Below are positions 1 to 52,747 of a stretch of 52,747 bases of DNA, one piece after another. A program made the position numbers and the translations under genes. Location of the stretch: IMG/VR virus record IMGVR_UViG_3300025892_001683, positions 1-52,747 of that record; one strand, written 5' to 3'. The notes beneath the pieces were generated by a model. That model was not told where the DNA came from. It worked only from the letters and a program-made list of their open reading frames with translations, and ran no database searches. This DNA comes from a virus. Taxonomy: Duplodnaviria > Caudoviricetes. Each line of letters begins with the position of its first letter. Within the stretch, counting starts at the first letter, position 1.

Positions 1-175
1 AACTCACTGATGACGAGGTACTACCTGTGACAGTAAATCCTGCATCTTCTAATTCGCTTTTTAAATTACTATACTGACTACTGGTTGTGTTTGAGTTGTA
101 GTATATTAATGCATCGTTTGCAAATGCAACAGAACAAAAGAACAAACTAATTACGCTGAATAAGAGTAATTTCAT
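1..175 (-). CDS. Secreted protein, N-terminal part (runs off the window edge); probably next gene of the curli-like operon
   Basis: Translated by hand from ATG 175: MKLLLFSVISLFFCSVAFA-NDALIYYN...; signal peptide with AxA site; open to the window edge; overlaps the end of the FecR gene. Confidence 0.7.
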   Translation of the reverse strand, partial: MKLLLFSVISLFFCSVAFANDALIYYNSNTTSSQYSNLKSELEDAGFTVTGSTSSSVS

Positions 176-1265
176 TATTAATTGATCCTCCGTCCGGGTT
201 TATATCAAAGTCAGTAACCTCGTTGCTGCCTTGAAGGTGATTAAATCTGTATGTATAATCTTTGTTTAGTTTTATCTTAACGTAATTGCCTGCAGCGTCT
301 TCCCTAATATAGATGTATTGAGGATCTTGATCCAATACTGTAATGCCAGTAGTTTCATTAGTTCCTAAAAAACTTAGTCTTTCTGATGCTGCTAGTTCGT
401 CTGCCATTTGTCTAAGAATATTTGCTAACGATGCATCAAGTGCATCATACAAAAAGTTTTGTGAAAGTGGATCGTAATCTAATTCACTAGTCCAAGTTTC
501 TTCTGGTGTGGACAAGTAATCTTTTGATAGTTCTGCAAACTCTAAGAAATCTAATTTTAAAATATCTGCAATTGTTTTTACACGGTCTCTTTCTTCTTCT
601 GCTGTTATTTCTTTTGGTTTACGTATTATCAACAAATTGTTAATGTAATCTTCTGACAGATCAAGTAGAACAGGTTTTAAAGGTTGTGATTTTTCTGTTT
701 CAACAACAGTTGCCTGAAATGCTTTGTTAAGTATTACAGTTCCTATATCACTTGAAACTTCAATTTCTCCTACAACACACAATCGTTGACCCATTACCAT
801 TGTACAACTTGGTAACAGTATGATAGTAGAGCTTCCTGTTTCATCTACAGTTAATGAAAAGTCAGTACCACGAACACCAACTACTGCTGTGGGTGTTCTT
901 ATTTTTATATTTTGCCTAGAGTTTTTTGCAATCTGTCCGCTCGCATATCTTACTGTACCAAAACTTGCTTTTAGTGCAAGGGTACCAGTTGAAGTATCAG
1001 GATCGTAAACAAACTCATCAATAACAAGTTTGCTATTTTCTGTTACATCTACCCGAGTCTCATCAAGGAACTGTATTGCTGTCTTACCATTCTTGGTTAT
1101 TATACTGTCATAACTTTCAACATCAAAATCTTTCTCTATCTTTTCAAATCGAGGACCATCCTTACGTTGAATGTCTGTTTCTCCTTGCTGCTGTATCACA
1201 TCACCTATTTTAGCATATGATGGCGCGGCCAAGAATATGACAAGTAGTACAACCAATAAACGCAT
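147..1265 (-). CDS. FecR-domain secreted protein
   Basis: Signal peptide; FecR-like motifs (D-x-I-x-T, F-x-D-x-T-x-V, IRTPTAVVGVRGTDF, GEIEV). Confidence 0.8.
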   Translation of the reverse strand: MRLLVVLLVIFLAAPSYAKIGDVIQQQGETDIQRKDGPRFEKIEKDFDVESYDSIITKNGKTAIQFLDETRVDVTENSKLVIDEFVYDPDTSTGTLALKASFGTVRYASGQIAKNSRQNIKIRTPTAVVGVRGTDFSLTVDETGSSTIILLPSCTMVMGQRLCVVGEIEVSSDIGTVILNKAFQATVVETEKSQPLKPVLLDLSEDYINNLLIIRKPKEITAEEERDRVKTIADILKLDFLEFAELSKDYLSTPEETWTSELDYDPLSQNFLYDALDASLANILRQMADELAASERLSFLGTNETTGITVLDQDPQYIYIREDAAGNYVKIKLNKDYTYRFNHLQGSNEVTDFDINPDGGSINNEITLIQRN

Positions 1266-1990
1266 TAGTCTGTCTGGCTTATATCAACGTCAAAGTCATC
1301 ACCGGATATTGTCAGGTCAACGATGTTATCATTGATACCGCTTTGAGTTATATCAATTTTACCGCCTCCACCTGTTACACCAAGTGTGATTCCCATTCCT
1401 TGACTATCACCATTACCACTTTGCGTTGTTGTTATAGCAACACCTTCATCACTGTTATCACTGTTTATAGATGTTGATGCACTGTTGTCAACTGTTACAG
1501 TTAACGCTGCGCTCTGTCCGTCTACATCAGTATTAACGATGTTATTATCACCAGTTACAGTAAACGAAATAGTTGAACTATCAGCACTGGCACTTTCACC
1601 AATGTCAAAGTCGTATGTGTTATCGTCTCCGGTAGTAGTAATATTAAGTGTCACAGTATCACAGTTTCCTGTAGCAGAACTGGAACATAGCAGATCCACG
1701 GTATTTGAGTCACCCGTAAACTGCCAGGTGCCAGTATAAGTGTCACCCTTAATTATTGCAGCAATAGTGTTAGAACTACCTGTTTGCGTAATTGCAAAGT
1801 TCATAGTATCGCCTGCTAGTGTAACGTCAGTACTTGATGTACCGATTACGTTGTTTGCTCCGTCTTGTGTGATGTCTAAGTCCAACCCGTCGCCTGATTG
1901 TGTAATGTAAATGTCATTAGCAAACGAAGGTGTTAAGAATAGCAACATCGCAACAAGAAGGATATTTGATATTGAAAATGATTTATTCAT
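1265..1990 (-). CDS. Curlin-like (CsgA/CsgB-like) repeat protein
   Basis: Signal peptide; repeated I-x-Q-x-G-x-x-N units (ITQSGDG, ITQDGANN, ITQTGSSN, ITQSGIND); directly downstream of csgG. Confidence 0.7.
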   Translation of the reverse strand: MNKSFSISNILLVAMLLFLTPSFANDIYITQSGDGLDLDITQDGANNVIGTSSTDVTLAGDTMNFAITQTGSSNTIAAIIKGDTYTGTWQFTGDSNTVDLLCSSSATGNCDTVTLNITTTGDDNTYDFDIGESASADSSTISFTVTGDNNIVNTDVDGQSAALTVTVDNSASTSINSDNSDEGVAITTTQSGNGDSQGMGITLGVTGGGGKIDITQSGINDNIVDLTISGDDFDVDISQTD

Positions 1991-2843
1991 TATTCGCTCC
2001 TTCTTCCTTTATGGTTTTGTTATTATGGTCCTGCGGATGAGTTTGTATAAGTGTCGCCTTGCCTTTAAACTTCCACAGTTCTTTTACCTCTCCCTGGTGT
2101 ATTAACTCAACTACGGCTGCTTCGATTGCAGTTCTCACAGCATAATTGACAGGTTCATTCACAGCACTTCCGCTTTCTATCTCTAAAGCCTTAGTGCCAA
2201 GATCCAGGAACCTAAATACGTCTGCTCCAGACCTGTGACTAGCGATTCGCTTTTCGGTCGCTGTAGTAAGCAAAACTTCTCCTGTCTGCACACTTACGAT
2301 TCGCATTGCCACTGTTACTTGGTCTATACGGTATTGCATGTTAGCACCAATACCGAAATAACGAGCACCTATGCCCCCACTTTCGATATTGCTTTCATAA
2401 CCAACTACACCACCTTCTATCATTAGACCAGCAAACAATAATGGTTTTAATTTAATTGCCTCTTTGCCTTCATATACTTCCCTTGTACTTTTAATAAGTT
2501 GCCTTTCCTTGACGAGGTTATCAAGACCAATCCTCTCTACGACAGTGAACCAAGTGCTGTCGCCTACTTCCTTTAGTGCCTGTACTACCCATACTTCTGA
2601 GCCTTGTGTAATCGCAGAACTTAACTGCGAAAAATTTTGATTTGGTTTACGTTGCCCTGTCTTGTCCATAAAATTGTAAACTGCTATAGTAATCTTTGGA
2701 CCGTCTAACTTAGGAACTGTATCAAGAACGCTTTGAATTGGAGACCGTGAAACTTCTGGTGGTGTCCATTTCGCTTGATTCATAGATGTGGCGCACCCCG
2801 AGAGTACAATCGCCATTACTATCGCCATCACAGTCTTAAGCAC
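1983..2843 (-). CDS. csgG: Curli secretion channel CsgG (lipoprotein)
   Basis: Lipobox LSGC; AVYNFMDKTGQRK, WFTVVERIGLDNLVKERQLI and IEGGVVGYESN motifs typical of CsgG. Confidence 0.9.
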   Translation of the reverse strand: MLKTVMAIVMAIVLSGCATSMNQAKWTPPEVSRSPIQSVLDTVPKLDGPKITIAVYNFMDKTGQRKPNQNFSQLSSAITQGSEVWVVQALKEVGDSTWFTVVERIGLDNLVKERQLIKSTREVYEGKEAIKLKPLLFAGLMIEGGVVGYESNIESGGIGARYFGIGANMQYRIDQVTVAMRIVSVQTGEVLLTTATEKRIASHRSGADVFRFLDLGTKALEIESGSAVNEPVNYAVRTAIEAAVVELIHQGEVKELWKFKGKATLIQTHPQDHNNKTIKEEGANNE

Positions 2844-2852
2844 TAGTTCCTC

Positions 2853-3305
2853 CTAAAATCCAAATCCAGTTAGCGGAACAATTAGTTCTGTAAATGTTCC
2901 GTCTTCTTCTGTGATTTGCACAGTTATGGTGCCTGCTGTTTCGTCCTTTATCCAGTATATTGTCGCGCCTTCGATTTCAGCAGTGCCTGTTAATGCACCG
3001 TTCTCTTCGAACATACCGTCAACTAAATTCTTTGAAATTTGTGCGTAAATTCTAGATTCTACGTTGTTCAAGAATTTTGCCAATGTGGTATTTGCTGCTT
3101 CTCTCGCAGCAGCACGTTCTTTAGCCTCAGCCTCGTCTTTTAATGCTGCTTTTCTGTTGGCTTGCAATTGCTCTATTGCCAACACGTGGTTAGAATATCC
3201 TTGTCCACTAAATGAGGGATTTTTAAAGTTGAATGTCATACTATCAGCCACTGCTGTAGAAGCAGTCAGTGTCAGTATTAAAGTTGTTACCCAAATTTTG
3301 TTCAT
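2853..3305 (-). CDS. csgF: Curli assembly protein CsgF
   Basis: Signal peptide followed by FNFKNPSFSG (CsgF NPxFGG-like motif); adjacent to csgG. Confidence 0.8.
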   Translation of the reverse strand: MNKIWVTTLILTLTASTAVADSMTFNFKNPSFSGQGYSNHVLAIEQLQANRKAALKDEAEAKERAAAREAANTTLAKFLNNVESRIYAQISKNLVDGMFEENGALTGTAEIEGATIYWIKDETAGTITVQITEEDGTFTELIVPLTGFGF

Positions 3306-3342
3306 TCCGATTTCGCTCCCGGAGTAATGATTATTCCAATAG

Positions 3343-3349
3343 TATTTAT
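3343..3349 (-). promoter_or_regulatory. T4-type late promoter upstream of the curli-like operon
   Basis: ATAAATA on the minus strand. The same motif lies ahead of genes at 4425, 6518, 10960, 16779, 27108, 28851, 32527, 35105 and 43534. Confidence 0.65.
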
Positions 3350-3405
3350 TACTAAATGTATGATTTAGTGTGAGTAGTTAATATGTGCGTAGTTTAGTAA
3401 AGGAC

Positions 3406-4416
3406 TTATCTTATATACAGTTGGGGCATGTTCTCTCTTAATTGCTGCCCTTTGTATATAACTTGTGCTGATGAAATCTTAGCAGAATCAATTAACTGTT
3501 CTGCTTTAACAGCATAGGTGTAATGCGTTTGTCCTACAAGTAATAAACCTTTGAATCCGCTATCTGCTTGGTATGCATTAAAACACACCTTATTCCATTC
3601 TCTACGAAACTCTGGGTTTCCTATTTCTAAATTACCAGCAATGCTTGCAATATCGTAATCTTTTATAATAGCGTTTAATATTTCTTCTTTAGGAAAATCT
3701 TCAGGAACTGCTTGACTAAGTTTTGTAGCAGATAATCCAACAGGCATTTTTACTCCTGCTGCTGCTTTTATCTCTTTATAAGCGTTCCATGCTTCAAGTG
3801 AATTAGTTAATGACTTGTTAATAGTAGTCCAAGGACCTAGTCTTCCTTCATTACCTTTTACCTCTACCTTACCTACGCCGTCTATAGAGATATCACCACC
3901 TTGTTCATCTACATCAGCATCAGAAGCATATGTTATCTTAGTTGAAAGGATAGCAAGTGCTGCTTCACCTGGTCCAGCATCTGACTTGCCAAACTTCATA
4001 CTTTGCATTTTACGGAACAGTTCTTTAGGAATACCTTCATCAACTACACTTTCAAGCGGAGCAATATCTGTCATTCCGGTGGGTGGGCATAGTTCTTTTA
4101 CATCAACGTAATCCATACCTGCTTGTAATTTATTTACAAATTCATTAACTTGATTAGTATCACCTAGTGTTGGAATTGTTTTTATGCACCATGCCATTAC
4201 TTCAGCAGTTACATCAGGATCTTTTGAACCTTCTAAGTATCCTTTAATCCTTTGTGCTACTGGACTGTTATCGTCAGTTTTTACACCACCGCCAGCAATA
4301 AGCATATATGCTTTGTCTAACGTAGGATCATCCGCTCTCATTTTTTCAAACTTGCGGATAATATGCGCCTTTTTCTGCGCATCACTTTGGAATTTTTTAA
4401 ACTCGAAGAATCTCAT
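3406..4416 (-). CDS. Hypothetical protein, probable PD-(D/E)xK nuclease-like fold, possibly virion-packaged
   Basis: GPGE...GDISIDG..KVEVK resembles the E..D..ExK catalytic pattern; N-terminus MRFFEF; late promoter upstream. Confidence 0.5.
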   Translation of the reverse strand: MRFFEFKKFQSDAQKKAHIIRKFEKMRADDPTLDKAYMLIAGGGVKTDDNSPVAQRIKGYLEGSKDPDVTAEVMAWCIKTIPTLGDTNQVNEFVNKLQAGMDYVDVKELCPPTGMTDIAPLESVVDEGIPKELFRKMQSMKFGKSDAGPGEAALAILSTKITYASDADVDEQGGDISIDGVGKVEVKGNEGRLGPWTTINKSLTNSLEAWNAYKEIKAAAGVKMPVGLSATKLSQAVPEDFPKEEILNAIIKDYDIASIAGNLEIGNPEFRREWNKVCFNAYQADSGFKGLLLVGQTHYTYAVKAEQLIDSAKISSAQVIYKGQQLRENMPQLYIR

Positions 4417-4427
4417 AACACAAGTAT

Positions 4428-5123
4428 TTATGTCAGTTTAGGAAAGAGCATGTCAGTGCAAAACTTGTCTACGTCCGCTTCATCTAAGCCTAAAGACTTC
4501 ATTGTGCGTGGTGTATGTGGGTTCTGTTGCTGATTGTGGCAGTAGTAGTTCTGCGCTTCTGCTGTTTTTTCAGGATCAGCAGTTCCTGTAAATTCGCCTA
4601 TTTCTGCAAAGTATGCACGTAGATTATCAAGTGCAAGTTGAATGATAACAGTTGCTTCTTCTTCTCTTACATTACTTGCTGCAATCATGCTTGGAGTAAA
4701 GATGTTTGTTGCCCACTCTGGTAATGCACGCCTCTTCTCTGGTACAAAGTCTTGTACTGCTTCCATATAGCCGTTAATCATAGGATGGTTAACACCGCCA
4801 CTACTACGACTGAAGTCATGGAATGCACCTGTCATTTTCTTCTTACCTGATATAACATCAAACCCATATATAGGTCCATCATTGCTTAATACAGGAAATA
4901 CACAAACATGCATCATCCACAGGCCTTTTGTTTCACGTGCATCAACTACATCAATATGAGCTCTACGAACATGTTCGTTTTGCCATACTCTATTGATCCA
5001 TAGTTCGTTGTTAAAGTGTGCTAGTCCTGGTTCATCATATTCTGTGCCGTTAGCATCAAAGATATTAAGAATCTCTTGTTTGCACTCAATGAGTTTATCC
5101 CATATTATACTACTTTGGGACAT
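4428..5123 (-). CDS. pcyX: Ferredoxin-dependent bilin reductase, PcyX type
   Basis: RRAHIDVVD, MMHVCVFP, PIYGFDVI, GAFHDFS, LPEWA.IF and YCHNQQQNPHT motifs; coupled to a heme oxygenase. Confidence 0.85.
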   Translation of the reverse strand: MSQSSIIWDKLIECKQEILNIFDANGTEYDEPGLAHFNNELWINRVWQNEHVRRAHIDVVDARETKGLWMMHVCVFPVLSNDGPIYGFDVISGKKKMTGAFHDFSRSSGGVNHPMINGYMEAVQDFVPEKRRALPEWATNIFTPSMIAASNVREEEATVIIQLALDNLRAYFAEIGEFTGTADPEKTAEAQNYYCHNQQQNPHTPRTMKSLGLDEADVDKFCTDMLFPKLT

Positions 5124-5658
5124 ATTGCATCATGTCTTTGAATAGTTCAGTTGCATAATCAAAACATATTTTTGCTTCGTCTGCCATACTGTCATTTGTT
5201 TTTGCTCTAATAGACTCTTTAGTTTCTTTTATATCACCTTCAAAGTCATAAAACGTTCCTTTACCTGGAATACGTTTTTTAATCATTTGTCCACCACTTA
5301 GGTCTCCCATATGTCTTACATATACATGTGCCATAAGTTTATCAGCATCGTTCATAATTGTTTTCATATGAGCAAGATATTTTTTAGTTGCCATTGTGTG
5401 TTCTGGTGGTTTCTCATCTTGTGGCCAAAGTTCTCTAAAATCTGCTAGTATTGATTTAGATCTCATTATGTGTGGAAAGTCATCTAATAGACCTTGCGCT
5501 CTTGCCATAACTTCTAAAACTTCATAACACGGAAATTGATTCCAAAGATATGTTGCATACAGTTTAGGATCAATTGATCCGCCCATTAAGTGTTTTACAA
5601 ATTGTTGTCTTTCTGCGTTCTTATGGTGTTCCCATGTTAATTCTTTAAGGTTGTTCAT
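5110..5658 (-). CDS. hemO: Heme oxygenase
   Basis: LKELTWEHHKNAE (proximal His) and AHVYVRHMGDLSGGQMI distal helix. Confidence 0.92.
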   Translation of the reverse strand: MNNLKELTWEHHKNAERQQFVKHLMGGSIDPKLYATYLWNQFPCYEVLEVMARAQGLLDDFPHIMRSKSILADFRELWPQDEKPPEHTMATKKYLAHMKTIMNDADKLMAHVYVRHMGDLSGGQMIKKRIPGKGTFYDFEGDIKETKESIRAKTNDSMADEAKICFDYATELFKDMMQYVPK

Positions 5659-5963
5659 TCTTCCTCGATCCTAATTTTTAGTGGAGATCCATTTTTCCTA
5701 GCATAGGATGTAGATTCTATTGCAAGGTGTTCTGCTAATTCATGAGAATAAATTCCTGCAATACCACTGCCGGTATTATGTATTTCCATTGTTACTTTTT
5801 TTGCTGATTCTTCAGTATGTTTAAAAAATGCCTTTAAGATATCTATCACAAGATCCATAGGAGTTACGTCATCATTTAGTAACAGCACTTTCCACAACCC
5901 CGGAGGCTGGACGTCTATTTTAACTTGTTCATCGATTATTATATCTTCTTTAACGTCCGTCAT
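5655..5963 (-). CDS. clpS: Clp protease adaptor ClpS
   Basis: KVLLLNDDVTPMDLV...MEIHNTGSGIAGIY...PLK. Confidence 0.92.
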   Translation of the reverse strand: MTDVKEDIIIDEQVKIDVQPPGLWKVLLLNDDVTPMDLVIDILKAFFKHTEESAKKVTMEIHNTGSGIAGIYSHELAEHLAIESTSYARKNGSPLKIRIEEE

Positions 5964-5979
5964 ATTTTAACCTATAAAT

Positions 5980-6003
5980 TGTGAGGGAGTTGCCTCCCTC
6001 ACA
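5980..6003 (-). terminator. GC-rich hairpin between hsp20 and clpS (terminator or stabiliser)
   Basis: TGTGAGGGAG-GCAA-CTCCCTCACA perfect stem; U-tract is weak. Confidence 0.6.
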
Positions 6004-6014
6004 TTGTTCTACAG

Positions 6015-6458
6015 TTACTTAACTTCGATACTTCTTGCTTTCTTAGATTCTGGAATAATTCTTTCCAAAGAAATTCTAAGTAAACCATCTTTAAGTTCAG
6101 CACCTTTTACTTCTATTTCATCTGCAATAGTAAAGGCTTTTGTAAAGTGTCTTTTACTTATACCTTTGTAAAGCACACCGTCCCCGTCATCTGCATTAGT
6201 TTCGTGAATAGATTTGATAGTAATTACACTATCTTTGTATTCTACGTTAATATCTTTTTTACTAAATCCAGCCAACGCCACTTCAATATCATAAGTGTAT
6301 TCACCTGTCTTATTGATATTGTATGGTGGGTAGTTACTGCTTGAACTGTTCATAAAGAACTCGTCATTGAACATACTTTCAAAGCGTTCAAACATAGGAT
6401 CAAATCCTACAGTTACTGGTCTTAGTTGATTAAAGATAGATAGATTTTTGCTTGTCAT
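6015..6458 (-). CDS. Small heat-shock protein (Hsp20/IbpA family)
   Basis: NYPPYNI, IEVALAGF, YKGIS.R.F and A.LKDGLL.I.L motifs; start moved to ATG 6458 because of the AAGGAG SD. Confidence 0.93.
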   Translation of the reverse strand: MTSKNLSIFNQLRPVTVGFDPMFERFESMFNDEFFMNSSSSNYPPYNINKTGEYTYDIEVALAGFSKKDINVEYKDSVITIKSIHETNADDGDGVLYKGISKRHFTKAFTIADEIEVKGAELKDGLLRISLERIIPESKKARSIEVK

Positions 6459-6515
6459 AGTTTTCTCCTTATTAAGCAAGTTAATTTGAACAAACCCTGT
6501 TGGCGTTTGCTCAAA
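6459..6515 (-). promoter_or_regulatory. ROSE-like RNA thermometer in the hsp20 5' UTR
   Basis: 11-bp hairpin (6515-6485), then CUUGCUU-AAU-AAGGAG pairing the SD with a bulged G. Confidence 0.65.
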
Positions 6516-6582
6516 AGTATTTATCATACTCATATATTATATATGTATGAAACGATAAATTTCAAGTTTAAATCTTTCCAAA

Positions 6583-7695
6583 CTACGCATTAAATTGATT
6601 AAACACTTGATTTACCTGTTGTGTACATCTTACGAATGTTGTACACTTAGGCATATCTTTAATGCGTTTTGCACCAATGTATGTGCAAGTGGATCTTAGT
6701 CCACCTAGTATTTCTGTTAGTGTACCTTCTACTTCTCCTTTGTAAGGAATAGAAACAAGTTTACCTTCTGCTCCACGGTATCCATCTTTACGTGTACCAT
6801 GTGTTGCCATTGCCGCATCTGAACTCATTCCGTAGAACTCAACAAAGTTTTGTTCTTCAAAACGTGGAACATAAGTTCCGTTGTCTAACTTGTGAGCACC
6901 ACCTGTTGCAGTATGTTTTGTAATAATGTTACCGCCACCTTCTTTGTGTCCTGCTAACATACCGCCTAGCATTGTAAAGTGAGCACCTGCTCCAAAGGCT
7001 TTACTTACATCTCCTGGATACACACAACCGCCATCAGCAATAATGTGTCCACCAATACCGTTGGCCGCATCAGCACATTCAATAATGCCTGATAGTTGAG
7101 GTACACCAACACCTGTCATTAATCTTGTAGTACATACTGATCCTGGACCAATACCACACTTAACAATGTCAGCACCTTTGATAATAAGTTCTTCTGTCAT
7201 CTCTGCTGAAATAACATTACCAGCAATAATAGTTTTGTCTGGGTATGCATCTCTAACTCTTGAAATAAAGTCTGCATAGTTTTCATGATAAGCATTTGCA
7301 ACATCAATAGTAATAAACTTAATGTCTGGATACATCGCTAGTACTGCTTTCATAGTAGCATAGTCTTTTGCATCTTTATCCCAAATAACTCCTGTACCTG
7401 TACAAACACTTAGGTACTTCATCTTTACACCTTGACTTTGTTCTTTCCAGTCATCAACGGAGTAGTGCTTTCTCATTACAGTAATCATCTTATGTTCTTG
7501 TAATACTTTAGCCATTTCAAATGTACCAACACCGTCCATGTTACTTGACATAATAGGTACACCTGTCCATTCGTTACCGTAATGAAATTTGAATGTACGA
7601 GTCAAGTCAACATCACGTCTACTTTCTAATTTAGAACGCTTCGGCTTAAACAATACATCCTTGTAGTCTAGTTTAATATCTTGTTCGATTCTCAT
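6583..7695 (-). CDS. guaC: GMP reductase
   Basis: MRIEQDIKLDYKDVLFKPKRS, SNMDGVG, GIGPGSVCTTR, IADGGC, FYGMSS, YRGAEGK. Confidence 0.93.
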   Translation of the reverse strand: MRIEQDIKLDYKDVLFKPKRSKLESRRDVDLTRTFKFHYGNEWTGVPIMSSNMDGVGTFEMAKVLQEHKMITVMRKHYSVDDWKEQSQGVKMKYLSVCTGTGVIWDKDAKDYATMKAVLAMYPDIKFITIDVANAYHENYADFISRVRDAYPDKTIIAGNVISAEMTEELIIKGADIVKCGIGPGSVCTTRLMTGVGVPQLSGIIECADAANGIGGHIIADGGCVYPGDVSKAFGAGAHFTMLGGMLAGHKEGGGNIITKHTATGGAHKLDNGTYVPRFEEQNFVEFYGMSSDAAMATHGTRKDGYRGAEGKLVSIPYKGEVEGTLTEILGGLRSTCTYIGAKRIKDMPKCTTFVRCTQQVNQVFNQFNA

Positions 7696-7697
7696 TA

Positions 7698-8279
7698 TTA
7701 CCTCGTTTTTGCATATGGCTGGATATAATCACCATTTAGTTTAGAACTTGTTCTAAGTGTTCGTAGAACATTCTGCACACCTACTGCTTGATTCCAAGCG
7801 TCTTCCAGTGCATGGTGTGCAAGCACAGGAGGTCTTTCAGGATTGATACCTATATCAAATAGAGTTCTTGTGCATCTTACCTGCCAAAAATTCCAAGGAA
7901 CCATCTTTTCTAATTTTGCAAATACATTTTCGCAGATTATTATATCAAAGGCTGCACCGTGGCTCCAAACTCTTTGTGCGCCCCAACAAAACTTGTACAG
8001 TTTATCAAAAGCATCTCTAATGTGTATACGACCTTCAGTACTAAATGCTTCATCTTGTGCTGCTTTACTTTGTTCACCCCACCAAGCAATAGTCGCCGAG
8101 CTAGTTGAAAGTCCTAGTTCATTACAACTATCTACATCTACTTTGAGATATAATTTTTCACAGTTCTTAGTATTAAGGTCATCCCCGAAAGGATCAAATT
8201 TAATTACCCCTATAGTTAGGATGGTAGCATTTGGAGTAGTATCTAGAGTTTCTAGATCTATCATGATATCTGTATTCAT
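7698..8279 (-). CDS. 3'-5' exonuclease (DEDDh, DexA-like)
   Basis: IMIDLETL, WSHGAAFD and HHALEDA motifs. Confidence 0.85.
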   Translation of the reverse strand: MNTDIMIDLETLDTTPNATILTIGVIKFDPFGDDLNTKNCEKLYLKVDVDSCNELGLSTSSATIAWWGEQSKAAQDEAFSTEGRIHIRDAFDKLYKFCWGAQRVWSHGAAFDIIICENVFAKLEKMVPWNFWQVRCTRTLFDIGINPERPPVLAHHALEDAWNQAVGVQNVLRTLRTSSKLNGDYIQPYAKTR

Positions 8280-8308
8280 ACGTGTTTGCCTTTCGAGTGT
8301 ATTAATTT

Positions 8309-8337
8309 ATTATAACAGTAATTGCCTAAAATGTCAA
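8309..8337 (-). promoter_or_regulatory. Sigma70-type early promoter
   Basis: TTGACA-N17-TATAAT perfect consensus. Confidence 0.8.
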
Positions 8338-8341
8338 GCGA

Positions 8342-8647
8342 TTAAATTTTAGCCGCTTCTTTTTGTTTCTTCTTCCATCTTGCGATCCCAGCCTTTTTTG
8401 CTGTTCTTCTTTTTTCGCTTGGCTTTTGATAGTATTGCCTATCTCTTAATTCTTTAAATAAACCTGCTCTCTCAATTTTCTTTTTTAATTTTCTAAGAGC
8501 TTTGTTTATGTCTTCGCCTTCACGAACAAAAACTTGTAACCCACCTGGAGCAGGATTGCTATTGTTGTCTCTATCTCTATTTGGTTTTTTATAATTAGAA
8601 AAACTACTATAGTTGTTTTTCCCTTTGTTTCTATTATATCCTTGCAT
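8342..8647 (-). CDS. rpsU: Ribosomal protein bS21 with N/R-rich N-terminal extension
   Basis: VFVREGEDINKALRKLKKKIE...ELRDRQYYQKPSEKRR. Confidence 0.9.
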   Translation of the reverse strand: MQGYNRNKGKNNYSSFSNYKKPNRDRDNNSNPAPGGLQVFVREGEDINKALRKLKKKIERAGLFKELRDRQYYQKPSEKRRTAKKAGIARWKKKQKEAAKI

Positions 8648-8648
8648 A

Positions 8649-9023
8649 TTAAGTTATGTGATCCCCTATTATAGTTGTTAGTTGTTCTTCGGTATCAATT
8701 CTATTATTATTGACACCTTCTAATGTTCGCAGTTGTCCAAAATAATATGAATTTGATTGTGCTGTTAAATATCCTATCATAGTTTGATCATCTGCTTCTG
8801 CATTAAATATTATTATACTACATTTTAATTTTTTGTCAAGTGCCCATTCACTATCATTTTGTCCATTACTAACATATATAATGGTAGGTTTACATTCTTT
8901 TAATTGATAAATGACAGATGAAATCAAAAGAGTTTGTTCTTTCGTACATCCGTATACTAAAATTCTAACACCGTCTTGGGCAATATCATCCGGTGGTGTT
9001 ATTATTGTGATTCTATTTTTCAC
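8649..9023 (-). CDS. Hypothetical protein
   Basis: ORF track; GTG 9023 preferred as start (AAAGG upstream; overlaps the TGA of the -1 frame of the upstream gene). Confidence 0.65.
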   Translation of the reverse strand: MKNRITIITPPDDIAQDGVRILVYGCTKEQTLLISSVIYQLKECKPTIIYVSNGQNDSEWALDKKLKCSIIIFNAEADDQTMIGYLTAQSNSYYFGQLRTLEGVNNNRIDTEEQLTTIIGDHIT

Positions 9024-9087
9024 ATTTGCCTTTCTTTGAGTCTTTTCCAAACTGTACTTTCGCCTTGTTCTGCATTTTGTATATAGC

Positions 9088-10953
9088 CTATTCTTGTATT
9101 TCTTTTGTCTTCTTGATTTGTTGTTTTCCCTCTTTTTCTATCCAATTTAGATATTCTCTCTTTTTTTTTAATTCTTCTTGGTCCTCTACAACTTCTGTGT
9201 AGATAGGCTTGCCAACTTTGATTTCTTTTTCTAAGTCTGGCATAATTTTAAATTTAGAGTTTTCGTGTGGTGCTGTTACTTCTTCGTATAACTCTTGCCA
9301 TTCTTTAGTAGTATCTTCTTCGTGGTCTGGTTTTGGTTGTAAATGTTTCATCCAAGGCAAAGTTTCTATTTTACCTTCATCAAGTAATTTTCTACTAAAT
9401 TTTACACTGTTGCGTTCGTCTTCTGCTTTCCATTTAGTAATAGCAATTCTTTCTTCTTCCGACGTGTTTAGTAGTTCTGGATCGTCTTCAGCAGCCTTAT
9501 TAGCAGCCTCTACCCATTCATTCCATTTATCTAAATCGTTACCTGGAACTTCAACTTCTTTTTCAAAATCAAGTTCCATTTGATCTTCGTCTGCATATAA
9601 TTTCTTTTCGTATTCATATCCTTCCATAGCCATTTCATGTAAAGTCTGTTCTTTAGGTTCAGGATCTACGTCTGGCCATAGTAGGAATTGATCAGTGTTT
9701 TTTTTTGACAGTACTGGCGGAACGTTTTCTGCTATCTTCTTTGCACGATTGAACTCATCGTTTCTACGATGTGCTTCATTCCACTCTTCGTCTGAATAAG
9801 GAGGTCCTGGCTCAGGATCTGGATTTGGCTTTCCCGGCAAATCACCGCCTTTGTTCTTGCGATGCCAATTAAATGTATATTGGCTTGCAATTAATAGTAA
9901 TACAGCAAGCGGATCGAACACGAATATAATAATTATAATCACCCATCTTACTGCTGCCTCTAGTAAGTTTTGATTTGCATCTTCACCATATATGAATTCT
10001 GCAATATACTTAATAGGACCTACTTCTGCTTCTAGTTTACGATACTCTTTTTCGTAACCAAATTTTTCTTCGTTAACTGCATCTATCTTAACCTGCTCGT
10101 TTTCAATAAAACCTTCTAGTTCTACTACACGGCCATCAATATCTACTGTTTTTGTATTTGCTTGATTACGTAGGTTTTGAATACGATCATTGATTGCTTT
10201 GAGATCAGCACTGTATTTGCCTTCAACTTTAGATAAGTCTTCATCTAGTTTTGTATTGATTGCAAGTATTTCTTTTTGTGCTCTTGATGCTACACTTAGT
10301 TCATTATTCTTTGCTTTTTTAACTGCATCATCATATGCTTTTGTTCCGCCGAATGATCCTTCAAACTTTTTCTCAGCGGCGGTAATTTCTGCATCACGTC
10401 TATCCTGTGCTTGTTTGATACGTGTTTGTTGCTGTTCAACTTTAAATTTAGCATCTGCTCTTAATGCATCTTTTTCTGCGTTAATACGAGCATAAATTTT
10501 ATCTAAGCCTAGTTCTTCTTTTTCAATAAGGCTGTCTACACGTACATCATCGCCACTCATTAAACGATCTAATTCAGTACGCCATCTTTCAATTTTTGCT
10601 TGACTTCGTGTTTCTTTTTCATCAAGTGTTTCTATAAGAGCAACTTGTTCTTGCGACATACTTGTCTGTTCAATATGTGCTTTAGATAAGAAGCCAAAAA
10701 TACCCATGCTTGTAATAAACATGAGTATGAATACTGCTAAAGAAAGATAAGTTTTTAACCACCATGTAGCACGATCCCAATATCGATGGAGCCAAACTGC
10801 TGTAACTAACTTACCTACTTCTAATGCTACACCCATAACTATAATGGGGATAACTGCGGCCGCAAAGATTGCGGCTAAACCTGCTACACTGTAGTAGATT
10901 GCTATTGCACTAATCGTAAGTGCAGATAAAAATGTTAGTATTCCAAATATCAT
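9088..10953 (-). CDS. Inner-membrane protein with long coiled coil and acidic tail; probable -1 frameshift extension to 9020
   Basis: Three N-terminal TM helices, coiled coil, KLEAEVGPIKYIA and FVFDPLAV TM segment. Confidence 0.75.
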   Translation of the reverse strand: MIFGILTFLSALTISAIAIYYSVAGLAAIFAAAVIPIIVMGVALEVGKLVTAVWLHRYWDRATWWLKTYLSLAVFILMFITSMGIFGFLSKAHIEQTSMSQEQVALIETLDEKETRSQAKIERWRTELDRLMSGDDVRVDSLIEKEELGLDKIYARINAEKDALRADAKFKVEQQQTRIKQAQDRRDAEITAAEKKFEGSFGGTKAYDDAVKKAKNNELSVASRAQKEILAINTKLDEDLSKVEGKYSADLKAINDRIQNLRNQANTKTVDIDGRVVELEGFIENEQVKIDAVNEEKFGYEKEYRKLEAEVGPIKYIAEFIYGEDANQNLLEAAVRWVIIIIIFVFDPLAVLLLIASQYTFNWHRKNKGGDLPGKPNPDPEPGPPYSDEEWNEAHRRNDEFNRAKKIAENVPPVLSKKNTDQFLLWPDVDPEPKEQTLHEMAMEGYEYEKKLYADEDQMELDFEKEVEVPGNDLDKWNEWVEAANKAAEDDPELLNTSEEERIAITKWKAEDERNSVKFSRKLLDEGKIETLPWMKHLQPKPDHEEDTTKEWQELYEEVTAPHENSKFKIMPDLEKEIKVGKPIYTEVVEDQEELKKKREYLNWIEKEGKQQIKKTKEIQE

Positions 10954-10962
10954 TGTATATAT

Positions 10963-11364
10963 TTATTCCCTATGCCAAGTCCAATTACTATCCATATTAC
11001 TAAAGCATGCCGATACCGCTTTAGTTTTGTGTTTACCATGTGCTATTACACTTAAATGTAAGCGCCTGCAATACCCGTCACTCACAGGCCATGTAACAAC
11101 TGGGACAGAGTATCCACTAGCATCATTTAGATACCATTTTACTTTGCCACCATTCTCTGCATATTCTAATGCATGTATAATGCTCTGATGATATGCTATC
11201 TTTTGTTGATTGTCAAGTTTCTTATTCCAGCCAAACCCAAACTCTACTAGTCTAGGTATAATACCATTAGAACTATATTCATAGAACTTAGGATCCCACA
11301 TAGTTTCAGCATAAGATGCTGTGCTAATAGTTAATGCCAGTATTAATGATTTCCCAAGTACCAT
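10963..11364 (-). CDS. Secreted protein, 17-kDa surface-antigen-like
   Basis: Signal peptide; ALE...G..V.W...CR......AC....W pattern; start uncertain (11364 or 11403). Confidence 0.55.
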   Translation of the reverse strand: MVLGKSLILALTISTASYAETMWDPKFYEYSSNGIIPRLVEFGFGWNKKLDNQQKIAYHQSIIHALEYAENGGKVKWYLNDASGYSVPVVTWPVSDGYCRRLHLSVIAHGKHKTKAVSACFSNMDSNWTWHRE

Positions 11365-11659
11365 CAGGTTTTTGACAACTGATTCCGCGCCTTTGAACAT
11401 CATGACCTCCTAGTTTTGTCCAGTAAGTAAACTCTCCGCAATTAGGTGCCATTCCGCTTTTAACTGCAAAAAGTTTTTTTATGTTATCGTCTGTGCATTC
11501 TATCAGAGTAACACTGTCAACAGTTTGTCCGTTCTGAACAACAATTTCTTCTGATGTGTTACAGTACTGTGGCTTTTCTGCCTGCACTAGTGGTTGGTTA
11601 GTAGAAGCGCAAGCAGTAAGTAAAACAGCACTTGTTATGATTAGTGCTATTTTAAACAT
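11324..11659 (-). CDS. Lipoprotein
   Basis: Lipobox LLTAC; four further Cys. Confidence 0.7.
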   Translation of the reverse strand: MFKIALIITSAVLLTACASTNQPLVQAEKPQYCNTSEEIVVQNGQTVDSVTLIECTDDNIKKLFAVKSGMAPNCGEFTYWTKLGGHDVQRRGISCQKPDGTWEIINTGINY

Positions 11660-12150
11660 TACTGTACCTGCTTTGCTTCTTGGATTAACCTATCGAATAC
11701 ATCGAGCGGCATCTTAATTCGTACATAAGTGTGTACTCGGCCTGTACTTGCCAATTCGTATGAGTACTTCTTAACTTCAAGATGTTCTCTAATAGTTGTA
11801 TTCTTAACGAGATGTTCTACTCTGGTACGATCGCTTCTCTTGTCGTTTTGGATGTCGACAACAGTTGAACTGTTAACTGTACCGTTGATTCTTTCTGCAT
11901 AGCCTTTTACAGCAAATGCATAAGCCTGCGATTCACTTGCTTGTTCATAGATACTTTCTCCCATGCCACATGCATAAGCATAATCGTCTTTCCAAAATAA
12001 GAAACCTTCTGAACCAATTTGTTCACATTCGATATACCAATTTGGATTTGCTTTTGTTTCACGTACTTCTATAGTTTTCATTGACGAACAAGCACCTAAT
12101 AAACTTAGTGTTGCTACTGTCAATACTGCCTTTGTTATTGCCTTTTTCAT
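11659..12150 (-). CDS. Lipoprotein (LPP20-like)
   Basis: Lipobox LLGAC; P.W..., ACGMGES...A...A pattern. Confidence 0.65.
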   Translation of the reverse strand: MKKAITKAVLTVATLSLLGACSSMKTIEVRETKANPNWYIECEQIGSEGFLFWKDDYAYACGMGESIYEQASESQAYAFAVKGYAERINGTVNSSTVVDIQNDKRSDRTRVEHLVKNTTIREHLEVKKYSYELASTGRVHTYVRIKMPLDVFDRLIQEAKQVQ

Positions 12151-12234
12151 AGTTTTACCTTTCCGGTTTTGTATTTAACAAGTACATAATACTATAAATT
12201 TCTGTACTTGTCAAGTGTTTTCTTTCCAAAATGA

Positions 12235-12810
12235 TTATCTGGAAACATAAAATATATGCAATCCAATCCTTCCAATAAGATGCATACTCTTGTTCCAACT
12301 AGGATCAACATAAGTTGCGTGATAGTGTGTTGCACCATCTGATATACCTCTTAGATAGTCGAAGTGATACATTTTGTAAGCAATCTCTTGTGCCTGTCGC
12401 CATTTATCGCCTTTTGGTTGATCATCAGGCTTACCATCGCAATACCAACTGAATTGGCAACGATGTTTAATTGGAACTTCTTTTCCTTTTTCTTCCTTCC
12501 ACCATTTTGAAATTGGTCCTTGCTTCACAACACTACAAATATCATTTGGATAACGTGTGTCATAAACTCTGTTTAATACTACGTCAGCAACTGCTGCCAT
12601 GCCTGCAAGATTATCTGTACGTGATTCGTAATAGATATTCTGTGCTAGACAAAACTCTTTTGGATTAGATTCTGCTGTGTAATATTGTGTTGTCGTATTG
12701 TTCGAGTTGTCCATCAACGTCTCAGTACGAGCATCTAGAGCGAATGTCGTAGATACTGTAGCGATAACAATTAACATTGCTAATGATGAATATTTCATAA
12801 TAGTGTACAT
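12235..12810 (-). CDS. Cell wall hydrolase, SleB/Hydrolase_2 family
   Basis: CLAQNIYYESR, VVLNRV, CQFSWYCDG, GATHYHA, IGLHIFY. Confidence 0.92.
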   Translation of the reverse strand: MYTIMKYSSLAMLIVIATVSTTFALDARTETLMDNSNNTTTQYYTAESNPKEFCLAQNIYYESRTDNLAGMAAVADVVLNRVYDTRYPNDICSVVKQGPISKWWKEEKGKEVPIKHRCQFSWYCDGKPDDQPKGDKWRQAQEIAYKMYHFDYLRGISDGATHYHATYVDPSWNKSMHLIGRIGLHIFYVSR

Positions 12811-12937
12811 CCTTTATTTAAAATGTTAAGAAGTATAGATAACATAGTAGTTTAGTTACAACCTGATATGCAAATCATAAAGACTTCATTACCAAAAATC
12901 TTTACAATAATAGCAAGTATTAAAATACCTTCTAACA

Positions 12938-13402
12938 TCAGTTTCTCCTCATTTGTGCAATTTCAGTTGCCTGTTTACTACCTGTCTTGTCATCGTCATC
13001 TGCAAACACAGGAACAAGATTACTTTTGTGCATCATTGCAATACCTACAAGTTTACGCTCGCCTGTGTACTGCATTGATTCTTTCTTAGTGCAAGGAGCA
13101 AATGTATGCTCACTCTTAAGACTAGGAATGTTTTCTGTTTCTCTACGTGTTGGACCACTGTAGTGCCAAGGTGTACGCATAATAGTTTCTGTCTTACGTT
13201 TTGGTTTGTATTCGCCACGCATATATTTTACAAAGTCATCTAGTTTCTCAAACTGAAAACTGTGCAAGTTTTTCTTACGCATATCTTTGTTATGCTGTCG
13301 CCATTGAATAGTATACTTCTCAAGTTGACCTTGAGTTACAGGTTTCTTCTTACGTTTTTTTGTGTTGATGGTTGTAAGACCACGTGCAAGGTGCATTGTC
13401 AT
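12938..13402 (-). CDS. Phage hypothetical protein
   Basis: ORF track; basic protein with YTG...GIAMMHKSNLVPVF C-terminal block. Confidence 0.75.
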   Translation of the reverse strand: MTMHLARGLTTINTKKRKKKPVTQGQLEKYTIQWRQHNKDMRKKNLHSFQFEKLDDFVKYMRGEYKPKRKTETIMRTPWHYSGPTRRETENIPSLKSEHTFAPCTKKESMQYTGERKLVGIAMMHKSNLVPVFADDDDKTGSKQATEIAQMRRN

Positions 13403-13403
13403 A

Positions 13404-13667
13404 TTAGGCTCCTAATGCGTAATCGTTAATGTTAAAGTTATCGGAACACACTGCTTGCCAACGTTCTGCAATTGCTCTAGTGTGTTTGCACTTGCCGTGC
13501 ATTGTCATGCCCATACAGTCGCAAGTAAAGCCTTTCTTAGTAAACTCAACTGTGTATGAATTACCACGACTACCTTCTATAGGATACTCAGTATCTACTG
13601 CCCAGTGTTTACTCATATCCATAAAATTTACTTTAAGATATCTTGGTCCGTATTTGTTCTTTGCCAT
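13404..13667 (-). CDS. SWIM zinc-finger protein
   Basis: GSRGNSYTV...CDC...CKH. Confidence 0.8.
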   Translation of the reverse strand: MAKNKYGPRYLKVNFMDMSKHWAVDTEYPIEGSRGNSYTVEFTKKGFTCDCMGMTMHGKCKHTRAIAERWQAVCSDNFNINDYALGA

Positions 13668-13712
13668 TTGTGCCTCTCTATTGCCTAATTAATATATACA
13701 GTATACTACCTT

Positions 13713-14372
13713 TTATAGTAATTGTCTAGCATTAATTGTGTCCAAAATGATAGCACTATACAATTCGTTAGTACTCCAAGGAGCAATATGCGGAACTAAT
13801 AGTTCGTAATTCCAAGTTTCAGCCCATTTAGATTGTCTTGCTCTTTCTATTCGAAAGTCTGCATATGCAGGATGCCTATTTAGAATATCAATGGCATCTT
13901 GTACACTTTGACACTTTGTTGGGTATGTTCGTACCCCAAACCTAGCATCGGGTAGATCTAAGGGTTTGAGTTGTGGAATTTTTGGATCCCAAGTTCTAAT
14001 ACCAAATAGGTTATTACCTTCTTTAGCAAACCTACTTGTACCCCATCCACTTTCAATACCAGCCATAGCAATAATTAAACCTTTAGGTATTCGTTTGTCG
14101 TGATGTACTGTAAAGTTAAGATAATCTACACAATCGCTAACTGCTTGTGTAAATGATTCTGGTGAGTTGTATTTGAAGTCTGGTTCGTGTAGTCCAAGAT
14201 CACTAGCACGATCTAGTATTAAACTTTCAATCTTATATACTAATTTTTCTTTGATATGAGCATTTGGATAGAATGTACCTGTTCCGAACGCTCCTGATAT
14301 TAGTAATAATGTAACCAGTATAAAGAATATTTTGCCTTTGATAGTGCCTAAAAACTTATTAAACCTAGCCAT
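13713..14372 (-). CDS. Glucosaminidase (GH73/Bax-like) with membrane anchor
   Basis: IAMAGIESGWGTSRFAKEGNNLFGI, LNRHPAY..FR; N-terminal TM. Confidence 0.88.
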   Translation of the reverse strand: MARFNKFLGTIKGKIFFILVTLLLISGAFGTGTFYPNAHIKEKLVYKIESLILDRASDLGLHEPDFKYNSPESFTQAVSDCVDYLNFTVHHDKRIPKGLIIAMAGIESGWGTSRFAKEGNNLFGIRTWDPKIPQLKPLDLPDARFGVRTYPTKCQSVQDAIDILNRHPAYADFRIERARQSKWAETWNYELLVPHIAPWSTNELYSAIILDTINARQLL

Positions 14373-14445
14373 TATATGCCTTTCGTTTGTTAATTATAGT
14401 TTATATTGTATATTATATGCAACATAATGTCAAGTATTTTTTACA

Positions 14446-15177
14446 CTATTGTTGCCAAACTGCTGCACTATATCCTTTACCGTTTGTGTCGCCACCTACA
14501 TTATCTAGTTCTTCATTGTTATATGAAATAGTGTGTATAACATCTTCACCATTAGGTGCTTCACTATATTGGATCTTAAGTTTCTTAGGATCAAAGTCAC
14601 CTACAGTTTCAACAGTTGCATCAAAGAATGTACCTTTTTCCATACTTAACATTTGTATGATGTAAGTTCCTTTGTCGGGATATAAGTCTTCAATTGGGTC
14701 TAAGATTTCTGTTTCCCAATCAGTTTCTTCACTAATAGCACTTGCAAGTTCATTGATATCTTTGTTCGCTATAACTTCATTTATATGGGTAGCATTGTAA
14801 TCGTTACTATCAACTTCGTCAACGTTTATGTTTCCACTATCAATACTAACACTATTAATGTGTTCAAACTCTGACGGCATCTCATACCAACTGCTGCGCC
14901 ATTCTTCTCCGTCACTATCCGGACTCATTAGAAAGTCTGCTTCAGGTGGTACACTATCAATGTCTTCGAATTCAAAATCATCATCTTGTGCATTAAGAAG
15001 ATAGTTGCATAAATCACCATCGCCGTGATCCTCTACTACTTTTTTCCAAAAGTCATGTGCTTCTTTTGTGAGTGTGCCGTAAGCGTGTTCGCCACCATAC
15101 CCATAAATTTGTATGCGATAATAACGCTTGCCTTTAATTGTTTCTACTAGTTCTTGCTTCTGTTCTAATGTTGCCAT
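14446..15177 (-). CDS. Acidic hypothetical protein
   Basis: ORF track; AAGGA SD. Confidence 0.75.
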   Translation of the reverse strand: MATLEQKQELVETIKGKRYYRIQIYGYGGEHAYGTLTKEAHDFWKKVVEDHGDGDLCNYLLNAQDDDFEFEDIDSVPPEADFLMSPDSDGEEWRSSWYEMPSEFEHINSVSIDSGNINVDEVDSNDYNATHINEVIANKDINELASAISEETDWETEILDPIEDLYPDKGTYIIQMLSMEKGTFFDATVETVGDFDPKKLKIQYSEAPNGEDVIHTISYNNEELDNVGGDTNGKGYSAAVWQQ

Positions 15178-15313
15178 TTTCTACTTCCTTTACCAGAATA
15201 TCTAATAACTCAATAAATTCATGAACAGCCTTTAACTTTTCTTCCTGACTGGTATTACCATTAACAGTTTTCAAAAGTTTAGGATATTCTTTGGTTAGAG
15301 TTTTATTAATCAT
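15134..15313 (-). CDS. Small hypothetical protein (59 aa)
   Basis: Translated by hand: MINKTLTKEYPKLL...; follows TTGACT-N17-TATAAT; fills the intergenic gap. Confidence 0.55.
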   Translation of the reverse strand: MINKTLTKEYPKLLKTVNGNTSQEEKLKAVHEFIELLDILVKEVENGNIRTEARTSRNN

Positions 15314-15343
15314 TCTTAATTATATGACAGTTTAGAATTAAAG

Positions 15344-16417
15344 TCAAGAAGAAATTAACGTTTGCTGGTACGGATCAACATCCAAATACTTGCCCCATTC
15401 TGTATAGTAATGGCGCATGCCTACTTCATCGTGTATGGTTCCGTTCTCATGTCTACCATGCAATATGTTACGTGCTTCTGTGCCTTCACGCATTGTAGTT
15501 CCTTGTCCTGCTACACCAATTAGGTCTTCATGTAGGTTACGCCCGAACGGTCCCCATATGCTGTTGTGATGATTGATACGTGTGCGTCTTTCTTCTGGTG
15601 TGTCTTTGCGTAGTCCATAACCTCTAAACTCTATAAGCACTTTGTTAGGACCTAATGGAGTAACACTGTCGCTTCTATACGCACTGCCACGCAAGTTAAA
15701 ATTAAAGCCTGGGAACAAGTCTACCATATACCATTGGTTGGGCGGCAGATTAGGAAAGGACAGTTCGCCTCTATCTTCAAAGCCTTCATACTCTTCGTAG
15801 TTGACAGTGAATGAACTTACATTTACATGTCCGTTGTCAAAAGGTATATTCTTACGTGCAAAGTATTCATCATTGAATCCGCTTACACGATTGAAGTAGT
15901 GCATGAAGTCGTGATAGAATTCACTGTTAGTATCGTGCCAAAGTTTGTAGTTTGTATCTATAACTGCTTTGTGATAATGAAACACTTCCATTTCTTCTGT
16001 GTCAATAGCATCTGCTATACAATCAAATGCCCCTGCTGTCCACTCTTCAACACTCTGTGTAGGATTAGGATCAAGTGTTACCCATACCATACCTCCGTGC
16101 TTTACTTCACAGTGTAGTTTAGGTTCACTTGTTACGACAGGTGCTTTAAATGTACCGCTTGGCTGACTAATTCCATAGTTTCGCCATGCATGAACACGTT
16201 TGCCAGTATTGTATGCAAGTACGTTTACACCTGCTATCTGTGAAGTTCTAAAGTCTCCTTGATTATACATTTCACTAATGTGACATATAGGCACCCATAC
16301 CTTTGAAAAGATATGTTCTTGTTCTTGTGCAAATATTTCTGGACTATTGTAGGCTGTGCTACTGATTGATTCTACGTTTGGTTGTGCTAACCAATTCTTA
16401 TGATTACGTGGTGGCAT
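15344..16417 (-). CDS. Ring-hydroxylating oxygenase alpha-subunit homologue (methanesulfonate monooxygenase MsmA-like) lacking the Rieske ligands
   Basis: Y.SPEIFAQEQEHIFSKVWVPICH N-terminus; NYKLWHDTNSEFYHDFMH and HEDL mononuclear-iron motifs; no CxH or CxxH. Confidence 0.8.
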   Translation of the reverse strand: MPPRNHKNWLAQPNVESISSTAYNSPEIFAQEQEHIFSKVWVPICHISEMYNQGDFRTSQIAGVNVLAYNTGKRVHAWRNYGISQPSGTFKAPVVTSEPKLHCEVKHGGMVWVTLDPNPTQSVEEWTAGAFDCIADAIDTEEMEVFHYHKAVIDTNYKLWHDTNSEFYHDFMHYFNRVSGFNDEYFARKNIPFDNGHVNVSSFTVNYEEYEGFEDRGELSFPNLPPNQWYMVDLFPGFNFNLRGSAYRSDSVTPLGPNKVLIEFRGYGLRKDTPEERRTRINHHNSIWGPFGRNLHEDLIGVAGQGTTMREGTEARNILHGRHENGTIHDEVGMRHYYTEWGKYLDVDPYQQTLISS

Positions 16418-16491
16418 GGTTTCTCCTTATGCTATATTTAAATTATTATAGCACAGAAAAAATATAAAATCTAATAGACTGTGTCTATTGA

Positions 16492-16773
16492 TTAATAGTA
16501 AGGATTGTTAAAGTTTGGATCGTCCATTCCGTCAACTGCTGTTACTTCTGGAATGTAATGTTTAAGCATATTCTCGACACCCAATTTAAGAGTAACTGTA
16601 CTACTTGCACAGCCGGAACATGATCCTTGTAGTAAAACACTTACACGGCCTGTTTTCTGATCAAAGTCTTCAAACTTAATAAAACCTCCGTGTTGTTCTA
16701 CAGCAGGTTGTACCTGCTCGTCGATAATTTTATTAATTCTAATAACTGTATCGTTGTATTCTTCTTTATTCAT
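16492..16773 (-). CDS. NifU/NfuA-type Fe-S carrier domain
   Basis: VQPAVEQHGG, LQGSCSGCASSTVTLKLGVE. Confidence 0.92.
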   Translation of the reverse strand: MNKEEYNDTVIRINKIIDEQVQPAVEQHGGFIKFEDFDQKTGRVSVLLQGSCSGCASSTVTLKLGVENMLKHYIPEVTAVDGMDDPNFNNPYY

Positions 16774-16821
16774 ATAGGTATTTATCGTACAACTTGCCTC
16801 TAGGGGTAAGAAAATTTAGCC

Positions 16822-16851
16822 AAAAAGAAAGGGTGCCGTTGCCGACACCCC
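16822..16851 (-). terminator. Rho-independent terminator
   Basis: GGGTGTCG-GCAA-CGGCACCC followed by TTTCTTTTT. Confidence 0.8.
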
Positions 16852-16857
16852 CACAGT

Positions 16858-17922
16858 TTAAGCGAACTGTTTTGCTATTTCTCTTTCTGCTTCAGTAGCC
16901 ATCTCCTTATCCCATTTGTCCAAATGCTTTTTCATAAAGCGATTGAACACAGGAGGAATTAATGCTAATGCAAAAAGTGTGAAGTAACCTACACCTGTGT
17001 TAGGTGCGCCTACTTCGTCAAGTTCCCAGAAGTGTGTTTCACCTCTGTCATGATGATCAGCCTGGCGACCAATCTCTATGAAGAACCAACTTGTGAATAA
17101 TGTAGAATTATCCCATGAGTGTCTATAGTCTATTGGTTCGCTCTTAACACGAATCAAACCATAGTGTTCAAGATAGTTAAGTGCTTCAAGTTCGAAGTTT
17201 GATATTAACCAAACAAGTCCGATACATGCGACACCTAACCAACCACCTGCAAAGAAAAACAATGCAAGTGTAGGTACACTCATCATGTAACCTCTTATCC
17301 ATCTGTTACTTACGGATAAGAAAGGTTTACCTAAACGTTTCAATCTACCACGTTCCATTTCAAACAAGAACTTACTTTGTCCTAAGTGTGATTTAGCATA
17401 GTGTGAATAGATATCACGTCCTCTAGGTGCAGTTGCAGGATCATCTTCACTTGCTAATTCCAAGTGATGATTGTACACATGAGCATAACAGAAATGTGCT
17501 GAACCACTTAGTCCCATCATCCAACGACTTATTACAAATGCAATGCCTTTGGTGTGCGATAGTTCATGCCCATAGATTATACCTATGCCTGCAAATATAC
17601 CTGTTGATAGTGTAGCACCTAATAGTTCTGCACCTGCCATACCATTAAATATTTGGTAAGCAAGAGCTAACTGTAATGCTACAAAGACTGGCAACATCAA
17701 ATACATAACCATATTCTGTAACCAGGGGATACCTAAGGTCTCTCCATTCTCATCAACTGCTCCACGAGTGTGTTTAGTGATAAGTGTGTCAAGTATAATG
17801 CCTACTCCCAATAAGCCTACACCTGTCCATGCCCATGCTCCACCTGCCAACACTCCTGCGAGTGTTACAAGTATTAACAATGGTGCTATGAAGTACCTTA
17901 TGTTTACGAAAAGTTTATTCAT
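16858..17922 (-). CDS. AlkB/XylM-like membrane di-iron hydroxylase
   Basis: HELSH, HVYNHH, NYLEHYG and QADHH His boxes; EDDPATA; TM helices; start 17922 has GGGAG SD. Confidence 0.85.
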   Translation of the reverse strand: MNKLFVNIRYFIAPLLILVTLAGVLAGGAWAWTGVGLLGVGIILDTLITKHTRGAVDENGETLGIPWLQNMVMYLMLPVFVALQLALAYQIFNGMAGAELLGATLSTGIFAGIGIIYGHELSHTKGIAFVISRWMMGLSGSAHFCYAHVYNHHLELASEDDPATAPRGRDIYSHYAKSHLGQSKFLFEMERGRLKRLGKPFLSVSNRWIRGYMMSVPTLALFFFAGGWLGVACIGLVWLISNFELEALNYLEHYGLIRVKSEPIDYRHSWDNSTLFTSWFFIEIGRQADHHDRGETHFWELDEVGAPNTGVGYFTLFALALIPPVFNRFMKKHLDKWDKEMATEAEREIAKQFA

Positions 17923-18101
17923 TGTGTTTCTCCCGGCTTTCGCCTGTAGTTTATCACAATGTTCGTAATAGAACCTTTCTATTACTTTACTATAATACTG
18001 TAACACAATAAGTGAACAGTGTCAAGTATATACAAGTATTTAATAGATCGACGGAAAAACCACCGTGTTATAGAATATAGGTAGATACTAATATACTAGG
18101 G

Positions 18102-19070
18102 TTATATAAAGTAATTTCTTACAGTTTTTACAAATAAGGACACATTCTTAGGAGGTGTTTCTTTTAAAATACCATGACCTAAACCACATACCCATCCTGT
18201 AGGATCTTCGATAGTTTTGAGCCATTTTTGGATTTCTTTTTCTAATGTTTCACTATCTTGTAAAAGTAATGTTTCGTCAAAGTTTCCTTGTACAAATCCT
18301 GTATCAACTTTCTTAAGAGTTTTGTTTAGGTCAACTGTACTATCTACACCTATACCTGCAAAATTTAAATCAATTACTTTGTTTAAACTATTATAAGGAA
18401 GTGTTCTAGAATAATATGCTGTATTGCCGACATCTGCAAGTTGTTTCAAAAGAACAACACTATATTCTTTGTCAAAATAACTCTTATTAATATTTGAAAG
18501 ACCGCTATCAAATATCATTACACAATCAGCACCTGCTTCAATTTGTTTTTTAATACTTTCTTTAAGTAATGGTACAATTACATTCTTCAAATAGTTGTGT
18601 TTGAAGTCATCGCTTACTTCTTCATCACCTATCGCATAATTTAAAATAGTCCAAGGTCCACCTACAAATCCAACTAATCCTTTTTTGTGAGATAACCTAT
18701 CTCTAGTTTGTTTAAGTGCTTTTGATTGAAAATTCAAAAACTTTAATGCTTTTCCTATGTCTTTATGATCTACCCAATTGTCTTCGTCTAGGTTCCATTC
18801 GAACTTTGGCCCTGGATTAAACTTCAACGGTAACCCTAGCCCTTCTAGATGAAACAGTATATCACTAAAAAGTATTGCTACATCAAAATCAAATTCATCA
18901 ATAGGTAGCATTGCTACATCTGATGCAAGTCTTGGAAGTTTGCACATTTGTTCAAATGACCAATCTTGTTTCATTGCCATGTATGATGATTGGTATCTAC
19001 CTGCTTGCCTCATCATCCATATTGGAGGACACTGATTTTCTCTCCGTAGTAGAGCATTCTCAAATTTCAA
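18102..19070 (-). CDS. hemE: Uroporphyrinogen decarboxylase
   Basis: PIWMMRQAGRY, AILFSDIL, GFVGGPWT, QGNFD, LGHGI. Confidence 0.93.
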   Translation of the reverse strand: MKFENALLRRENQCPPIWMMRQAGRYQSSYMAMKQDWSFEQMCKLPRLASDVAMLPIDEFDFDVAILFSDILFHLEGLGLPLKFNPGPKFEWNLDEDNWVDHKDIGKALKFLNFQSKALKQTRDRLSHKKGLVGFVGGPWTILNYAIGDEEVSDDFKHNYLKNVIVPLLKESIKKQIEAGADCVMIFDSGLSNINKSYFDKEYSVVLLKQLADVGNTAYYSRTLPYNSLNKVIDLNFAGIGVDSTVDLNKTLKKVDTGFVQGNFDETLLLQDSETLEKEIQKWLKTIEDPTGWVCGLGHGILKETPPKNVSLFVKTVRNYFI

Positions 19071-19093
19071 AAAACGATTCCTTTTTGTTTTTA

Positions 19094-19651
19094 TTATGCC
19101 GCCGCAATATTATCGTTGGCAGTCAAATAGTCCATTATATTTTCTGGTGATGTTTCGCCATATGGATCGTCATTTTCTTTTGACGCTTCTGGTTCGACAA
19201 AACCTTTTTCTACTACGCCGTCATTGATAACAACAGCGAAACGTCTTGAACGCATACCAAATCCTTTGTGTCTAAAGTCAATTAGCATACCTAATGTTTC
19301 TGCTAGTTCACCATTACCGTCTGGGATAACTTTTACGTTCTTAATGCCAAGGTGTTGCGCCCAAGCATTCATTACAAAACTATCATTAACACTTGAAACG
19401 TAAATTTCATCTATGCCTAAGGTATTAGTAATGGCTTTATAGTTTTCTTCAAATCCCGGAAGTTGATAAGTTGAACATGTTGGTGTAAATGCACCTGGTA
19501 AAGAGAACACAATAACTCTCTTACCTGCAAATAAATCATCAGTAGTCTTACCTACAAATTCGCCGCCAATTGGACAGCCGCCGTCTTCTGGTGCTTCATC
19601 GCCTACTCTACACTGAAAGGTAATAGTAGGAATCTTCTTTTCTTCAATCAT
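19094..19651 (-). CDS. Peroxiredoxin (Prx5-like)
   Basis: FSLPGAFTPTCS, SVNDSFVMNAW, PDGNG, GMRSRR. Confidence 0.93.
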   Translation of the reverse strand: MIEEKKIPTITFQCRVGDEAPEDGGCPIGGEFVGKTTDDLFAGKRVIVFSLPGAFTPTCSTYQLPGFEENYKAITNTLGIDEIYVSSVNDSFVMNAWAQHLGIKNVKVIPDGNGELAETLGMLIDFRHKGFGMRSRRFAVVINDGVVEKGFVEPEASKENDDPYGETSPENIMDYLTANDNIAAA

Positions 19652-19747
19652 ATAGTTTTTTAGTCCTGTTAGTTTGCTTTAAAATTTTTTAAAGTCTATT
19701 GCATTATATTTTATCTATAATAATATGTCAAGCACTTATTCTTGAAA

Positions 19748-20024
19748 GTGCAACTTTTCTGTTGCCAGGTAAGTTGCCAACCCCGTCACCTAGTTAAACT
19801 AGGCAGCAAGAGCAAAGTTTTCGTTTGCGTCTATCGTTTTGTTCGCGATAACGGTGCTTACATCCCGGTAATCTCGTTCACCTTTAACAAGCCAGTCGAT
19901 CCTAGTTCGCCCCCATCATAAGCACATTAAATTGTCTGTGTTAATCTTCAATGTGCTTATGGTGGAGGCGTCGGGTACTGCCCCCGAGTCCTGTTCTTGT
20001 GACATATGATGCTGTCATCAATTA
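19748..20024 (-). ncRNA. ssrA: Circularly permuted (two-piece) tmRNA; tag ANENFALAA
   Basis: Acceptor piece ends CGCCUCCACCA at 19960; hairpin intervening segment 19959-19915; coding piece starts GGGGGCG at 19914 (G3-U Ala identity pair); tag 19828-19799; GGCAGUA T-loop; outer ends approximate. Confidence 0.93.
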
Positions 20025-20029
20025 CACTA

Positions 20030-20060
20030 TATTTATAACACCTTTTTAAAGGTTTGTCAA
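20030..20060 (-). promoter_or_regulatory. Dual early/late promoter for tmRNA
   Basis: TTGACA-N17-TATAAA, with the -10 box embedded in TATAAATA. Confidence 0.7.
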
Positions 20061-20074
20061 TCTTTTTTTAAGAA

Positions 20075-20165
20075 TGGTAGCAGTGGCCGGATTCGAACCG
20101 ACATCAGCCAATTATCTGTTGCTACGGAGTATAAACCCGCTGTTTTACCATTAAACTACACTGCC
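20075..20165 (-). tRNA. tRNA with UAU anticodon (Ile) and long variable arm
   Basis: GGCAGTG/CACTGCT acceptor stem, A73, CCA; anticodon loop TTTATAC; about 21-nt variable region; GTTCGAATC T-arm. Confidence 0.85.
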
Positions 20166-20171
20166 AAAGAA

Positions 20172-20246
20172 TGGTGGGCCCGGAGAGAATCGAACTCCCG
20201 ACAAGACCGTTATGAGCGGCCGGTTCTACCACTGAACTACAAGCCC
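20172..20246 (-). tRNA. tRNA-CAU, most likely Ile2 (lysidine-modified)
   Basis: GGGCTTG/CGGGCCC acceptor stem, GGCCG-CTCATAA-CGGTC anticodon arm, encoded CCA; no initiator features. Confidence 0.85.
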
Positions 20247-20253
20247 TGTATTC

Positions 20254-20430
20254 TTAATGTATTGTGTCTACGCCCGGTATGGGGTTTGGATATTCTGCTA
20301 TGAGAAGTATGTCGTCTATTTTGATTTCTGGATGTTGTTCTTCTAGGGTAAGACATGCATCTTTAAAACCCATTGCAACGACTTCGTATATATCGTTGTT
20401 AGTCAATTCAAAATGATATAGTATCGGCAT
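20254..20430 (-). CDS. Small hypothetical protein (58 aa)
   Basis: Translated by hand: MPILYHFELTNNDIYEV...; AAGGGA SD. Confidence 0.6.
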   Translation of the reverse strand: MPILYHFELTNNDIYEVVAMGFKDACLTLEEQHPEIKIDDILLIAEYPNPIPGVDTIH

Positions 20431-20492
20431 TTGCTTTCCCTTTTGCTAATGTTTAACTAATATAGCAGAGGTCGTTTAGTTTGTCAACCTTT

Positions 20493-20798
20493 TTATGCAA
20501 CTTCTTGATAAGGTATTTTTTCTTTTTGTGATGATTTTTGTGTGTCTGGACGAAGCGGTTCTAGCCAACTGTCTGCAATATATGCTTTAGGTGTATCACC
20601 AAACATATTGCTTAGGCCTTCTCCGCTTATCCACCAATAATGATCTGCAACAGGGACAACGCAGGTAACACCTCTAAAATCAAATCTGCCTCCTGCATCA
20701 AATTTACCAATATATTTGTCAACAAGAACTATCTTACCGATGTTGTTCTCGTTTACCGAAAATATAATTTTTGCTAAATCTCCCTGTTCGCACTTCAT
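20493..20798 (-). CDS. Hypothetical protein
   Basis: ORF track; MKC..GDLA.I...N.G.IV...IADSWLEPLRP. Confidence 0.75.
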   Translation of the reverse strand: MKCEQGDLAKIIFSVNENNIGKIVLVDKYIGKFDAGGRFDFRGVTCVVPVADHYWWISGEGLSNMFGDTPKAYIADSWLEPLRPDTQKSSQKEKIPYQEVA

Positions 20799-20799
20799 A

Positions 20800-21219
20800 T
20801 TATTTTAACCAAGCAATCCTTTTGCCTGCCTTTACTCTACGTTTTTGTTCTTCAACTGAACCTGGATATCTCCAAGCCCATATTGCTACTAATGCCATTG
20901 AACCACCTGTCCAAGCCACTGCGGCAATGTTGTATGTAGTAAACCAAAAGAAAGCAAGTGATGATGCCATCACAGCAATCATTAAATATTTTCCTTTTGT
21001 AGGAAATACTTTCTTCTGTACCCAGTTTGTTAAGAACGGTCCAAAATATTTGTGATTGTATAACCAATCGTGCATACGTTTACTACTCTTTGCAAAACAA
21101 TATGCTGCAAATACTAAGAAGATTGAAAACGGAATACCTGGAACAACTACACCTATATAGGCCATGCCCAGTGATAAGAATCCAATTCCCATCCATATGT
21201 ATTTTTTTATTTTATTCAT
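20800..21219 (-). CDS. ybaN: YbaN/DUF454 family inner-membrane protein
   Basis: IGVVVPGIP..FL..AAYCFAKSS.R.H.WL..H..FGP....W. Confidence 0.85.
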   Translation of the reverse strand: MNKIKKYIWMGIGFLSLGMAYIGVVVPGIPFSIFLVFAAYCFAKSSKRMHDWLYNHKYFGPFLTNWVQKKVFPTKGKYLMIAVMASSLAFFWFTTYNIAAVAWTGGSMALVAIWAWRYPGSVEEQKRRVKAGKRIAWLK

Positions 21220-21265
21220 AAATCTATTACCTTTATTATTGTAAAAGTAGTTATCTATAAATTAA

Positions 21266-22183
21266 CTATGGAGATACAACTATGACTTCTTTTGTTGTAG
21301 GGTTGTAATACATTGGACTAAATCCTGCAGGAGCAGAACCGCCTGTTACTTCTCGAATAGGACTTATATATGCTTCGCCAGATCCTGAAGGAGCAATTGT
21401 TGCTAGATCTGCTGAAATTATCAATGTTTCATCTGGTTGATTCGAAGTTCCAGTAACACTTCCAATTGCTATACACTTGGCACCCTGACCGCTTCTACCA
21501 GCCGTATAACCAATTGCTATTGAATTTTGTCCTTGTGAAGTGGCTCCTGCTTCAAATCCTATTGCTATACTGTTATTACTTTGTGCAAATTCGGCAGCCT
21601 GCGCACCTATAGCAACTGCTCTATTACCGGCGTTTGTTTCTTGTGCTTTCCATCCAACTGCTGTGTTTAAGTAACCTTGATTAGTCAATCCTGAGTTCGA
21701 ACCAATAGCAACGCTACTAGATGCCTGATCTGTTTTTCCTGCTCGATATCCTATAGCAACACTAGAACGCTCAGAAGCGTGGGAGGCAAATATTCCGCCT
21801 TCACTTTGATTTTGATTACCTGCTTCAAATCCTATAGCAATACCACCTGACAGTTGACCTGTAGCACCTGCGGAAGATGCTAGAGCAATTGTTTCATCTT
21901 GTGTCCTTAGAGAAGATGCAAAAACAGAACCGTTAAGTCCGTCAATAACCAAAGTGCTGTCATCTGCAAATACACTGCCTTTAAAATCTGCTGTAATTAA
22001 TTCAGGAAGACCAGCACTTTGAAAAGTTAAATTGCCGTTTCCGTCTGTTTGTAATACTTGATTTGGTGTGCCGTCTGTCGCAGGGAACTGATAACTCCCA
22101 TCACCTCCTAGATGTGTAAAGTTGCCATCTAGTTCTTCGTAGGTTAATGCTTGTCCCTTGTCTGCACGTTTAATTAATGTCAT
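21266..22183 (-). CDS. Tail-fibre-like protein with YadA-head-like repeats
   Basis: RADKGQALTYEELDGNF N-terminus; 16-aa (S/A)(I/V)AIG..AG...Q repeats. Confidence 0.75.
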   Translation of the reverse strand: MTLIKRADKGQALTYEELDGNFTHLGGDGSYQFPATDGTPNQVLQTDGNGNLTFQSAGLPELITADFKGSVFADDSTLVIDGLNGSVFASSLRTQDETIALASSAGATGQLSGGIAIGFEAGNQNQSEGGIFASHASERSSVAIGYRAGKTDQASSSVAIGSNSGLTNQGYLNTAVGWKAQETNAGNRAVAIGAQAAEFAQSNNSIAIGFEAGATSQGQNSIAIGYTAGRSGQGAKCIAIGSVTGTSNQPDETLIISADLATIAPSGSGEAYISPIREVTGGSAPAGFSPMYYNPTTKEVIVVSP

Positions 22184-22377
22184 TCGCTAGTAGTTCCATC
22201 ATCATCGTAGTGTTTGCCTACGTAACTACTATATTTATTACCACGTGTTCCAGGATTATCTTTTATGTAATCAAAGACTACATATTCAAATCTTGCTGTT
22301 TGATTTTTTGTAGGGAGTGTTTTAAAACTAAAACCGTCTGCTGTTAGTACTGCTTCTGTATTGCTATACTTCGGCAT
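22180..22377 (-). CDS. Small hypothetical protein
   Basis: ORF track; ATGA coupling to the fibre gene. Confidence 0.65.
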   Translation of the reverse strand: MPKYSNTEAVLTADGFSFKTLPTKNQTARFEYVVFDYIKDNPGTRGNKYSSYVGKHYDDDGTTSE

Positions 22378-22381
22378 AGCA

Positions 22382-22678
22382 CTATCCGTTCGCTATAACA
22401 TTGCCACTTGCTGTGGCTGCTGCATTTGGAACCCAACTACCATGACCAGCAGTTGCATCTCCTAGTCTATGAACAGCAATACTATTAGCAAATACATTTG
22501 GTGAAGCACCTACTGCAGGGTCACCACAAGCAGTTACATCACCTAGTCTTACTGTTGAACTATCGTTTGTAAAAACATTTGGTGAGCCTGATGCGTAAGA
22601 AGTTTGATGGAAAGGACTTGGTGTAGGACTTGCGTGTCCAACGTGTACGTCCTGTCCTACTCTTACTACGCCAGGCAT
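22382..22678 (-). CDS. PAAR-domain spike tip protein (gp5.4-like)
   Basis: Three VxRxGD repeats, GSPNVF, His/Cys ligands. Confidence 0.9.
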   Translation of the reverse strand: MPGVVRVGQDVHVGHASPTPSPFHQTSYASGSPNVFTNDSSTVRLGDVTACGDPAVGASPNVFANSIAVHRLGDATAGHGSWVPNAAATASGNVIANG

Positions 22679-22965
22679 TATGTTGCTATTCCAGTTGTGC
22701 TTGTAATATATTGTTTAGACATGTCGTCTTGTGTTTTTACAACACAAACTACTTTGCTATTATCTATTGACACTGTAGCGTCAGTACCAATAGTAAACAT
22801 AAATGGTGCTAGACCTAAGCCTTTTTGTGTTGCTGTAACCATTAAAGGTTTAGACAGTACCATAGCACTGTTTTTATCTTCTTTGTATCTTGCGACAACT
22901 TCCTCGCCTGATGTAAGTTTAATAGAGACTGTGTCTCCTACTTTGTAAGGTGTTTCAATTATCAT
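22678..22965 (-). CDS. Hypothetical protein, Sm-like fold
   Basis: SIKLTSGEEVVA...Y...TTGI. Confidence 0.65.
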   Translation of the reverse strand: MIIETPYKVGDTVSIKLTSGEEVVARYKEDKNSAMVLSKPLMVTATQKGLGLAPFMFTIGTDATVSIDNSKVVCVVKTQDDMSKQYITSTTGIAT

Positions 22966-23213
22966 ATAGTGTGTCCTGTTCCGTTGTATCCTGTGTCATC
23001 TAGATACTTTTCAAATTCATTATAACCGCCAATTGTTTTACCATTAATTTTAATTTGCGGCACTGTTCTTGCACCTGGAAACCATTCAAGTAATTCTTCT
23101 CTTGAATAATCTGTTCCTAGTGATTTATATGTGTGTTCAAGTTGACGTGTTTTGCATAAGTTTACTGCCTTAACACAAAAAGGACAACTTGGTTTTCCGT
23201 ATATCTCAATCAT
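22962..23213 (-). CDS. Glutaredoxin
   Basis: CPFC, RTVPQI, IGGY. Confidence 0.92.
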   Translation of the reverse strand: MIEIYGKPSCPFCVKAVNLCKTRQLEHTYKSLGTDYSREELLEWFPGARTVPQIKINGKTIGGYNEFEKYLDDTGYNGTGHTI

Positions 23214-23353
23214 TCTTTCATCATCCATTTCTTTAAAAATTGTTGTTGTTGCTTATCTGTATATATGTATTTAGATTCGCCTGATACAAACAATCTGAAT
23301 TTCTGCAGAAGTGCAATTTTCCAATCTATCAACTGTAGTAAAAAATATCTCAT
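23210..23353 (-). CDS. Small hypothetical protein (47 aa)
   Basis: Translated by hand: MRYFLLQLIDWKIALL...; ATGA overlap with glutaredoxin. Confidence 0.55.
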   Translation of the reverse strand: MRYFLLQLIDWKIALLQKFRLFVSGESKYIYTDKQQQQFLKKWMMKE

Positions 23354-23356
23354 ACG

Positions 23357-23524
23357 TTAACCAGAATAAATTACTGATCCTTTTTTATCAGTAACTCTTA
23401 CCATAATAACATTTTGTCTTTTCTTTCCTAAAGCAGCAGAAATAGCCTGTGCTTCTGAACCGTATGATCCAATTGTTACCCAAGATTCGTATGGTGAATG
23501 TTTTTTAAATTGAGCTTTGAACAT
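23357..23524 (-). CDS. Small hypothetical protein (55 aa)
   Basis: Translated by hand: MFKAQFKKHSPYESWVTIGSYGSE...; tiles the gap after nrdB. Confidence 0.65.
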   Translation of the reverse strand: MFKAQFKKHSPYESWVTIGSYGSEAQAISAALGKKRQNVIMVRVTDKKGSVIYSG

Positions 23525-23536
23525 ACTAATACTTAT

Positions 23537-24667
23537 CTAAAGTTCGAAACCTTTGAAGGTATCTTTCTCAACATCTTGTTTAACACCCCCAACGATATAA
23601 CTTTCTACTTCTGTTTCTTGTGGAGCAACTTGCAAGCCTGAGCTAGATAGCCAGTGCTGTGTCCACGGTAAAGGATTAGTGTTTAATGGACGATCGTAGA
23701 TTGTTTTAAGTCCTAGTGCTTTTAATCTCTTATTAGCAATAAACTCTACATATGAATGTAGTAGATTTGCATTAAGTCCTACAATTGATCCTTTTGCAAA
23801 AAGATAATCTGCCCAACGCTTTTCTTCTTCAACACACTCACGCCACATTTCATAAACTTCTTCTTCACACTCTTTAGCAATCTTAACAAAATCTGGATCA
23901 TCATCACCTTTCATCCAATGCTTTAAAATGTGTGTAGATAAATTCAAATGTGTTGCTTCATCACGTGCAATCAACGAAATAATCTTTGCAGATCCTTCCA
24001 TCTTCTTTAGCTCGCCAAATGCAAACGTACATGCAAATGATACATAGAAACGTAAACCTTCTAAAATGTTTACAGTCATCATTGCTTTGTATAATTGCTT
24101 CTTGACTTCATACATATCGCCTTTCTTATGATGGAACCAATTGTCTGCAATCTCATTAAACTTGTCGTATTCTTTAGTAACACTTTCTGCTCTAGCAAGA
24201 ATTTCTTTGTCTTCTAAGATAGTATCAAATACTTCGCTAGGATTTGCATAAACATTTTTTACAATGTGTGTATATGAACGACTGTGAATTGTTTCTTGAA
24301 AGTCCCAAGCCACAATACAACTTTCTAATTCAGGATTAGAACAGTATGGTAGGAAAGCAAGACAAGGTCCACGTCCCTGTACACTATCTAATAGTGTTTG
24401 ATATTTTAAGTTACTTGTAAAAATATGTTTTTCTTCTTCACGAAAGTCTTGATAGTCTGCTCTGTCTTTCTGTAAAGAAACTTCTTCAGGTCTCCAAAAG
24501 TAACCTAACATAGTTTGATTAAGTTTGTCATACTCTGGATAACGAAATACGTCATAACGTTGTGTGTTACCGTCTTCTCCAAAGAACATAAATTCTTTAG
24601 TAAAGTCTACTTTCTTTTTGTTGAATACTGTTTTAGCCAATGTCTGTCTCTCTCTCTTTTTCGTCAT
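23537..24667 (-). CDS. nrdB: Ribonucleotide reductase class Ia beta subunit
   Basis: FWRPEEV, LLDSVQGR, ETIHSRSY, LEGLRFYVSF, RDEATH, VAPQETE. Confidence 0.97.
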   Translation of the reverse strand: MTKKRERQTLAKTVFNKKKVDFTKEFMFFGEDGNTQRYDVFRYPEYDKLNQTMLGYFWRPEEVSLQKDRADYQDFREEEKHIFTSNLKYQTLLDSVQGRGPCLAFLPYCSNPELESCIVAWDFQETIHSRSYTHIVKNVYANPSEVFDTILEDKEILARAESVTKEYDKFNEIADNWFHHKKGDMYEVKKQLYKAMMTVNILEGLRFYVSFACTFAFGELKKMEGSAKIISLIARDEATHLNLSTHILKHWMKGDDDPDFVKIAKECEEEVYEMWRECVEEEKRWADYLFAKGSIVGLNANLLHSYVEFIANKRLKALGLKTIYDRPLNTNPLPWTQHWLSSSGLQVAPQETEVESYIVGGVKQDVEKDTFKGFEL

Positions 24668-24675
24668 ACGTTCTA

Positions 24676-27066
24676 TTATATATTACATGCTTCGCATTCT
24701 TCGCCGTCATCAATATCCACAGTGATAGTTTCTTTACCATTCACATGTCCATTAACTCCATTATGGCCATTTATAGTGCCGTTCATTGTAGCACCATTAA
24801 TTTGATTGTCAACTGTAGTTTCTTCCAAACCAGCAGGTTGAACATTCTCATCATCACCCTTAAAGTCATAAGTGTTTTGATAGTAACTAGTCTTCCAACC
24901 CATCTTGTAGGTTGTTAACATATCTTTCATCATAACACTTAACGGTACTTCGTTGTTTTCAAAGTGTGTTGGGTTATAACTCCAGTTACCGCTAATTGCT
25001 TGATCGTAAAACTTCTGCATAGCAGCGACAATATTTATATAACCTTCATTGCTGGGCATATCCCAAAGCAATGTATAAAAATTCTTTAGTTGACCAAACT
25101 GCGGAACAACTTGTTTAAGAGGCCCTTTCTTTGACTTCTTAATGGACAAGAAAGCTCTTGGTGGTTCAATACCGTTGGTTGCGTTTGACACAACGGAACT
25201 GCTTTCTGATGGCATCTGTGCGGACAAAGTGCTGTGCCGTAGTCCGTGCTTCTTAATATCGTTTCGTAAAGTTTTCCAATCATACTGTAACTTCGCCTTA
25301 ATAACATTATCGACATCTTTCTTATATGTGTCAATGGGTAAGATGCCGTCTGCATATTTAGTACGACTGAAGCCTTCACACGCACCGCGTTCTTGAGCAA
25401 GTTCGTTACTTGCAACAAGTAGATAGTATTGGAATGCTTCTGAAAGTTCGTGTACTAGTTTCCATGCCTCTGGATTATCATACTTAACTTTATGCTTTGC
25501 AAGATAGTGTGCAAGGCCAATGTAACCAATACCAAGCGAACGTCTTGATTTAGTGCTTAGTTCAGCAGCCTTAACAGGATAACCTTGATAGTCAATAATT
25601 TCTTCTAATGCTCTTACTGCAAGATCACATAAGTTTTCTAATTCTTCTAGTTTGTTAATTAAACCTACGTTAATAGCAGAAAGAATACAAAGAGCAATTT
25701 CGCCTTCTTCATCATCAATGTGTTGAATAGGCTTAGTTGGTAGTGTAATTTCTTGACACAAGTTACTCATAAAGATCGGATCTTTAAATGAACTGTGTGA
25801 GTTACAATGATCAACATTCATAATATAGATACGTCCTGTTTCAGCACGTTCTTTTAATAAGTCACCAAAAAGATCTCTTGCCTTAATTTTCTTCTTTCTA
25901 AGAGATGTTTTTCTTTCTGCTGCTTCATATACTTCTTGAAACTTATCGTTGTCACCTGAGTAAAATGCATCATACACTTCTGGGACATCGTGTGGCGAGA
26001 AAAGAGTTATGTCTTTATCAGCCAACAGCCTTTCGTAAAATACTTTATTGATTTGAATTGAATAATCTAATTTACGTACACGATTGTCTTCAGTACCTTT
26101 GTTATTTTTAAGTACAAGAATATCTTCAATCTCATAATGCCAAATAGGAAAGTGTGTAGTTGCACTACCACCACGTACACCATTTTGTGTACAACTTCTT
26201 ACTGTGCTTTCGTAAACTTTTAAGAATGGGACAACGCCTGTATGGGCTACTTCTCCACCTCGTATTTTTGAATTGATTGCTCTTGTTCTTCCTGAGTTAA
26301 TCCCAATTCCTGCCCTTTGAGCAATGTAGTAACCGATCGCGCTATTAGAGCTAAAGATACTAGGAAGAGTATCATCCACATCAACAAGAACACAACTGGC
26401 AAACTGACGAATAGGAGTACGCACTCCTGCCATGACAGGGGTTGGTATGTTGATTTTAAAAAGTGAAGTCGCGTCATAATATTTTTTCACGTATGATAAA
26501 CGTGTCTCCTTAGGATATTCAGCAAATAGTGTTGCAGCAATCATCATATACATATGCTGTGGCGTTTCAAAAATGTCGCCGTTACTTCTATCCTGACACA
26601 AGTACTTATCTACAACTTGACGTAATCCAGCGTATGTAAATTCTTCGTTACGATCATGTTTGATATATGTGTTTAATTTTTTTAGTTCAGTGTCTGTATA
26701 TTTTTCTTTAATATTAGAATCGTATACGCCACGCTTAATATTCATATCGATAATTTCTGTTAACGACTGATGTTCGTATCTACCGTAAACTTTTTTATGT
26801 AAAGTATACAGTAACAATCTTGCTGCTGCATATTGATAGTTAGGTGCTTCTAATGATATAAGATCATTAGCACTCTTTACTAATATATTTTGAATTTCAT
26901 CTGTTGTCATGCCGTCATAAAATTGTAAATCAGCATTCATCTCTATTTGAGATGCACTTACACCAGAAAGACCGTTACAAGCCTCATCGACTACAAAGTG
27001 CATCTTATCTAAATTTAGTATTTCCTTGGAGCCGGAACGCTTCGTGATGTAAATCTCTTTTGTCAT
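24676..27066 (-). CDS. nrdA: Ribonucleotide reductase class Ia alpha subunit
   Basis: ATP cone, RQFASCVL, SNLCQEI, QMPSESSS, TSYY, C-terminal CEAC. Confidence 0.97.
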   Translation of the reverse strand: MTKEIYITKRSGSKEILNLDKMHFVVDEACNGLSGVSASQIEMNADLQFYDGMTTDEIQNILVKSANDLISLEAPNYQYAAARLLLYTLHKKVYGRYEHQSLTEIIDMNIKRGVYDSNIKEKYTDTELKKLNTYIKHDRNEEFTYAGLRQVVDKYLCQDRSNGDIFETPQHMYMMIAATLFAEYPKETRLSYVKKYYDATSLFKINIPTPVMAGVRTPIRQFASCVLVDVDDTLPSIFSSNSAIGYYIAQRAGIGINSGRTRAINSKIRGGEVAHTGVVPFLKVYESTVRSCTQNGVRGGSATTHFPIWHYEIEDILVLKNNKGTEDNRVRKLDYSIQINKVFYERLLADKDITLFSPHDVPEVYDAFYSGDNDKFQEVYEAAERKTSLRKKKIKARDLFGDLLKERAETGRIYIMNVDHCNSHSSFKDPIFMSNLCQEITLPTKPIQHIDDEEGEIALCILSAINVGLINKLEELENLCDLAVRALEEIIDYQGYPVKAAELSTKSRRSLGIGYIGLAHYLAKHKVKYDNPEAWKLVHELSEAFQYYLLVASNELAQERGACEGFSRTKYADGILPIDTYKKDVDNVIKAKLQYDWKTLRNDIKKHGLRHSTLSAQMPSESSSVVSNATNGIEPPRAFLSIKKSKKGPLKQVVPQFGQLKNFYTLLWDMPSNEGYINIVAAMQKFYDQAISGNWSYNPTHFENNEVPLSVMMKDMLTTYKMGWKTSYYQNTYDFKGDDENVQPAGLEETTVDNQINGATMNGTINGHNGVNGHVNGKETITVDIDDGEECEACNI

Positions 27067-27244
27067 CTTTTTTTCTTGCCTCTATTCCTTAATTATTTGT
27101 ATAAGGGTATTTATCAGGATTGGTTTTACCCACCCATATTACAGAACAAATGAAGATACCTTTTCTTCATGTGCATTTAATTAGTTTTTATTGTAACAGA
27201 AAGTGTTCAAGAACGCAATAGAAAAAGCGTTCAAAAGCGCAAAA

Positions 27245-28825
27245 TTATACACCGTAGGAAACATCAAAAGATATATTGCCTGTTTGTCCTGTTGTCAAAG
27301 GATTTTTATAGTACAATACAATTGTTTCTACGCCACTGTCCGTATCATTGTCTCTTAGTTCTACATCAAACTGAAAGTTACTCATAATTTTGCCACCCTC
27401 AGAAGTTGTTCCTAAGTCTGAATATTGATACTCATCTGTAAAACTAATCTTCTGTAAGCCGTCACCGACTGTCATAACTAGTTTTCCGTATCTTACATGA
27501 ACACCTAATCTTAAAATGTAGTTTAACGATATAAAATTGTTTAATGCGCCGAAGACCGCTACTGGTCTAAAACTGTTAGATAAAAATATCTGTGAATTAT
27601 TTCTATTTGTAATCTGTGTAAAGTCTGAATTTACAACCTCTGCTATACCTGTAATTGTTTCTGAACTTACAATACCTGCATTTTGTTGTCTGTTAGAAAA
27701 ACAATTGTGTACAATGTTGTCAGTACTTTCACCAAACGATATCATTGGCCAAACAGGATTGGCTGCTGTGTTAGTGCTGTTACCACAGTTTGTAAATGTA
27801 GACCCTGTAAATTTAGTTCCTGAACCCCAGTTACTTGTAAACACATATCTACTTACTTCTTGGAATTCACAATCTTTAATTTGCCAATTGTTTGCTTGCC
27901 CACTGACACCAATAACATTAATTGATGTATCGTTAATAAAGAATTTACAATCATGGAAGTCAACTTTAGTATCAGTTACAATTGTTTGACTACACTTAAC
28001 ACTCAAAGCATTGCTTTCAAATAAACAGTCCTTAAATTTAATGTCGTCAACTTTGATACCTGCTGTTGAGTTTGTCCAAAACACTGCACTATCTATTGTA
28101 GATAAGTTAATGCTTGTTGAAGGAGTACTTAATAAGTATTCGCCTTTCCAAGTAACATTTTTAAAAGTTGAATTTTTCAAACCTGATATAACAGTTTGTC
28201 CACTTGACCTTTCGATAGTCAAATTCTCAATTACAATATTTTCTGGTCTGTCGCTACTTGTAAAACTTGAAAGCGCAGTTGTTCCTGCAGATGTAATAAA
28301 TTTAATATTTGTTGTGTCTATTTTAAGTTTTGCACCTGACTGTGTTTCTCCACGTAATATTACATTACTAGGTATCTCTAAGTCACTAGTAAATAGGTAT
28401 TCTCCATTAGGTACTTTTAAGACTTTTTTATATGTGTCGTCAGTATTTCTAAATAGTTCTGTAAATGCATTTACAAATGCTTGGTTAGCAGATGTAGAAC
28501 CATCTGGTACGGCACCATAATCAATAACAGAAACTTCAATTTCATCTACCTTACCTAATAGTGTTCTTGGTTGAGATAATGTAATTGCAGGATCGTCTGA
28601 TGAGAATCTATAACTGTTGGCAAGTTCTAGTATGTTATCATGCTCAGTAATTACTTTAGTATTACCTACATACGGAGCACCTTCTTGAACTGAACCGTTA
28701 CCAATATACAGTTCTTGTGTATCTACTGCCCATGCAAGTTCAGCAGAACTTAACTGCGGAACACCACTGCTTGAATTCTTTTGACCTCTACGGATCTGGA
28801 TTTTGCTTATTTGAACAACAGCCAC
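27245..28825 (-). CDS. Virion fibre/tailspike-like protein with beta-helix
   Basis: VVQISKIQIRRG...ELAW..D..ELYIGNG N-terminus; SVIDYGAVPDG pectate-lyase-like start; late promoter upstream. Confidence 0.75.
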   Translation of the reverse strand: MAVVQISKIQIRRGQKNSSSGVPQLSSAELAWAVDTQELYIGNGSVQEGAPYVGNTKVITEHDNILELANSYRFSSDDPAITLSQPRTLLGKVDEIEVSVIDYGAVPDGSTSANQAFVNAFTELFRNTDDTYKKVLKVPNGEYLFTSDLEIPSNVILRGETQSGAKLKIDTTNIKFITSAGTTALSSFTSSDRPENIVIENLTIERSSGQTVISGLKNSTFKNVTWKGEYLLSTPSTSINLSTIDSAVFWTNSTAGIKVDDIKFKDCLFESNALSVKCSQTIVTDTKVDFHDCKFFINDTSINVIGVSGQANNWQIKDCEFQEVSRYVFTSNWGSGTKFTGSTFTNCGNSTNTAANPVWPMISFGESTDNIVHNCFSNRQQNAGIVSSETITGIAEVVNSDFTQITNRNNSQIFLSNSFRPVAVFGALNNFISLNYILRLGVHVRYGKLVMTVGDGLQKISFTDEYQYSDLGTTSEGGKIMSNFQFDVELRDNDTDSGVETIVLYYKNPLTTGQTGNISFDVSYGV

Positions 28826-28856
28826 TTAATAACTCCTAAATTGTTATTAGTATTTA

Positions 28857-29555
28857 TCAGACTGAGTTGTAATACTCTTCTACTTTATTAAGCCACATAT
28901 CCTGGTACTTTGAAAAAGTGTCCTCTGTTACCTCAAATTGCTGGTATTGAAAGGCTCTACTACACATAAAGATAACGCCTGTCTTAATATCTGTGCCATA
29001 TACTTCGTTATGTGCCATAGCGTATGCCACAAGTTGCAAATAGTAATCTTCTACCCATTCTGCTTTCTTAGGCTTATTAGTTTGTTTGTGGTCCATTATA
29101 GCAGGTTTACCCTTATAAACACCACATAAGTCTGTTGTACCTGAGTATAGCCCTGGAAAGTATAAACTTTGCTCCATTGCCCATACTTCGTCAACATCTT
29201 TAAGTCCGTTCTCAATAATCACATCAGCCATCTTGTTCGCTTGTACGTGTACAGGATTGTTTCCTGGCTGTCTTTGCATACCAACTAAGAATCTTTCTAA
29301 GTTGCCGTGCATTGCAGTACCAACTCCGGCTGCTTCAGTTGTAATACGCCTAGCATTTTCTTCACCAACACGCTTGCGCCATTCAATAAGGTGAGTCATA
29401 TCTTTAGTTGCACCAAGGATAGTTGTAACACTTGGAAGTTTTTCACCGTCTGGTGTAAGGTATACACGTTTACGTGTAACTTTATCATTAATTTGTTTCA
29501 GCTCGTTATACTGATATCTTTCTACGAAGGGTGGTGGTGTTAAAGTCTTTGACAT
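28857..29555 (-). CDS. PD-(D/E)xK exonuclease
   Basis: PSVTTIL, GTAMH, YSGTTD, IMDHKQ, QLVAY. Confidence 0.88.
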   Translation of the reverse strand: MSKTLTPPPFVERYQYNELKQINDKVTRKRVYLTPDGEKLPSVTTILGATKDMTHLIEWRKRVGEENARRITTEAAGVGTAMHGNLERFLVGMQRQPGNNPVHVQANKMADVIIENGLKDVDEVWAMEQSLYFPGLYSGTTDLCGVYKGKPAIMDHKQTNKPKKAEWVEDYYLQLVAYAMAHNEVYGTDIKTGVIFMCSRAFQYQQFEVTEDTFSKYQDMWLNKVEEYYNSV

Positions 29556-29556
29556 A

Positions 29557-30207
29557 TTATAATACTAACCTATTGATTGGTGCTTTATCTTTCATCCATG
29601 AATCATGAAAATCTCCGTGTGCAAACACATTAAATGCTAAACAGTAACGCTTGTCTGTGTTAGATGTCATAGGAGTAGTTCCGTGTTCTAGGTAGGAAGG
29701 AAAAAGTATTGTTGTTCCTGTATTTGGTTTTGCTGACCAATTTTTGCTGTTAAAAATATTCCATTGTTTATATTTTGGTTTTAAGAAACCAAAAAGATTA
29801 TGTGCCTGCGGAGCATATATTTCAAACATACTTTCATCGTCGTCTGGAATATTAATATAACAAGTTCCAGATAGCAAACTGTTATCATGATTGTGTGCAG
29901 GTGCAAAATCACCCTGTTTGTGTACTGTTACCCAACTGTTGGTTATGTAAAATTCTATGTCGTCTTGTATTTGTAACATAGCATGTGCATAACCTTGAAT
30001 AATGTTTACCAGGTTGGATTTGAAACCAGCCATAACAGGATTATCTAATACTAGAGTATCTTCGGAGAGCCAGCCAACGCTTGACTCCATTTCATAATAC
30101 TCTAAGTTTCTTATGTGTTTTGCTACTTCTTCCGTAATCGGCAGTTCTGTAACACAGATTGGCTGAGAAAATAGTGGCAGTAGATCGGCTTTGGGTTCAT
30201 GTGTCAT
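29557..30207 (-). CDS. 2OG-Fe(II) oxygenase
   Basis: SW...HNH.NS.LSG..Y, ILFPSYLEH, R..LAFN; start 30207 lies just behind TTGACA-N17-TACTAT. Confidence 0.85.
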   Translation of the reverse strand: MTHEPKADLLPLFSQPICVTELPITEEVAKHIRNLEYYEMESSVGWLSEDTLVLDNPVMAGFKSNLVNIIQGYAHAMLQIQDDIEFYITNSWVTVHKQGDFAPAHNHDNSLLSGTCYINIPDDDESMFEIYAPQAHNLFGFLKPKYKQWNIFNSKNWSAKPNTGTTILFPSYLEHGTTPMTSNTDKRYCLAFNVFAHGDFHDSWMKDKAPINRLVL

Positions 30208-30239
30208 ACTGTATATAGTACTATCATTTTGTTTGCTTG

Positions 30240-31046
30240 TCAAGTATGATTGGCAATTAAATTTCCCCAAGGATGCATCTTTTCCATTGGTAACGTAACT
30301 GTGAAGTTGTGCTGTCCAATTTCAGATACGCCTGCAATTTTTTCACCTGATACCCAGCATCCGCTAGGAGATGAAGTTCTTCCATTATAAGGTTCTCCTT
30401 TCATATGGCAACTGCTGTCAACACTGATAACCACAATCCTAAAGATACTGCTTATTTGTTGTAACCAAGCAGTGTGCCAATCCCAATTAATCTGATCAAT
30501 TAACTCACCATTGCCACGAGCACCATTCGTGCAGTGTATTAGGATATTGACAGCGCCGTCCTTACAATATTGTTGTGGAAGGCAAGTCATTCCTCCGAGT
30601 GGTCCTCCCCAGAAATCATTGCATACCATAACACCGGCAGAGATACCAGGATGATTAGGAAGTTGAATAGGGTCGGTAGTTGGTGCAGGTTTACATCCTA
30701 ACTGTGTATCGTAAGGTATAATTTGGCTTTTCGGTTGATGATTTACAATCGTTCCTTGGTTGTTAATAATTAAACAATCGTTATATAAGTCTTCTCCGTC
30801 TTTTGCCATTGTGCCTAGGAATAAACCTGTTTGTGTTTCTCTCGATGCATTTAGCACAATCTCTAATGCTTCATCGCTTGAATCATTCGGGCTACTCTCT
30901 CCATACCCGCTCAGCGCACATTCTGGAGTGATTGCGTAATCACACCCAGGATTATCATAAAGAGATTTAGCAATATGATTGGCATTTCTAACAGTGTCAG
31001 AAGTGCAGTCCATTTGTATTCCCAAGAATTTTAAATCACTATTCAT
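30240..31046 (-). CDS. Carbon-nitrogen hydrolase (nitrilase superfamily)
   Basis: TPECALSGY (Glu), QPK (Lys), VCNDFW (Cys) triad. Confidence 0.82.
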   Translation of the reverse strand: MNSDLKFLGIQMDCTSDTVRNANHIAKSLYDNPGCDYAITPECALSGYGESSPNDSSDEALEIVLNASRETQTGLFLGTMAKDGEDLYNDCLIINNQGTIVNHQPKSQIIPYDTQLGCKPAPTTDPIQLPNHPGISAGVMVCNDFWGGPLGGMTCLPQQYCKDGAVNILIHCTNGARGNGELIDQINWDWHTAWLQQISSIFRIVVISVDSSCHMKGEPYNGRTSSPSGCWVSGEKIAGVSEIGQHNFTVTLPMEKMHPWGNLIANHT

Positions 31047-31091
31047 AATAGTATATATTTTACGCTGAGAGTTAAAATGTTAAGAGTGGTA

Positions 31092-31451
31092 TTATTGTTG
31101 CGCCAATTGCTGTGGCGCTGCACTTGCTGCTGTAGCATCTACTGCTGCTTGTGCGTCTGTTGCTCCGTCTGCTGGAGTCTCATCGTCTTGTGCTCCGGGA
31201 ACATTCAGTTCAATTCCATCTGCGTTAAAGTTCTTAACTAGATTTTGGATTGCTGGTGAACTATCGTACATCGCTTTGAACATTTCATAATCTGCCATTA
31301 GTGATGCATCGTTTGATTTAAGTATTCTATTAAGTCCTGCCCAATTCATCTTAGCAGGTACTTTCTTAGCAGATGCTCTGCCTATAAGATTTTTTAATAC
31401 AATAACATATCTATCAACCATCATGTTAGGAGAAAATTCTACAAATCTCAT
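31092..31451 (-). CDS. Hypothetical, probable virion protein
   Basis: ORF track; MRFVEF N-terminus; late operon. Confidence 0.7.
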   Translation of the reverse strand: MRFVEFSPNMMVDRYVIVLKNLIGRASAKKVPAKMNWAGLNRILKSNDASLMADYEMFKAMYDSSPAIQNLVKNFNADGIELNVPGAQDDETPADGATDAQAAVDATAASAAPQQLAQQ

Positions 31452-31702
31452 TACTTAATGCTCGCTAGTTGTTTTTGTAAGTCCATAATTTCTTGTTGTT
31501 TGGCTTTGATAGTGTCTTGCAATTCTTTCTTTCTATTCTGCATGTCAAGTGCTTGCTGTGCCATCATCTTGGCTTGTGCTTGTGGATCAGTAGCAGGTGC
31601 TTGTCCTGGAACTGCTGGTGCTGGTGTAGGTGCTGCTCCCATTCCTGCTGCAGGAAGAGCATCAGTAAGTTCTTTGTCTAAATAGAACTCCGACAGTTTC
31701 AT
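31451..31702 (-). CDS. Hypothetical, probable virion protein
   Basis: MKLSEF N-terminus, Pro/Ala linker, coiled coil. Confidence 0.7.
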   Translation of the reverse strand: MKLSEFYLDKELTDALPAAGMGAAPTPAPAVPGQAPATDPQAQAKMMAQQALDMQNRKKELQDTIKAKQQEIMDLQKQLASIK

Positions 31703-31703
31703 A

Positions 31704-32501
31704 TTAACCTGCCAGTGTTTTTAATAAACGTGACTCGTAATTAATTGATTCGCGTGTTTCTCTACCGGCTGTTTCCATTCCGCCTGCTGCTGGTTCTGCT
31801 GTTGCAAAATCATCTGTTGCTGGTGCTTCCGCTGGTGCTTCTGCTGCTGCTGGTTCAGCCATATCAGTTTCGCCACCTTCTTCAGGTTCAGTGCCAAGCA
31901 TATCGCTTGAAGTTTCTTCGCCTGCTAAAACGCCAACTGCGCTTGATAGTGTTTCACGTGTAGTTTTTAAATTTTCTAGTGCTGCTTGAATTGCTGGAGC
32001 ACTTGATTCGATGAATGTCTTTGATTCTGCTTGACCAATTTCATCTCTAATTGAATCGCCTAATTGTAGTAATGTTTCGTTTTCCATTGAAGAAATCTCT
32101 TCAATGAAACGGCTCAATCTGTCAACCATAGTTTTTGCTGTAACAATAGCACTGGCTTGTTGGATTTCACCTTCTGTGACTTTAGTTTCCATTTCTTCTC
32201 CGGAGTTATCTGGTGTTTCTTCTGCTATTTCAAGACCTTTAATAGCAACTTCTTCTCTTTCTTCTAGCTCTTTGTTAATTGCATCAAGCATCCATTGTGC
32301 TTCGTGATATGTATCGCTTTCTAAGTTTTCATTAAACTCAGATGTACTTCTTGCTTGATGTAATTGTGTTCTAAGTTTGTTCCGTGCATCTTCTAATTTT
32401 GCGGCATCAAACGTAGAAAAATCAATTTTCTTGCCAAAAGCCTTGTGAATTGATTCATTCACCTTTGCTGCTTTAGTTTTAAATAGGTCTTGTGTTTTCA
32501 T
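31704..32501 (-). CDS. Acidic coiled-coil protein (head assembly/scaffold-like)
   Basis: ORF track; start moved downstream of the late promoter at 32527; many [LIV]xE sites. Confidence 0.65.
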   Translation of the reverse strand: MKTQDLFKTKAAKVNESIHKAFGKKIDFSTFDAAKLEDARNKLRTQLHQARSTSEFNENLESDTYHEAQWMLDAINKELEEREEVAIKGLEIAEETPDNSGEEMETKVTEGEIQQASAIVTAKTMVDRLSRFIEEISSMENETLLQLGDSIRDEIGQAESKTFIESSAPAIQAALENLKTTRETLSSAVGVLAGEETSSDMLGTEPEEGGETDMAEPAAAEAPAEAPATDDFATAEPAAGGMETAGRETRESINYESRLLKTLAG

Positions 32502-32533
32502 TGCTCTCTTCCCAGATGTTATAATATATTTAT

Positions 32534-32974
32534 TCAAAAGCCTGTCAAAAGTTCTGCTCTCGACTTAGCATATAGTGCTTTTTCTTTTGCTATGTCGTAT
32601 CTTGTCCACAAAATCTCTGCTCTTGCTTCGTTACTGTTATTTACCGCTTTATGGTAGTTATCCAAATGAAATTTGCTATCTAAAAAATATTTGCTATATT
32701 CTCTATCAATTGCGAATAATTGGGTAGTAAGGCTTTCATTTTTTCCACTTGCTAGATTGTTTGCTATCTTAATTGCAACGCAATTAAGTGATATTTCGTT
32801 AAACTTAACTACTCCGTCAACTACTATATCTTTTAGTGGGCCAGCACTCTTTATGAGTACGTTTCCTACTAGAATTCCTTCTGCTGTTCGGGTTGGCAGA
32901 TGTATTCCGTTATCTATAAATTTCTTATAGACGGAGTTAACTAGTTGTTCAAAACGTTTTGATACTTCATTCAT
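32534..32974 (-). CDS. Hypothetical protein
   Basis: ORF track. Confidence 0.7.
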   Translation of the reverse strand: MNEVSKRFEQLVNSVYKKFIDNGIHLPTRTAEGILVGNVLIKSAGPLKDIVVDGVVKFNEISLNCVAIKIANNLASGKNESLTTQLFAIDREYSKYFLDSKFHLDNYHKAVNNSNEARAEILWTRYDIAKEKALYAKSRAELLTGF

Positions 32975-33022
32975 AAAAAAAGGCCCTTAGGCCAATATTT
33001 ACTCTTTCTATACTTGTGAGTG

Positions 33023-33262
33023 TTACATCTTGAGTAGAATTGTAACTACTATTGAAAGAACTGCTGCAATTACAGTACCTGTAGTACCTATAATAACTTT
33101 TGTTAATCCTTTTTGTCCTTCTGTAATATCTTTATGAATGTGAGCAACCTTAACTTCTAGGTTATTCATACGTGTGTCTAACTGCTCGTATCGAAGAGCG
33201 CACAGGTCAACGTGTGCTTCTAAACTTTCTCTTTCTAAACTTGTTGTTTGGCTTTTTGCCAT
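33023..33262 (-). CDS. Small coiled-coil protein with C-terminal TM helix
   Basis: LEAHVDLCALRY, coiled coil, hydrophobic tail; GGAG SD. Confidence 0.75.
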   Translation of the reverse strand: MAKSQTTSLERESLEAHVDLCALRYEQLDTRMNNLEVKVAHIHKDITEGQKGLTKVIIGTTGTVIAAVLSIVVTILLKM

Positions 33263-33374
33263 CTTTTGTTCTCCAAAACAAATCCCCTCTCTAGGGACAA
33301 TTAGTAAACTTGTTAGTTGGCCTAATGTGTTTTTAAGATAGCCTAAATGTAATTAAATGTAATTGCCTATATGT

Positions 33375-33665
33375 TTATTTATCATCATTGCGTTCAAATA
33401 GTTTCCTAATAAGTCCTTTTATACCGCCTAATTCAACCTTAACTTCAACCATTTTATCTGCTGCCTTTTCGACTCTATCAAACATATCCTTAATTACAAA
33501 CATAACCCAGAACCACCATACAGCACACACACCAGCCATAATGCTTACGCCCACATAAACTATGTTATGTGCTTCTATGTGTAATCCCCATAGTGATAAT
33601 AGAAAGCCAAATATCATAAAAAAGATAGTGCTCATCATTATTGTATTGTAATATAGTTTGTTCAT
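33375..33665 (-). CDS. Small two-TM membrane protein
   Basis: Two hydrophobic helices and a charged tail. Confidence 0.65.
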   Translation of the reverse strand: MNKLYYNTIMMSTIFFMIFGFLLSLWGLHIEAHNIVYVGVSIMAGVCAVWWFWVMFVIKDMFDRVEKAADKMVEVKVELGGIKGLIRKLFERNDDK

Positions 33666-33713
33666 ATTAATATTTACTCCAAGATAGGGGGCGATAATAC
33701 TGCCAGTATATGC

Positions 33714-34091
33714 TTAAGATTTTTCAATCCAGATGTTTTGATCTCCGTTAAGAGTCATAAAACATGCTTTGGATAGTGTTTCTGTTTCTGTTAGATTTTT
33801 TATAATTGGAATGCCATGCAAGTCTTGCTTCAATAAGCCAACAGGATCATCTCCCTTAGTAAAAGTATCTTCACGTTCAACTTCAAAGTTCCAATGCCAG
33901 TAGGCAATGTCGTTAGAAACTGTTCGGATAGGATCTTTTGGCCATTGAGTATTTGCTCTCATGCCTATGCCTTGGACCAACGTATTGAAATTGCTTTGTT
34001 GGCCTTGTTTAATTTGATCAGAATCTGCTCTGTCGGGGTTAGAGCGTGTAATGTCAATTATTGTTTTAATTGTGTAACCTGGCATAGTCAT
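33714..34091 (-). CDS. Hypothetical protein
   Basis: ORF track; T.IDIT...QQSNFNTL.Q.IG.R. Confidence 0.7.
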   Translation of the reverse strand: MTMPGYTIKTIIDITRSNPDRADSDQIKQGQQSNFNTLVQGIGMRANTQWPKDPIRTVSNDIAYWHWNFEVEREDTFTKGDDPVGLLKQDLHGIPIIKNLTETETLSKACFMTLNGDQNIWIEKS

Positions 34092-34107
34092 AGTATTTAG
34101 TGGTCAT

Positions 34108-34139
34108 AAAAAAAGGGTGCCAACGAATTGACACCCTTT
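34108..34139 (-). terminator. Rho-independent terminator
   Basis: GGGTGTCAA-TTCG-TTGGCACCC followed by T7. Confidence 0.85.
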
Positions 34140-34156
34140 CAAAGTTATAAAACTTT

Positions 34157-34543
34157 TTACAGTTTTGGTTCTACAATGTTTTCAATTGTTGTTACTGCAC
34201 CAGTTACTGCATAAGCGTTTGTGCCGTCTGCTGTAATTGTACCAGTAGTTTGAATGTGTAAGAACAATACGTCTGTAGTTGCGCTTACGAAAGCAGAACC
34301 GTCTGCTGTTCCCATTCCAACAATTACTCCAGCATCGTCAGTTCCGTTTACGTTACCTGCTTCGATACCTTTTACAATTGTATTAACTTCTGCATCAGTC
34401 ATGTTAGTTTTTGCAACTTTCACGACAAAGATTTTTCCAGCCAAACCAGATGATTTAGACATCTTGTTATAGTTGGAAGTCAGTACTGAAGCAGTTGCTC
34501 CTGCGTTAGTTACTGTTTGTGCTAAACTTGATAAATCAGCCAT
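34157..34543 (-). CDS. Probable virion structural protein
   Basis: A/G/T-rich, AGGAGG SD, late operon, MADL start. Confidence 0.7.
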   Translation of the reverse strand: MADLSSLAQTVTNAGATASVLTSNYNKMSKSSGLAGKIFVVKVAKTNMTDAEVNTIVKGIEAGNVNGTDDAGVIVGMGTADGSAFVSATTDVLFLHIQTTGTITADGTNAYAVTGAVTTIENIVEPKL

Positions 34544-34560
34544 TTGTTATTCCTCCTATA

Positions 34561-35043
34561 TTAAAGTGCTGCTAATGGAAAACCACTTACCACTGCTACA
34601 GTTGCCGCGTTAAGGTTAACTGGACCAACGCCTGCTGCTGTTTTTGCTTGGATTAGATCTTCTAAGTGTGCTGCGAAAGTCTCTTCGTTTGCTCCGTCGT
34701 AACCGTCAGTTCCGTAGTCACCTTCGATAAGCACAGTTATAACTTGACCGTTATTAGCACCGTCTGATCTTGTTTCAGACATACCAACGATAGTTCCCAT
34801 TGATTTGATTGTTTCAACAACTTCTTTTACAGCCCCTGTTGGTCCCATTTCGGTAGCACCAAAATCAGTTCCGTTTACTGCAAAGTCGATGTCAAACGCT
34901 GCAAGTGTTTTGCCTAAAGTACTTAGACCCTTGTCAAGCGTTCCTGTTGTATTTAGACCATAGTTGACACCTAAAGCGCCACCTACATTTGATCCAGCGG
35001 CATTACTATCTGCATAGTTTCCCGCAATTCTTAAATCAGCCAT
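34561..35043 (-). CDS. Probable virion structural protein
   Basis: A/G-rich, GAGGAG SD, late promoter at 35105, MADL start. Confidence 0.7.
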   Translation of the reverse strand: MADLRIAGNYADSNAAGSNVGGALGVNYGLNTTGTLDKGLSTLGKTLAAFDIDFAVNGTDFGATEMGPTGAVKEVVETIKSMGTIVGMSETRSDGANNGQVITVLIEGDYGTDGYDGANEETFAAHLEDLIQAKTAAGVGPVNLNAATVAVVSGFPLAAL

Positions 35044-35164
35044 TATATTTTCTCCTCTGATAATGTTAACTCCTCTCCGGAGCCGCTATTTTTGTTAGCA
35101 CTTGTATTTATCCAAAAAGGGTTTTTTCAGGAGTTATGGTGTTTTTTTAGGGGTTTTTAGCGAA

Positions 35165-36265
35165 TTAATCGCTTTTAAAAGGTGTCCAACGGTCTCTTGG
35201 TACTAGTTTAACCTTGTCTTTGGTTTTAACATAGCCTTCTCCGCCTGGCTTGCCGCCTGTAGTAGAAACTACATCACCTTCAGCCTTATCAAGTTCATCA
35301 ATGATCTCGTTCTTGGCTTTCATCAGTTCAGTTACAAGATAAAAGATATCTTTCATTACTTGTTCCTGTTCCTTAGCAATATTTAGTATCTTGTCTTGTT
35401 TGTTAGCAGATACCTTTGAATTTTGAAGCCAATTGAGGAAACTGTTTACATTTAAGTCTTCTAGTTTCTTAGCACGACTCATTTGATTTATGTAGGTATA
35501 GAATATATTATTTAGGTCACTTAGTCCTGCACGTTTTTCAAAGAACTTAGAAATATTACCCTGTGCTTGATTTGCTACCTTTTCAATATTACCTAAGTTG
35601 TCAGCATTTACAGCAGGTGCTTTACTTACATACTGTTGTCCTAGTACTATAATTTCTGATGATCCATTAAACTGTTTAACATCTGATATAGGAGTTCCGC
35701 TCTTGTCACCAAAGTATTGGTAAGTGTTATGTGCTGCTACTGCAACTTTGCTTTTTGCAATGCGTCTTCCTAAATCACTATCTGCTCTTACATTGTAAGT
35801 TACTTGGTTAGGTGTAAAACTAATACTGCCATCACTGCCATCATATGGCTTTCCAGGATAGTATAGCAAGTCTGCATAAATGTATCCCTTAAAGTCTGCT
35901 GGTGTTGCTTTCTCAAATATAGGCCAAAGGTCTGCCATTTCACCTGCGAATCTTTCACGCCAGTCCTCGCCTTTGCCTCTGCTCATAATAAACTTTTTAA
36001 GTTCTTCTGGACTACCTGACTTGCCTTCTTCTCTACCCCAGTTGTTCTTGCCAACTAGTCTAAAGGTCCCATCATCGTCACGTCCCCAGTATAGTGTAGG
36101 ATAACCATCCCACTTGATAGCAACATCTGAACTGTCCTGTTCCATATCCTTAATGATTTGAACAGCACGTTTTGCTCCATCATCTGGATTAGTAAACACT
36201 AGATCCTCAAGGTGATTAAACTCTCTACCTACTGTTGCTTCTGTTAAAAATTCAAATGCTCTCAT
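35165..36265 (-). CDS. Ligase-fold nucleotidyltransferase-like protein (DUF6267-like)
   Basis: HLEDLV, KWDG (motif I-like), ADLLY (III-like), GEGYV (IV-like), KLV.R (V-like); MRAFEFLTE N-terminus. Confidence 0.6.
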   Translation of the reverse strand: MRAFEFLTEATVGREFNHLEDLVFTNPDDGAKRAVQIIKDMEQDSSDVAIKWDGYPTLYWGRDDDGTFRLVGKNNWGREEGKSGSPEELKKFIMSRGKGEDWRERFAGEMADLWPIFEKATPADFKGYIYADLLYYPGKPYDGSDGSISFTPNQVTYNVRADSDLGRRIAKSKVAVAAHNTYQYFGDKSGTPISDVKQFNGSSEIIVLGQQYVSKAPAVNADNLGNIEKVANQAQGNISKFFEKRAGLSDLNNIFYTYINQMSRAKKLEDLNVNSFLNWLQNSKVSANKQDKILNIAKEQEQVMKDIFYLVTELMKAKNEIIDELDKAEGDVVSTTGGKPGGEGYVKTKDKVKLVPRDRWTPFKSD

Positions 36266-36420
36266 TTTTTAAGTAACTTCTTTTGTCTGTTTGTTTTATC
36301 CACATACTTTGCATGCGGAATCTTTAAATTCTTCTTGCCATATACGTCACCAATGGTATGCATTTTGCCTGGCTTGTCAAATGCACTGTACCTAATGTCA
36401 ACTACTTCATTTATTCTCAT
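36262..36420 (-). CDS. Small basic protein (52 aa)
   Basis: Translated by hand: MRINEVVDIRYSAFDKPG...; ATGA overlaps at both ends. Confidence 0.65.
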   Translation of the reverse strand: MRINEVVDIRYSAFDKPGKMHTIGDVYGKKNLKIPHAKYVDKTNRQKKLLKK

Positions 36421-37199
36421 TTAACAACATCAATCATCTGTCGCATCCAACCAATTGTGCCTGGCTGAAAACTTTCTAATTGACCTTCTTTAGGAAGTTC
36501 TAATCCATCCTTTTCAAACGTTTCTCTTGCATCTGCTACAAGTTCCTCATAGTTAGGTAACTTCTTAATGTAACTTATAATGCCTTCCACGCTATCCATA
36601 GTAGATGGAGTTGCAGTTTGACCTAACAGAGTTTTTGCTACCGCGTTAGGATCTTTTGTTATTAACTCGTTTGTTTCTCTATCCATTAAACCATTATTCG
36701 CTGACCACTTCATATCCTTAGTTTTCGCTATGCTGGCAAGCAAGATGTGTCTGTGAACCCCTTTGAATGGGCTACCCTCACCGCTTCCCTGTAGGCTAAA
36801 TTTCATCCATTCAGGATCACCAAACATAAGGTCTGTTTGCACAAAACCGTTTGCTGGGTCGCCCTTGATTGGAGTTTTGAAGTGAACCGAAATGCCTGAC
36901 TTTCGTATCCACATCTTAGTGTTTTCACCTTCGTGATTCTTTGATACGTAATCTGCTAGTTTGCTTTCTAGATCTGCTTTAGTTGTTTTTGTTGTGTCTA
37001 CAGCAACATCAATGTCTCCACTGTCTGCTTTTTTGCCGGTAGTACCTAACATGTTATCTGTTAGTTCTAAGTCAATAATACCTTCAAGCCACTGTAGGGT
37101 TGGTACAATGTCATTCTTTTGAATTCTTTGTGTGGCAGGGTTCCCTTCAGTATCTTTGAATATATTCCCACCTTCATTTAAAAGTTCGTTGCCTGACAT
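36417..37199 (-). CDS. Pol-beta superfamily nucleotidyltransferase-like protein
   Basis: LGTTGKKADSGDIDVAV (hG[ST]...DxD) and downstream VQTD. Confidence 0.7.
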   Translation of the reverse strand: MSGNELLNEGGNIFKDTEGNPATQRIQKNDIVPTLQWLEGIIDLELTDNMLGTTGKKADSGDIDVAVDTTKTTKADLESKLADYVSKNHEGENTKMWIRKSGISVHFKTPIKGDPANGFVQTDLMFGDPEWMKFSLQGSGEGSPFKGVHRHILLASIAKTKDMKWSANNGLMDRETNELITKDPNAVAKTLLGQTATPSTMDSVEGIISYIKKLPNYEELVADARETFEKDGLELPKEGQLESFQPGTIGWMRQMIDVVK

Positions 37200-37201
37200 T
37201 A

Positions 37202-37462
37202 TTATCCCTTTGGTCTCTTAGACTCTGTTATTTTTCGTATGCCTCTGTTAAATTTAGCGACATCAGAGCCCTTAATACTATTAATAAATCTTCTTTCTAG
37301 ATCAAGTGCTGTCTGTTCATCATATGTTTTATGTATTAGTTCCATAAGGTTAATTGCACTATTAAGAATATTTGCCGCACGTGATTCTATTATTGCTTCA
37401 GAGTCTTTCCTGTCAGCAATTGCGTTAAGTTCTTGTAGAATTGATCTAGTTTTAATTTTCAT
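37202..37462 (-). CDS. Hypothetical protein
   Basis: ORF track; TRSILQELN...LERRFINSIK. Confidence 0.75.
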   Translation of the reverse strand: MKIKTRSILQELNAIADRKDSEAIIESRAANILNSAINLMELIHKTYDEQTALDLERRFINSIKGSDVAKFNRGIRKITESKRPKG

Positions 37463-37617
37463 ATGCTTCCCTATACAGTGTATTTAACCTTTTACGTTCA
37501 TTATTATATACGGTGTGATATCTATTGTCAACCATTAACATTAGGTGTCAACATCTGTTAGGCACACTCATGCAAAAATAGCACTGACGTTATGCATAAA
37601 AGTAATGAAAAAACCGG

Positions 37618-37666
37618 TTGATTTCTGCTCTAATAGGGGTTATAATAAAGTACGTTTATATAAATA
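37618..37666 (+). promoter_or_regulatory. Tandem sigma70-type and late promoters
   Basis: TTGATT-N17-TATAAT (37618-37646) and TATAAATA (37659-37666). Confidence 0.7.
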
Positions 37667-37671
37667 CACGT

Positions 37672-37838
37672 GAATAGGGCAGTGACACTGTACTATTCGA
37701 CACACAGACACTGGGATAGACCGGGGCAACTTCACAATGCCTTACAAAGCGAATGACGGTAGCAAAGACTACTGACGGTAGCAAAGACTACTGACGCCTA
37801 GAAAAGACTAGGGGTATCATGCTAACCATAAAGCATCC
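37672..37838 (+). ncRNA. Structured multi-hairpin leader or sRNA with repeated GAC-R-stem-NAWAGA units
   Basis: Four hairpins share the loop motif but have three different, complementary stem sequences; begins just after TATAAATA. Confidence 0.6.
37754..37791 (+). repeat. Exact 19-bp tandem duplication TGACGGTAGCAAAGACTAC
   Basis: Seen directly; a diverged third copy follows at 37792-37812. Confidence 0.95.
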
Positions 37839-37858
37839 ATACATCAAAGGAGAAAAAG

Positions 37859-38062
37859 ATGAACCACTTAATACGTGGTCTGATGTCTTGGGTGAATAGC
37901 GGGTCAACTAAAAGTTACCGCTCTGAGCTACTGACTTGGGCCAAAACAGAATACGGAAACGATTGGCAGTATGCATATGAATATATGCTAACGCACAACG
38001 GCCGAGCACCAACATTAACAGAAATAAACGGACCTAGATACTTACGTAAGGAGGTAGCATAA
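37859..38062 (+). CDS. Small hypothetical protein
   Basis: AAGGAG SD; WAKTEYGNDWQYAY. Confidence 0.75.
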   Translation: MNHLIRGLMSWVNSGSTKSYRSELLTWAKTEYGNDWQYAYEYMLTHNGRAPTLTEINGPRYLRKEVA

Positions 38063-38244
38063 TGCGATTCCTACGTAAATTACTCTCAAAACTATTTTGG
38101 TCTGAAAAAGATTGGGTTGAAGATTATCTTAGTCAGTCTACTGATCATGCTGATCTGGAACGCAGGATTAGGAAACTGGATAGGCGCGAGGTCACGCACG
38201 GACCTTTTGGAACTATCACACACCATGGTTACAAATACCGATAA
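38062..38244 (+). CDS. DUF3563-like small protein
   Basis: EDYLSQSTDHADLERRIRKLD; AAGGAGG SD. Confidence 0.7.
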   Translation: MRFLRKLLSKLFWSEKDWVEDYLSQSTDHADLERRIRKLDRREVTHGPFGTITHHGYKYR

Positions 38245-38268
38245 CACATACACACAAAGGGGAATATA

Positions 38269-38520
38269 ATGTTAATTTGGGAAAGAATAAAAAACACATG
38301 TGAAGCAGTTGGCTATTCAAGAGCAGCATCACAACTAGCATCGCAAGGATACTACGAAGCATCAAAGAATTTGTTACTAGAGAAATCAAAGTTATCAAAT
38401 CAAAAACTAAAAGCAATTCGCAGACTTGAGAAAGTAAAGAAAGCAAAGGCAAACTATGAGCCAGGCGATCATTACTTCAAAGGTAAGAGCGTAGCGTTCT
38501 GGAAAGGGAAGGCAGCATAA
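38269..38520 (+). CDS. Small hypothetical protein
   Basis: GYSRAASQLASQGY; CA-rich leader with AAGGGG. Confidence 0.7.
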   Translation: MLIWERIKNTCEAVGYSRAASQLASQGYYEASKNLLLEKSKLSNQKLKAIRRLEKVKKAKANYEPGDHYFKGKSVAFWKGKAA

Positions 38521-38624
38521 TGATTATTAAATTTTTTCAAGCAGCAATACCTTTAACTTTTATGTTCGGAGTGTTAATTTGTGTAATGACACTTAATGGT
38601 TTATTCTGGGGAGGAGCATTTTAA
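38520..38624 (+). CDS. 34-aa single-TM peptide
   Basis: Translated by hand: MIIKFFQAAIPLTFMFGVLICVMTLNGLFWGGAF; TAATG coupling on both sides. Confidence 0.55.
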   Translation: MIIKFFQAAIPLTFMFGVLICVMTLNGLFWGGAF

Positions 38625-38683
38625 TGTGGCCTTATACAGATGAAGAAAACGATTTCTTAACTAGTCCAAAACCTAAGAACTAA
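38624..38683 (+). CDS. 19-aa micropeptide MWPYTDEENDFLTSPKPKN
   Basis: GGAGGAG SD, TAATG coupling, ends just before a terminator. Confidence 0.5.
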   Translation: MWPYTDEENDFLTSPKPKN

Positions 38684-38687
38684 ATTT

Positions 38688-38736
38688 AAAAAGAGTAGGG
38701 GAGCCGCCCGTCAAGATGACTCCCCTACAACTTTTT
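38688..38736. terminator. Bidirectional terminator between convergent genes
   Basis: GTAGGGGAG...CTCCCCTAC stem flanked by A- and T-tracts. Confidence 0.7.
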
Positions 38737-38753
38737 CAAGTTGAGTCTATATA

Positions 38754-38987
38754 TTATTTACGATTGTAGATTGAATATAAAACCCATACAGCAACAAGTC
38801 CAACTAAACCTTGTGCAGAAAATCCTGCAACAATGTTTTGAATGTTAGCAATTATGTTGATGTTTGGCCAGAACGGAATGTTCTGTCCGTTGAACAAGAC
38901 TTCAAGTATGATACCTAAAGAAAGTAAACTTACACCTACTTCCGTTAAGGCACCTGCCCAAGTCTTTACTTTATTAAGAATGTCCAT
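38754..38987 (-). CDS. Small membrane protein
   Basis: Two hydrophobic segments, GLVGLVAVWVLY; GAGGAGG SD. Confidence 0.8.
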   Translation of the reverse strand: MDILNKVKTWAGALTEVGVSLLSLGIILEVLFNGQNIPFWPNINIIANIQNIVAGFSAQGLVGLVAVWVLYSIYNRK

Positions 38988-39195
38988 AATGTCATCCTCC
39001 TCTAGTAATCTAATCTCAAATTAAGATTAGTGATATTATTTAGGTAAGTCGTATTAAAAGTAATAATACCATAAATGGTTTGCGGCACCTTAATAACCGG
39101 TTTGGAAGAAAAAAAGTTTATTAAGTACGCAGACAATACTAAATACTTGTGTTACATTAGTAACAAAACACACATACACACAAAGGAGAACCAGT

Positions 39196-39507
39196 ATGAA
39201 CAAGACGTTTAAAGAAGGTATCGAAAAAGGTGCCGAGCAGTTAGCACAATCAGTGCGTGAAACACTTCCAAAAGTACAGTTTAATAAAAATGGTTACGAG
39301 ATTCGTACCAATGTACTTGATATGGCTAAGTCATTTACAGAGTTTAGTTATAGCAATAAATGGATAGGGTGGGAAGTAACTGCCAAACGTGATGAGAAGT
39401 CAGGGCAAATTATCAACAAAGTTGATATGCCTGAGATTCCAGGAGTAGACCAAGTATTGGAAACTGCTGAGAAGTTCTACGACTTCATCAACACTACCAA
39501 AAAATAA
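39196..39507 (+). CDS. Phage hypothetical protein
   Basis: KNGYEIRT..L.MAK...VLETAEKFYDFI; AAGGAG SD. Confidence 0.8.
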   Translation: MNKTFKEGIEKGAEQLAQSVRETLPKVQFNKNGYEIRTNVLDMAKSFTEFSYSNKWIGWEVTAKRDEKSGQIINKVDMPEIPGVDQVLETAEKFYDFINTTKK

Positions 39508-39627
39508 ACAAGACATATTATAGAGTTCCCTATTCGGGATGAAGCATATTAAAGACCGCATAGCGAAATAATAAAGAGTCATAGGATTGGGTGTTAGTCA
39601 AAAATAGGCTAACACCTTTTCTATTGG

Positions 39628-39656
39628 TTGACAAATACAACAACAGAGTGTACAAT
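39628..39656 (+). promoter_or_regulatory. Sigma70-type promoter
   Basis: TTGACA-N17-TACAAT. Confidence 0.75.
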
Positions 39657-39662
39657 ACACAC

Positions 39663-39791
39663 ATGAATAAGAAAAGAAACAAACTAGAACGTAAACTAGA
39701 TGAATATAATCACACTATGGAATTGATTAGAACTATAGTTCCACTTATAGTTTTAGGGTTGCAAGTGTACATTATATTGAAACTTATATGA
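39663..39791 (+). CDS. Small C-terminally anchored membrane protein
   Basis: ATG 6 nt after the -10 box; hydrophobic C-terminus. Confidence 0.6.
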   Translation: MNKKRNKLERKLDEYNHTMELIRTIVPLIVLGLQVYIILKLI

Positions 39792-40390
39792 AGAAAGGCA
39801 AAATAGTGAAAGATAATATTATAATGGTAGACGCCGACGGTGTCTTGTTAGACTGGGAATGGGCGTTCAACATTTGGATGTTAGAACACGGCTTTGAAAA
39901 GCAAGAAGGATATCAGTTTGTGTACGGTATGGACTTGCGCTATGGTATTAGTAAAGAGCAAGGCAAGAAGTTAATTAAAACATTTAACGAAAGTGCTGCT
40001 ATAGGCTTTTTACCTGCACTAAGAGATGCTGTGTATTATGTAAAACGTTTACACGAAGAACATGGTTACAAGTTTCACTGTATAACAAGCCTTTCAAAAG
40101 ATCGTAACGCACAAAAGTTACGTAAGATGAACTTGCAAAAACTATTTGGTAAAACAGCATTTGAAAAATTTGTGATACTAGGAACAGGTGATGACAAAGA
40201 CGAAGCACTTACTCCATACAAGGACACAGGATGTTGGTGGGTAGAAGACAAACCAGAGAATGCATTAGCAGGCGTCAATGCAGGGTTGAACAGTATCTTA
40301 ATTGAACATGGACATAATATGGGCTACAAGCACGATAGTGTAACTGTTGTTAAGAACTGGAAAGAAATTTTTAATTTAGTAACAAAATAA
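39788..40390 (+). CDS. HAD-family phosphatase/5'-nucleotidase-like protein (T4 gp30.2-like)
   Basis: DADGVLLDW, CITS, K, WVEDK motifs. Confidence 0.85.
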   Translation: MKKGKIVKDNIIMVDADGVLLDWEWAFNIWMLEHGFEKQEGYQFVYGMDLRYGISKEQGKKLIKTFNESAAIGFLPALRDAVYYVKRLHEEHGYKFHCITSLSKDRNAQKLRKMNLQKLFGKTAFEKFVILGTGDDKDEALTPYKDTGCWWVEDKPENALAGVNAGLNSILIEHGHNMGYKHDSVTVVKNWKEIFNLVTK

Positions 40391-40424
40391 AAAATAGGGT
40401 GCTTGTCGAAGGCACCCTATTTTT
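40389..40424. terminator. Bidirectional terminator
   Basis: AAAAATAGGGTGC...GCACCCTATTTTT between convergent genes. Confidence 0.85.
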
Positions 40425-40437
40425 ATGACTTGTAGTT

Positions 40438-41397
40438 CTAGTATCCGTTAGGTACAATAACATAGTGTATCATTAACACTACGCCTACTGATGCACCTAA
40501 GCCTATCATCATCTTGAAGAAGTCTTTGGTCACCAACGGAAACACTGTCTTGAACTTTTCCTTGCCTGTCATAGTTGCCATAGCAAGTTCACGTCCACAT
40601 AGTAGTCCTACGAACACCCATGTTGTTGACATAGGTATATCGTTTAGTTCTTTAAAGAAGAATAAGATCAACCAATACACACCATCAATGATAGTTGCTG
40701 AACGCACATATCTTGTGTTGTGTTTTTCTAGTACAATCTTTTGTATCTTACCACCACCCTCTTTAAACATAAACGCAAGTCCTACAACAAACACAAGGCT
40801 CACTAGGATCATTAGGTCCCATGGAACTTGTCTTGGAAGGAACACAGCAATGTTTGCCATGTCATGACTTAGCCAAGTAAACCACAGGAAGCCTGTTGTT
40901 ACCCATTGTGCTATTCGCCATGCTTTCTTATGTTCTTCTTTGACAGGCTTTGCTTCGTCAAGTAGTTTAGTAACTCCTATCCAAATAATGTATGCCGCGA
41001 CTGCCGCGACAGCATAGCCCATCATGCTTTTCATTAGCATCTTCTCTAGTACAAAGGTACTTGCGAAGGCACTTAATACTAAAAAAGAAGTACTAACTGG
41101 TACTCCTATTCGTGTAAGTATTAATAATAGTCCTGGTGCCATTGCGTGATACCATTGTATCTCTTGGAACGGTATTTTGTTTAGTCGTCCATAACTAATA
41201 TCTCCACCGTTGGTATACCAACCATACCAAAGTGTATACAGTAGAACAGCCGAAGCCGCTCCCCACATCACTTTCCAATTAAATTTTTCGTTATTACTTG
41301 CGATCCATGTACCTAATGTTTGTACGGAATCATTTGCGATAACTGCGTAACCTGCGAACAGGAAACCTACAGCCATCCATAGGGTGAGTGCGTCCAT
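40438..41397 (-). CDS. PiT/PHO4-like phosphate (or sulfate) permease
   Basis: Duplicated signatures AND/HD.AN and PVST/PMSTT; about 10 TM; GAGGAG SD before ATG 41397. Confidence 0.7.
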   Translation of the reverse strand: MDALTLWMAVGFLFAGYAVIANDSVQTLGTWIASNNEKFNWKVMWGAASAVLLYTLWYGWYTNGGDISYGRLNKIPFQEIQWYHAMAPGLLLILTRIGVPVSTSFLVLSAFASTFVLEKMLMKSMMGYAVAAVAAYIIWIGVTKLLDEAKPVKEEHKKAWRIAQWVTTGFLWFTWLSHDMANIAVFLPRQVPWDLMILVSLVFVVGLAFMFKEGGGKIQKIVLEKHNTRYVRSATIIDGVYWLILFFFKELNDIPMSTTWVFVGLLCGRELAMATMTGKEKFKTVFPLVTKDFFKMMIGLGASVGVVLMIHYVIVPNGY

Positions 41398-41491
41398 TCT
41401 TATTTCTCCTCTGCTTGCCGCTTTTACCACGGCGCTCACATATTAAGACAGGGCTCGACGTTGCCCTGCTGGTAACATCATTGTTACGTTT

Positions 41492-41548
41492 TATTTATAG
41501 CATCAATTTAGATTAATGTCAAGAATGAAGATTAAAGTTTTGTTACAA
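41492..41548 (-). promoter_or_regulatory. Promoter with upstream Pho-box-like site
   Basis: TTGTAAC-AAAA-CTTTAAT (41548-41531), then TTGACA-N17-TATAAA(TA). Confidence 0.55.
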
Positions 41549-41574
41549 AAAAATAGCACCCGAAGGTGCTATTT
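41547..41574 (-). terminator. Rho-independent terminator
   Basis: TAGCACC-TTCG-GGTGCTA followed by T7. Confidence 0.85.
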
Positions 41575-42168
41575 CTATTTTATTGATTCTTTCCAGTTGC
41601 AGTTTCTTTTTCTGTGTCCGTTCCAAGCCATAAAGCCTCCTAGTCTTAATGAATAGTAAGCCAAGTAGTTCATAACGTAGAAACCGTTTACATTAATGTT
41701 AATATCTCTAAAGATTTCGTCTGCTCTTTTTTGTGATATTACACCAAGTGTATCTTTCTTGTTCTTGTGTAAAAGTGTTTCATACTTATAAGCATAGTCG
41801 TGTACGAGTCCGCCCATAAGTAAAACGCCGACAGGAGAAAAGAACGTATGCAAGAACTTAGGAATACTTGCTCCGTCAAATGTAAATCCTGCAGGAATAA
41901 CATAGTCTTTGTCATTTAGATTGTAGTGAAAATCTTCTGCAAGTTGCCAATGTCTAACACCTAATAGCCACATGATGATACCTTTGAAAAAACCCTTGTC
42001 CTTAGTCTTAATTGGTAATGGTTTTAACACAGGCATGTCAGTGTGTTTATAAGTATGACAAGGCGCTTTTCTCTTATCGAATCTGTTAATGATGAAACCT
42101 ATGATGACAACTATTATTAAAATAGTCCACATCCAAAACTTCATCGCGAGTGTTAGTAATAGATCCAT
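41575..42168 (-). CDS. DUF1353 family protein
   Basis: IPAGFTFDGASIP, LVHDYAY, ADEIF; N-terminal TM. Confidence 0.82.
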   Translation of the reverse strand: MDLLLTLAMKFWMWTILIIVVIIGFIINRFDKRKAPCHTYKHTDMPVLKPLPIKTKDKGFFKGIIMWLLGVRHWQLAEDFHYNLNDKDYVIPAGFTFDGASIPKFLHTFFSPVGVLLMGGLVHDYAYKYETLLHKNKKDTLGVISQKRADEIFRDININVNGFYVMNYLAYYSLRLGGFMAWNGHRKRNCNWKESIK

Positions 42169-42205
42169 TGGTTCGCTCCCGTTGTGTATACTATCGTATT
42201 TAGTA

Positions 42206-42604
42206 TTATAACGGAGTTTTATCTATCCAAGGAGTAAATTCTTTGCCTATAACAACTATGCAACCTGCATTTTCGTCTAGCATAAGAACTACTGAAAAAC
42301 TGCCAGTTTTTGGGTTGACATACATTCTTAGTTCGTTTTCGAAACTGCCGGCTTGGCCAGGAATCAATATCATTCCTTTGCCTTTTAACAAAGGAAGCTC
42401 ATCATACTGTGATATTACAGAATTAAGATTCTCGATGTCTGTGCAATTGATAAATGAAGGTAATAGTCGCCATAGTACTTCCGGCTGAGTTGGTTCTGTT
42501 GCAGGTGGGTTTGTATTAGCGTGACTTAACATGCCGCCGTTAACATTAGTTACGAAAACGAACAGCAAGGCAAATAGTAATGTTTTCATGTTTTTTCCCT
42601 TCAT
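42206..42604 (-). CDS. Secreted hypothetical protein
   Basis: Signal peptide; YVNPKTGSFS...CIV.IG. Confidence 0.7.
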   Translation of the reverse strand: MKGKNMKTLLFALLFVFVTNVNGGMLSHANTNPPATEPTQPEVLWRLLPSFINCTDIENLNSVISQYDELPLLKGKGMILIPGQAGSFENELRMYVNPKTGSFSVVLMLDENAGCIVVIGKEFTPWIDKTPL

Positions 42605-42607
42605 TAG

Positions 42608-42624
42608 TATTTAGTGTATAAATA
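42608..42624. promoter_or_regulatory. Back-to-back divergent late promoters
   Basis: CTAAATA (minus) and TATAAATA (plus) between divergent genes. Confidence 0.65.
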
Positions 42625-42652
42625 CTTTTAATATAACTTTTAAGGAACAGGT

Positions 42653-43033
42653 ATGGCTTACTCGGATAAGGTACTTGATCACTACGAAAACCCCCGCAAT
42701 GTTGGAAGTTTAGATGCTAAGGCAGTTAATGTTGGTACAGGCATGGTTGGAGCACCTGCATGTGGCGATGTTATGAAACTTCAAATTGAAGTAGAGGATG
42801 ATGTTATAACAGATGCCAAATTTAAAACATATGGCTGTGGCAGCGCAATAGCAAGTTCAAGTTTAGTAACACAGATGGTCAAAGGTATGACACTAGATCA
42901 AGCCTCTGATGTTAAGAACATGGACATTGTAGAAGAACTTGCTCTACCACCTGTGAAGATACATTGTAGTGTTCTTGCAGAAGATGCAATTAAATCAGCA
43001 ATAGCAAATTATAAATCTAAACACAAAGAATAG
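42653..43033 (+). CDS. iscU: Fe-S cluster scaffold IscU
   Basis: YSDKVLDHYENPRNVG, APACGDVM, FKTYGCGSAIASSS, LPPVKIHCSVLAEDA. Confidence 0.97.
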   Translation: MAYSDKVLDHYENPRNVGSLDAKAVNVGTGMVGAPACGDVMKLQIEVEDDVITDAKFKTYGCGSAIASSSLVTQMVKGMTLDQASDVKNMDIVEELALPPVKIHCSVLAEDAIKSAIANYKSKHKE

Positions 43034-43037
43034 ACTG

Positions 43038-43508
43038 TTATTTCTTTTCCATTAACTTAACTGCTTTGTCGTAATCTTTTTGAGCAACAAGTCCTTCGCG
43101 CAATAACTTCTCGCGGTTAGCCATATGTTTCATTTGTACTTCGTCTTTTGATCCGCCAAAGTATGCTACAGCATGTCCTTCTTCAACAAGTATTTCAGTG
43201 GCTCGTTTATCTTCAATAAGGAAGTCTCCAAGGACTCTTCCAAATTTTCCTCTGCTATCTTCTCCGCTTCTGTCAATTTCTGTTTTGAGAATTGAGATAG
43301 ATCCGATTGGTAATAATTCTTTAAGTCTTGCCTTTGATGCGAGTCCAAATGTTTTCTCTACTTTATCTCTTGTACGTGATTCAGGTGTGTCAATACCCAT
43401 CATGCGAACACGTTCTTTGTGCATCCACATTCCAAAACCTAAGTCGATATCTACATCTACTGTGTCGCCGTCTACTACTCTTAATACCTTACATTTATAT
43501 TCATACAT
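43038..43508 (-). CDS. Thermonuclease (SNase-like)
   Basis: VVDGDTV, RVRMMGIDTPE, GKFGRVLG. Confidence 0.9.
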   Translation of the reverse strand: MYEYKCKVLRVVDGDTVDVDIDLGFGMWMHKERVRMMGIDTPESRTRDKVEKTFGLASKARLKELLPIGSISILKTEIDRSGEDSRGKFGRVLGDFLIEDKRATEILVEEGHAVAYFGGSKDEVQMKHMANREKLLREGLVAQKDYDKAVKLMEKK

Positions 43509-43536
43509 ATTGTTCGCTCCTGAATTATATGAGTAT

Positions 43537-43767
43537 TTATTCTATACCTAGTTTATTATAGGCCTCTTCAAATCCTTCTTCATGTATGTATGATTCTTCA
43601 TTATACCATACACGTTTAAAATAACCATCGTAGCAATCTAGAATGCAATCTTCACTTGCATTGAGGTGCCCTTTTACTAACCAAAAAATCCTATAAGCAT
43701 CTTTCTTATTAATCTTTAAGGCCTTCGCCTTTGTCCTTGTATGCCCATTCATCTGTATGTCCAACAC
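43537..43767 (-). CDS. Small hypothetical protein (start uncertain)
   Basis: ORF track; fills the gap, but the true start is probably later. Confidence 0.5.
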   Translation of the reverse strand: MLDIQMNGHTRTKAKALKINKKDAYRIFWLVKGHLNASEDCILDCYDGYFKRVWYNEESYIHEEGFEEAYNKLGIE

Positions 43768-44359
43768 TCCATTTAGGGTTATTTTCTACTGTATAATTCT
43801 GTGTACAAACTTTAAAGTCTGGTGTTTTTCTTTCTGCTGGCACTAGACTTTGATCTGTAAACACAACTCTATTATTTGGTTGTGCTGCTATTTGTCCATT
43901 GTCTAGTTTGATAACGTTAAATGATTTATGCTCTGGATCGTGTTCAGCAAAGTTAGTATCGAGTGTACTGTTTTGTGCGTGACAAGTATCTAGTGTGAAC
44001 ATGTATTCACCTTTGTGCATTTTACGATCCTTACCAAAGAACTCACAATCTGCTAACATAGGTTTTTTAATTACTGTAATATCATAATCAAAGCAATCCC
44101 ATATCTGTAGAGTATCTAATGGCAGTTGATTATCTTTATCATAATCTTCTTTCCATACAAATGCTGATATAGGAAGTTTGTCGTATAGTGCGCCATATTC
44201 TAGGAGTAGCGTTTCAAAGTATAATGCTTTACCTTGTATGCTTCTAACACTTATCCACATTCCAGGAGTTAGTTCACCATGTCCCTTTTGATGATCATAA
44301 AGATATTCTTTCTTTACATACACTTCAACGGGCGGTAGATTATGTACTAGAAAAGCCAC
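43709..44359 (-). CDS. Phage hypothetical protein
   Basis: GTG start with AGGAG SD; YVKKEYLYD, LPISAFV, WDCF, AAQPNNR. Confidence 0.8.
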   Translation of the reverse strand: MAFLVHNLPPVEVYVKKEYLYDHQKGHGELTPGMWISVRSIQGKALYFETLLLEYGALYDKLPISAFVWKEDYDKDNQLPLDTLQIWDCFDYDITVIKKPMLADCEFFGKDRKMHKGEYMFTLDTCHAQNSTLDTNFAEHDPEHKSFNVIKLDNGQIAAQPNNRVVFTDQSLVPAERKTPDFKVCTQNYTVENNPKWSVGHTDEWAYKDKGEGLKD

Positions 44360-44403
44360 ATATACTCCTGTGTTAATTATGTATGTATTTATTAAATTAC
44401 TGT

Positions 44404-44640
44404 TTAAGCAGCGTAAGGACGGCCTTCTTTTAAGCCACCTGTGTTAGCGTTATCAGTTAATGCTCCGTTGTTGTCTGAAGCGTGATATCTAGTAGGGAGT
44501 TGTGTAGCATCTGCTGTAACGTCTGCGTAACGCCCTGCTTCTACTACATTACGTGCTGCTCTATCAGCATTAGCAAGTACAAGTTTTTGATCTTGTCTAG
44601 TTTTCTTTAGTGCTTGTGTTGATATACCGTTGGCTGCCAT
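44404..44640 (-). CDS. Small hypothetical protein
   Basis: ORF track; AGGGA SD; LPT.Y...GL..GRP. Confidence 0.7.
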   Translation of the reverse strand: MAANGISTQALKKTRQDQKLVLANADRAARNVVEAGRYADVTADATQLPTRYHASDNNGALTDNANTGGLKEGRPYAA

Positions 44641-44649
44641 CGTATTCCC

Positions 44650-44865
44650 TTATTTTATATATTTTTTTAATAATAGGTATGCAGCATAACATACAAACAA
44701 ATATACTGTTGCTACTCCTACATCTAATATATGTTCTCGCATATGATAGATAAACTCTATGCCTGCTTGAACATCTCCCATAGTAGCAGGATCAACCGTA
44801 ATAGTTTCTACCTTGCCATCTTGGTTGAACTCTATAGCGGTTCTTTCTGTTTCATTTGCTGCCAT
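44650..44865 (-). CDS. Small membrane protein
   Basis: Start moved to ATG 44865 (AGGA SD); C-terminal TM. Confidence 0.6.
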   Translation of the reverse strand: MAANETERTAIEFNQDGKVETITVDPATMGDVQAGIEFIYHMREHILDVGVATVYLFVCYAAYLLLKKYIK

Positions 44866-44905
44866 TGTTTCTGTTCCTATATTACTATTTATGTTAAATA
44901 CATAT

Positions 44906-45088
44906 ATGTTCAAAGCAATAAAAAAGTGGTGGAAAAGTTATGGCGAATGCGAGGAAGAGCTTGCAAGATTAGGAATATATTCATATACTAACGCATACGG
45001 ACATCCAACATATTTACATACTAAAGAAGATATTTCAAATGATAGACAAAAAACCGATAAACGAATTATTAAAAAACCTAAAAGATAG
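44906..45088 (+). CDS. Small hypothetical protein
   Basis: ATG 5 nt after TAAATA; overlaps the hemA start. Confidence 0.55.
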
Positions 45089-46244
45089 CGGCAAATATCG
45101 AGTTTTCAACGACATTATCCGTGAACGCGGAGATTTTCCTAGCGCAATCTGGTATGGTCCTTACAATATTAAAAAGATAGTTAACTGGTGCAGTAATGAT
45201 TACTTAGGTATGGGTCAACATAAAGTTGTTATAGATGCTATGCATACAGCATTAGACCAAACAGGATCAGGCAGTGGTGGTACAAGAAATATTGGTGGCA
45301 CAAGTCATTATCACGTAGCTCTTGAACACGAACTAGCAACACTACACAATAAAGCCAAAGCATTATTATTCACAAGTGCCTACGTTGCTAACGAATGGAG
45401 TCTTATTTCATTACCTAAGATTATACCGAATCTTGTTTACATAAGTGATAGTAACAATCATGCTAGTATGATTGAAGGCATAAGAAACAGTAGAGCACCT
45501 AAAATAATTTGGCAACACAACGATTTAGAACAACTAGAAGAATTATGTGCAAGTGCTGTACTTGCAGGGCAGACACCTTGCATAGTATTTGAATCAGTTT
45601 ACTCAATGGATGGTGATATATCACCAATGAAACAGATATGTGACATTGCAGACAAGTATAAAGCAATCACATATATTGACGAAGTCCACGCTGTTGGACT
45701 TTATGGGGAGCACGGAGGAGGCTGGACAGAGAAATTAGGGTTACAAAACCGTATTGATATAATCAATGGCACACTTGGAAAGGCCTTTGGAACCCAGGGC
45801 GGATACATTGCTGCTGATGCAGAAGTTATTGATGCTATACGTTCAGTCTCGTCCGGCTTTATCTTTACTACTTCAATGAGTCCTGTTACTTGTGCAGGTG
45901 CATTGGCTGCTGTAAAGTATTTGAAAGATCATAATGAAGTAAGAGTAAAGCACCAAGAACGTGCTAGGAAACTTAAACATCGTTTACAGAAGAATGGTAT
46001 AGAAGTTATGGAATGTAGCACAACACATATTGTTCCTGTGCTTGTTGGTAATGCTAAGAAGTGTAAAGCAATGAGTGATAGATTATTAAACGAACATAGT
46101 ATCTATGTTCAACCAATTAACTATCCTACAGTTGCAGAAGGTACAGAGCGATTAAGATTTGCTCCTACACCTTATCATGATGATGGAATGATTGAGGATC
46201 TTATTTTAGCTCTTCAGAAGACTTTTGAGCATCATCAGGAGTAA
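45039..46244 (+). CDS. hemA: 5-aminolevulinate synthase (C4/Shemin pathway)
   Basis: [52 protein letters not shown] (PLP Lys), [17 protein letters not shown]. Confidence 0.95.
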
Positions 46245-46587
46245 GCCTAAATATATCATCTAGGTTGTCAGGAGTTCCTGATTCAAATATAATAGAATTT
46301 GCTTGTAGTGACTTAACAGTGTGTGGACTCATTTCAGCAATGTCAACTGTTTTACCTTCTTCTAATATTGCAGCAGTAGATTTGCCTGTTTTGATATCTG
46401 TAAAAATTATTTGAAACCTTCCAGCATTTATAAACCAACTCTTCTTTCTGTCTTTATGAATAACAACAGTTGTTTCGGCGCCTGCTTTTTCAAATACTAA
46501 TATCTTTCCGCAGTAAAATTGGTTTGATGCCCATACTATTTCGTAACCCCAATCTTTATCAATCTTTCCTGTAGGTGATATATTCAT
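46201..46587 (-). CDS. Cupin-fold protein
   Basis: K.WGYEI.W....YCGKIL; metal ligands partly degenerate. Confidence 0.7.
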
Positions 46588-47177
46588 TATGTTCTCTTTT
46601 CTTTTATCTCGTCAATTAGTCCGTACTCGAGTGCTTCCCCTGCACTCATAAATTTATCACGCTCCATGTCCGCAGCAAGTTCGTCAAACGTTTTACCTTT
46701 GCTATTATGCTTTTCATAGATAGCAGTAAGTTCTTTTTTCATTTTAAGAATTTCTTCTACTTGAATCTGCATGTCGGTTGCCTGTCCTCTTGCTCCACCA
46801 CTAGGTTGATGTATCATATGTCTAGCATTAGGTAACATATATCTCTTTCCTGGTGCACCTGCTTGAGCTAACAAAGATCCCATAGAACATGCTTGTCCCA
46901 TAACAAATGTTGCGACTTCGGGTTTAATAAATTGCATTGTATCGTAGATGCACATGCCTGCTGTAACAACTCCGCCTGGGCTGTTAATGAATAAACTAAT
47001 TTGTTTATTAGGATTTTCGCTTTCTAAAAACAATAACTGTGCTACAATAAGGTTAGCCATATGATCTTCAACTGGACCATTCAGCATAATAATTCTTTCT
47101 TTCAGTAGTCTACTATAAATGTCAAAAGCTCTTTCGCCTTTTTGAGTAGTTTCAACTACCATTGGTACTAGTGCCAT
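46587..47177 (-). CDS. clpP: Clp protease proteolytic subunit
   Basis: [24 protein letters not shown] (Ser), MIHQP (His), ERD; alternative start 47204. Confidence 0.96.
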
Positions 47178-47210
47178 ATTTGTTTGTTCCTTTTCGTTAA
47201 TCATAATGCT

Positions 47211-47322
47211 ATTATAATTTATTATTATACAATTGTCAATTCTTATTTTGAACTAATAAATCCTTTTACAGTTATATTTTATCAAAAAAATAGTTGACAC
47301 TAATATAATGTGAGTATATACT
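47211..47322. promoter_or_regulatory. Divergent sigma70-type promoters
   Basis: Minus: TTGACA-N17-TATAAT (47239-47211); plus: TTGACA-N17-TATACT (47294-47322). Confidence 0.75.
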
Positions 47323-47421
47323 GTAAGAACAATGAAGCATTGACCCATTGATTCGTCAAGCAGTCGTGCATAACTGATGCCCTAGTAATTTGTTACACAG
47401 GCACACAATTGGAGAAGTAAA

Positions 47422-48543
47422 ATGGCAAACCCATTAAAGCAAAAACTTACACCCTATAATCGCCAGACAGAAATCAACAAGTACCTGGCAAAATTTAAAA
47501 TTCCATTCGAAATGAAAGATGACGCAATTGATTTGCGTACTATGTCGGACAACTACCCTCGTGGTATTATACCACTTGATGATATTGCAGAAGCAATTGA
47601 TATTGTACTTGGTCCTGACAAGAAGCCTGAAGTCCAAGACCCATACGATCCTAAAGAAGGTATTGTAAAGTTTGGTTGGATTGATTGGGAAGATATGTAT
47701 TTGTGGCCTAGGTTCCAACGAGATGTTGCACCTAACCATTTATATAAGATTGAACAAGACTACGAACATACTGCGGTGCTGTTGCCAACTGCTATACTAG
47801 TAGATGGTATGTACATGCTGTGGGACGGACATCATACATCACAAGAAATGTTTAGACAAAAGTATACTACATACCCTATGTGGTATATCGATACAAATAT
47901 GATTACTGCTGAAACTGTAACTGAAGCAGGGTTTACTGACAAGGTAGAGTATGCTGTTTGGTTAGCAGGACAAAACATGATACGTATTAACAGTCGTAAC
48001 AAACGTAAACTACATGCTTATGATGAGTTTATGATCCTACTTGAAACAAAAGACAGTGCAATTGTACAAATGAATAACGTTCTTACTGCTACAGGGTTCA
48101 GTCCTAAACGTAATGCTAACACTCCGAATGCATTCAGTCAGATTAAAAGTGGACAAACTATCTTTGAAATGACTGACGACTACGGAGTCAAGGGCAAATA
48201 TTTCAAACGTGCATTGCAATTCCATAACACACATTGGACAAAGGCTGCGGCTGAATTAGAGATATGGAGGCCTATGGCATTGTTATACAAGATGGCTGAA
48301 GTTGAAGGCTTTACAATTGATGCTGCCTTTGATGATGAACTAGGTAAACTGTTTATCAAACTATGGGGAGACCCAGAGTCAGTACAAAAAGGACTCAAGG
48401 ACAACTATGAGAATGCTCTGCACACCAAAGGGTTTACTAATCCAAGAGACCATGACCAATGGCGTGTGTACGATTCTATCGTAAACTTATATAATAGTAC
48501 AGTTGGACGTATCACACTTCCAACAGCACAGTGTAGGTGGTAA
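47422..48543 (+). CDS. ParB/Srx-like N-terminal domain protein
   Basis: FQRD...LWDGHHT resembles YQR...DGQH(R/T); GGAG SD. Confidence 0.6.
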   Translation: MANPLKQKLTPYNRQTEINKYLAKFKIPFEMKDDAIDLRTMSDNYPRGIIPLDDIAEAIDIVLGPDKKPEVQDPYDPKEGIVKFGWIDWEDMYLWPRFQRDVAPNHLYKIEQDYEHTAVLLPTAILVDGMYMLWDGHHTSQEMFRQKYTTYPMWYIDTNMITAETVTEAGFTDKVEYAVWLAGQNMIRINSRNKRKLHAYDEFMILLETKDSAIVQMNNVLTATGFSPKRNANTPNAFSQIKSGQTIFEMTDDYGVKGKYFKRALQFHNTHWTKAAAELEIWRPMALLYKMAEVEGFTIDAAFDDELGKLFIKLWGDPESVQKGLKDNYENALHTKGFTNPRDHDQWRVYDSIVNLYNSTVGRITLPTAQCRW

Positions 48544-48544
48544 C

Positions 48545-48931
48545 ATGAAATTCTTATACTTAATGAAAGACCCTCTAGGTAGTGGTGATTGTAAAATTGG
48601 TATCACAGGATTCGATCATGCTAAAACAAGACTAGGTGTCTATCAAAATAGTTATAGTGCGAACAGTAATATAGCAACGTTCAATCATTTATGGTATGGC
48701 AAGCCTAATCCAATTAGCAAGTTAGAAAGCGTACTAAAAGATACATTTGGATATGCAATAATGCTTGAAGGTAGAGGGTTTTCGGAATGGATTGCAGAGC
48801 CAGAAGATGTAATTCTATCCAAAATAAAAGAAACTATAGAAGATTATCATTTTCATGTGTACAAGGCTGATACAGATATCAACATATACAGTATAGATTC
48901 TGTAATAAAAAGGTTGACAAACAGTGAATAA
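48545..48931 (+). CDS. GIY-YIG/T5orf172-like nuclease domain protein
   Basis: FLYLM...KIGIT...RL..YQ...E......SEW. Confidence 0.65.
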   Translation: MKFLYLMKDPLGSGDCKIGITGFDHAKTRLGVYQNSYSANSNIATFNHLWYGKPNPISKLESVLKDTFGYAIMLEGRGFSEWIAEPEDVILSKIKETIEDYHFHVYKADTDINIYSIDSVIKRLTNSE

Positions 48932-48942
48932 TTTGTTATAAT
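48914..48942 (+). promoter_or_regulatory. Sigma70-type early promoter
   Basis: TTGACA-N17-TATAAT. Confidence 0.8.
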
Positions 48943-48979
48943 ATACTTAATAATTAGGCAAACAGAAAGGCAAAAAACT

Positions 48980-49234
48980 ATGGCATTAGAAACTAGATCA
49001 CTCGATAGAATCAATCGTCAATTCCGTGAAATGAATGCAGTTGCTCCCAATATGTACTGGCAGCACGGCACACTATGGATAGATACTAACGATAAGGCAC
49101 ATCTTACAATTATAAAAGATGCTATGTTAGAGGACGTTTTGGATATAAAATACACAGTAAAATTTAATTTGCTCAAGGCTACGGAAACAGAACCGTGGGA
49201 CCAATGGGCAATGGATATCGTGGAGGCAGCATAA
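48980..49234 (+). CDS. Hypothetical protein
   Basis: ORF track; follows the early promoter. Confidence 0.7.
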   Translation: MALETRSLDRINRQFREMNAVAPNMYWQHGTLWIDTNDKAHLTIIKDAMLEDVLDIKYTVKFNLLKATETEPWDQWAMDIVEAA

Positions 49235-50559
49235 TGAGAACTCAACCGCAAGACATTATTAAAAAACTAGAAGCCGACAACAGTCGACTAGTAAAAGAGC
49301 AAGTTATTGAAGACGCAATGCAGGAAGGACTAGACGAGTTCTTTGAAGGTCTTGCATGGACACTAGATAAGTTACATACGTTTGGCGTAAAGCAAGTACC
49401 AGAGCGTGTTGAAACTCCTCAGCGTGGACAAGGACTTGCTTGGCAACCATTTACAGAACTTGCAAATGCGTTGTATACTAGAAAACTCACTGGACATGCA
49501 GCCAAAGATGCTATTGAACTTGCAATGAATGTTGCAACAGTAGAACAATGGAATGGCTGGTATAGACGTATCCTTATAAAGGATCTACGTTGTGGCGTCA
49601 GTGAAAAGACAGTTAATAAAGTTGCAAAGAAACTTAAACTGGAAAAGTATAAAGTTCCTGTGTTTGAGTGTATGTTAGCCCACGATAGTGCCAACCATGA
49701 GAAAAAGGTAAAAGGAAAGAAGTTACTGGAGCCGAAACTAGACGGCGTCAGATGCATTACAGTAGTGGACTATGAAAGTAGAGTCGTTACACAATATACT
49801 AGGAACGGTAAGGTCCTGGATAACTTTTCACATATTACAGAAGCATTAGAATACTATATGGATGAGATTGGTCGTTCGTATGTACTAGACGGTGAAGTAG
49901 TAAGTGATAGTTTCCAAGATCTTATGAAACAAGTACATAGAAAGAGTGATGTAAAAGCACAAGATGCTAGACTTGCCCTGTTTGATATTATTCCATTAGT
50001 AGAATGGAAGAAGGGTGAAAGTGTACAAGGACAAAGACGTAGAAGCAAGATGCTTGAAACGTTTAAGAATATATTTGCTGACACAAAATGTATTGAGATT
50101 GTTCCACAAACAGAAGTGGATCTAGATACTATGGTTGGTGAAGTTGAGTTCAAAGACTATAATAAGAAGATGGTTGAAGAAGGCTACGAAGGTATTATGA
50201 TTAAGGACATTGATAGTGTGTATCAATGTAAGAGATCGACTGCGTGGCTTAAGATGAAACCGTTTATTGAGGTTTCATTGGAGGTTAAAGATGTTGAAGA
50301 AGGAACAGGACGAAACGAAGGAAAACTTGGTGCATTCGTTTGTGAAGGTATTGATGACGGAAAGAAAATTAATGTTAATGTCGGTAGTGGCTTTAGTGAT
50401 GCTAATCGTGATGAGTTTTGGACTGGTCGCGCTAATATCCCAGGTCAAGTTGTAGAGGTAAGAGCTGATGCAGTTACACAGAACCAAGACGGAACATACA
50501 GTTTACGTTTTCCAAGGTTCTTAAGATTCAGAGGCTTTATAGCAGGTGAGAAAATCTAA
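49234..50559 (+). CDS. ATP-dependent DNA ligase
   Basis: EPKLDGVR, LDGEV, LFD, EGIMIK, WLKMKP, VGSGF, SLRFPRF; start 49234 with GGAGG SD. Confidence 0.95.
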   Translation: MRTQPQDIIKKLEADNSRLVKEQVIEDAMQEGLDEFFEGLAWTLDKLHTFGVKQVPERVETPQRGQGLAWQPFTELANALYTRKLTGHAAKDAIELAMNVATVEQWNGWYRRILIKDLRCGVSEKTVNKVAKKLKLEKYKVPVFECMLAHDSANHEKKVKGKKLLEPKLDGVRCITVVDYESRVVTQYTRNGKVLDNFSHITEALEYYMDEIGRSYVLDGEVVSDSFQDLMKQVHRKSDVKAQDARLALFDIIPLVEWKKGESVQGQRRRSKMLETFKNIFADTKCIEIVPQTEVDLDTMVGEVEFKDYNKKMVEEGYEGIMIKDIDSVYQCKRSTAWLKMKPFIEVSLEVKDVEEGTGRNEGKLGAFVCEGIDDGKKINVNVGSGFSDANRDEFWTGRANIPGQVVEVRADAVTQNQDGTYSLRFPRFLRFRGFIAGEKI

Positions 50560-50560
50560 C

Positions 50561-51142
50561 ATGGATAGTAAGTTAATAAACTTTGCTAATATTCAATGTG
50601 ATATAAAAAGCCTTGTAAACACTATTGCACTACAAGGCAAGGATCTTGTTGGAGTTGAACTTGGTATCTATCGTGCGGAGAGCTTCTGCACTTTGTTACA
50701 ATGTGTACCTAACATTAAAAAACTGTATGGTGTAGATAATTGGCAACCTTATGTTGATTACATTAAAGATCCGTATGACGGCACACCTAACGGAGCCAGC
50801 ACTGACAGAGAAATTGAATACAGTAAGTTTATGGCTTACCACGCTATCAAATACTGTGCAAATAATCACAAGGCTGAAGTACTAGAAATGGACAGTACCG
50901 AGGCAGCAGAGAAGTTTGATGATGAAAGCCTAGACTTTATCTTTATTGATACCTATTACAGCAAAGAACAAGCAGAGAAAGAGTTAGATGTATGGTATCC
51001 TAAAGTAAAACAGGGCGGATTGTTCATGGGCCACGATTATGACACAACGATCATTCAAATGATTGTTCACGAGCATCGACACAAGAACAATGTGACTACT
51101 CCATTAGCAACGTATGATAAGTGTTGGGCTTGGCATAAATGA
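50561..51142 (+). CDS. Class I SAM-dependent methyltransferase
   Basis: GVELGI, YGVD.W, LDFIFID, K.GG...GHDY. Confidence 0.85.
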   Translation: MDSKLINFANIQCDIKSLVNTIALQGKDLVGVELGIYRAESFCTLLQCVPNIKKLYGVDNWQPYVDYIKDPYDGTPNGASTDREIEYSKFMAYHAIKYCANNHKAEVLEMDSTEAAEKFDDESLDFIFIDTYYSKEQAEKELDVWYPKVKQGGLFMGHDYDTTIIQMIVHEHRHKNNVTTPLATYDKCWAWHK

Positions 51143-51372
51143 AGAAGTTCACTGTTGATATAAATGTTGGAGACACTATTATGGTCGGACGTTGGAAGAA
51201 CGTTCCTATCAAAGTAGTTGACATTGAACTCGACAAAGAAGGACAACCTGTACTAATATCTAACACAGGCAAGAAACATCTATTTGCTTGTAGAGTAGGC
51301 AAACTATCTCCGGGAGGGCTTACACCTACTCAAATTATATCAAGAGCTAAAACAGCAACAAGGAAAAAGTAA
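51139..51372 (+). CDS. Hypothetical protein
   Basis: ORF track; ATGA coupling. Confidence 0.7.
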   Translation: MKKFTVDINVGDTIMVGRWKNVPIKVVDIELDKEGQPVLISNTGKKHLFACRVGKLSPGGLTPTQIISRAKTATRKK

Positions 51373-51644
51373 TGTATAAAATTGAAGATATCGAAACAGG
51401 AAAGAGTTACGGGTGTAAGTTTAAAGTAACTACAATGTTAGACACCCACGGTCGCCCGCCAGGGCTATCAGACACACCATTGGCAGGCCCAGGAGAGTAT
51501 GAAGGATTTGGTGTTATACAAGTGCGTGATAGTAACAGCAAACTTGTAGAAGTATACGATACAAAAGCTCGTAAAACATTTCGTGTAGGCTTCGATAGCA
51601 TCTGGGATATAGATGATGTTGAGTATGTTGATGCAAATGAATAA
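51372..51644 (+). CDS. Hypothetical protein
   Basis: ORF track; TAATG coupling. Confidence 0.7.
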   Translation: MYKIEDIETGKSYGCKFKVTTMLDTHGRPPGLSDTPLAGPGEYEGFGVIQVRDSNSKLVEVYDTKARKTFRVGFDSIWDIDDVEYVDANE

Positions 51645-51840
51645 CAATGGACCAGTATTTGAAAAAGGTTATCCTAGTTACGAAGCAGTCAACCCAGTTC
51701 AAAGAACTTATGAAGTTACATACCCATCAGGTCAAACAGTACAATGGAAGAACTATACCATAACAGACTGTCTTATAAAATTTAATGGACATAACAGTAT
51801 GTATGATTATCAACTTAAAATTAAAGAGCTCAACAAATGA
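51637..51840 (+). CDS. Hypothetical protein
   Basis: ORF track; start uncertain. Confidence 0.6.
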   Translation: MNNNGPVFEKGYPSYEAVNPVQRTYEVTYPSGQTVQWKNYTITDCLIKFNGHNSMYDYQLKIKELNK

Positions 51841-52583
51841 TTTTAAGAATTGGTGTTAGGGGAAGTAAACTAGCATTAGCATATGCAGAACGTGTGTGCA
51901 ATGAGCTTTCTTGTGATACTAAAATAGAAATCATTAAAACAGACGGAGACTTGTTTCCTGATACTCCAATACACGAGATAGGTGGCAAGGGTGTGTTCTG
52001 CAATGCTATTGAATATGCACTTGCACAAGATATTATTGATGTTGCTGTTCATAGTTTAAAAGATATGCCCGGAGATGTAGAACATCCAGACTTACATATA
52101 TGTGCAGTGTTAGAACGTAATAGACCGCATGATGTTCTTATAGGTAATGTGTTTGATGGCTTTACATTAGGTACTAGCAGTCCTAGGCGTAAAGCACAAC
52201 TAGAAGAACTATATGCTAATCAAAATATACAGATTAAACCTATTAGAGGTAATATAGATACTAGACTTACTAAACTAGATTCAGGAGAATATGATGCTAT
52301 TGTACTTGCAGAAGCAGGACTAGATGCATTACAAATTAAAAGAGATTACATTAGGTTACCTATTGTCCCAGCAGTTGGGCAAGGTATTATTGCATTACAA
52401 ACACGCAAAGATGATGTAACGACAAACGAAATTGTTAGCAAAACAAATCATAAACTTACATATGAACAGGCAAAATTAGAAAGAGCATTGTTAAAAGGCA
52501 TAGGTGGAGATTGTTCTACAAAAGTTGCAGGTCATGCAACAGGTAGCAATCCTATTAAATTAGAGGCTGTGTATTATGATTGA
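51837..52583 (+). CDS. hemC: Porphobilinogen deaminase, C-terminally shortened
   Basis: RGSKLA, T.GD, GGKGVF, AVHSLKDMP, GTSSPRR.AQL, IRGNIDTRL, LAEAGL, PAVGQG, GGDC (cofactor Cys). Confidence 0.92.
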   Translation: MILRIGVRGSKLALAYAERVCNELSCDTKIEIIKTDGDLFPDTPIHEIGGKGVFCNAIEYALAQDIIDVAVHSLKDMPGDVEHPDLHICAVLERNRPHDVLIGNVFDGFTLGTSSPRRKAQLEELYANQNIQIKPIRGNIDTRLTKLDSGEYDAIVLAEAGLDALQIKRDYIRLPIVPAVGQGIIALQTRKDDVTTNEIVSKTNHKLTYEQAKLERALLKGIGGDCSTKVAGHATGSNPIKLEAVYYD

Positions 52584-52586
52584 CTG

Positions 52587-52747
52587 CTATAACCAAGTGT
52601 TAATAGCACTGCTTGCTGATAGCTCGCAGGATTTATCCCATAGTTGATCTACTGGACAATTCCATACCCATTGCGGGTCAACATCATTTGCATATAGCCA
52701 ACTGCTTCTCTTAGAGAAAGGCCCCTGCCCACTTAGTTCCATATCTA
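52587..52747 (-). CDS. C-terminal fragment of a gene entering from the right (possibly YqgE/AlgH-like)
   Basis: Open frame ...MELSGQGPFSKRSSWLYANDVDPQWVWNCPVDQLWDKSCELSASSAINTWL*. Confidence 0.45.
   Translation of the reverse strand, partial: DMELSGQGPFSKRSSWLYANDVDPQWVWNCPVDQLWDKSCELSASSAINTWL

Follow-up and report, generated by a model that had tools for sequence, protein, structure and literature searches.

A Rieske-less phage oxygenase subunit as the probable catalytic half of a split methanesulfonate-type monooxygenase in SAR116 bacteria

Introduction

Dimethylsulfide oxidation yields methanesulfonate as one of its main products. In Rieske oxygenases, the Rieske centre of each alpha subunit hands electrons across to the iron of its neighbour. 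Solved head-to-tail trimers (terephthalate dioxygenase, 7vju and 7q05; NagGH, 7c8z; CntA, 6y9c) in all cases have both centres in each of their alpha subunits. In CntA, the Rieske centre and the iron lie 44 Å apart within a subunit and 12 Å apart across subunits, with a bridging Glu that is essential (article text of PMC7948474). The classical methanesulfonate monooxygenase MsmABCD and its importer MsmEFGH are described from Methylosulfonomonas methylovora M2 and from the Y and W strains of Filomicrobium, and the long-spacer motif CxH-X26-CxxH is treated as the signature of MsmA (article text of PMC4433239). The reductase of this classical system, MsmD, is of the FNR type (Fer2, FAD_binding_6 and NAD_binding_1).

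The N7-demethylase NdmCDE, for which Summers et al. 2013 is reportedly the source, departs from this arrangement. In this enzyme of Pseudomonas putida CBB5, the oxygenase is without a Rieske cluster and the cluster sits on the reductase (article text of PMC4408171).

A Rieske-less phage protein of the MsmA type is itself already published. The article text of Henriques and De Marco (2015; PMC4433239) notes Rieske-less "MsmA" proteins in Puniceispirillum phage HMO-2011, in viromes and as one of two IMCC1322 proteins, and states that the four ligands are absent from the HMO-2011 protein. SAR116 bacteria count among the most abundant bacteria of the sea, as HMO-2011-type phages do among its viruses (article text of PMC4928673). 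Here, we compare such a gene from a marine phage with its chromosomal counterparts in SAR116 and find beside the latter a paralogue with the opposite losses; we did not find this complementary split in the article texts of PMC4433239, PMC5068391, PMC8547437, PMC12262181, PMC4928673 and PMC12445004.

Results

The window gene lacks the Rieske site and keeps the iron site

The window, meaning the whole stretch of viral DNA analysed here (52,747 nt; IMG/VR record IMGVR_UViG_3300025892_001683), makes up ~17% of the phage genome by CheckV estimate, which puts that genome at ~300 kb. The gene under study, which we call alpha-C, and its parts are listed in Table 1.

Table 1. Positions of the alpha-C gene and its parts in the window
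Feature	Position	Strand	Details
alpha-C, Rieske-less, catalytic-only MsmA-type oxygenase alpha subunit	15344..16417	-	357 aa, ATG start
Shine-Dalgarno AAGGAG	16423..16428	-	5 nt upstream of the alpha-C ATG, read from sequence
Residues 1-74, lead-in at the N-terminus and initial strands of what was the Rieske domain	16196..16417	-	
Residues 75-105, stub at the former site of the cluster-binding loops CxH and CxxH	16103..16195	-	
Residues 141-345, catalytic Ring_hydroxyl_A / SRPBCC domain	15383..15997	-	Pfam PF00848
E166-x2-H169-x3-H173, putative bridging carboxylate and two His iron ligands	15899..15922	-	alignment, 92/92 short forms
E297-D298, Asp in the column of the carboxylate iron ligand	15524..15529	-	alignment, 92/92 short forms

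An earlier note on this DNA had described an MsmA-like oxygenase whose Rieske site was cleanly deleted, with reading frame, Shine-Dalgarno sequence and iron site intact. The frame and ribosome-binding site are as stated, and all four cluster ligands are indeed gone: Pfam finds no Rieske domain (PF00355) in alpha-C, the CxH and CxxH columns are missing in alignment against full-length relatives, and CxH-x(10-40)-CxxH occurs in the first 160 residues of 0/92 complete short-form genes. The sole Pfam domain is Ring_hydroxyl_A (E 2.2e-7, above the curated cut-off), while NCBIfam oxygenase alpha-subunit models match residues 11-80 only, which are the lead-in to the Rieske fold. Aligned with full-length relatives, eight of eight short forms lack ~48 columns. 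The peptide quoted in the earlier note spans residues 75-109, and the 31-residue stub within it reaches a best identity to anything of just 24-35%, so that "cleanly deleted" has to be read as an in-frame loss plus divergence of the remainder.

E166, H169, H173, E297 and D298 are each kept in 92/92 short forms, and the claim of an intact iron site holds, although the "D-x4-YH" spacing given for it is one residue off: the protein has D162-x3-E166-x2-H169-x3-H173. In alignments, E166, H169, H173 and D298 fall in columns that are invariant among full-length relatives (Y-H...H for the histidines). By alignment, alpha-C would thus have both a 2-His-1-carboxylate iron site and a bridging carboxylate, the role of E166 being taken from E205 of CntA (article text of PMC7948474). 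The AF2 model of alpha-C (pLDDT 88.8, pTM 0.89) has the same alpha fold as the solved trimers, with Foldseek matches to solved oxygenases at E ~1e-21 to 1e-18 and TM 0.63-0.75; the best are terephthalate dioxygenase alpha subunits 7vju and 7q05 (E ~1e-21), and the profile match to 7vju has E 4e-65. In that profile alignment D298 falls on the "ED" of 7vju chain A, whose Asp we take to be its carboxylate iron ligand. PHROGs has no family for alpha-C at E <= 1e-5. An ssrA-like LAA ending is found at the C-terminus of 34/92 short-form copies.

The gene stands alone in phages and descends from MsmA

No homologue of the beta subunit, the Rieske ferredoxin or the reductase was found by tblastn in the window, in line with the earlier note's statement that no partner gene lies nearby, and a search of the whole record for the Rieske-bearing paralogue returned alpha-C alone. 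A 216-aa ORF at 43709-44359, labelled "ferredoxin" by PHROGs, was not counted as an electron carrier because it has no Pfam match and its translation holds no obvious cluster motif. The window encodes a tmRNA of alphaproteobacterial type, a hint only to the phage's host; SAR116 bacteria are likely that host.

The same short form is found far beyond this contig. It is encoded on at least 599 viral stretches, and a database search with alpha-C matched 1179 protein clusters (E <= 0.001), the best 120 of which are all 327-397 aa long. A profile scan of viral contigs gave 323 relatives; the best 80 of these are all short forms and the Rieske motif occurs in 0/80 of them, and a single-sequence scan of viral contigs found neither full MsmA nor the Rieske-bearing paralogue. 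The available flanks of 160 viral loci hold that paralogue, a beta subunit or a ferredoxin in no case (0/160), and the neighbours of alpha-C vary from phage to phage. The closest named example, gene 61 of HMO-2011 (GU557055, 47357-48439; annotated "methanesulfonate monooxygenase hydroxylase alpha subunit"), is 72.9% identical over 97% of the window protein, has the same Rieske-less short form and likewise stands by itself, with none of the partner genes in its vicinity, but belongs to another phage type, with a 55-kb genome against ~300 kb and with other neighbours. Contigs from two metatranscriptome runs of one study (X3 and X14) cover all 8 kb of the compared stretch, intergenic parts included, as evenly as DNA runs X8 and X1 do, and so give no evidence of alpha-C transcription.

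Residues 106-350 of alpha-C (245 residues) are 73-75% identical to full-length MsmA from Hyphomicrobiaceae, Filomicrobium, Methyloligellaceae and Hansschlegelia loci. In a tree from a "quick" search with long branches, one starred clade (98) holds alpha-C (starred, 100), its Rieske-bearing paralogue (starred, 99) and classical alphaproteobacterial MsmA, including that of Filomicrobium, Hyphomicrobiaceae, Hansschlegelia and other loci, as expected from the MsmA descent that the earlier note had proposed. The alpha-C proteins of SAR116 hosts form a single clade nested among viral lineages in this quick tree, from which we draw no direction of transfer. The SAR116 chromosomal protein is 80% identical to the window protein, with 61-62% identity over residues 1-74.

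SAR116 chromosomes encode a paralogue with the opposite losses

On SAR116 chromosomes, alpha-C lies on the same strand as a second alpha subunit (alpha-R), a beta subunit, a separate small Rieske ferredoxin of 133 aa and a conserved 274-aa gene for which no Pfam, NCBIfam or PDB sequence match was found. Genes for an msmE-like ABC importer, for TauE sulfite exporters and for THF-C1 enzymes surround this cluster. The host orthologue sits in an msmABCD/EFGH-type cluster, syntenic with the classical one in its beta subunit, Rieske ferredoxin, importer, sulfite exporter and C1-THF enzymes, whereas the window holds no partner genes. This context recurs at 15 of the 22 genomic short-form loci; two more have alpha-R ~11 kb away on the same contig, and the remaining five, without a partner, look like phage contigs.

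The two paralogues are complementary. In each of the ten alpha-R proteins compared, the Rieske ligands are present and the iron site is missing its two His and the segment that bears the Asp; eight of eight short forms show the reverse. The CxH-X26-CxxH motif, present in classical MsmA and missing from the window protein, is in SAR116 carried by this separate, catalytically dead paralogue. Compared with classical MsmA, its Rieske domain shows 73-82% identity and its vestigial catalytic domain, of ~220 residues, 34-37%. In 12 of the 15 genomes with alpha-R, ORFs of 788-822 aa join it to a reductase (domains by Pfam); one has the two as adjacent frames, and in the other two the frames are shorter (295 and 513 aa) and may have been truncated where the contigs end. 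The reductase domain is an HcaD-type ferredoxin-NAD+ reductase (HcaD/AndAa models), a type that reduces Rieske ferredoxins; fused to alpha-R, it takes the place of the FNR-type MsmD. This anatomy suggests that the SAR116 alpha subunit was split by duplication and complementary loss into two paralogues.

Across 192 species genomes of the order (Puniceispirillales), 14 encode both paralogues and 175 neither paralogue nor an intact MsmA, with alpha-C alone in one, alpha-R alone in one (the 513-aa frame, possibly cut) and intact MsmA without the short form in one (G004), counts that are not independent events because the genomes are close relatives.

Selection on the two paralogues is a mirror image

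With dS near saturation and many pairs dropped for that reason, dN/dS for the catalytic part of alpha-C (residues 106-350) is ~0.04 in viral pairs and 0.012 in host pairs, against ~0.14 for residues 1-74 (viral pairs) and 0.25-0.3 (viral pairs) or 0.1 (host pairs) for the stub, the least constrained part; the whole gene gives 0.07 in viral pairs. For alpha-R (five close pairs), the Rieske domain is at 0.023, the vestigial domain at 0.17, the reductase at 0.07 and the linker and N-terminus at 0.27-0.31. The earlier note had raised the prospect of a deletion unique to this contig in a gene under relaxed selection; hundreds of phage contigs share it, and purifying selection on the catalytic domain is strong.

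A predicted complex places alpha-R beside alpha-C

A two-chain model of alpha-C with an alpha-R stand-in from one SAR116 species, which may differ from this phage's host, scored 0.78, and the best of three controls scored 0.00; among solved complexes, 58 of 80 attain this mark, and among mismatched pairs 2 of 110 do. Runs share at least 74% of contacts, with partner pLDDT of at least 81, and the modelled interface sets residues 87-97 and 121-124 of alpha-R, which include both ligand loops, against the iron site of alpha-C, at residues 162, 168-169, 171-172 and 300-330. The model supports a placement of alpha-R in the canonical neighbour position next to alpha-C, in which stable and transient binding are not separated, and its pass may echo the method's memory of solved Rieske-oxygenase homotrimers.

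Discussion

We consider it probable, at roughly 60%, that the phage gene is the catalytic half of a naturally split methanesulfonate-type oxygenase and works with the alpha-R of its host. Because electrons cross from a Rieske centre to the neighbouring iron, a hetero-oligomer of alpha-R, which keeps the MsmA-type Rieske domain without an iron site and is usually fused to its reductase, and alpha-C, which keeps the mononuclear iron site and bridging carboxylate without a cluster of its own, would restore one productive pair. Electrons would pass from NADH through the reductase domain of alpha-R to the small Rieske ferredoxin, then to the Rieske centre of alpha-R and by way of Glu166 and His169 of alpha-C to the iron, with the beta subunit as a scaffold. 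During infection, phage alpha-C would plug into the host's alpha-R, beta subunit and ferredoxin, so that methanesulfonate, or a C1 sulfonate close to it, would go on being oxidised to formaldehyde and sulfite at the same or a higher level; sequence likeness and gene context point to methanesulfonate as the probable substrate. The invariant Glu166 of the short forms argues for this reading, and against it, a head-to-tail ring of three built from two subunit types would have one productive interface, which looks wasteful. The earlier note had alpha-C working beside a Rieske-bearing host subunit, still the best-supported mechanism, but the partner is likely the alpha-R paralogue and not ordinary MsmA.

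NdmCDE resembles the SAR116 arrangement in having an oxygenase without a cluster and, as in the hosts though not the phage, a cluster on the reductase polypeptide. The parts differ: NdmD is an FNR-type reductase plus a Rieske domain, whereas alpha-R is a whole degenerate alpha subunit joined to a flavoprotein of the glutathione-reductase family; SAR116 still has its beta subunit, and a Rieske ferredoxin as a protein of its own; and in place of the GST-like subunit NdmE there is the conserved gene without a family match, with no GST domain among 25 ORFs around two of the clusters (L012 and L018). NdmA and NdmB match weakly in a PDB profile search, in the Rieske part only (E 4e-12 and 1.5e-8). 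We treat the two systems as seemingly analogous and not as one family.

The NdmCDE precedent, with its cluster on the reductase, also favours another arrangement, to which we give a minor though appreciable chance: an alpha-C homotrimer, with or without beta, that is reduced by a transient carrier (the ferredoxin or an NdmD-like alpha-R) and forms no stable mixed ring. All three active sites would survive in such a trimer, and the SAR116 cluster also encodes a Rieske ferredoxin as a protein of its own. However, the vestigial domain of alpha-R is more constrained than its linker and N-terminus, and ~220 constrained residues are hard to explain if its Rieske domain alone matters; the predicted complex also sets alpha-R as a canonical neighbour, though in a test blind to stable versus transient binding.

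That phages carry alpha-C alone, among neighbours that differ from phage to phage, could instead mean a repurposed mononuclear-iron enzyme with no Rieske partner and with another substrate or reductant. This we find improbable: the putative bridging Glu166 is kept throughout, the catalytic domain stays close to classical MsmA, the host copy lies inside an msm cluster, and 14 genomes with both paralogues stand against two singletons.

Besides a repurposed iron enzyme, the earlier note had offered an iron-sparing subunit in host MsmA trimers or a dominant modulator; entering those trimers, such a subunit might damp C1 and sulfur metabolism. Mixed trimers with full-length host MsmA are geometrically possible, and one genome of the order, G004, encodes intact MsmA but not the short form. 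We nonetheless hold this account to be very unlikely: dominance fits poorly because the host's own operon encodes alpha-C, with all catalytic residues conserved and very strong purifying selection on its catalytic domain in host pairs, and nothing supports iron sparing, since alpha-R still carries the cluster and the system as a whole saves no iron. A decaying fragment, for which nothing speaks beyond the missing motif, is rejected on the intact frame with its Shine-Dalgarno sequence, the wide family of uniform length and the low dN/dS.

More broadly, and tentatively, SAR116 and its phages may possess an obligate two-gene oxygenase, one gene for an electron-receiving Rieske module joined to its reductase and the other for a purely catalytic module, which several unrelated phage types carry as a cluster-free cartridge for the electron-delivering scaffold of the host, with the LAA ending possibly marking programmed turnover. 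The likeness would be to cyanophages, which resupply the damage-prone D1 protein.

If the split is real, msmA surveys built on the long-spacer motif, such as that in the article text of PMC4433239, detect just the non-catalytic half; the catalytic gene, which would also be the one that phages spread, escapes them, and SAR116 pangenomes that score a single "msmA" (article texts of PMC8547437 and PMC12262181) would need to state which half is meant. The system would then be a second, independently evolved natural separation of Rieske and catalytic sites after NdmCDE, and a ready-made one for the study of electron transfer between subunits. For phage biology, it would be a case of an auxiliary gene whose use depends on one particular partner in the host.

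Anatomy of the window oxygenase

The earlier note held that the gene encodes an MsmA-like oxygenase with the Rieske site deleted and the iron site, reading frame and Shine-Dalgarno sequence intact, and this observation is confirmed, since the ORF is intact, domain and alignment data agree, the iron residues are kept in all 92 complete short forms and the structural model matches. In Pfam, PF00848 (ring-hydroxylating oxygenase alpha, catalytic; residues 141-345, E 2.2e-7) is the sole domain of the protein, a Rieske domain being absent, and the NCBIfam alpha-subunit models cover just residues 11-80, which lead into the Rieske fold. When alpha-C, as we call this Rieske-less short form in phages and SAR116 hosts, is aligned with full-length relatives, the CxH- and CxxH-bearing columns are absent, and a weakly conserved 31-residue stub (75-105) occupies their former site; the peptide quoted in the earlier note spans residues 75-109. 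None of 92 complete short-form genes has a Rieske motif, and all 92 keep E166 (the bridging carboxylate), H169, H173 and E297-D298. The AlphaFold2 model is confident (pLDDT 88.8, pTM 0.89) and resembles the alpha subunits of terephthalate dioxygenase, salicylate 5-hydroxylase and CntA. The C-terminus is LAA, like the ssrA degradation tag, in 34 of the 92 genes (L081-L160 and others), AAE in 17 host copies, which share it with classical MsmA, and ISS in the window copy; a ClpS adaptor is also encoded in the window.

Features of the window and of related msm loci
Feature	Position	Strand	Remarks
Oxygenase alpha-C ORF	15344-16417	-	Intact, 357 aa, ATG start
AAGGAG motif	five bases 5' of alpha-C ATG	-	Sequence
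NifU-like Fe-S carrier domain protein	16492-16773	-	PF01106, E 6e-25; directly upstream of alpha-C
FA_desaturase/AlkB-like membrane di-iron protein	16858-18006	-	382 aa; PF00487, E 4e-28; upstream of alpha-C
Two-piece (permuted) tmRNA, alphaproteobacterial-type	19747-20075, 20078-20246	-	Complete; RF01849 149 bits; RF04321 117 bits
CsgG/CsgF, ClpS, Hsp20, S21 gene set	1983-3305, 5655-6533, 8342-8647	-	
ClpS adaptor	5655-5963	-	
Haem/bilin set	4428-5658, 18102-19070, 45039-46244, 51837-52583		
Conserved ~270-aa gene	L012 6921-7745; L064 11293-12099	+	In SAR116-type and classical msm clusters
Intact MsmA of G004	L038 8001-9263		

A complementary paralogue in SAR116 hosts

One-per-species genomes contained 22 loci with the short form (72-82% identical) and 58 with full-length MsmA. 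In SAR116 chromosomes, read for example on a 606-kb contig (L012), the cluster starts with a divergently transcribed msmE-like binding protein and permease, continues on one strand with an approximately 800-aa protein, a beta subunit, a 133-aa Rieske ferredoxin, a conserved 274-293-aa gene without a family match and the short form, and ends with LysR, TauE sulfite exporters, a PanB-like enzyme, formate-THF ligase and FolD or a GcvT-like protein. Classical clusters such as L064 hold msmA, msmB, msmC, an FNR-type msmD, a homologue of the conserved gene, LysR, TauE and GcvT, and this shared gene set identifies the SAR116 cluster as a rebuilt msm cluster. The conserved gene, which follows msmD in classical clusters, matches no sequence in Pfam, NCBIfam or the PDB.

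The ~800-aa protein, here alpha-R, comprises a Rieske domain, a degenerate MsmA-like catalytic domain and an HcaD/AndAa-type ferredoxin-NAD+ reductase. In an alignment of 10 alpha-R fusions, 11 classical MsmA proteins and 8 short forms, the fusions keep CxH-X26-CxxH in a Rieske domain 73-82% identical to MsmA, and all 10 lack both the segment with the two His ligands and that with the Asp ligand. The short forms retain these segments with little change, at 73-75% identity to MsmA across 245 residues, and the cluster loops are absent from all eight. Alpha-R and alpha-C show complementary loss, and selection on alpha-R mirrors its anatomy, with a constrained Rieske domain (dN/dS 0.023 over five close pairs) and a less constrained vestigial catalytic domain (0.17), next to 0.07 for the reductase and 0.27-0.31 for the N-terminus and linker.

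A predicted shared electron path

In Rieske oxygenases, the two centres within one subunit are too distant for electron exchange, and transfer runs between neighbours: electrons leave one alpha subunit's Rieske centre and reach the iron of the adjacent alpha subunit by way of a bridging carboxylate. In CntA the centres lie 44 Å apart within a subunit and 12 Å apart across subunits, with E205 essential (PMC7948474). Given such inter-subunit transfer, an alpha-R/alpha-C pair holds all the needs of one productive interface. Alongside the observed anatomy, clustering, co-occurrence and selection of the two proteins, we predict, as the most likely mechanism, that they would assemble as neighbours, electrons passing from the alpha-R Rieske centre through bridging Glu166, kept in all 92 short-form copies, to the alpha-C iron; methanesulfonate as substrate and a gain to the phage are likewise predicted. 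NdmCDE comes closest among described analogues: its oxygenase, NdmC, has no Rieske cluster, and an additional one is found on its reductase, NdmD (PMC4408171).

When L012 alpha-R (residues 30-385) and the window alpha-C were modelled together as two chains, the score was 0.78, against 0.00 for the best of three controls; 58 of 80 solved complexes reach this mark, as do 2 of 110 mismatched pairs. At least 74% of contacts agreed between runs, with partner pLDDT of at least 81. Confident contacts join alpha-R 87-97 and 121-124, its two ligand loops, to alpha-C 162, 168-169, 171-172 and 300-330, on the iron-site side of the model, so that the modelled contact has the productive orientation. This alpha-R is a stand-in whose species may not be the phage's host, and because many homotrimeric Rieske oxygenases have solved structures, the good score may stem from resemblance to these and not from real binding. 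A three-subunit ring of two types would have a single productive interface at most, which is a problem for the alpha-R/alpha-C reading; an alpha-C homotrimer, reduced in trans by ferredoxin or by alpha-R as a mere reductase, is a rival reading, if a rather unlikely one.

Co-occurrence and phylogeny

Among 192 species genomes of the order Puniceispirillales, alpha-C occurs in 15, alpha-R in 15 and both in 14, counts that are not independent events because the genomes are related. One genome (G121) has alpha-C without alpha-R, one (G085) has alpha-R without alpha-C, in an open frame of just 513 aa possibly cut by the contig end, one (G004) has intact MsmA (420-424 aa) and no short form, and 175 have none of the three. 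A repurposed alpha-C needing no Rieske partner sits poorly with the 14 joint occurrences; we consider it improbable. As far as contigs extend, msm context surrounds the short form at 15 of 22 genome loci, and at two more (L009, L014) alpha-R lies ~11 kb away on the same contig, in one of them with the reductase as a separate adjacent frame. The other five (L001-3, L019, L021), in MAGs labelled as unrelated taxa, have no partner genes and probably represent phage contigs; in the genome that contains L019, the short form stands alone.

The msmE-like binding protein of G004 and its counterpart in the split-type L012 cluster share 91% identity, and with the intact MsmA of G004 this places both forms of the system within Puniceispirillales. 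An iron-sparing or dominant-negative subunit acting on host MsmA, as the earlier note proposed, could find such a target in G004, which has no short form, and is very improbable beside the complementary alpha-R.

In a quick maximum-likelihood tree (68 rows, short search, long branches), alpha-C (100, starred), alpha-R (99, starred) and classical alphaproteobacterial MsmA group together in a single starred clade (98), to the exclusion of more distant full-length relatives; with the identity over 245 residues, this grouping upholds the proposed kinship with MsmA. Host alpha-C forms a single clade (99, starred) nested among viral lineages in this long-branched tree.

Spread and selection among viruses

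The deletion is neither unique to this contig nor accompanied by relaxed selection: at least 599 IMG/VR stretches match the window protein, and the same deletion is present in other phages. A profile-based scan of viral contigs found 323 relatives, of which the best 80 share 56-87% identity with the window protein; each of these 80 has the E.YH-x3-H motif and none a Rieske motif. In the protein database 1179 clusters match at E <= 0.001; among the best 120, lengths run from 327 to 397 aa and identities from 79 to 92%, and their precomputed domains include PF00848 in 117 and a Rieske domain in none. By the Nei-Gojobori method over the 92 complete genes, dN/dS for viral pairs was 0.07 across the whole gene, with 0.036 for the catalytic domain, 0.14 for the N-terminus and 0.28 for the stub; the corresponding values for host pairs were 0.024, 0.012, 0.039 and 0.099. 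These ratios are rough, since synonymous sites approach saturation and a large number of pairs were dropped, but clear in direction. A decaying gene, for which only the missing motif speaks, can practically be dismissed on these values.

Genomic surroundings of the phage gene

The window is a linear record estimated to be 17% complete, so the source is probably a jumbo phage lying mostly beyond it. Homologues of alpha-R, the beta subunit, the Rieske ferredoxin and the importer are absent from the window (~17% of the phage genome) and from the available flanks of 160 viral loci, in agreement with the view that no beta subunit, ferredoxin or reductase adjoins the gene. The tmRNA, 3.3 kb from alpha-C and followed by two tRNA genes, would by its type fit an alphaproteobacterial host.

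The NifU-like, AlkB-like, HemE and peroxiredoxin genes that neighbour alpha-C here do not accompany it consistently: among 80 viral loci, 11 have NifU close by, and the other genes appear in 0-5, the AlkB-like one in none. A contig from DNA run X1 bridges 16461 and 19747 by 37 different letters and leaves out the 3285-base cassette of these four genes, so that the oxygenase gene directly adjoins the tmRNA in a sibling phage. A haem/bilin set (ferredoxin-dependent bilin reductase, haem oxygenase, HemE, HemC and a class I/II aminotransferase, possibly 5-aminolevulinate synthase) is encoded in the window as well, as are curli-secretion-like CsgG and CsgF, Hsp20 and a ribosomal protein S21 homologue.

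Relation to published work

The cultured SAR116 phage HMO-2011 carries the same gene, annotated MsmA and 72.9% identical to the window protein. Henriques & De Marco 2015 (PMC4433239) report all four Cys/His ligands missing from one of two 'MsmA' proteins of Puniceispirillum marinum IMCC1322, from the HMO-2011 protein and from many GOS/virome sequences, describe the function of these proteins as without supporting data, and find the CxH-X26-CxxH form in all proven methanesulfonate users; a 2016 review (PMC4928673) again speculates that methanesulfonate is oxidised by the phage protein. The Rieske-less phage protein is already published, and the window gene is another member of a very common family. 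As far as the literature is searchable, the part that goes beyond it is the complementary host paralogue alpha-R, which supplies a concrete, testable mechanism for phage alpha-C.

Follow-up and report, generated by a model that had tools for sequence, protein, structure and literature searches.

A hairpin-array leader RNA ahead of a small-protein operon in uncultured marine T4-like jumbo phages

Positions 37672-37858 of the window (the whole 52,747-nt stretch of viral DNA that was analyzed) are a ~187-nt structured 5' leader RNA of a small-protein operon. The source is an uncultured marine T4-like jumbo phage, of whose genome the window makes up ~17%. Judged by its sequence, the leader is a new RNA family that is absent from Rfam and from cultured phages, and it probably acts together with small RNA-binding proteins encoded just behind it. 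This strongly covarying family, present in at least 120 marine viral contigs with one copy to a record, links late gene control in uncultured T4-like jumbo phages to hairpin-array RNAs and to small proteins of the DUF1127/DUF3563 type, among which CcaF1 alone has a known activity. Because the RNA, the candidate ligands and clean loop mutants are all sequence-defined, the binding hypothesis is directly testable in vitro without the host.

Transcription of the leader appears to start behind a T4-type late promoter, TATAAATA (37659-37666, on the + strand, as are all features below unless noted otherwise), which ends 5 nt ahead of 37672; the sequence-only reading had placed the start of the element right after this motif, as is indeed the case. 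The assignment follows from an ATAAATA motif that is kept at the same place in the homologues, lies ~6 nt ahead of the start and recurs before late genes; the exact spacing of a T4-type late promoter is presumably -13 to -6. A pattern scan of the window for [ATG]ATAAATA gives 17 copies; the gene-rich minus strand has 15, several of which closely precede a Shine-Dalgarno (SD) sequence and start codon, and the Gp23 capsid gene is found in an 87%-complete relative. NATAAATA is described as the late promoter of cyanomyoviruses (PMC2984593). The sixth nucleotide after ATAAATA, the inferred +1 (G37672), is G in all 70 distinct homologue 5' segments and is base-paired in the MFE fold of 60 of these, i.e. 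a hairpin begins at +1. A candidate early promoter of sigma-70-like type, TTGATT-17-TATAAT (37618..37646; 10/12 matches in a consensus scan, hence a candidate by match to the consensus alone), lies 12 nt upstream of the late promoter, and TTGAT(T/C)/TTGACT-17-TATATT is found immediately 5' of TATAAATA in many relatives.

Metatranscriptome contigs from two studies cover the leader. Two RNA-library contigs of the same sample begin at 37672, a weak hint of the start, and one contig (37672-38185) spans the leader, ORF1 and most of ORF2. The earlier claim of cotranscription with five tiny ORFs is supported to the extent that the first ORF and most of the second share the leader's RNA contig, but a single transcript is not thereby proven. 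A contig break at 37816-37840 coincides with two P6 variants, the contig depths are unsuited to ranking the leader against the ORFs, and a stretch at 37428-37655 that is uncovered in two RNA runs carries no evidential weight.

The leader folds into seven hairpins, four of which are units of the form GAC-R, stem, NAWAGA, stem, and adjacent hairpins are separated by single bases; the hairpin positions given in the sequence-only reading are all borne out by the sequence. The 5'-terminal hairpin P1 (GAATAG-G-GCAGT-GAC-ACTGT-A-CTATTC, 37672..37698) is supported by the fold. It is followed by a C/A-rich single-stranded linker, GACACACAGACA (37699..37710), which most homologues keep as ACACA(Y)A(N)AGACA; the GACA at the 3' end of this linker serves as the flank of unit 1. 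Unit 1 is the P2 hairpin CTGG-GATAGA-CCGG (37711..37724, or 37707-37724 with its flank), the loop of which is GANAGA throughout the homologues; next come P3, GGCA-ACTTCACAA-TGCC (37725..37741), with a loop sequence that depends on the clade, and a linker, CTTACAAAGCGAATGA (37742..37756), conserved in two homologue alignments as the consensus TTACAAGYGAWTGA. Unit 2, the P4a hairpin CGGTAG-CAAAGA-CTACTG (37757..37774), is exactly duplicated as unit 3, P4b (37776..37793), in a 19-nt tandem repeat (TRF 37754-37810, period 19, 2.9 copies). P4 is present in 0-2 copies in relatives, one of which (L001) has a different hairpin, CGATGTC-CAAAGT-GACATTG, at the place of unit 2 and a second P4 identical to that of the window. 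Unit 4 is the P5 hairpin ACG-CCTAG-AAAAGA-CTAGG-GGT (37794..37815, core 37797-37812), designated type B, many relatives having a type A P5, ACC-G-CCGG-GGAAGTT-CCGG-GGT; the GGGGTAT that follows P5 is invariant in the homologue alignments. P6, ATGCT-AACCATAA-AGCAT (37819..37836), is assigned from the fold and is TGCTT-TCCTY-AAGCA in most relatives. An A/C-rich spacer with the SD sequence GGAG (37849-37852) completes the leader (37837..37858); the predicted SD pairing probability has a mean of 0.54 over 89 homologues. Predicted SD accessibility shows no sign of a switch.

The + strand folds to -52.8 kcal/mol (z = -3.62, a stability reached by 1 of 200 shuffles), as compared to z = -1.18 and 25 of 200 shuffles for the - strand. 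On the + strand of the 52.7 kb there are nine hairpins that combine an NAWAGA loop with a stem of 4 bp or more, four of them within 37711-37812. The proposal that the stems covary is weak from the window alone because units 2 and 3 are identical copies; it rests on the homologues, across which it is borne out. Relatives of the leader were found in at least 120 IMG/VR phage contigs, one copy per record, with 102 distinct variants. A covariance model matched each of 82 sources exactly once in 640 kb searched, part of this "one per locus" count being by construction since the P6 pattern served to retrieve over half of the loci. In the covariance alignment, which is fitted to the model and is made up of related sequences, 96.0% of 2114 cells pair as compared to 80.6% in shuffles (none of 500 reaches the observed value) and 32-42% in a slid-partner control, and double compensatory changes occur at 15 of 27 pairs (331 cells vs 97.9 expected).

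Helix by helix, P2 (helix 1) and P3 (helix 2) each have double compensatory changes at all four pairs, with 99.4% and 99.1% of cells pairing, respectively. P4 (helix 3) has double changes at 5 of 7 pairs, its basal C-G followed by G.U and its closing pair being conserved, and P5 (helix 4) at 2 of 7 pairs with 97% of cells pairing. No pair of P6 (helix 5) varies (0/5), so that P6 is not open to a covariation test, and since loci L121-L243 were collected by means of the P6 pattern, part of its invariance is built in. G.U pairs are conserved, e.g. 53 at one P4 pair, and since these would be C.A on the opposite strand the structure belongs to the + strand RNA. Covariation across the aligned homologues thus shows the predicted structure to be held at the RNA level. 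RNAalifold, run on a raw MAFFT alignment in which the variable hairpins were out of register, gave P3 and part of P5 alone, and raw-alignment folding was replaced by a hand structure and the covariance model. Several additional pairings were considered and rejected: a helix that would join the C/A-rich linker at long range to codons 7-11 of ORF1 is present in MFE folds of the window's clade and is not general (87 variants, mean z = -0.28), the partners in loop-loop pairings P2-P3 and P5-P6 drawn by eye do not covary, and a P6 loop-SD pairing, also by eye, lacks covarying partners, the window's P6 being without complementary bases.

Variation among the units is concentrated in the stems and in copy number. 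Among 82 cores, 54 distinct unit stem sequences lie beneath few loop types, with CAAAG 47, GATAGA 43, AAAAGA 32, GAAAGA 24 and CAAAGA 19 as loop counts, and the 5' flanks are ..ACA or ..TGA. One unit is found in 5 cores, two in 54, three in 13 and four in 10; whole hairpins are gained and lost among relatives. A suggestion that the loops are codon-like partners of tRNA anticodon loops found no support: in unit 1 the third base of the loop is free to vary (GATAGA 43, GAAAGA 24, GACAGA 2, GAGAGA 2). Elsewhere in the window no convincing unit-like hairpins were found, and 1.77 Mb of loci yielded 41 weak ones beyond the leaders as compared to 76 inside, giving no sign of a regulon.

Searches of databases agree with the earlier description of an unnamed structured RNA. 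Rfam, both at the gathering score and at E<=10, returned only chance-level snoRNA/lncRNA rows. With the locus and one relative's leader as queries, blastn against 50,697 phage records gave no match or three spurious 25-nt matches, and tblastn of ORF1 against phage records gave none. The P6 pattern matched 3 MAG contigs among 185,579 prokaryote genomes, one of them of 335 kb, and gave no host clue. A resemblance of the leader to a stretch of tmRNA was dropped when blastn against E. coli genomes found none. Literature on phage DUF1127, pelagimyophages and RNA motifs held nothing on the leader RNA among the matches listed.

The operon behind the leader begins with ORF1 (37859..38062, 67 aa), a member of a "WAKTEY" small-protein family known from 48 related loci, with a hairpin, ACCAC-TTAATAC-GTGGT (37863-37879), just inside the gene after its start codon. 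Behind the leaders of relatives stand 95 distinct proteins, of which 94 exceed 40 aa and most belong to the "WAKTEY" family. ORF1 has no Pfam or PHROG match, and its AF2 model is helical (pLDDT 69.6) with no fold match in the PDB. ORF2 (38062..38244, 60 aa) is a DUF3563 protein (Pfam PF12086, E = 6.2e-10), and its position in relatives is taken by DUF3563 or DUF1127, never both. ORF3 (38269..38520, 83 aa) is the gene most constantly linked to the leader, its BLAST cluster being found in 82 of 86 loci, a cluster that also includes DUF1127 proteins sharing the tail, the ORF3-type core motif by itself occurring in 60 of 86. It is modeled as a helical hairpin with a conserved disordered tail (pLDDT 80.5), and this tail is common to the DUF1127 proteins of relatives (hhalign 96%). 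A stray UPF0264 source label aside, its relatives are unnamed or hypothetical, and the closest clusters in the Atlas consist of hypothetical viral proteins. ORF4 (38520..38624, 34 aa), from the ORF list, is hydrophobic, and short hydrophobic ORFs resembling it occur in relatives. NCBIfam gave no match for the locus proteins and PADLOC none at E<=0.01 for ORF1-4 and a 103-aa ORF; on eight neighboring proteins PADLOC gave two marginal rows, E2 (E = 0.0088) on a 66-aa ORF at 39591-39788 and MTase_III (E = 0.0078) on an upstream 86-aa protein. Profile comparison gave no link between DUF3563 and DUF1127 (hhalign probability 9%) and confined the similarity of ORF1 and DUF3563 to 14 N-terminal residues; hhalign joined the small-protein families solely through the shared tail.

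Linkage of the RNA to the phage's only DUF1127 or DUF3563 gene is shown to be exclusive in five large related records. Each of these records (101-307 kb) has one copy of the RNA, with the sole DUF1127 gene 110-580 nt downstream in three and the sole DUF3563 gene 235-370 nt downstream in the other two. Over 86 loci, DUF1127 occurs in 34 and DUF3563 in 26, never together, and with strict regular expressions neither is found in 26; all 20 sampled DUF1127 ORFs were confirmed by Pfam. DUF1127 was not found in the window itself, and a literature search held nothing on DUF3563. Indirect support for the earlier proposal, in which one of the small proteins encoded downstream may be the ligand, comes from the sole DUF1127/DUF3563 gene lying just downstream in 5 of 5 large records and from the hairpin binding shown for CcaF1 (PMC8034643).

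These features lead us to favor, tentatively and at somewhat less than even confidence, a reading by analogy in which the leader would be the phage counterpart of the alphaproteobacterial cuckoo-RNA/CcaF1 (DUF1127) module, its loops being candidate sites bound by small proteins from the operon that would act on processing, stability or translation. According to PMC8034643, CcaF1, a DUF1127 protein, directly binds CcsR hairpin RNAs, binding is abolished by a four-base loop mutation, and a four-copy CcsR precursor is bound by more than one protein. The same paper places the origin of CcsR RNAs in the 3' UTR of the DUF1127 gene, or in its 5' UTR in Sinorhizobium, likens the DUF1127 domain to the hairpin-loop-binding Smaug SAM domain, and describes CIN1 loci in which the cuckoo/CcsR sRNAs, Rfam ar14, occur with CcaF1 (PMC8034643). 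In the phage, transcription would start at G37672 from the late promoter, with the early sigma-70-type promoter possibly providing another start a few bases upstream. The RNA would then present a hairpin at +1, four recognition hairpins, each with GAC-R on its 5' side, a stem unconstrained in sequence and an NA(N)AG(A) loop, with P3 and P6 placed among them, and an open SD region. The conserved loops and flanks on free-sequence stems would be putative sites for an operon-encoded small RNA-binding protein, the candidate being DUF1127 in many relatives and DUF3563, ORF1 or ORF3 in the window. From one to four bound copies could govern how the leader-operon transcript is processed and how stable it is, and through this the translation of the operon, and a stable hairpin RNA might also be released from the leader.

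Against the favored reading stand the lack of DUF1127 in the window, the 26 of 86 loci with neither domain by strict regular expressions, a profile comparison that did not join DUF3563 to DUF1127, and loops unlike the CCUCCUCCC motif of cuckoo RNAs. The same RNA is kept while the proteins downstream are swapped, so that a host ligand, or no dedicated ligand, fits equally well. In a first rival reading, which appears unlikely, the leader would be purely a cis-acting stabilizer and translation enhancer with no dedicated protein: 5'-terminal stem-loops stabilize bacterial mRNAs, and the hairpin at +1 in 60 of 70 variants, together with the others stacked one base apart, would shield the late mRNA from 5'-end-dependent decay, while A/C-rich linkers and a strong, open SD would drive translation of the tiny ORFs. 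However, stability alone leaves unexplained why the loops, the GAC-R flanks, the C-G/G.U base of P4 and GGGGTAT are invariant while stems drift, and other late genes in the window sit close to their promoter. A second, somewhat improbable, would have the leader, or a 5' fragment processed from it, act in trans as a decoy or sponge for a host RNA-binding protein (e.g. a host DUF1127 or other hairpin-loop reader), or as an RNA that pairs with host mRNAs late in infection. A multivalent array of 1-4 similar loops, conservation of the RNA despite exchange of the ORFs behind it, and the pyrimidine-rich P6 loop (TTTCCTY) as its best conserved part would suit such a role, but there is no terminator or other defined 3' end ahead of ORF1, the RNA always adjoins an SD and start codon, one RNA-library contig continues from the leader through ORF1 into ORF2, and convincing unit-like hairpins are lacking elsewhere. 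The CsrB-like sponge of the sequence-only reading, in particular, found no support: the leader has no GGA motifs in its loops and no terminator of its own, and no CsrA gene was found in the five large related records by a search that did match control genomes.

Processive antitermination of the lambda nut or HK022 put kind is very unlikely. The leader directly follows its promoters, and its A-rich 5-6-nt loops and one-base hairpin spacing presumably bear a loose resemblance to boxB and put; against this, the operon contains no site resembling an intrinsic terminator, the first such site on the + strand being at 38814, neither a boxA-like element (by eye) nor an Arg-rich N-like protein (among the ORF1-3 sequences) was seen, and a copy number of 1-4 is unusual for such sites, so that the antitermination platform proposed earlier is disfavored. 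There is equally little to recommend a riboswitch or other ligand-sensing RNA controlling the operon: highly conserved unpaired nucleotides between covarying stems in a 5' UTR would suit one, but the hairpins stand side by side with no closing helix, the long-range helix tested being unsupported (mean z = -0.28), hairpins are gained and lost, and neither an expression platform nor a terminator, a clear SD-sequestering alternative or an Rfam match was found. Least credible is a repeat antitoxin-like or anti-defense RNA (ToxI-like, or a CRISPR-repeat mimic), which the sequence-only reading had also entertained, or a DNA-level site such as iterons or operators. Tandem 19-21-nt repeats in a phage invite the idea, yet ToxI repeats are roughly 36 nt, the units fall far below ToxI or CRISPR repeat length, and there is neither a toxin-like gene nor a significant PADLOC match for the operon proteins; stems that change sequence and keep pairing, with G.U pairs, argue for an RNA over sequence-read DNA sites, and the region is present in RNA libraries.

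Beyond the favored phage counterpart of the cuckoo-RNA/CcaF1 module, a bolder and rather doubtful proposal is that giant marine T4-like phages own a module of hairpin-array RNA and tiny SAM-like RNA-binding protein, in which a late RNA cut from the leader and interchangeable DUF1127, DUF3563 or related mini-proteins would rewire host RNA turnover (e.g. RNase E-dependent decay) or titrate host DUF1127 regulators during infection. If true, this would be the first RNA-protein host-takeover device of such a kind, and would give DUF3563 and two unnamed small-protein families their first link to a function.

Among known systems, the leader shares with CsrB/RsmZ a number of hairpins, itself variable, that show one short purine-rich loop motif; it differs in that its loops are AGA, with no GGA in units 1-4, and it is not a stand-alone sRNA with its own terminator. 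As in lambda nut and HK022 put, promoter-proximal hairpins with A-rich pentaloop-like loops are followed by a small protein gene, whereas boxA, an Arg-rich N-like protein and a downstream terminator to override are absent, the loop sequences are other and the copy number varies. Repeats of the type III ToxI kind, which phages are known to carry, are likewise direct and in tandem and are transcribed before a protein gene, but the units here are 19-21 nt hairpins without a ToxN-like gene. The T4 gene 32 and RegA operators and 5'-terminal stem-loop stabilizers are similarly leader elements of T4-type phage mRNAs able to set translation or half-life; known T4 translational operators are single sites near the start codon, unlike an array of ~187 nt, and a RegA search in five records gave no match, nor did its control, so that this search is uninformative. 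The closest likeness proposed is to cuckoo/CcsR: both have 1-4 similar hairpin modules, variable in number; those of CIN1 share a transcript with a DUF1127 small-protein gene, and the phage RNA precedes the sole DUF1127 gene in all three large records that have the domain. The phage loops (GATAGA, CAAAGA, AAAAGA, AACCATAA) differ in lacking the CCUCCUCCC motif, in keeping with the absence of an Rfam match, and the phage element is driven by a late promoter and has the extra hairpins P1, P3 and P6. The window has DUF3563 in place of DUF1127, and binding and processing of the phage RNA are suggested by analogy to the CcsR hairpins.

The segment at window positions 37672-37858 (+ strand) is a genuine structured leader RNA, expressed, conserved widely and as yet without a name. 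It is present in RNA libraries and belongs to no Rfam family; the sequence-only reading, too, had recognised no named family in it. It occupies a divergent intergenic region, with a virion-protein gene leftward (86 aa, 37202-37462, minus strand, PHROG 11854) and a string of tiny ORFs rightward: ORF1 (67 aa, 37859-38062), ORF2 (60 aa, DUF3563, 38062-38244), ORF3 (83 aa, 38269-38520) and ORF4 (34 aa, 38520-38624). The + strand forms hairpins P1 (37672-37698), P2 or unit 1 (37707-37724), P3 (37725-37741), units 2 and 3 (37757-37774 and 37776-37793, identical 19-nt copies), P5 or unit 4 (37794-37815) and P6 (37819-37836); when the sequence was read directly, every hairpin of the earlier list was found where that list had placed it. 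The + strand folds far better than its shuffles (z = -3.62, 1 of 200 as good), and the minus strand shows no such marked gain (z = -1.18). Across the entire 52.7 kb the + strand has nine hairpins with NAWAGA loops, and four of these crowd into ~100 nt of the leader. A further hairpin, ACCAC-TTAATAC-GTGGT at 37863-37879, lies immediately 3' of the ORF1 start codon and is kept in same-clade relatives with in-frame changes of loop length; the ORF1 codons 7-11 after it (GGTCTGATGTCTTGG) are near-invariant, synonymous sites included.

Searches of IMG/VR yielded 48 loci with an ORF1 query and 72 with the upstream virion-protein query; a DNA profile of the leader matches 97 of 121 sources, and the exact P6 pattern recurs in additional viral stretches, at least 120 of them. 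The pooled collection, in which loci L121-L243 were retrieved by the P6 pattern and represent the matches listed, holds 102 distinct variants and 82 distinct cores. Cultured phages gave no match to the leader locus, and among 185,579 prokaryote genomes the P6 pattern occurs in three MAG contigs only. Single-copy conservation is seen directly in five large records (101-307 kb), each with exactly one copy by covariance model.

The family runs from a late promoter through a P1 of variable sequence beginning at +1, a C/A-rich linker ending AGACA, P2 (stem-GANAGA-stem), P3, the linker TTACAAGYGAWTGA, zero to two P4 hairpins, P5, the invariant GGGGTAT and P6 to an A/C-rich spacer, SD and start codon. 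P4 conserves a basal C-G and then G.U, with a free middle and the loop CAAAG or CAAAGA/AAAAGA; P5 is of type A (loop GGAAGTT) or, as in the window, type B (loop AAAAGA). A hairpin parse separate from the covariance model found 54 distinct stems with few loop types, and one unit in 5 of the 82 cores, two in 54, three in 13 and four, the family maximum carried by the window, in 10, counts that are approximate because the parser picked P3 over overlapping P2 in six cores. A shortened leader (P3, P5 and P6, without P2 and P4) stands ahead of an ORF3-like gene in the related loci L166, L148 and L168, and also in L177 and L200; past that gene in these loci lie ORFs that by eye resemble curli-type secretion proteins and a repeat-rich secreted protein. 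In many other loci a putative cupredoxin-like ORF of ~140 aa lies a few genes downstream. A candidate H-type pseudoknot (GAGC..CCTCA..GCTC-A-rich loop-TGAG), absent from the window, precedes P2 in 13 distinct relatives (among them L040:2805-2838; L232:1943-1976, minus; L149:7156-7190, minus), with 96.7% of cells paired versus 22-37% with slid partners and double changes at 3 of 10 pairs.

Direct support for the structure comes from covariation, and the covarying stems claimed from the single sequence are borne out across homologues. For 59 variants with a single P4, aligned by MAFFT, a hand-drawn structure was supplied, and the resulting covariance model found one match in each of 82 sources. 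With the alignment fitted to the model and the sequences related to each other, standard pairs fill 96.0% of 2114 cells versus 80.6% when columns are shuffled (a level reached by 0 of 500 shuffles being below the observed one), pairing falls to 32-42% with partners slid by 1-3 columns, and two-sided changes occur at 15 of 27 pairs (331 cells observed, 97.9 expected); the same compensatory pattern is already visible in the unfitted MAFFT alignment. Covarying pairs number 4 of 4 in P2, 4 of 4 in P3, 5 of 7 in P4 and 2 of 7 in P5; P6 never varies and so provides no test. Since G.U pairs are conserved, the structure belongs to the + strand RNA.

By sequence match, a sigma-70-like promoter (TTGATT-17-TATAAT, 37618-37646, + strand) precedes a late-promoter box, TATAAATA (37659-37666, + strand). 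The window holds 17 copies of the pattern [ATG]ATAAATA, 15 on the gene-rich minus strand, where several lie shortly upstream of a Shine-Dalgarno sequence and start codon. T4-type late promoters are spaced at -13 to -6, and two RNA-library contigs from one sample, one extending to 38185, start at 37672, exactly the late start so expected; contigs cannot prove RNA ends, and the coincidence is a weak hint of one. Contigs from a second study's RNA libraries likewise cover the region; its presence in RNA libraries is a direct observation. The sixth base 3' of ATAAATA is G in 70/70 distinct homologue 5' segments and opens a hairpin as its first paired base in 60/70. In T4-like cyanomyoviruses the ATAAATA-box pattern is described as marking late promoters, and some genes reportedly have an early promoter in addition to a late one (PMC2984593). 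The window's P1 is formed by a 25-nt near-palindrome, AATAGGGCAGTGACACTGTACTATT (37673-37697), that in other clades (e.g. L014, L073, L083) stands upstream of the TATAAATA box, a different hairpin then beginning at +1; besides folding as RNA, the near-palindrome could serve as an operator in DNA.

From protein similarities the phage lineage is T4-like: a relative of 306,714 bp (87% complete) has a gene for the capsid protein Gp23 (E = 2.3e-99), and one protein of the window, a record rated 17% complete in IMG/VR, has 23-26% identity to cyanomyophage, pelagiphage HTVC008M and Methylophilales phage relatives. The minus strand at 19708-20246 carries a tmRNA gene of the permuted, two-piece alpha type, whose tag is ANENFALAA; this tmRNA type hints at an alphaproteobacterial host. 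The gene neighbors a 91-nt tRNA-Ile(UAU) and a tRNA with CAT anticodon and has a promoter-like TTGACA..TATAAAT stretch immediately upstream. The minus strand at 23537-31046 encodes large and small subunits of class I ribonucleotide reductase, an exonuclease and a 2OG-Fe(II) oxygenase, a set typical of the auxiliary genes of large marine myophages, and positions 49195-50559 encode an ATP-dependent DNA ligase.

Behind the leader, 82 of 86 loci have a member of the ORF3-holding BLAST cluster, which includes tail-sharing DUF1127 proteins (the ORF3-type core motif alone is in 60/86); ORF1 relatives follow in no fewer than 54, and 52 have the 103-aa ORF (39196-39507 in the window). The second gene is DUF3563 in 26/86 and DUF1127 in 34/86, never both, Pfam confirming 20/20 sampled DUF1127 ORFs; in single loci either is the first gene. 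Exclusive gene linkage is directly apparent in the large records, three having their sole DUF1127 gene 110-580 nt downstream of the RNA and the other two their sole DUF3563 gene 235-370 nt downstream. Judged by sequence, the small proteins look modular: the conserved C-terminal tail of ORF3 recurs on DUF1127 proteins (hhalign 96%), and profile comparison demonstrated no relatedness among the family cores. Predicted models are helical (ORF1, pLDDT 69.6; ORF3, pLDDT 80.5 with a disordered tail), that of ORF1 having no PDB fold match. In relatives (e.g. L136, L175, L139, L218, L109, L210) the interchangeable pieces comprise an amphipathic helix at the N terminus, cores of WAKTEY, DUF3563, DUF1127 or 'ARAA..QG' type, and C-terminal tags (NLKGWV, KEVA, YEPGDHY.RGK.VA.WKG) occurring on differing cores.

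Stems of free sequence with fixed loops and flanks, in variable number and at single-base spacing, are expected of binding sites for a protein that reads shape and loop. A protein-free stabilizer and translation enhancer would account for P1 and the linkers but leaves the invariant loops unexplained, and is unlikely. Multivalency of the array suits a trans-acting decoy, which is distinctly unlikely given that no 3' end precedes ORF1; the CsrB-like sponge once proposed fails because the leader lacks the GGA motif that defines CsrB, and CsrA is absent from the five large related records. The suggested antitermination platform has no terminator to override and is very improbable, as is a riboswitch, since the leader has no closing helix and tolerates hairpin gain and loss. 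Least probable is an antitoxin-like, anti-defense or DNA-site element: the unit length does not fit, there is no toxin, the operon proteins have no significant PADLOC match, and the covariation is of RNA type, so that this proposal also falls.

The Smaug SAM domain recognizes the pentaloops of hairpins whatever the stem sequence, and CcaF1 of Rhodobacter sphaeroides is to our knowledge the only DUF1127 protein studied. According to the published account (PMC8034643), CcaF1 binds the hairpin sRNAs CcsR1-4 from its own transcript, changing four loop bases abolishes binding, the four-copy precursor is bound more than once, and RNase E-dependent maturation and stability of the CcsR RNAs are affected; the Sinorhizobium RNAs are located within the 5' UTR of the DUF1127 gene, and the DUF1127 domain is similar to the Smaug SAM domain. 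This precedent and the unit features rank as likeliest, though tentatively, the reading of the leader as the RNA half of a phage-borne CcaF1/CcsR-like module, in which, we infer, loop binding by small proteins of the operon would determine how the transcript is processed, how stable it is and how it is translated. Against such a module, the window has DUF3563 rather than DUF1127, a literature search on DUF3563 found nothing, strict sequence patterns detect neither domain in 26/86 loci, and the leader loops are unlike the cuckoo motif. The leader falls outside the cuckoo RNA family; its most plausible mode of action, by analogy, is that of the cuckoo-RNA/DUF1127 module.
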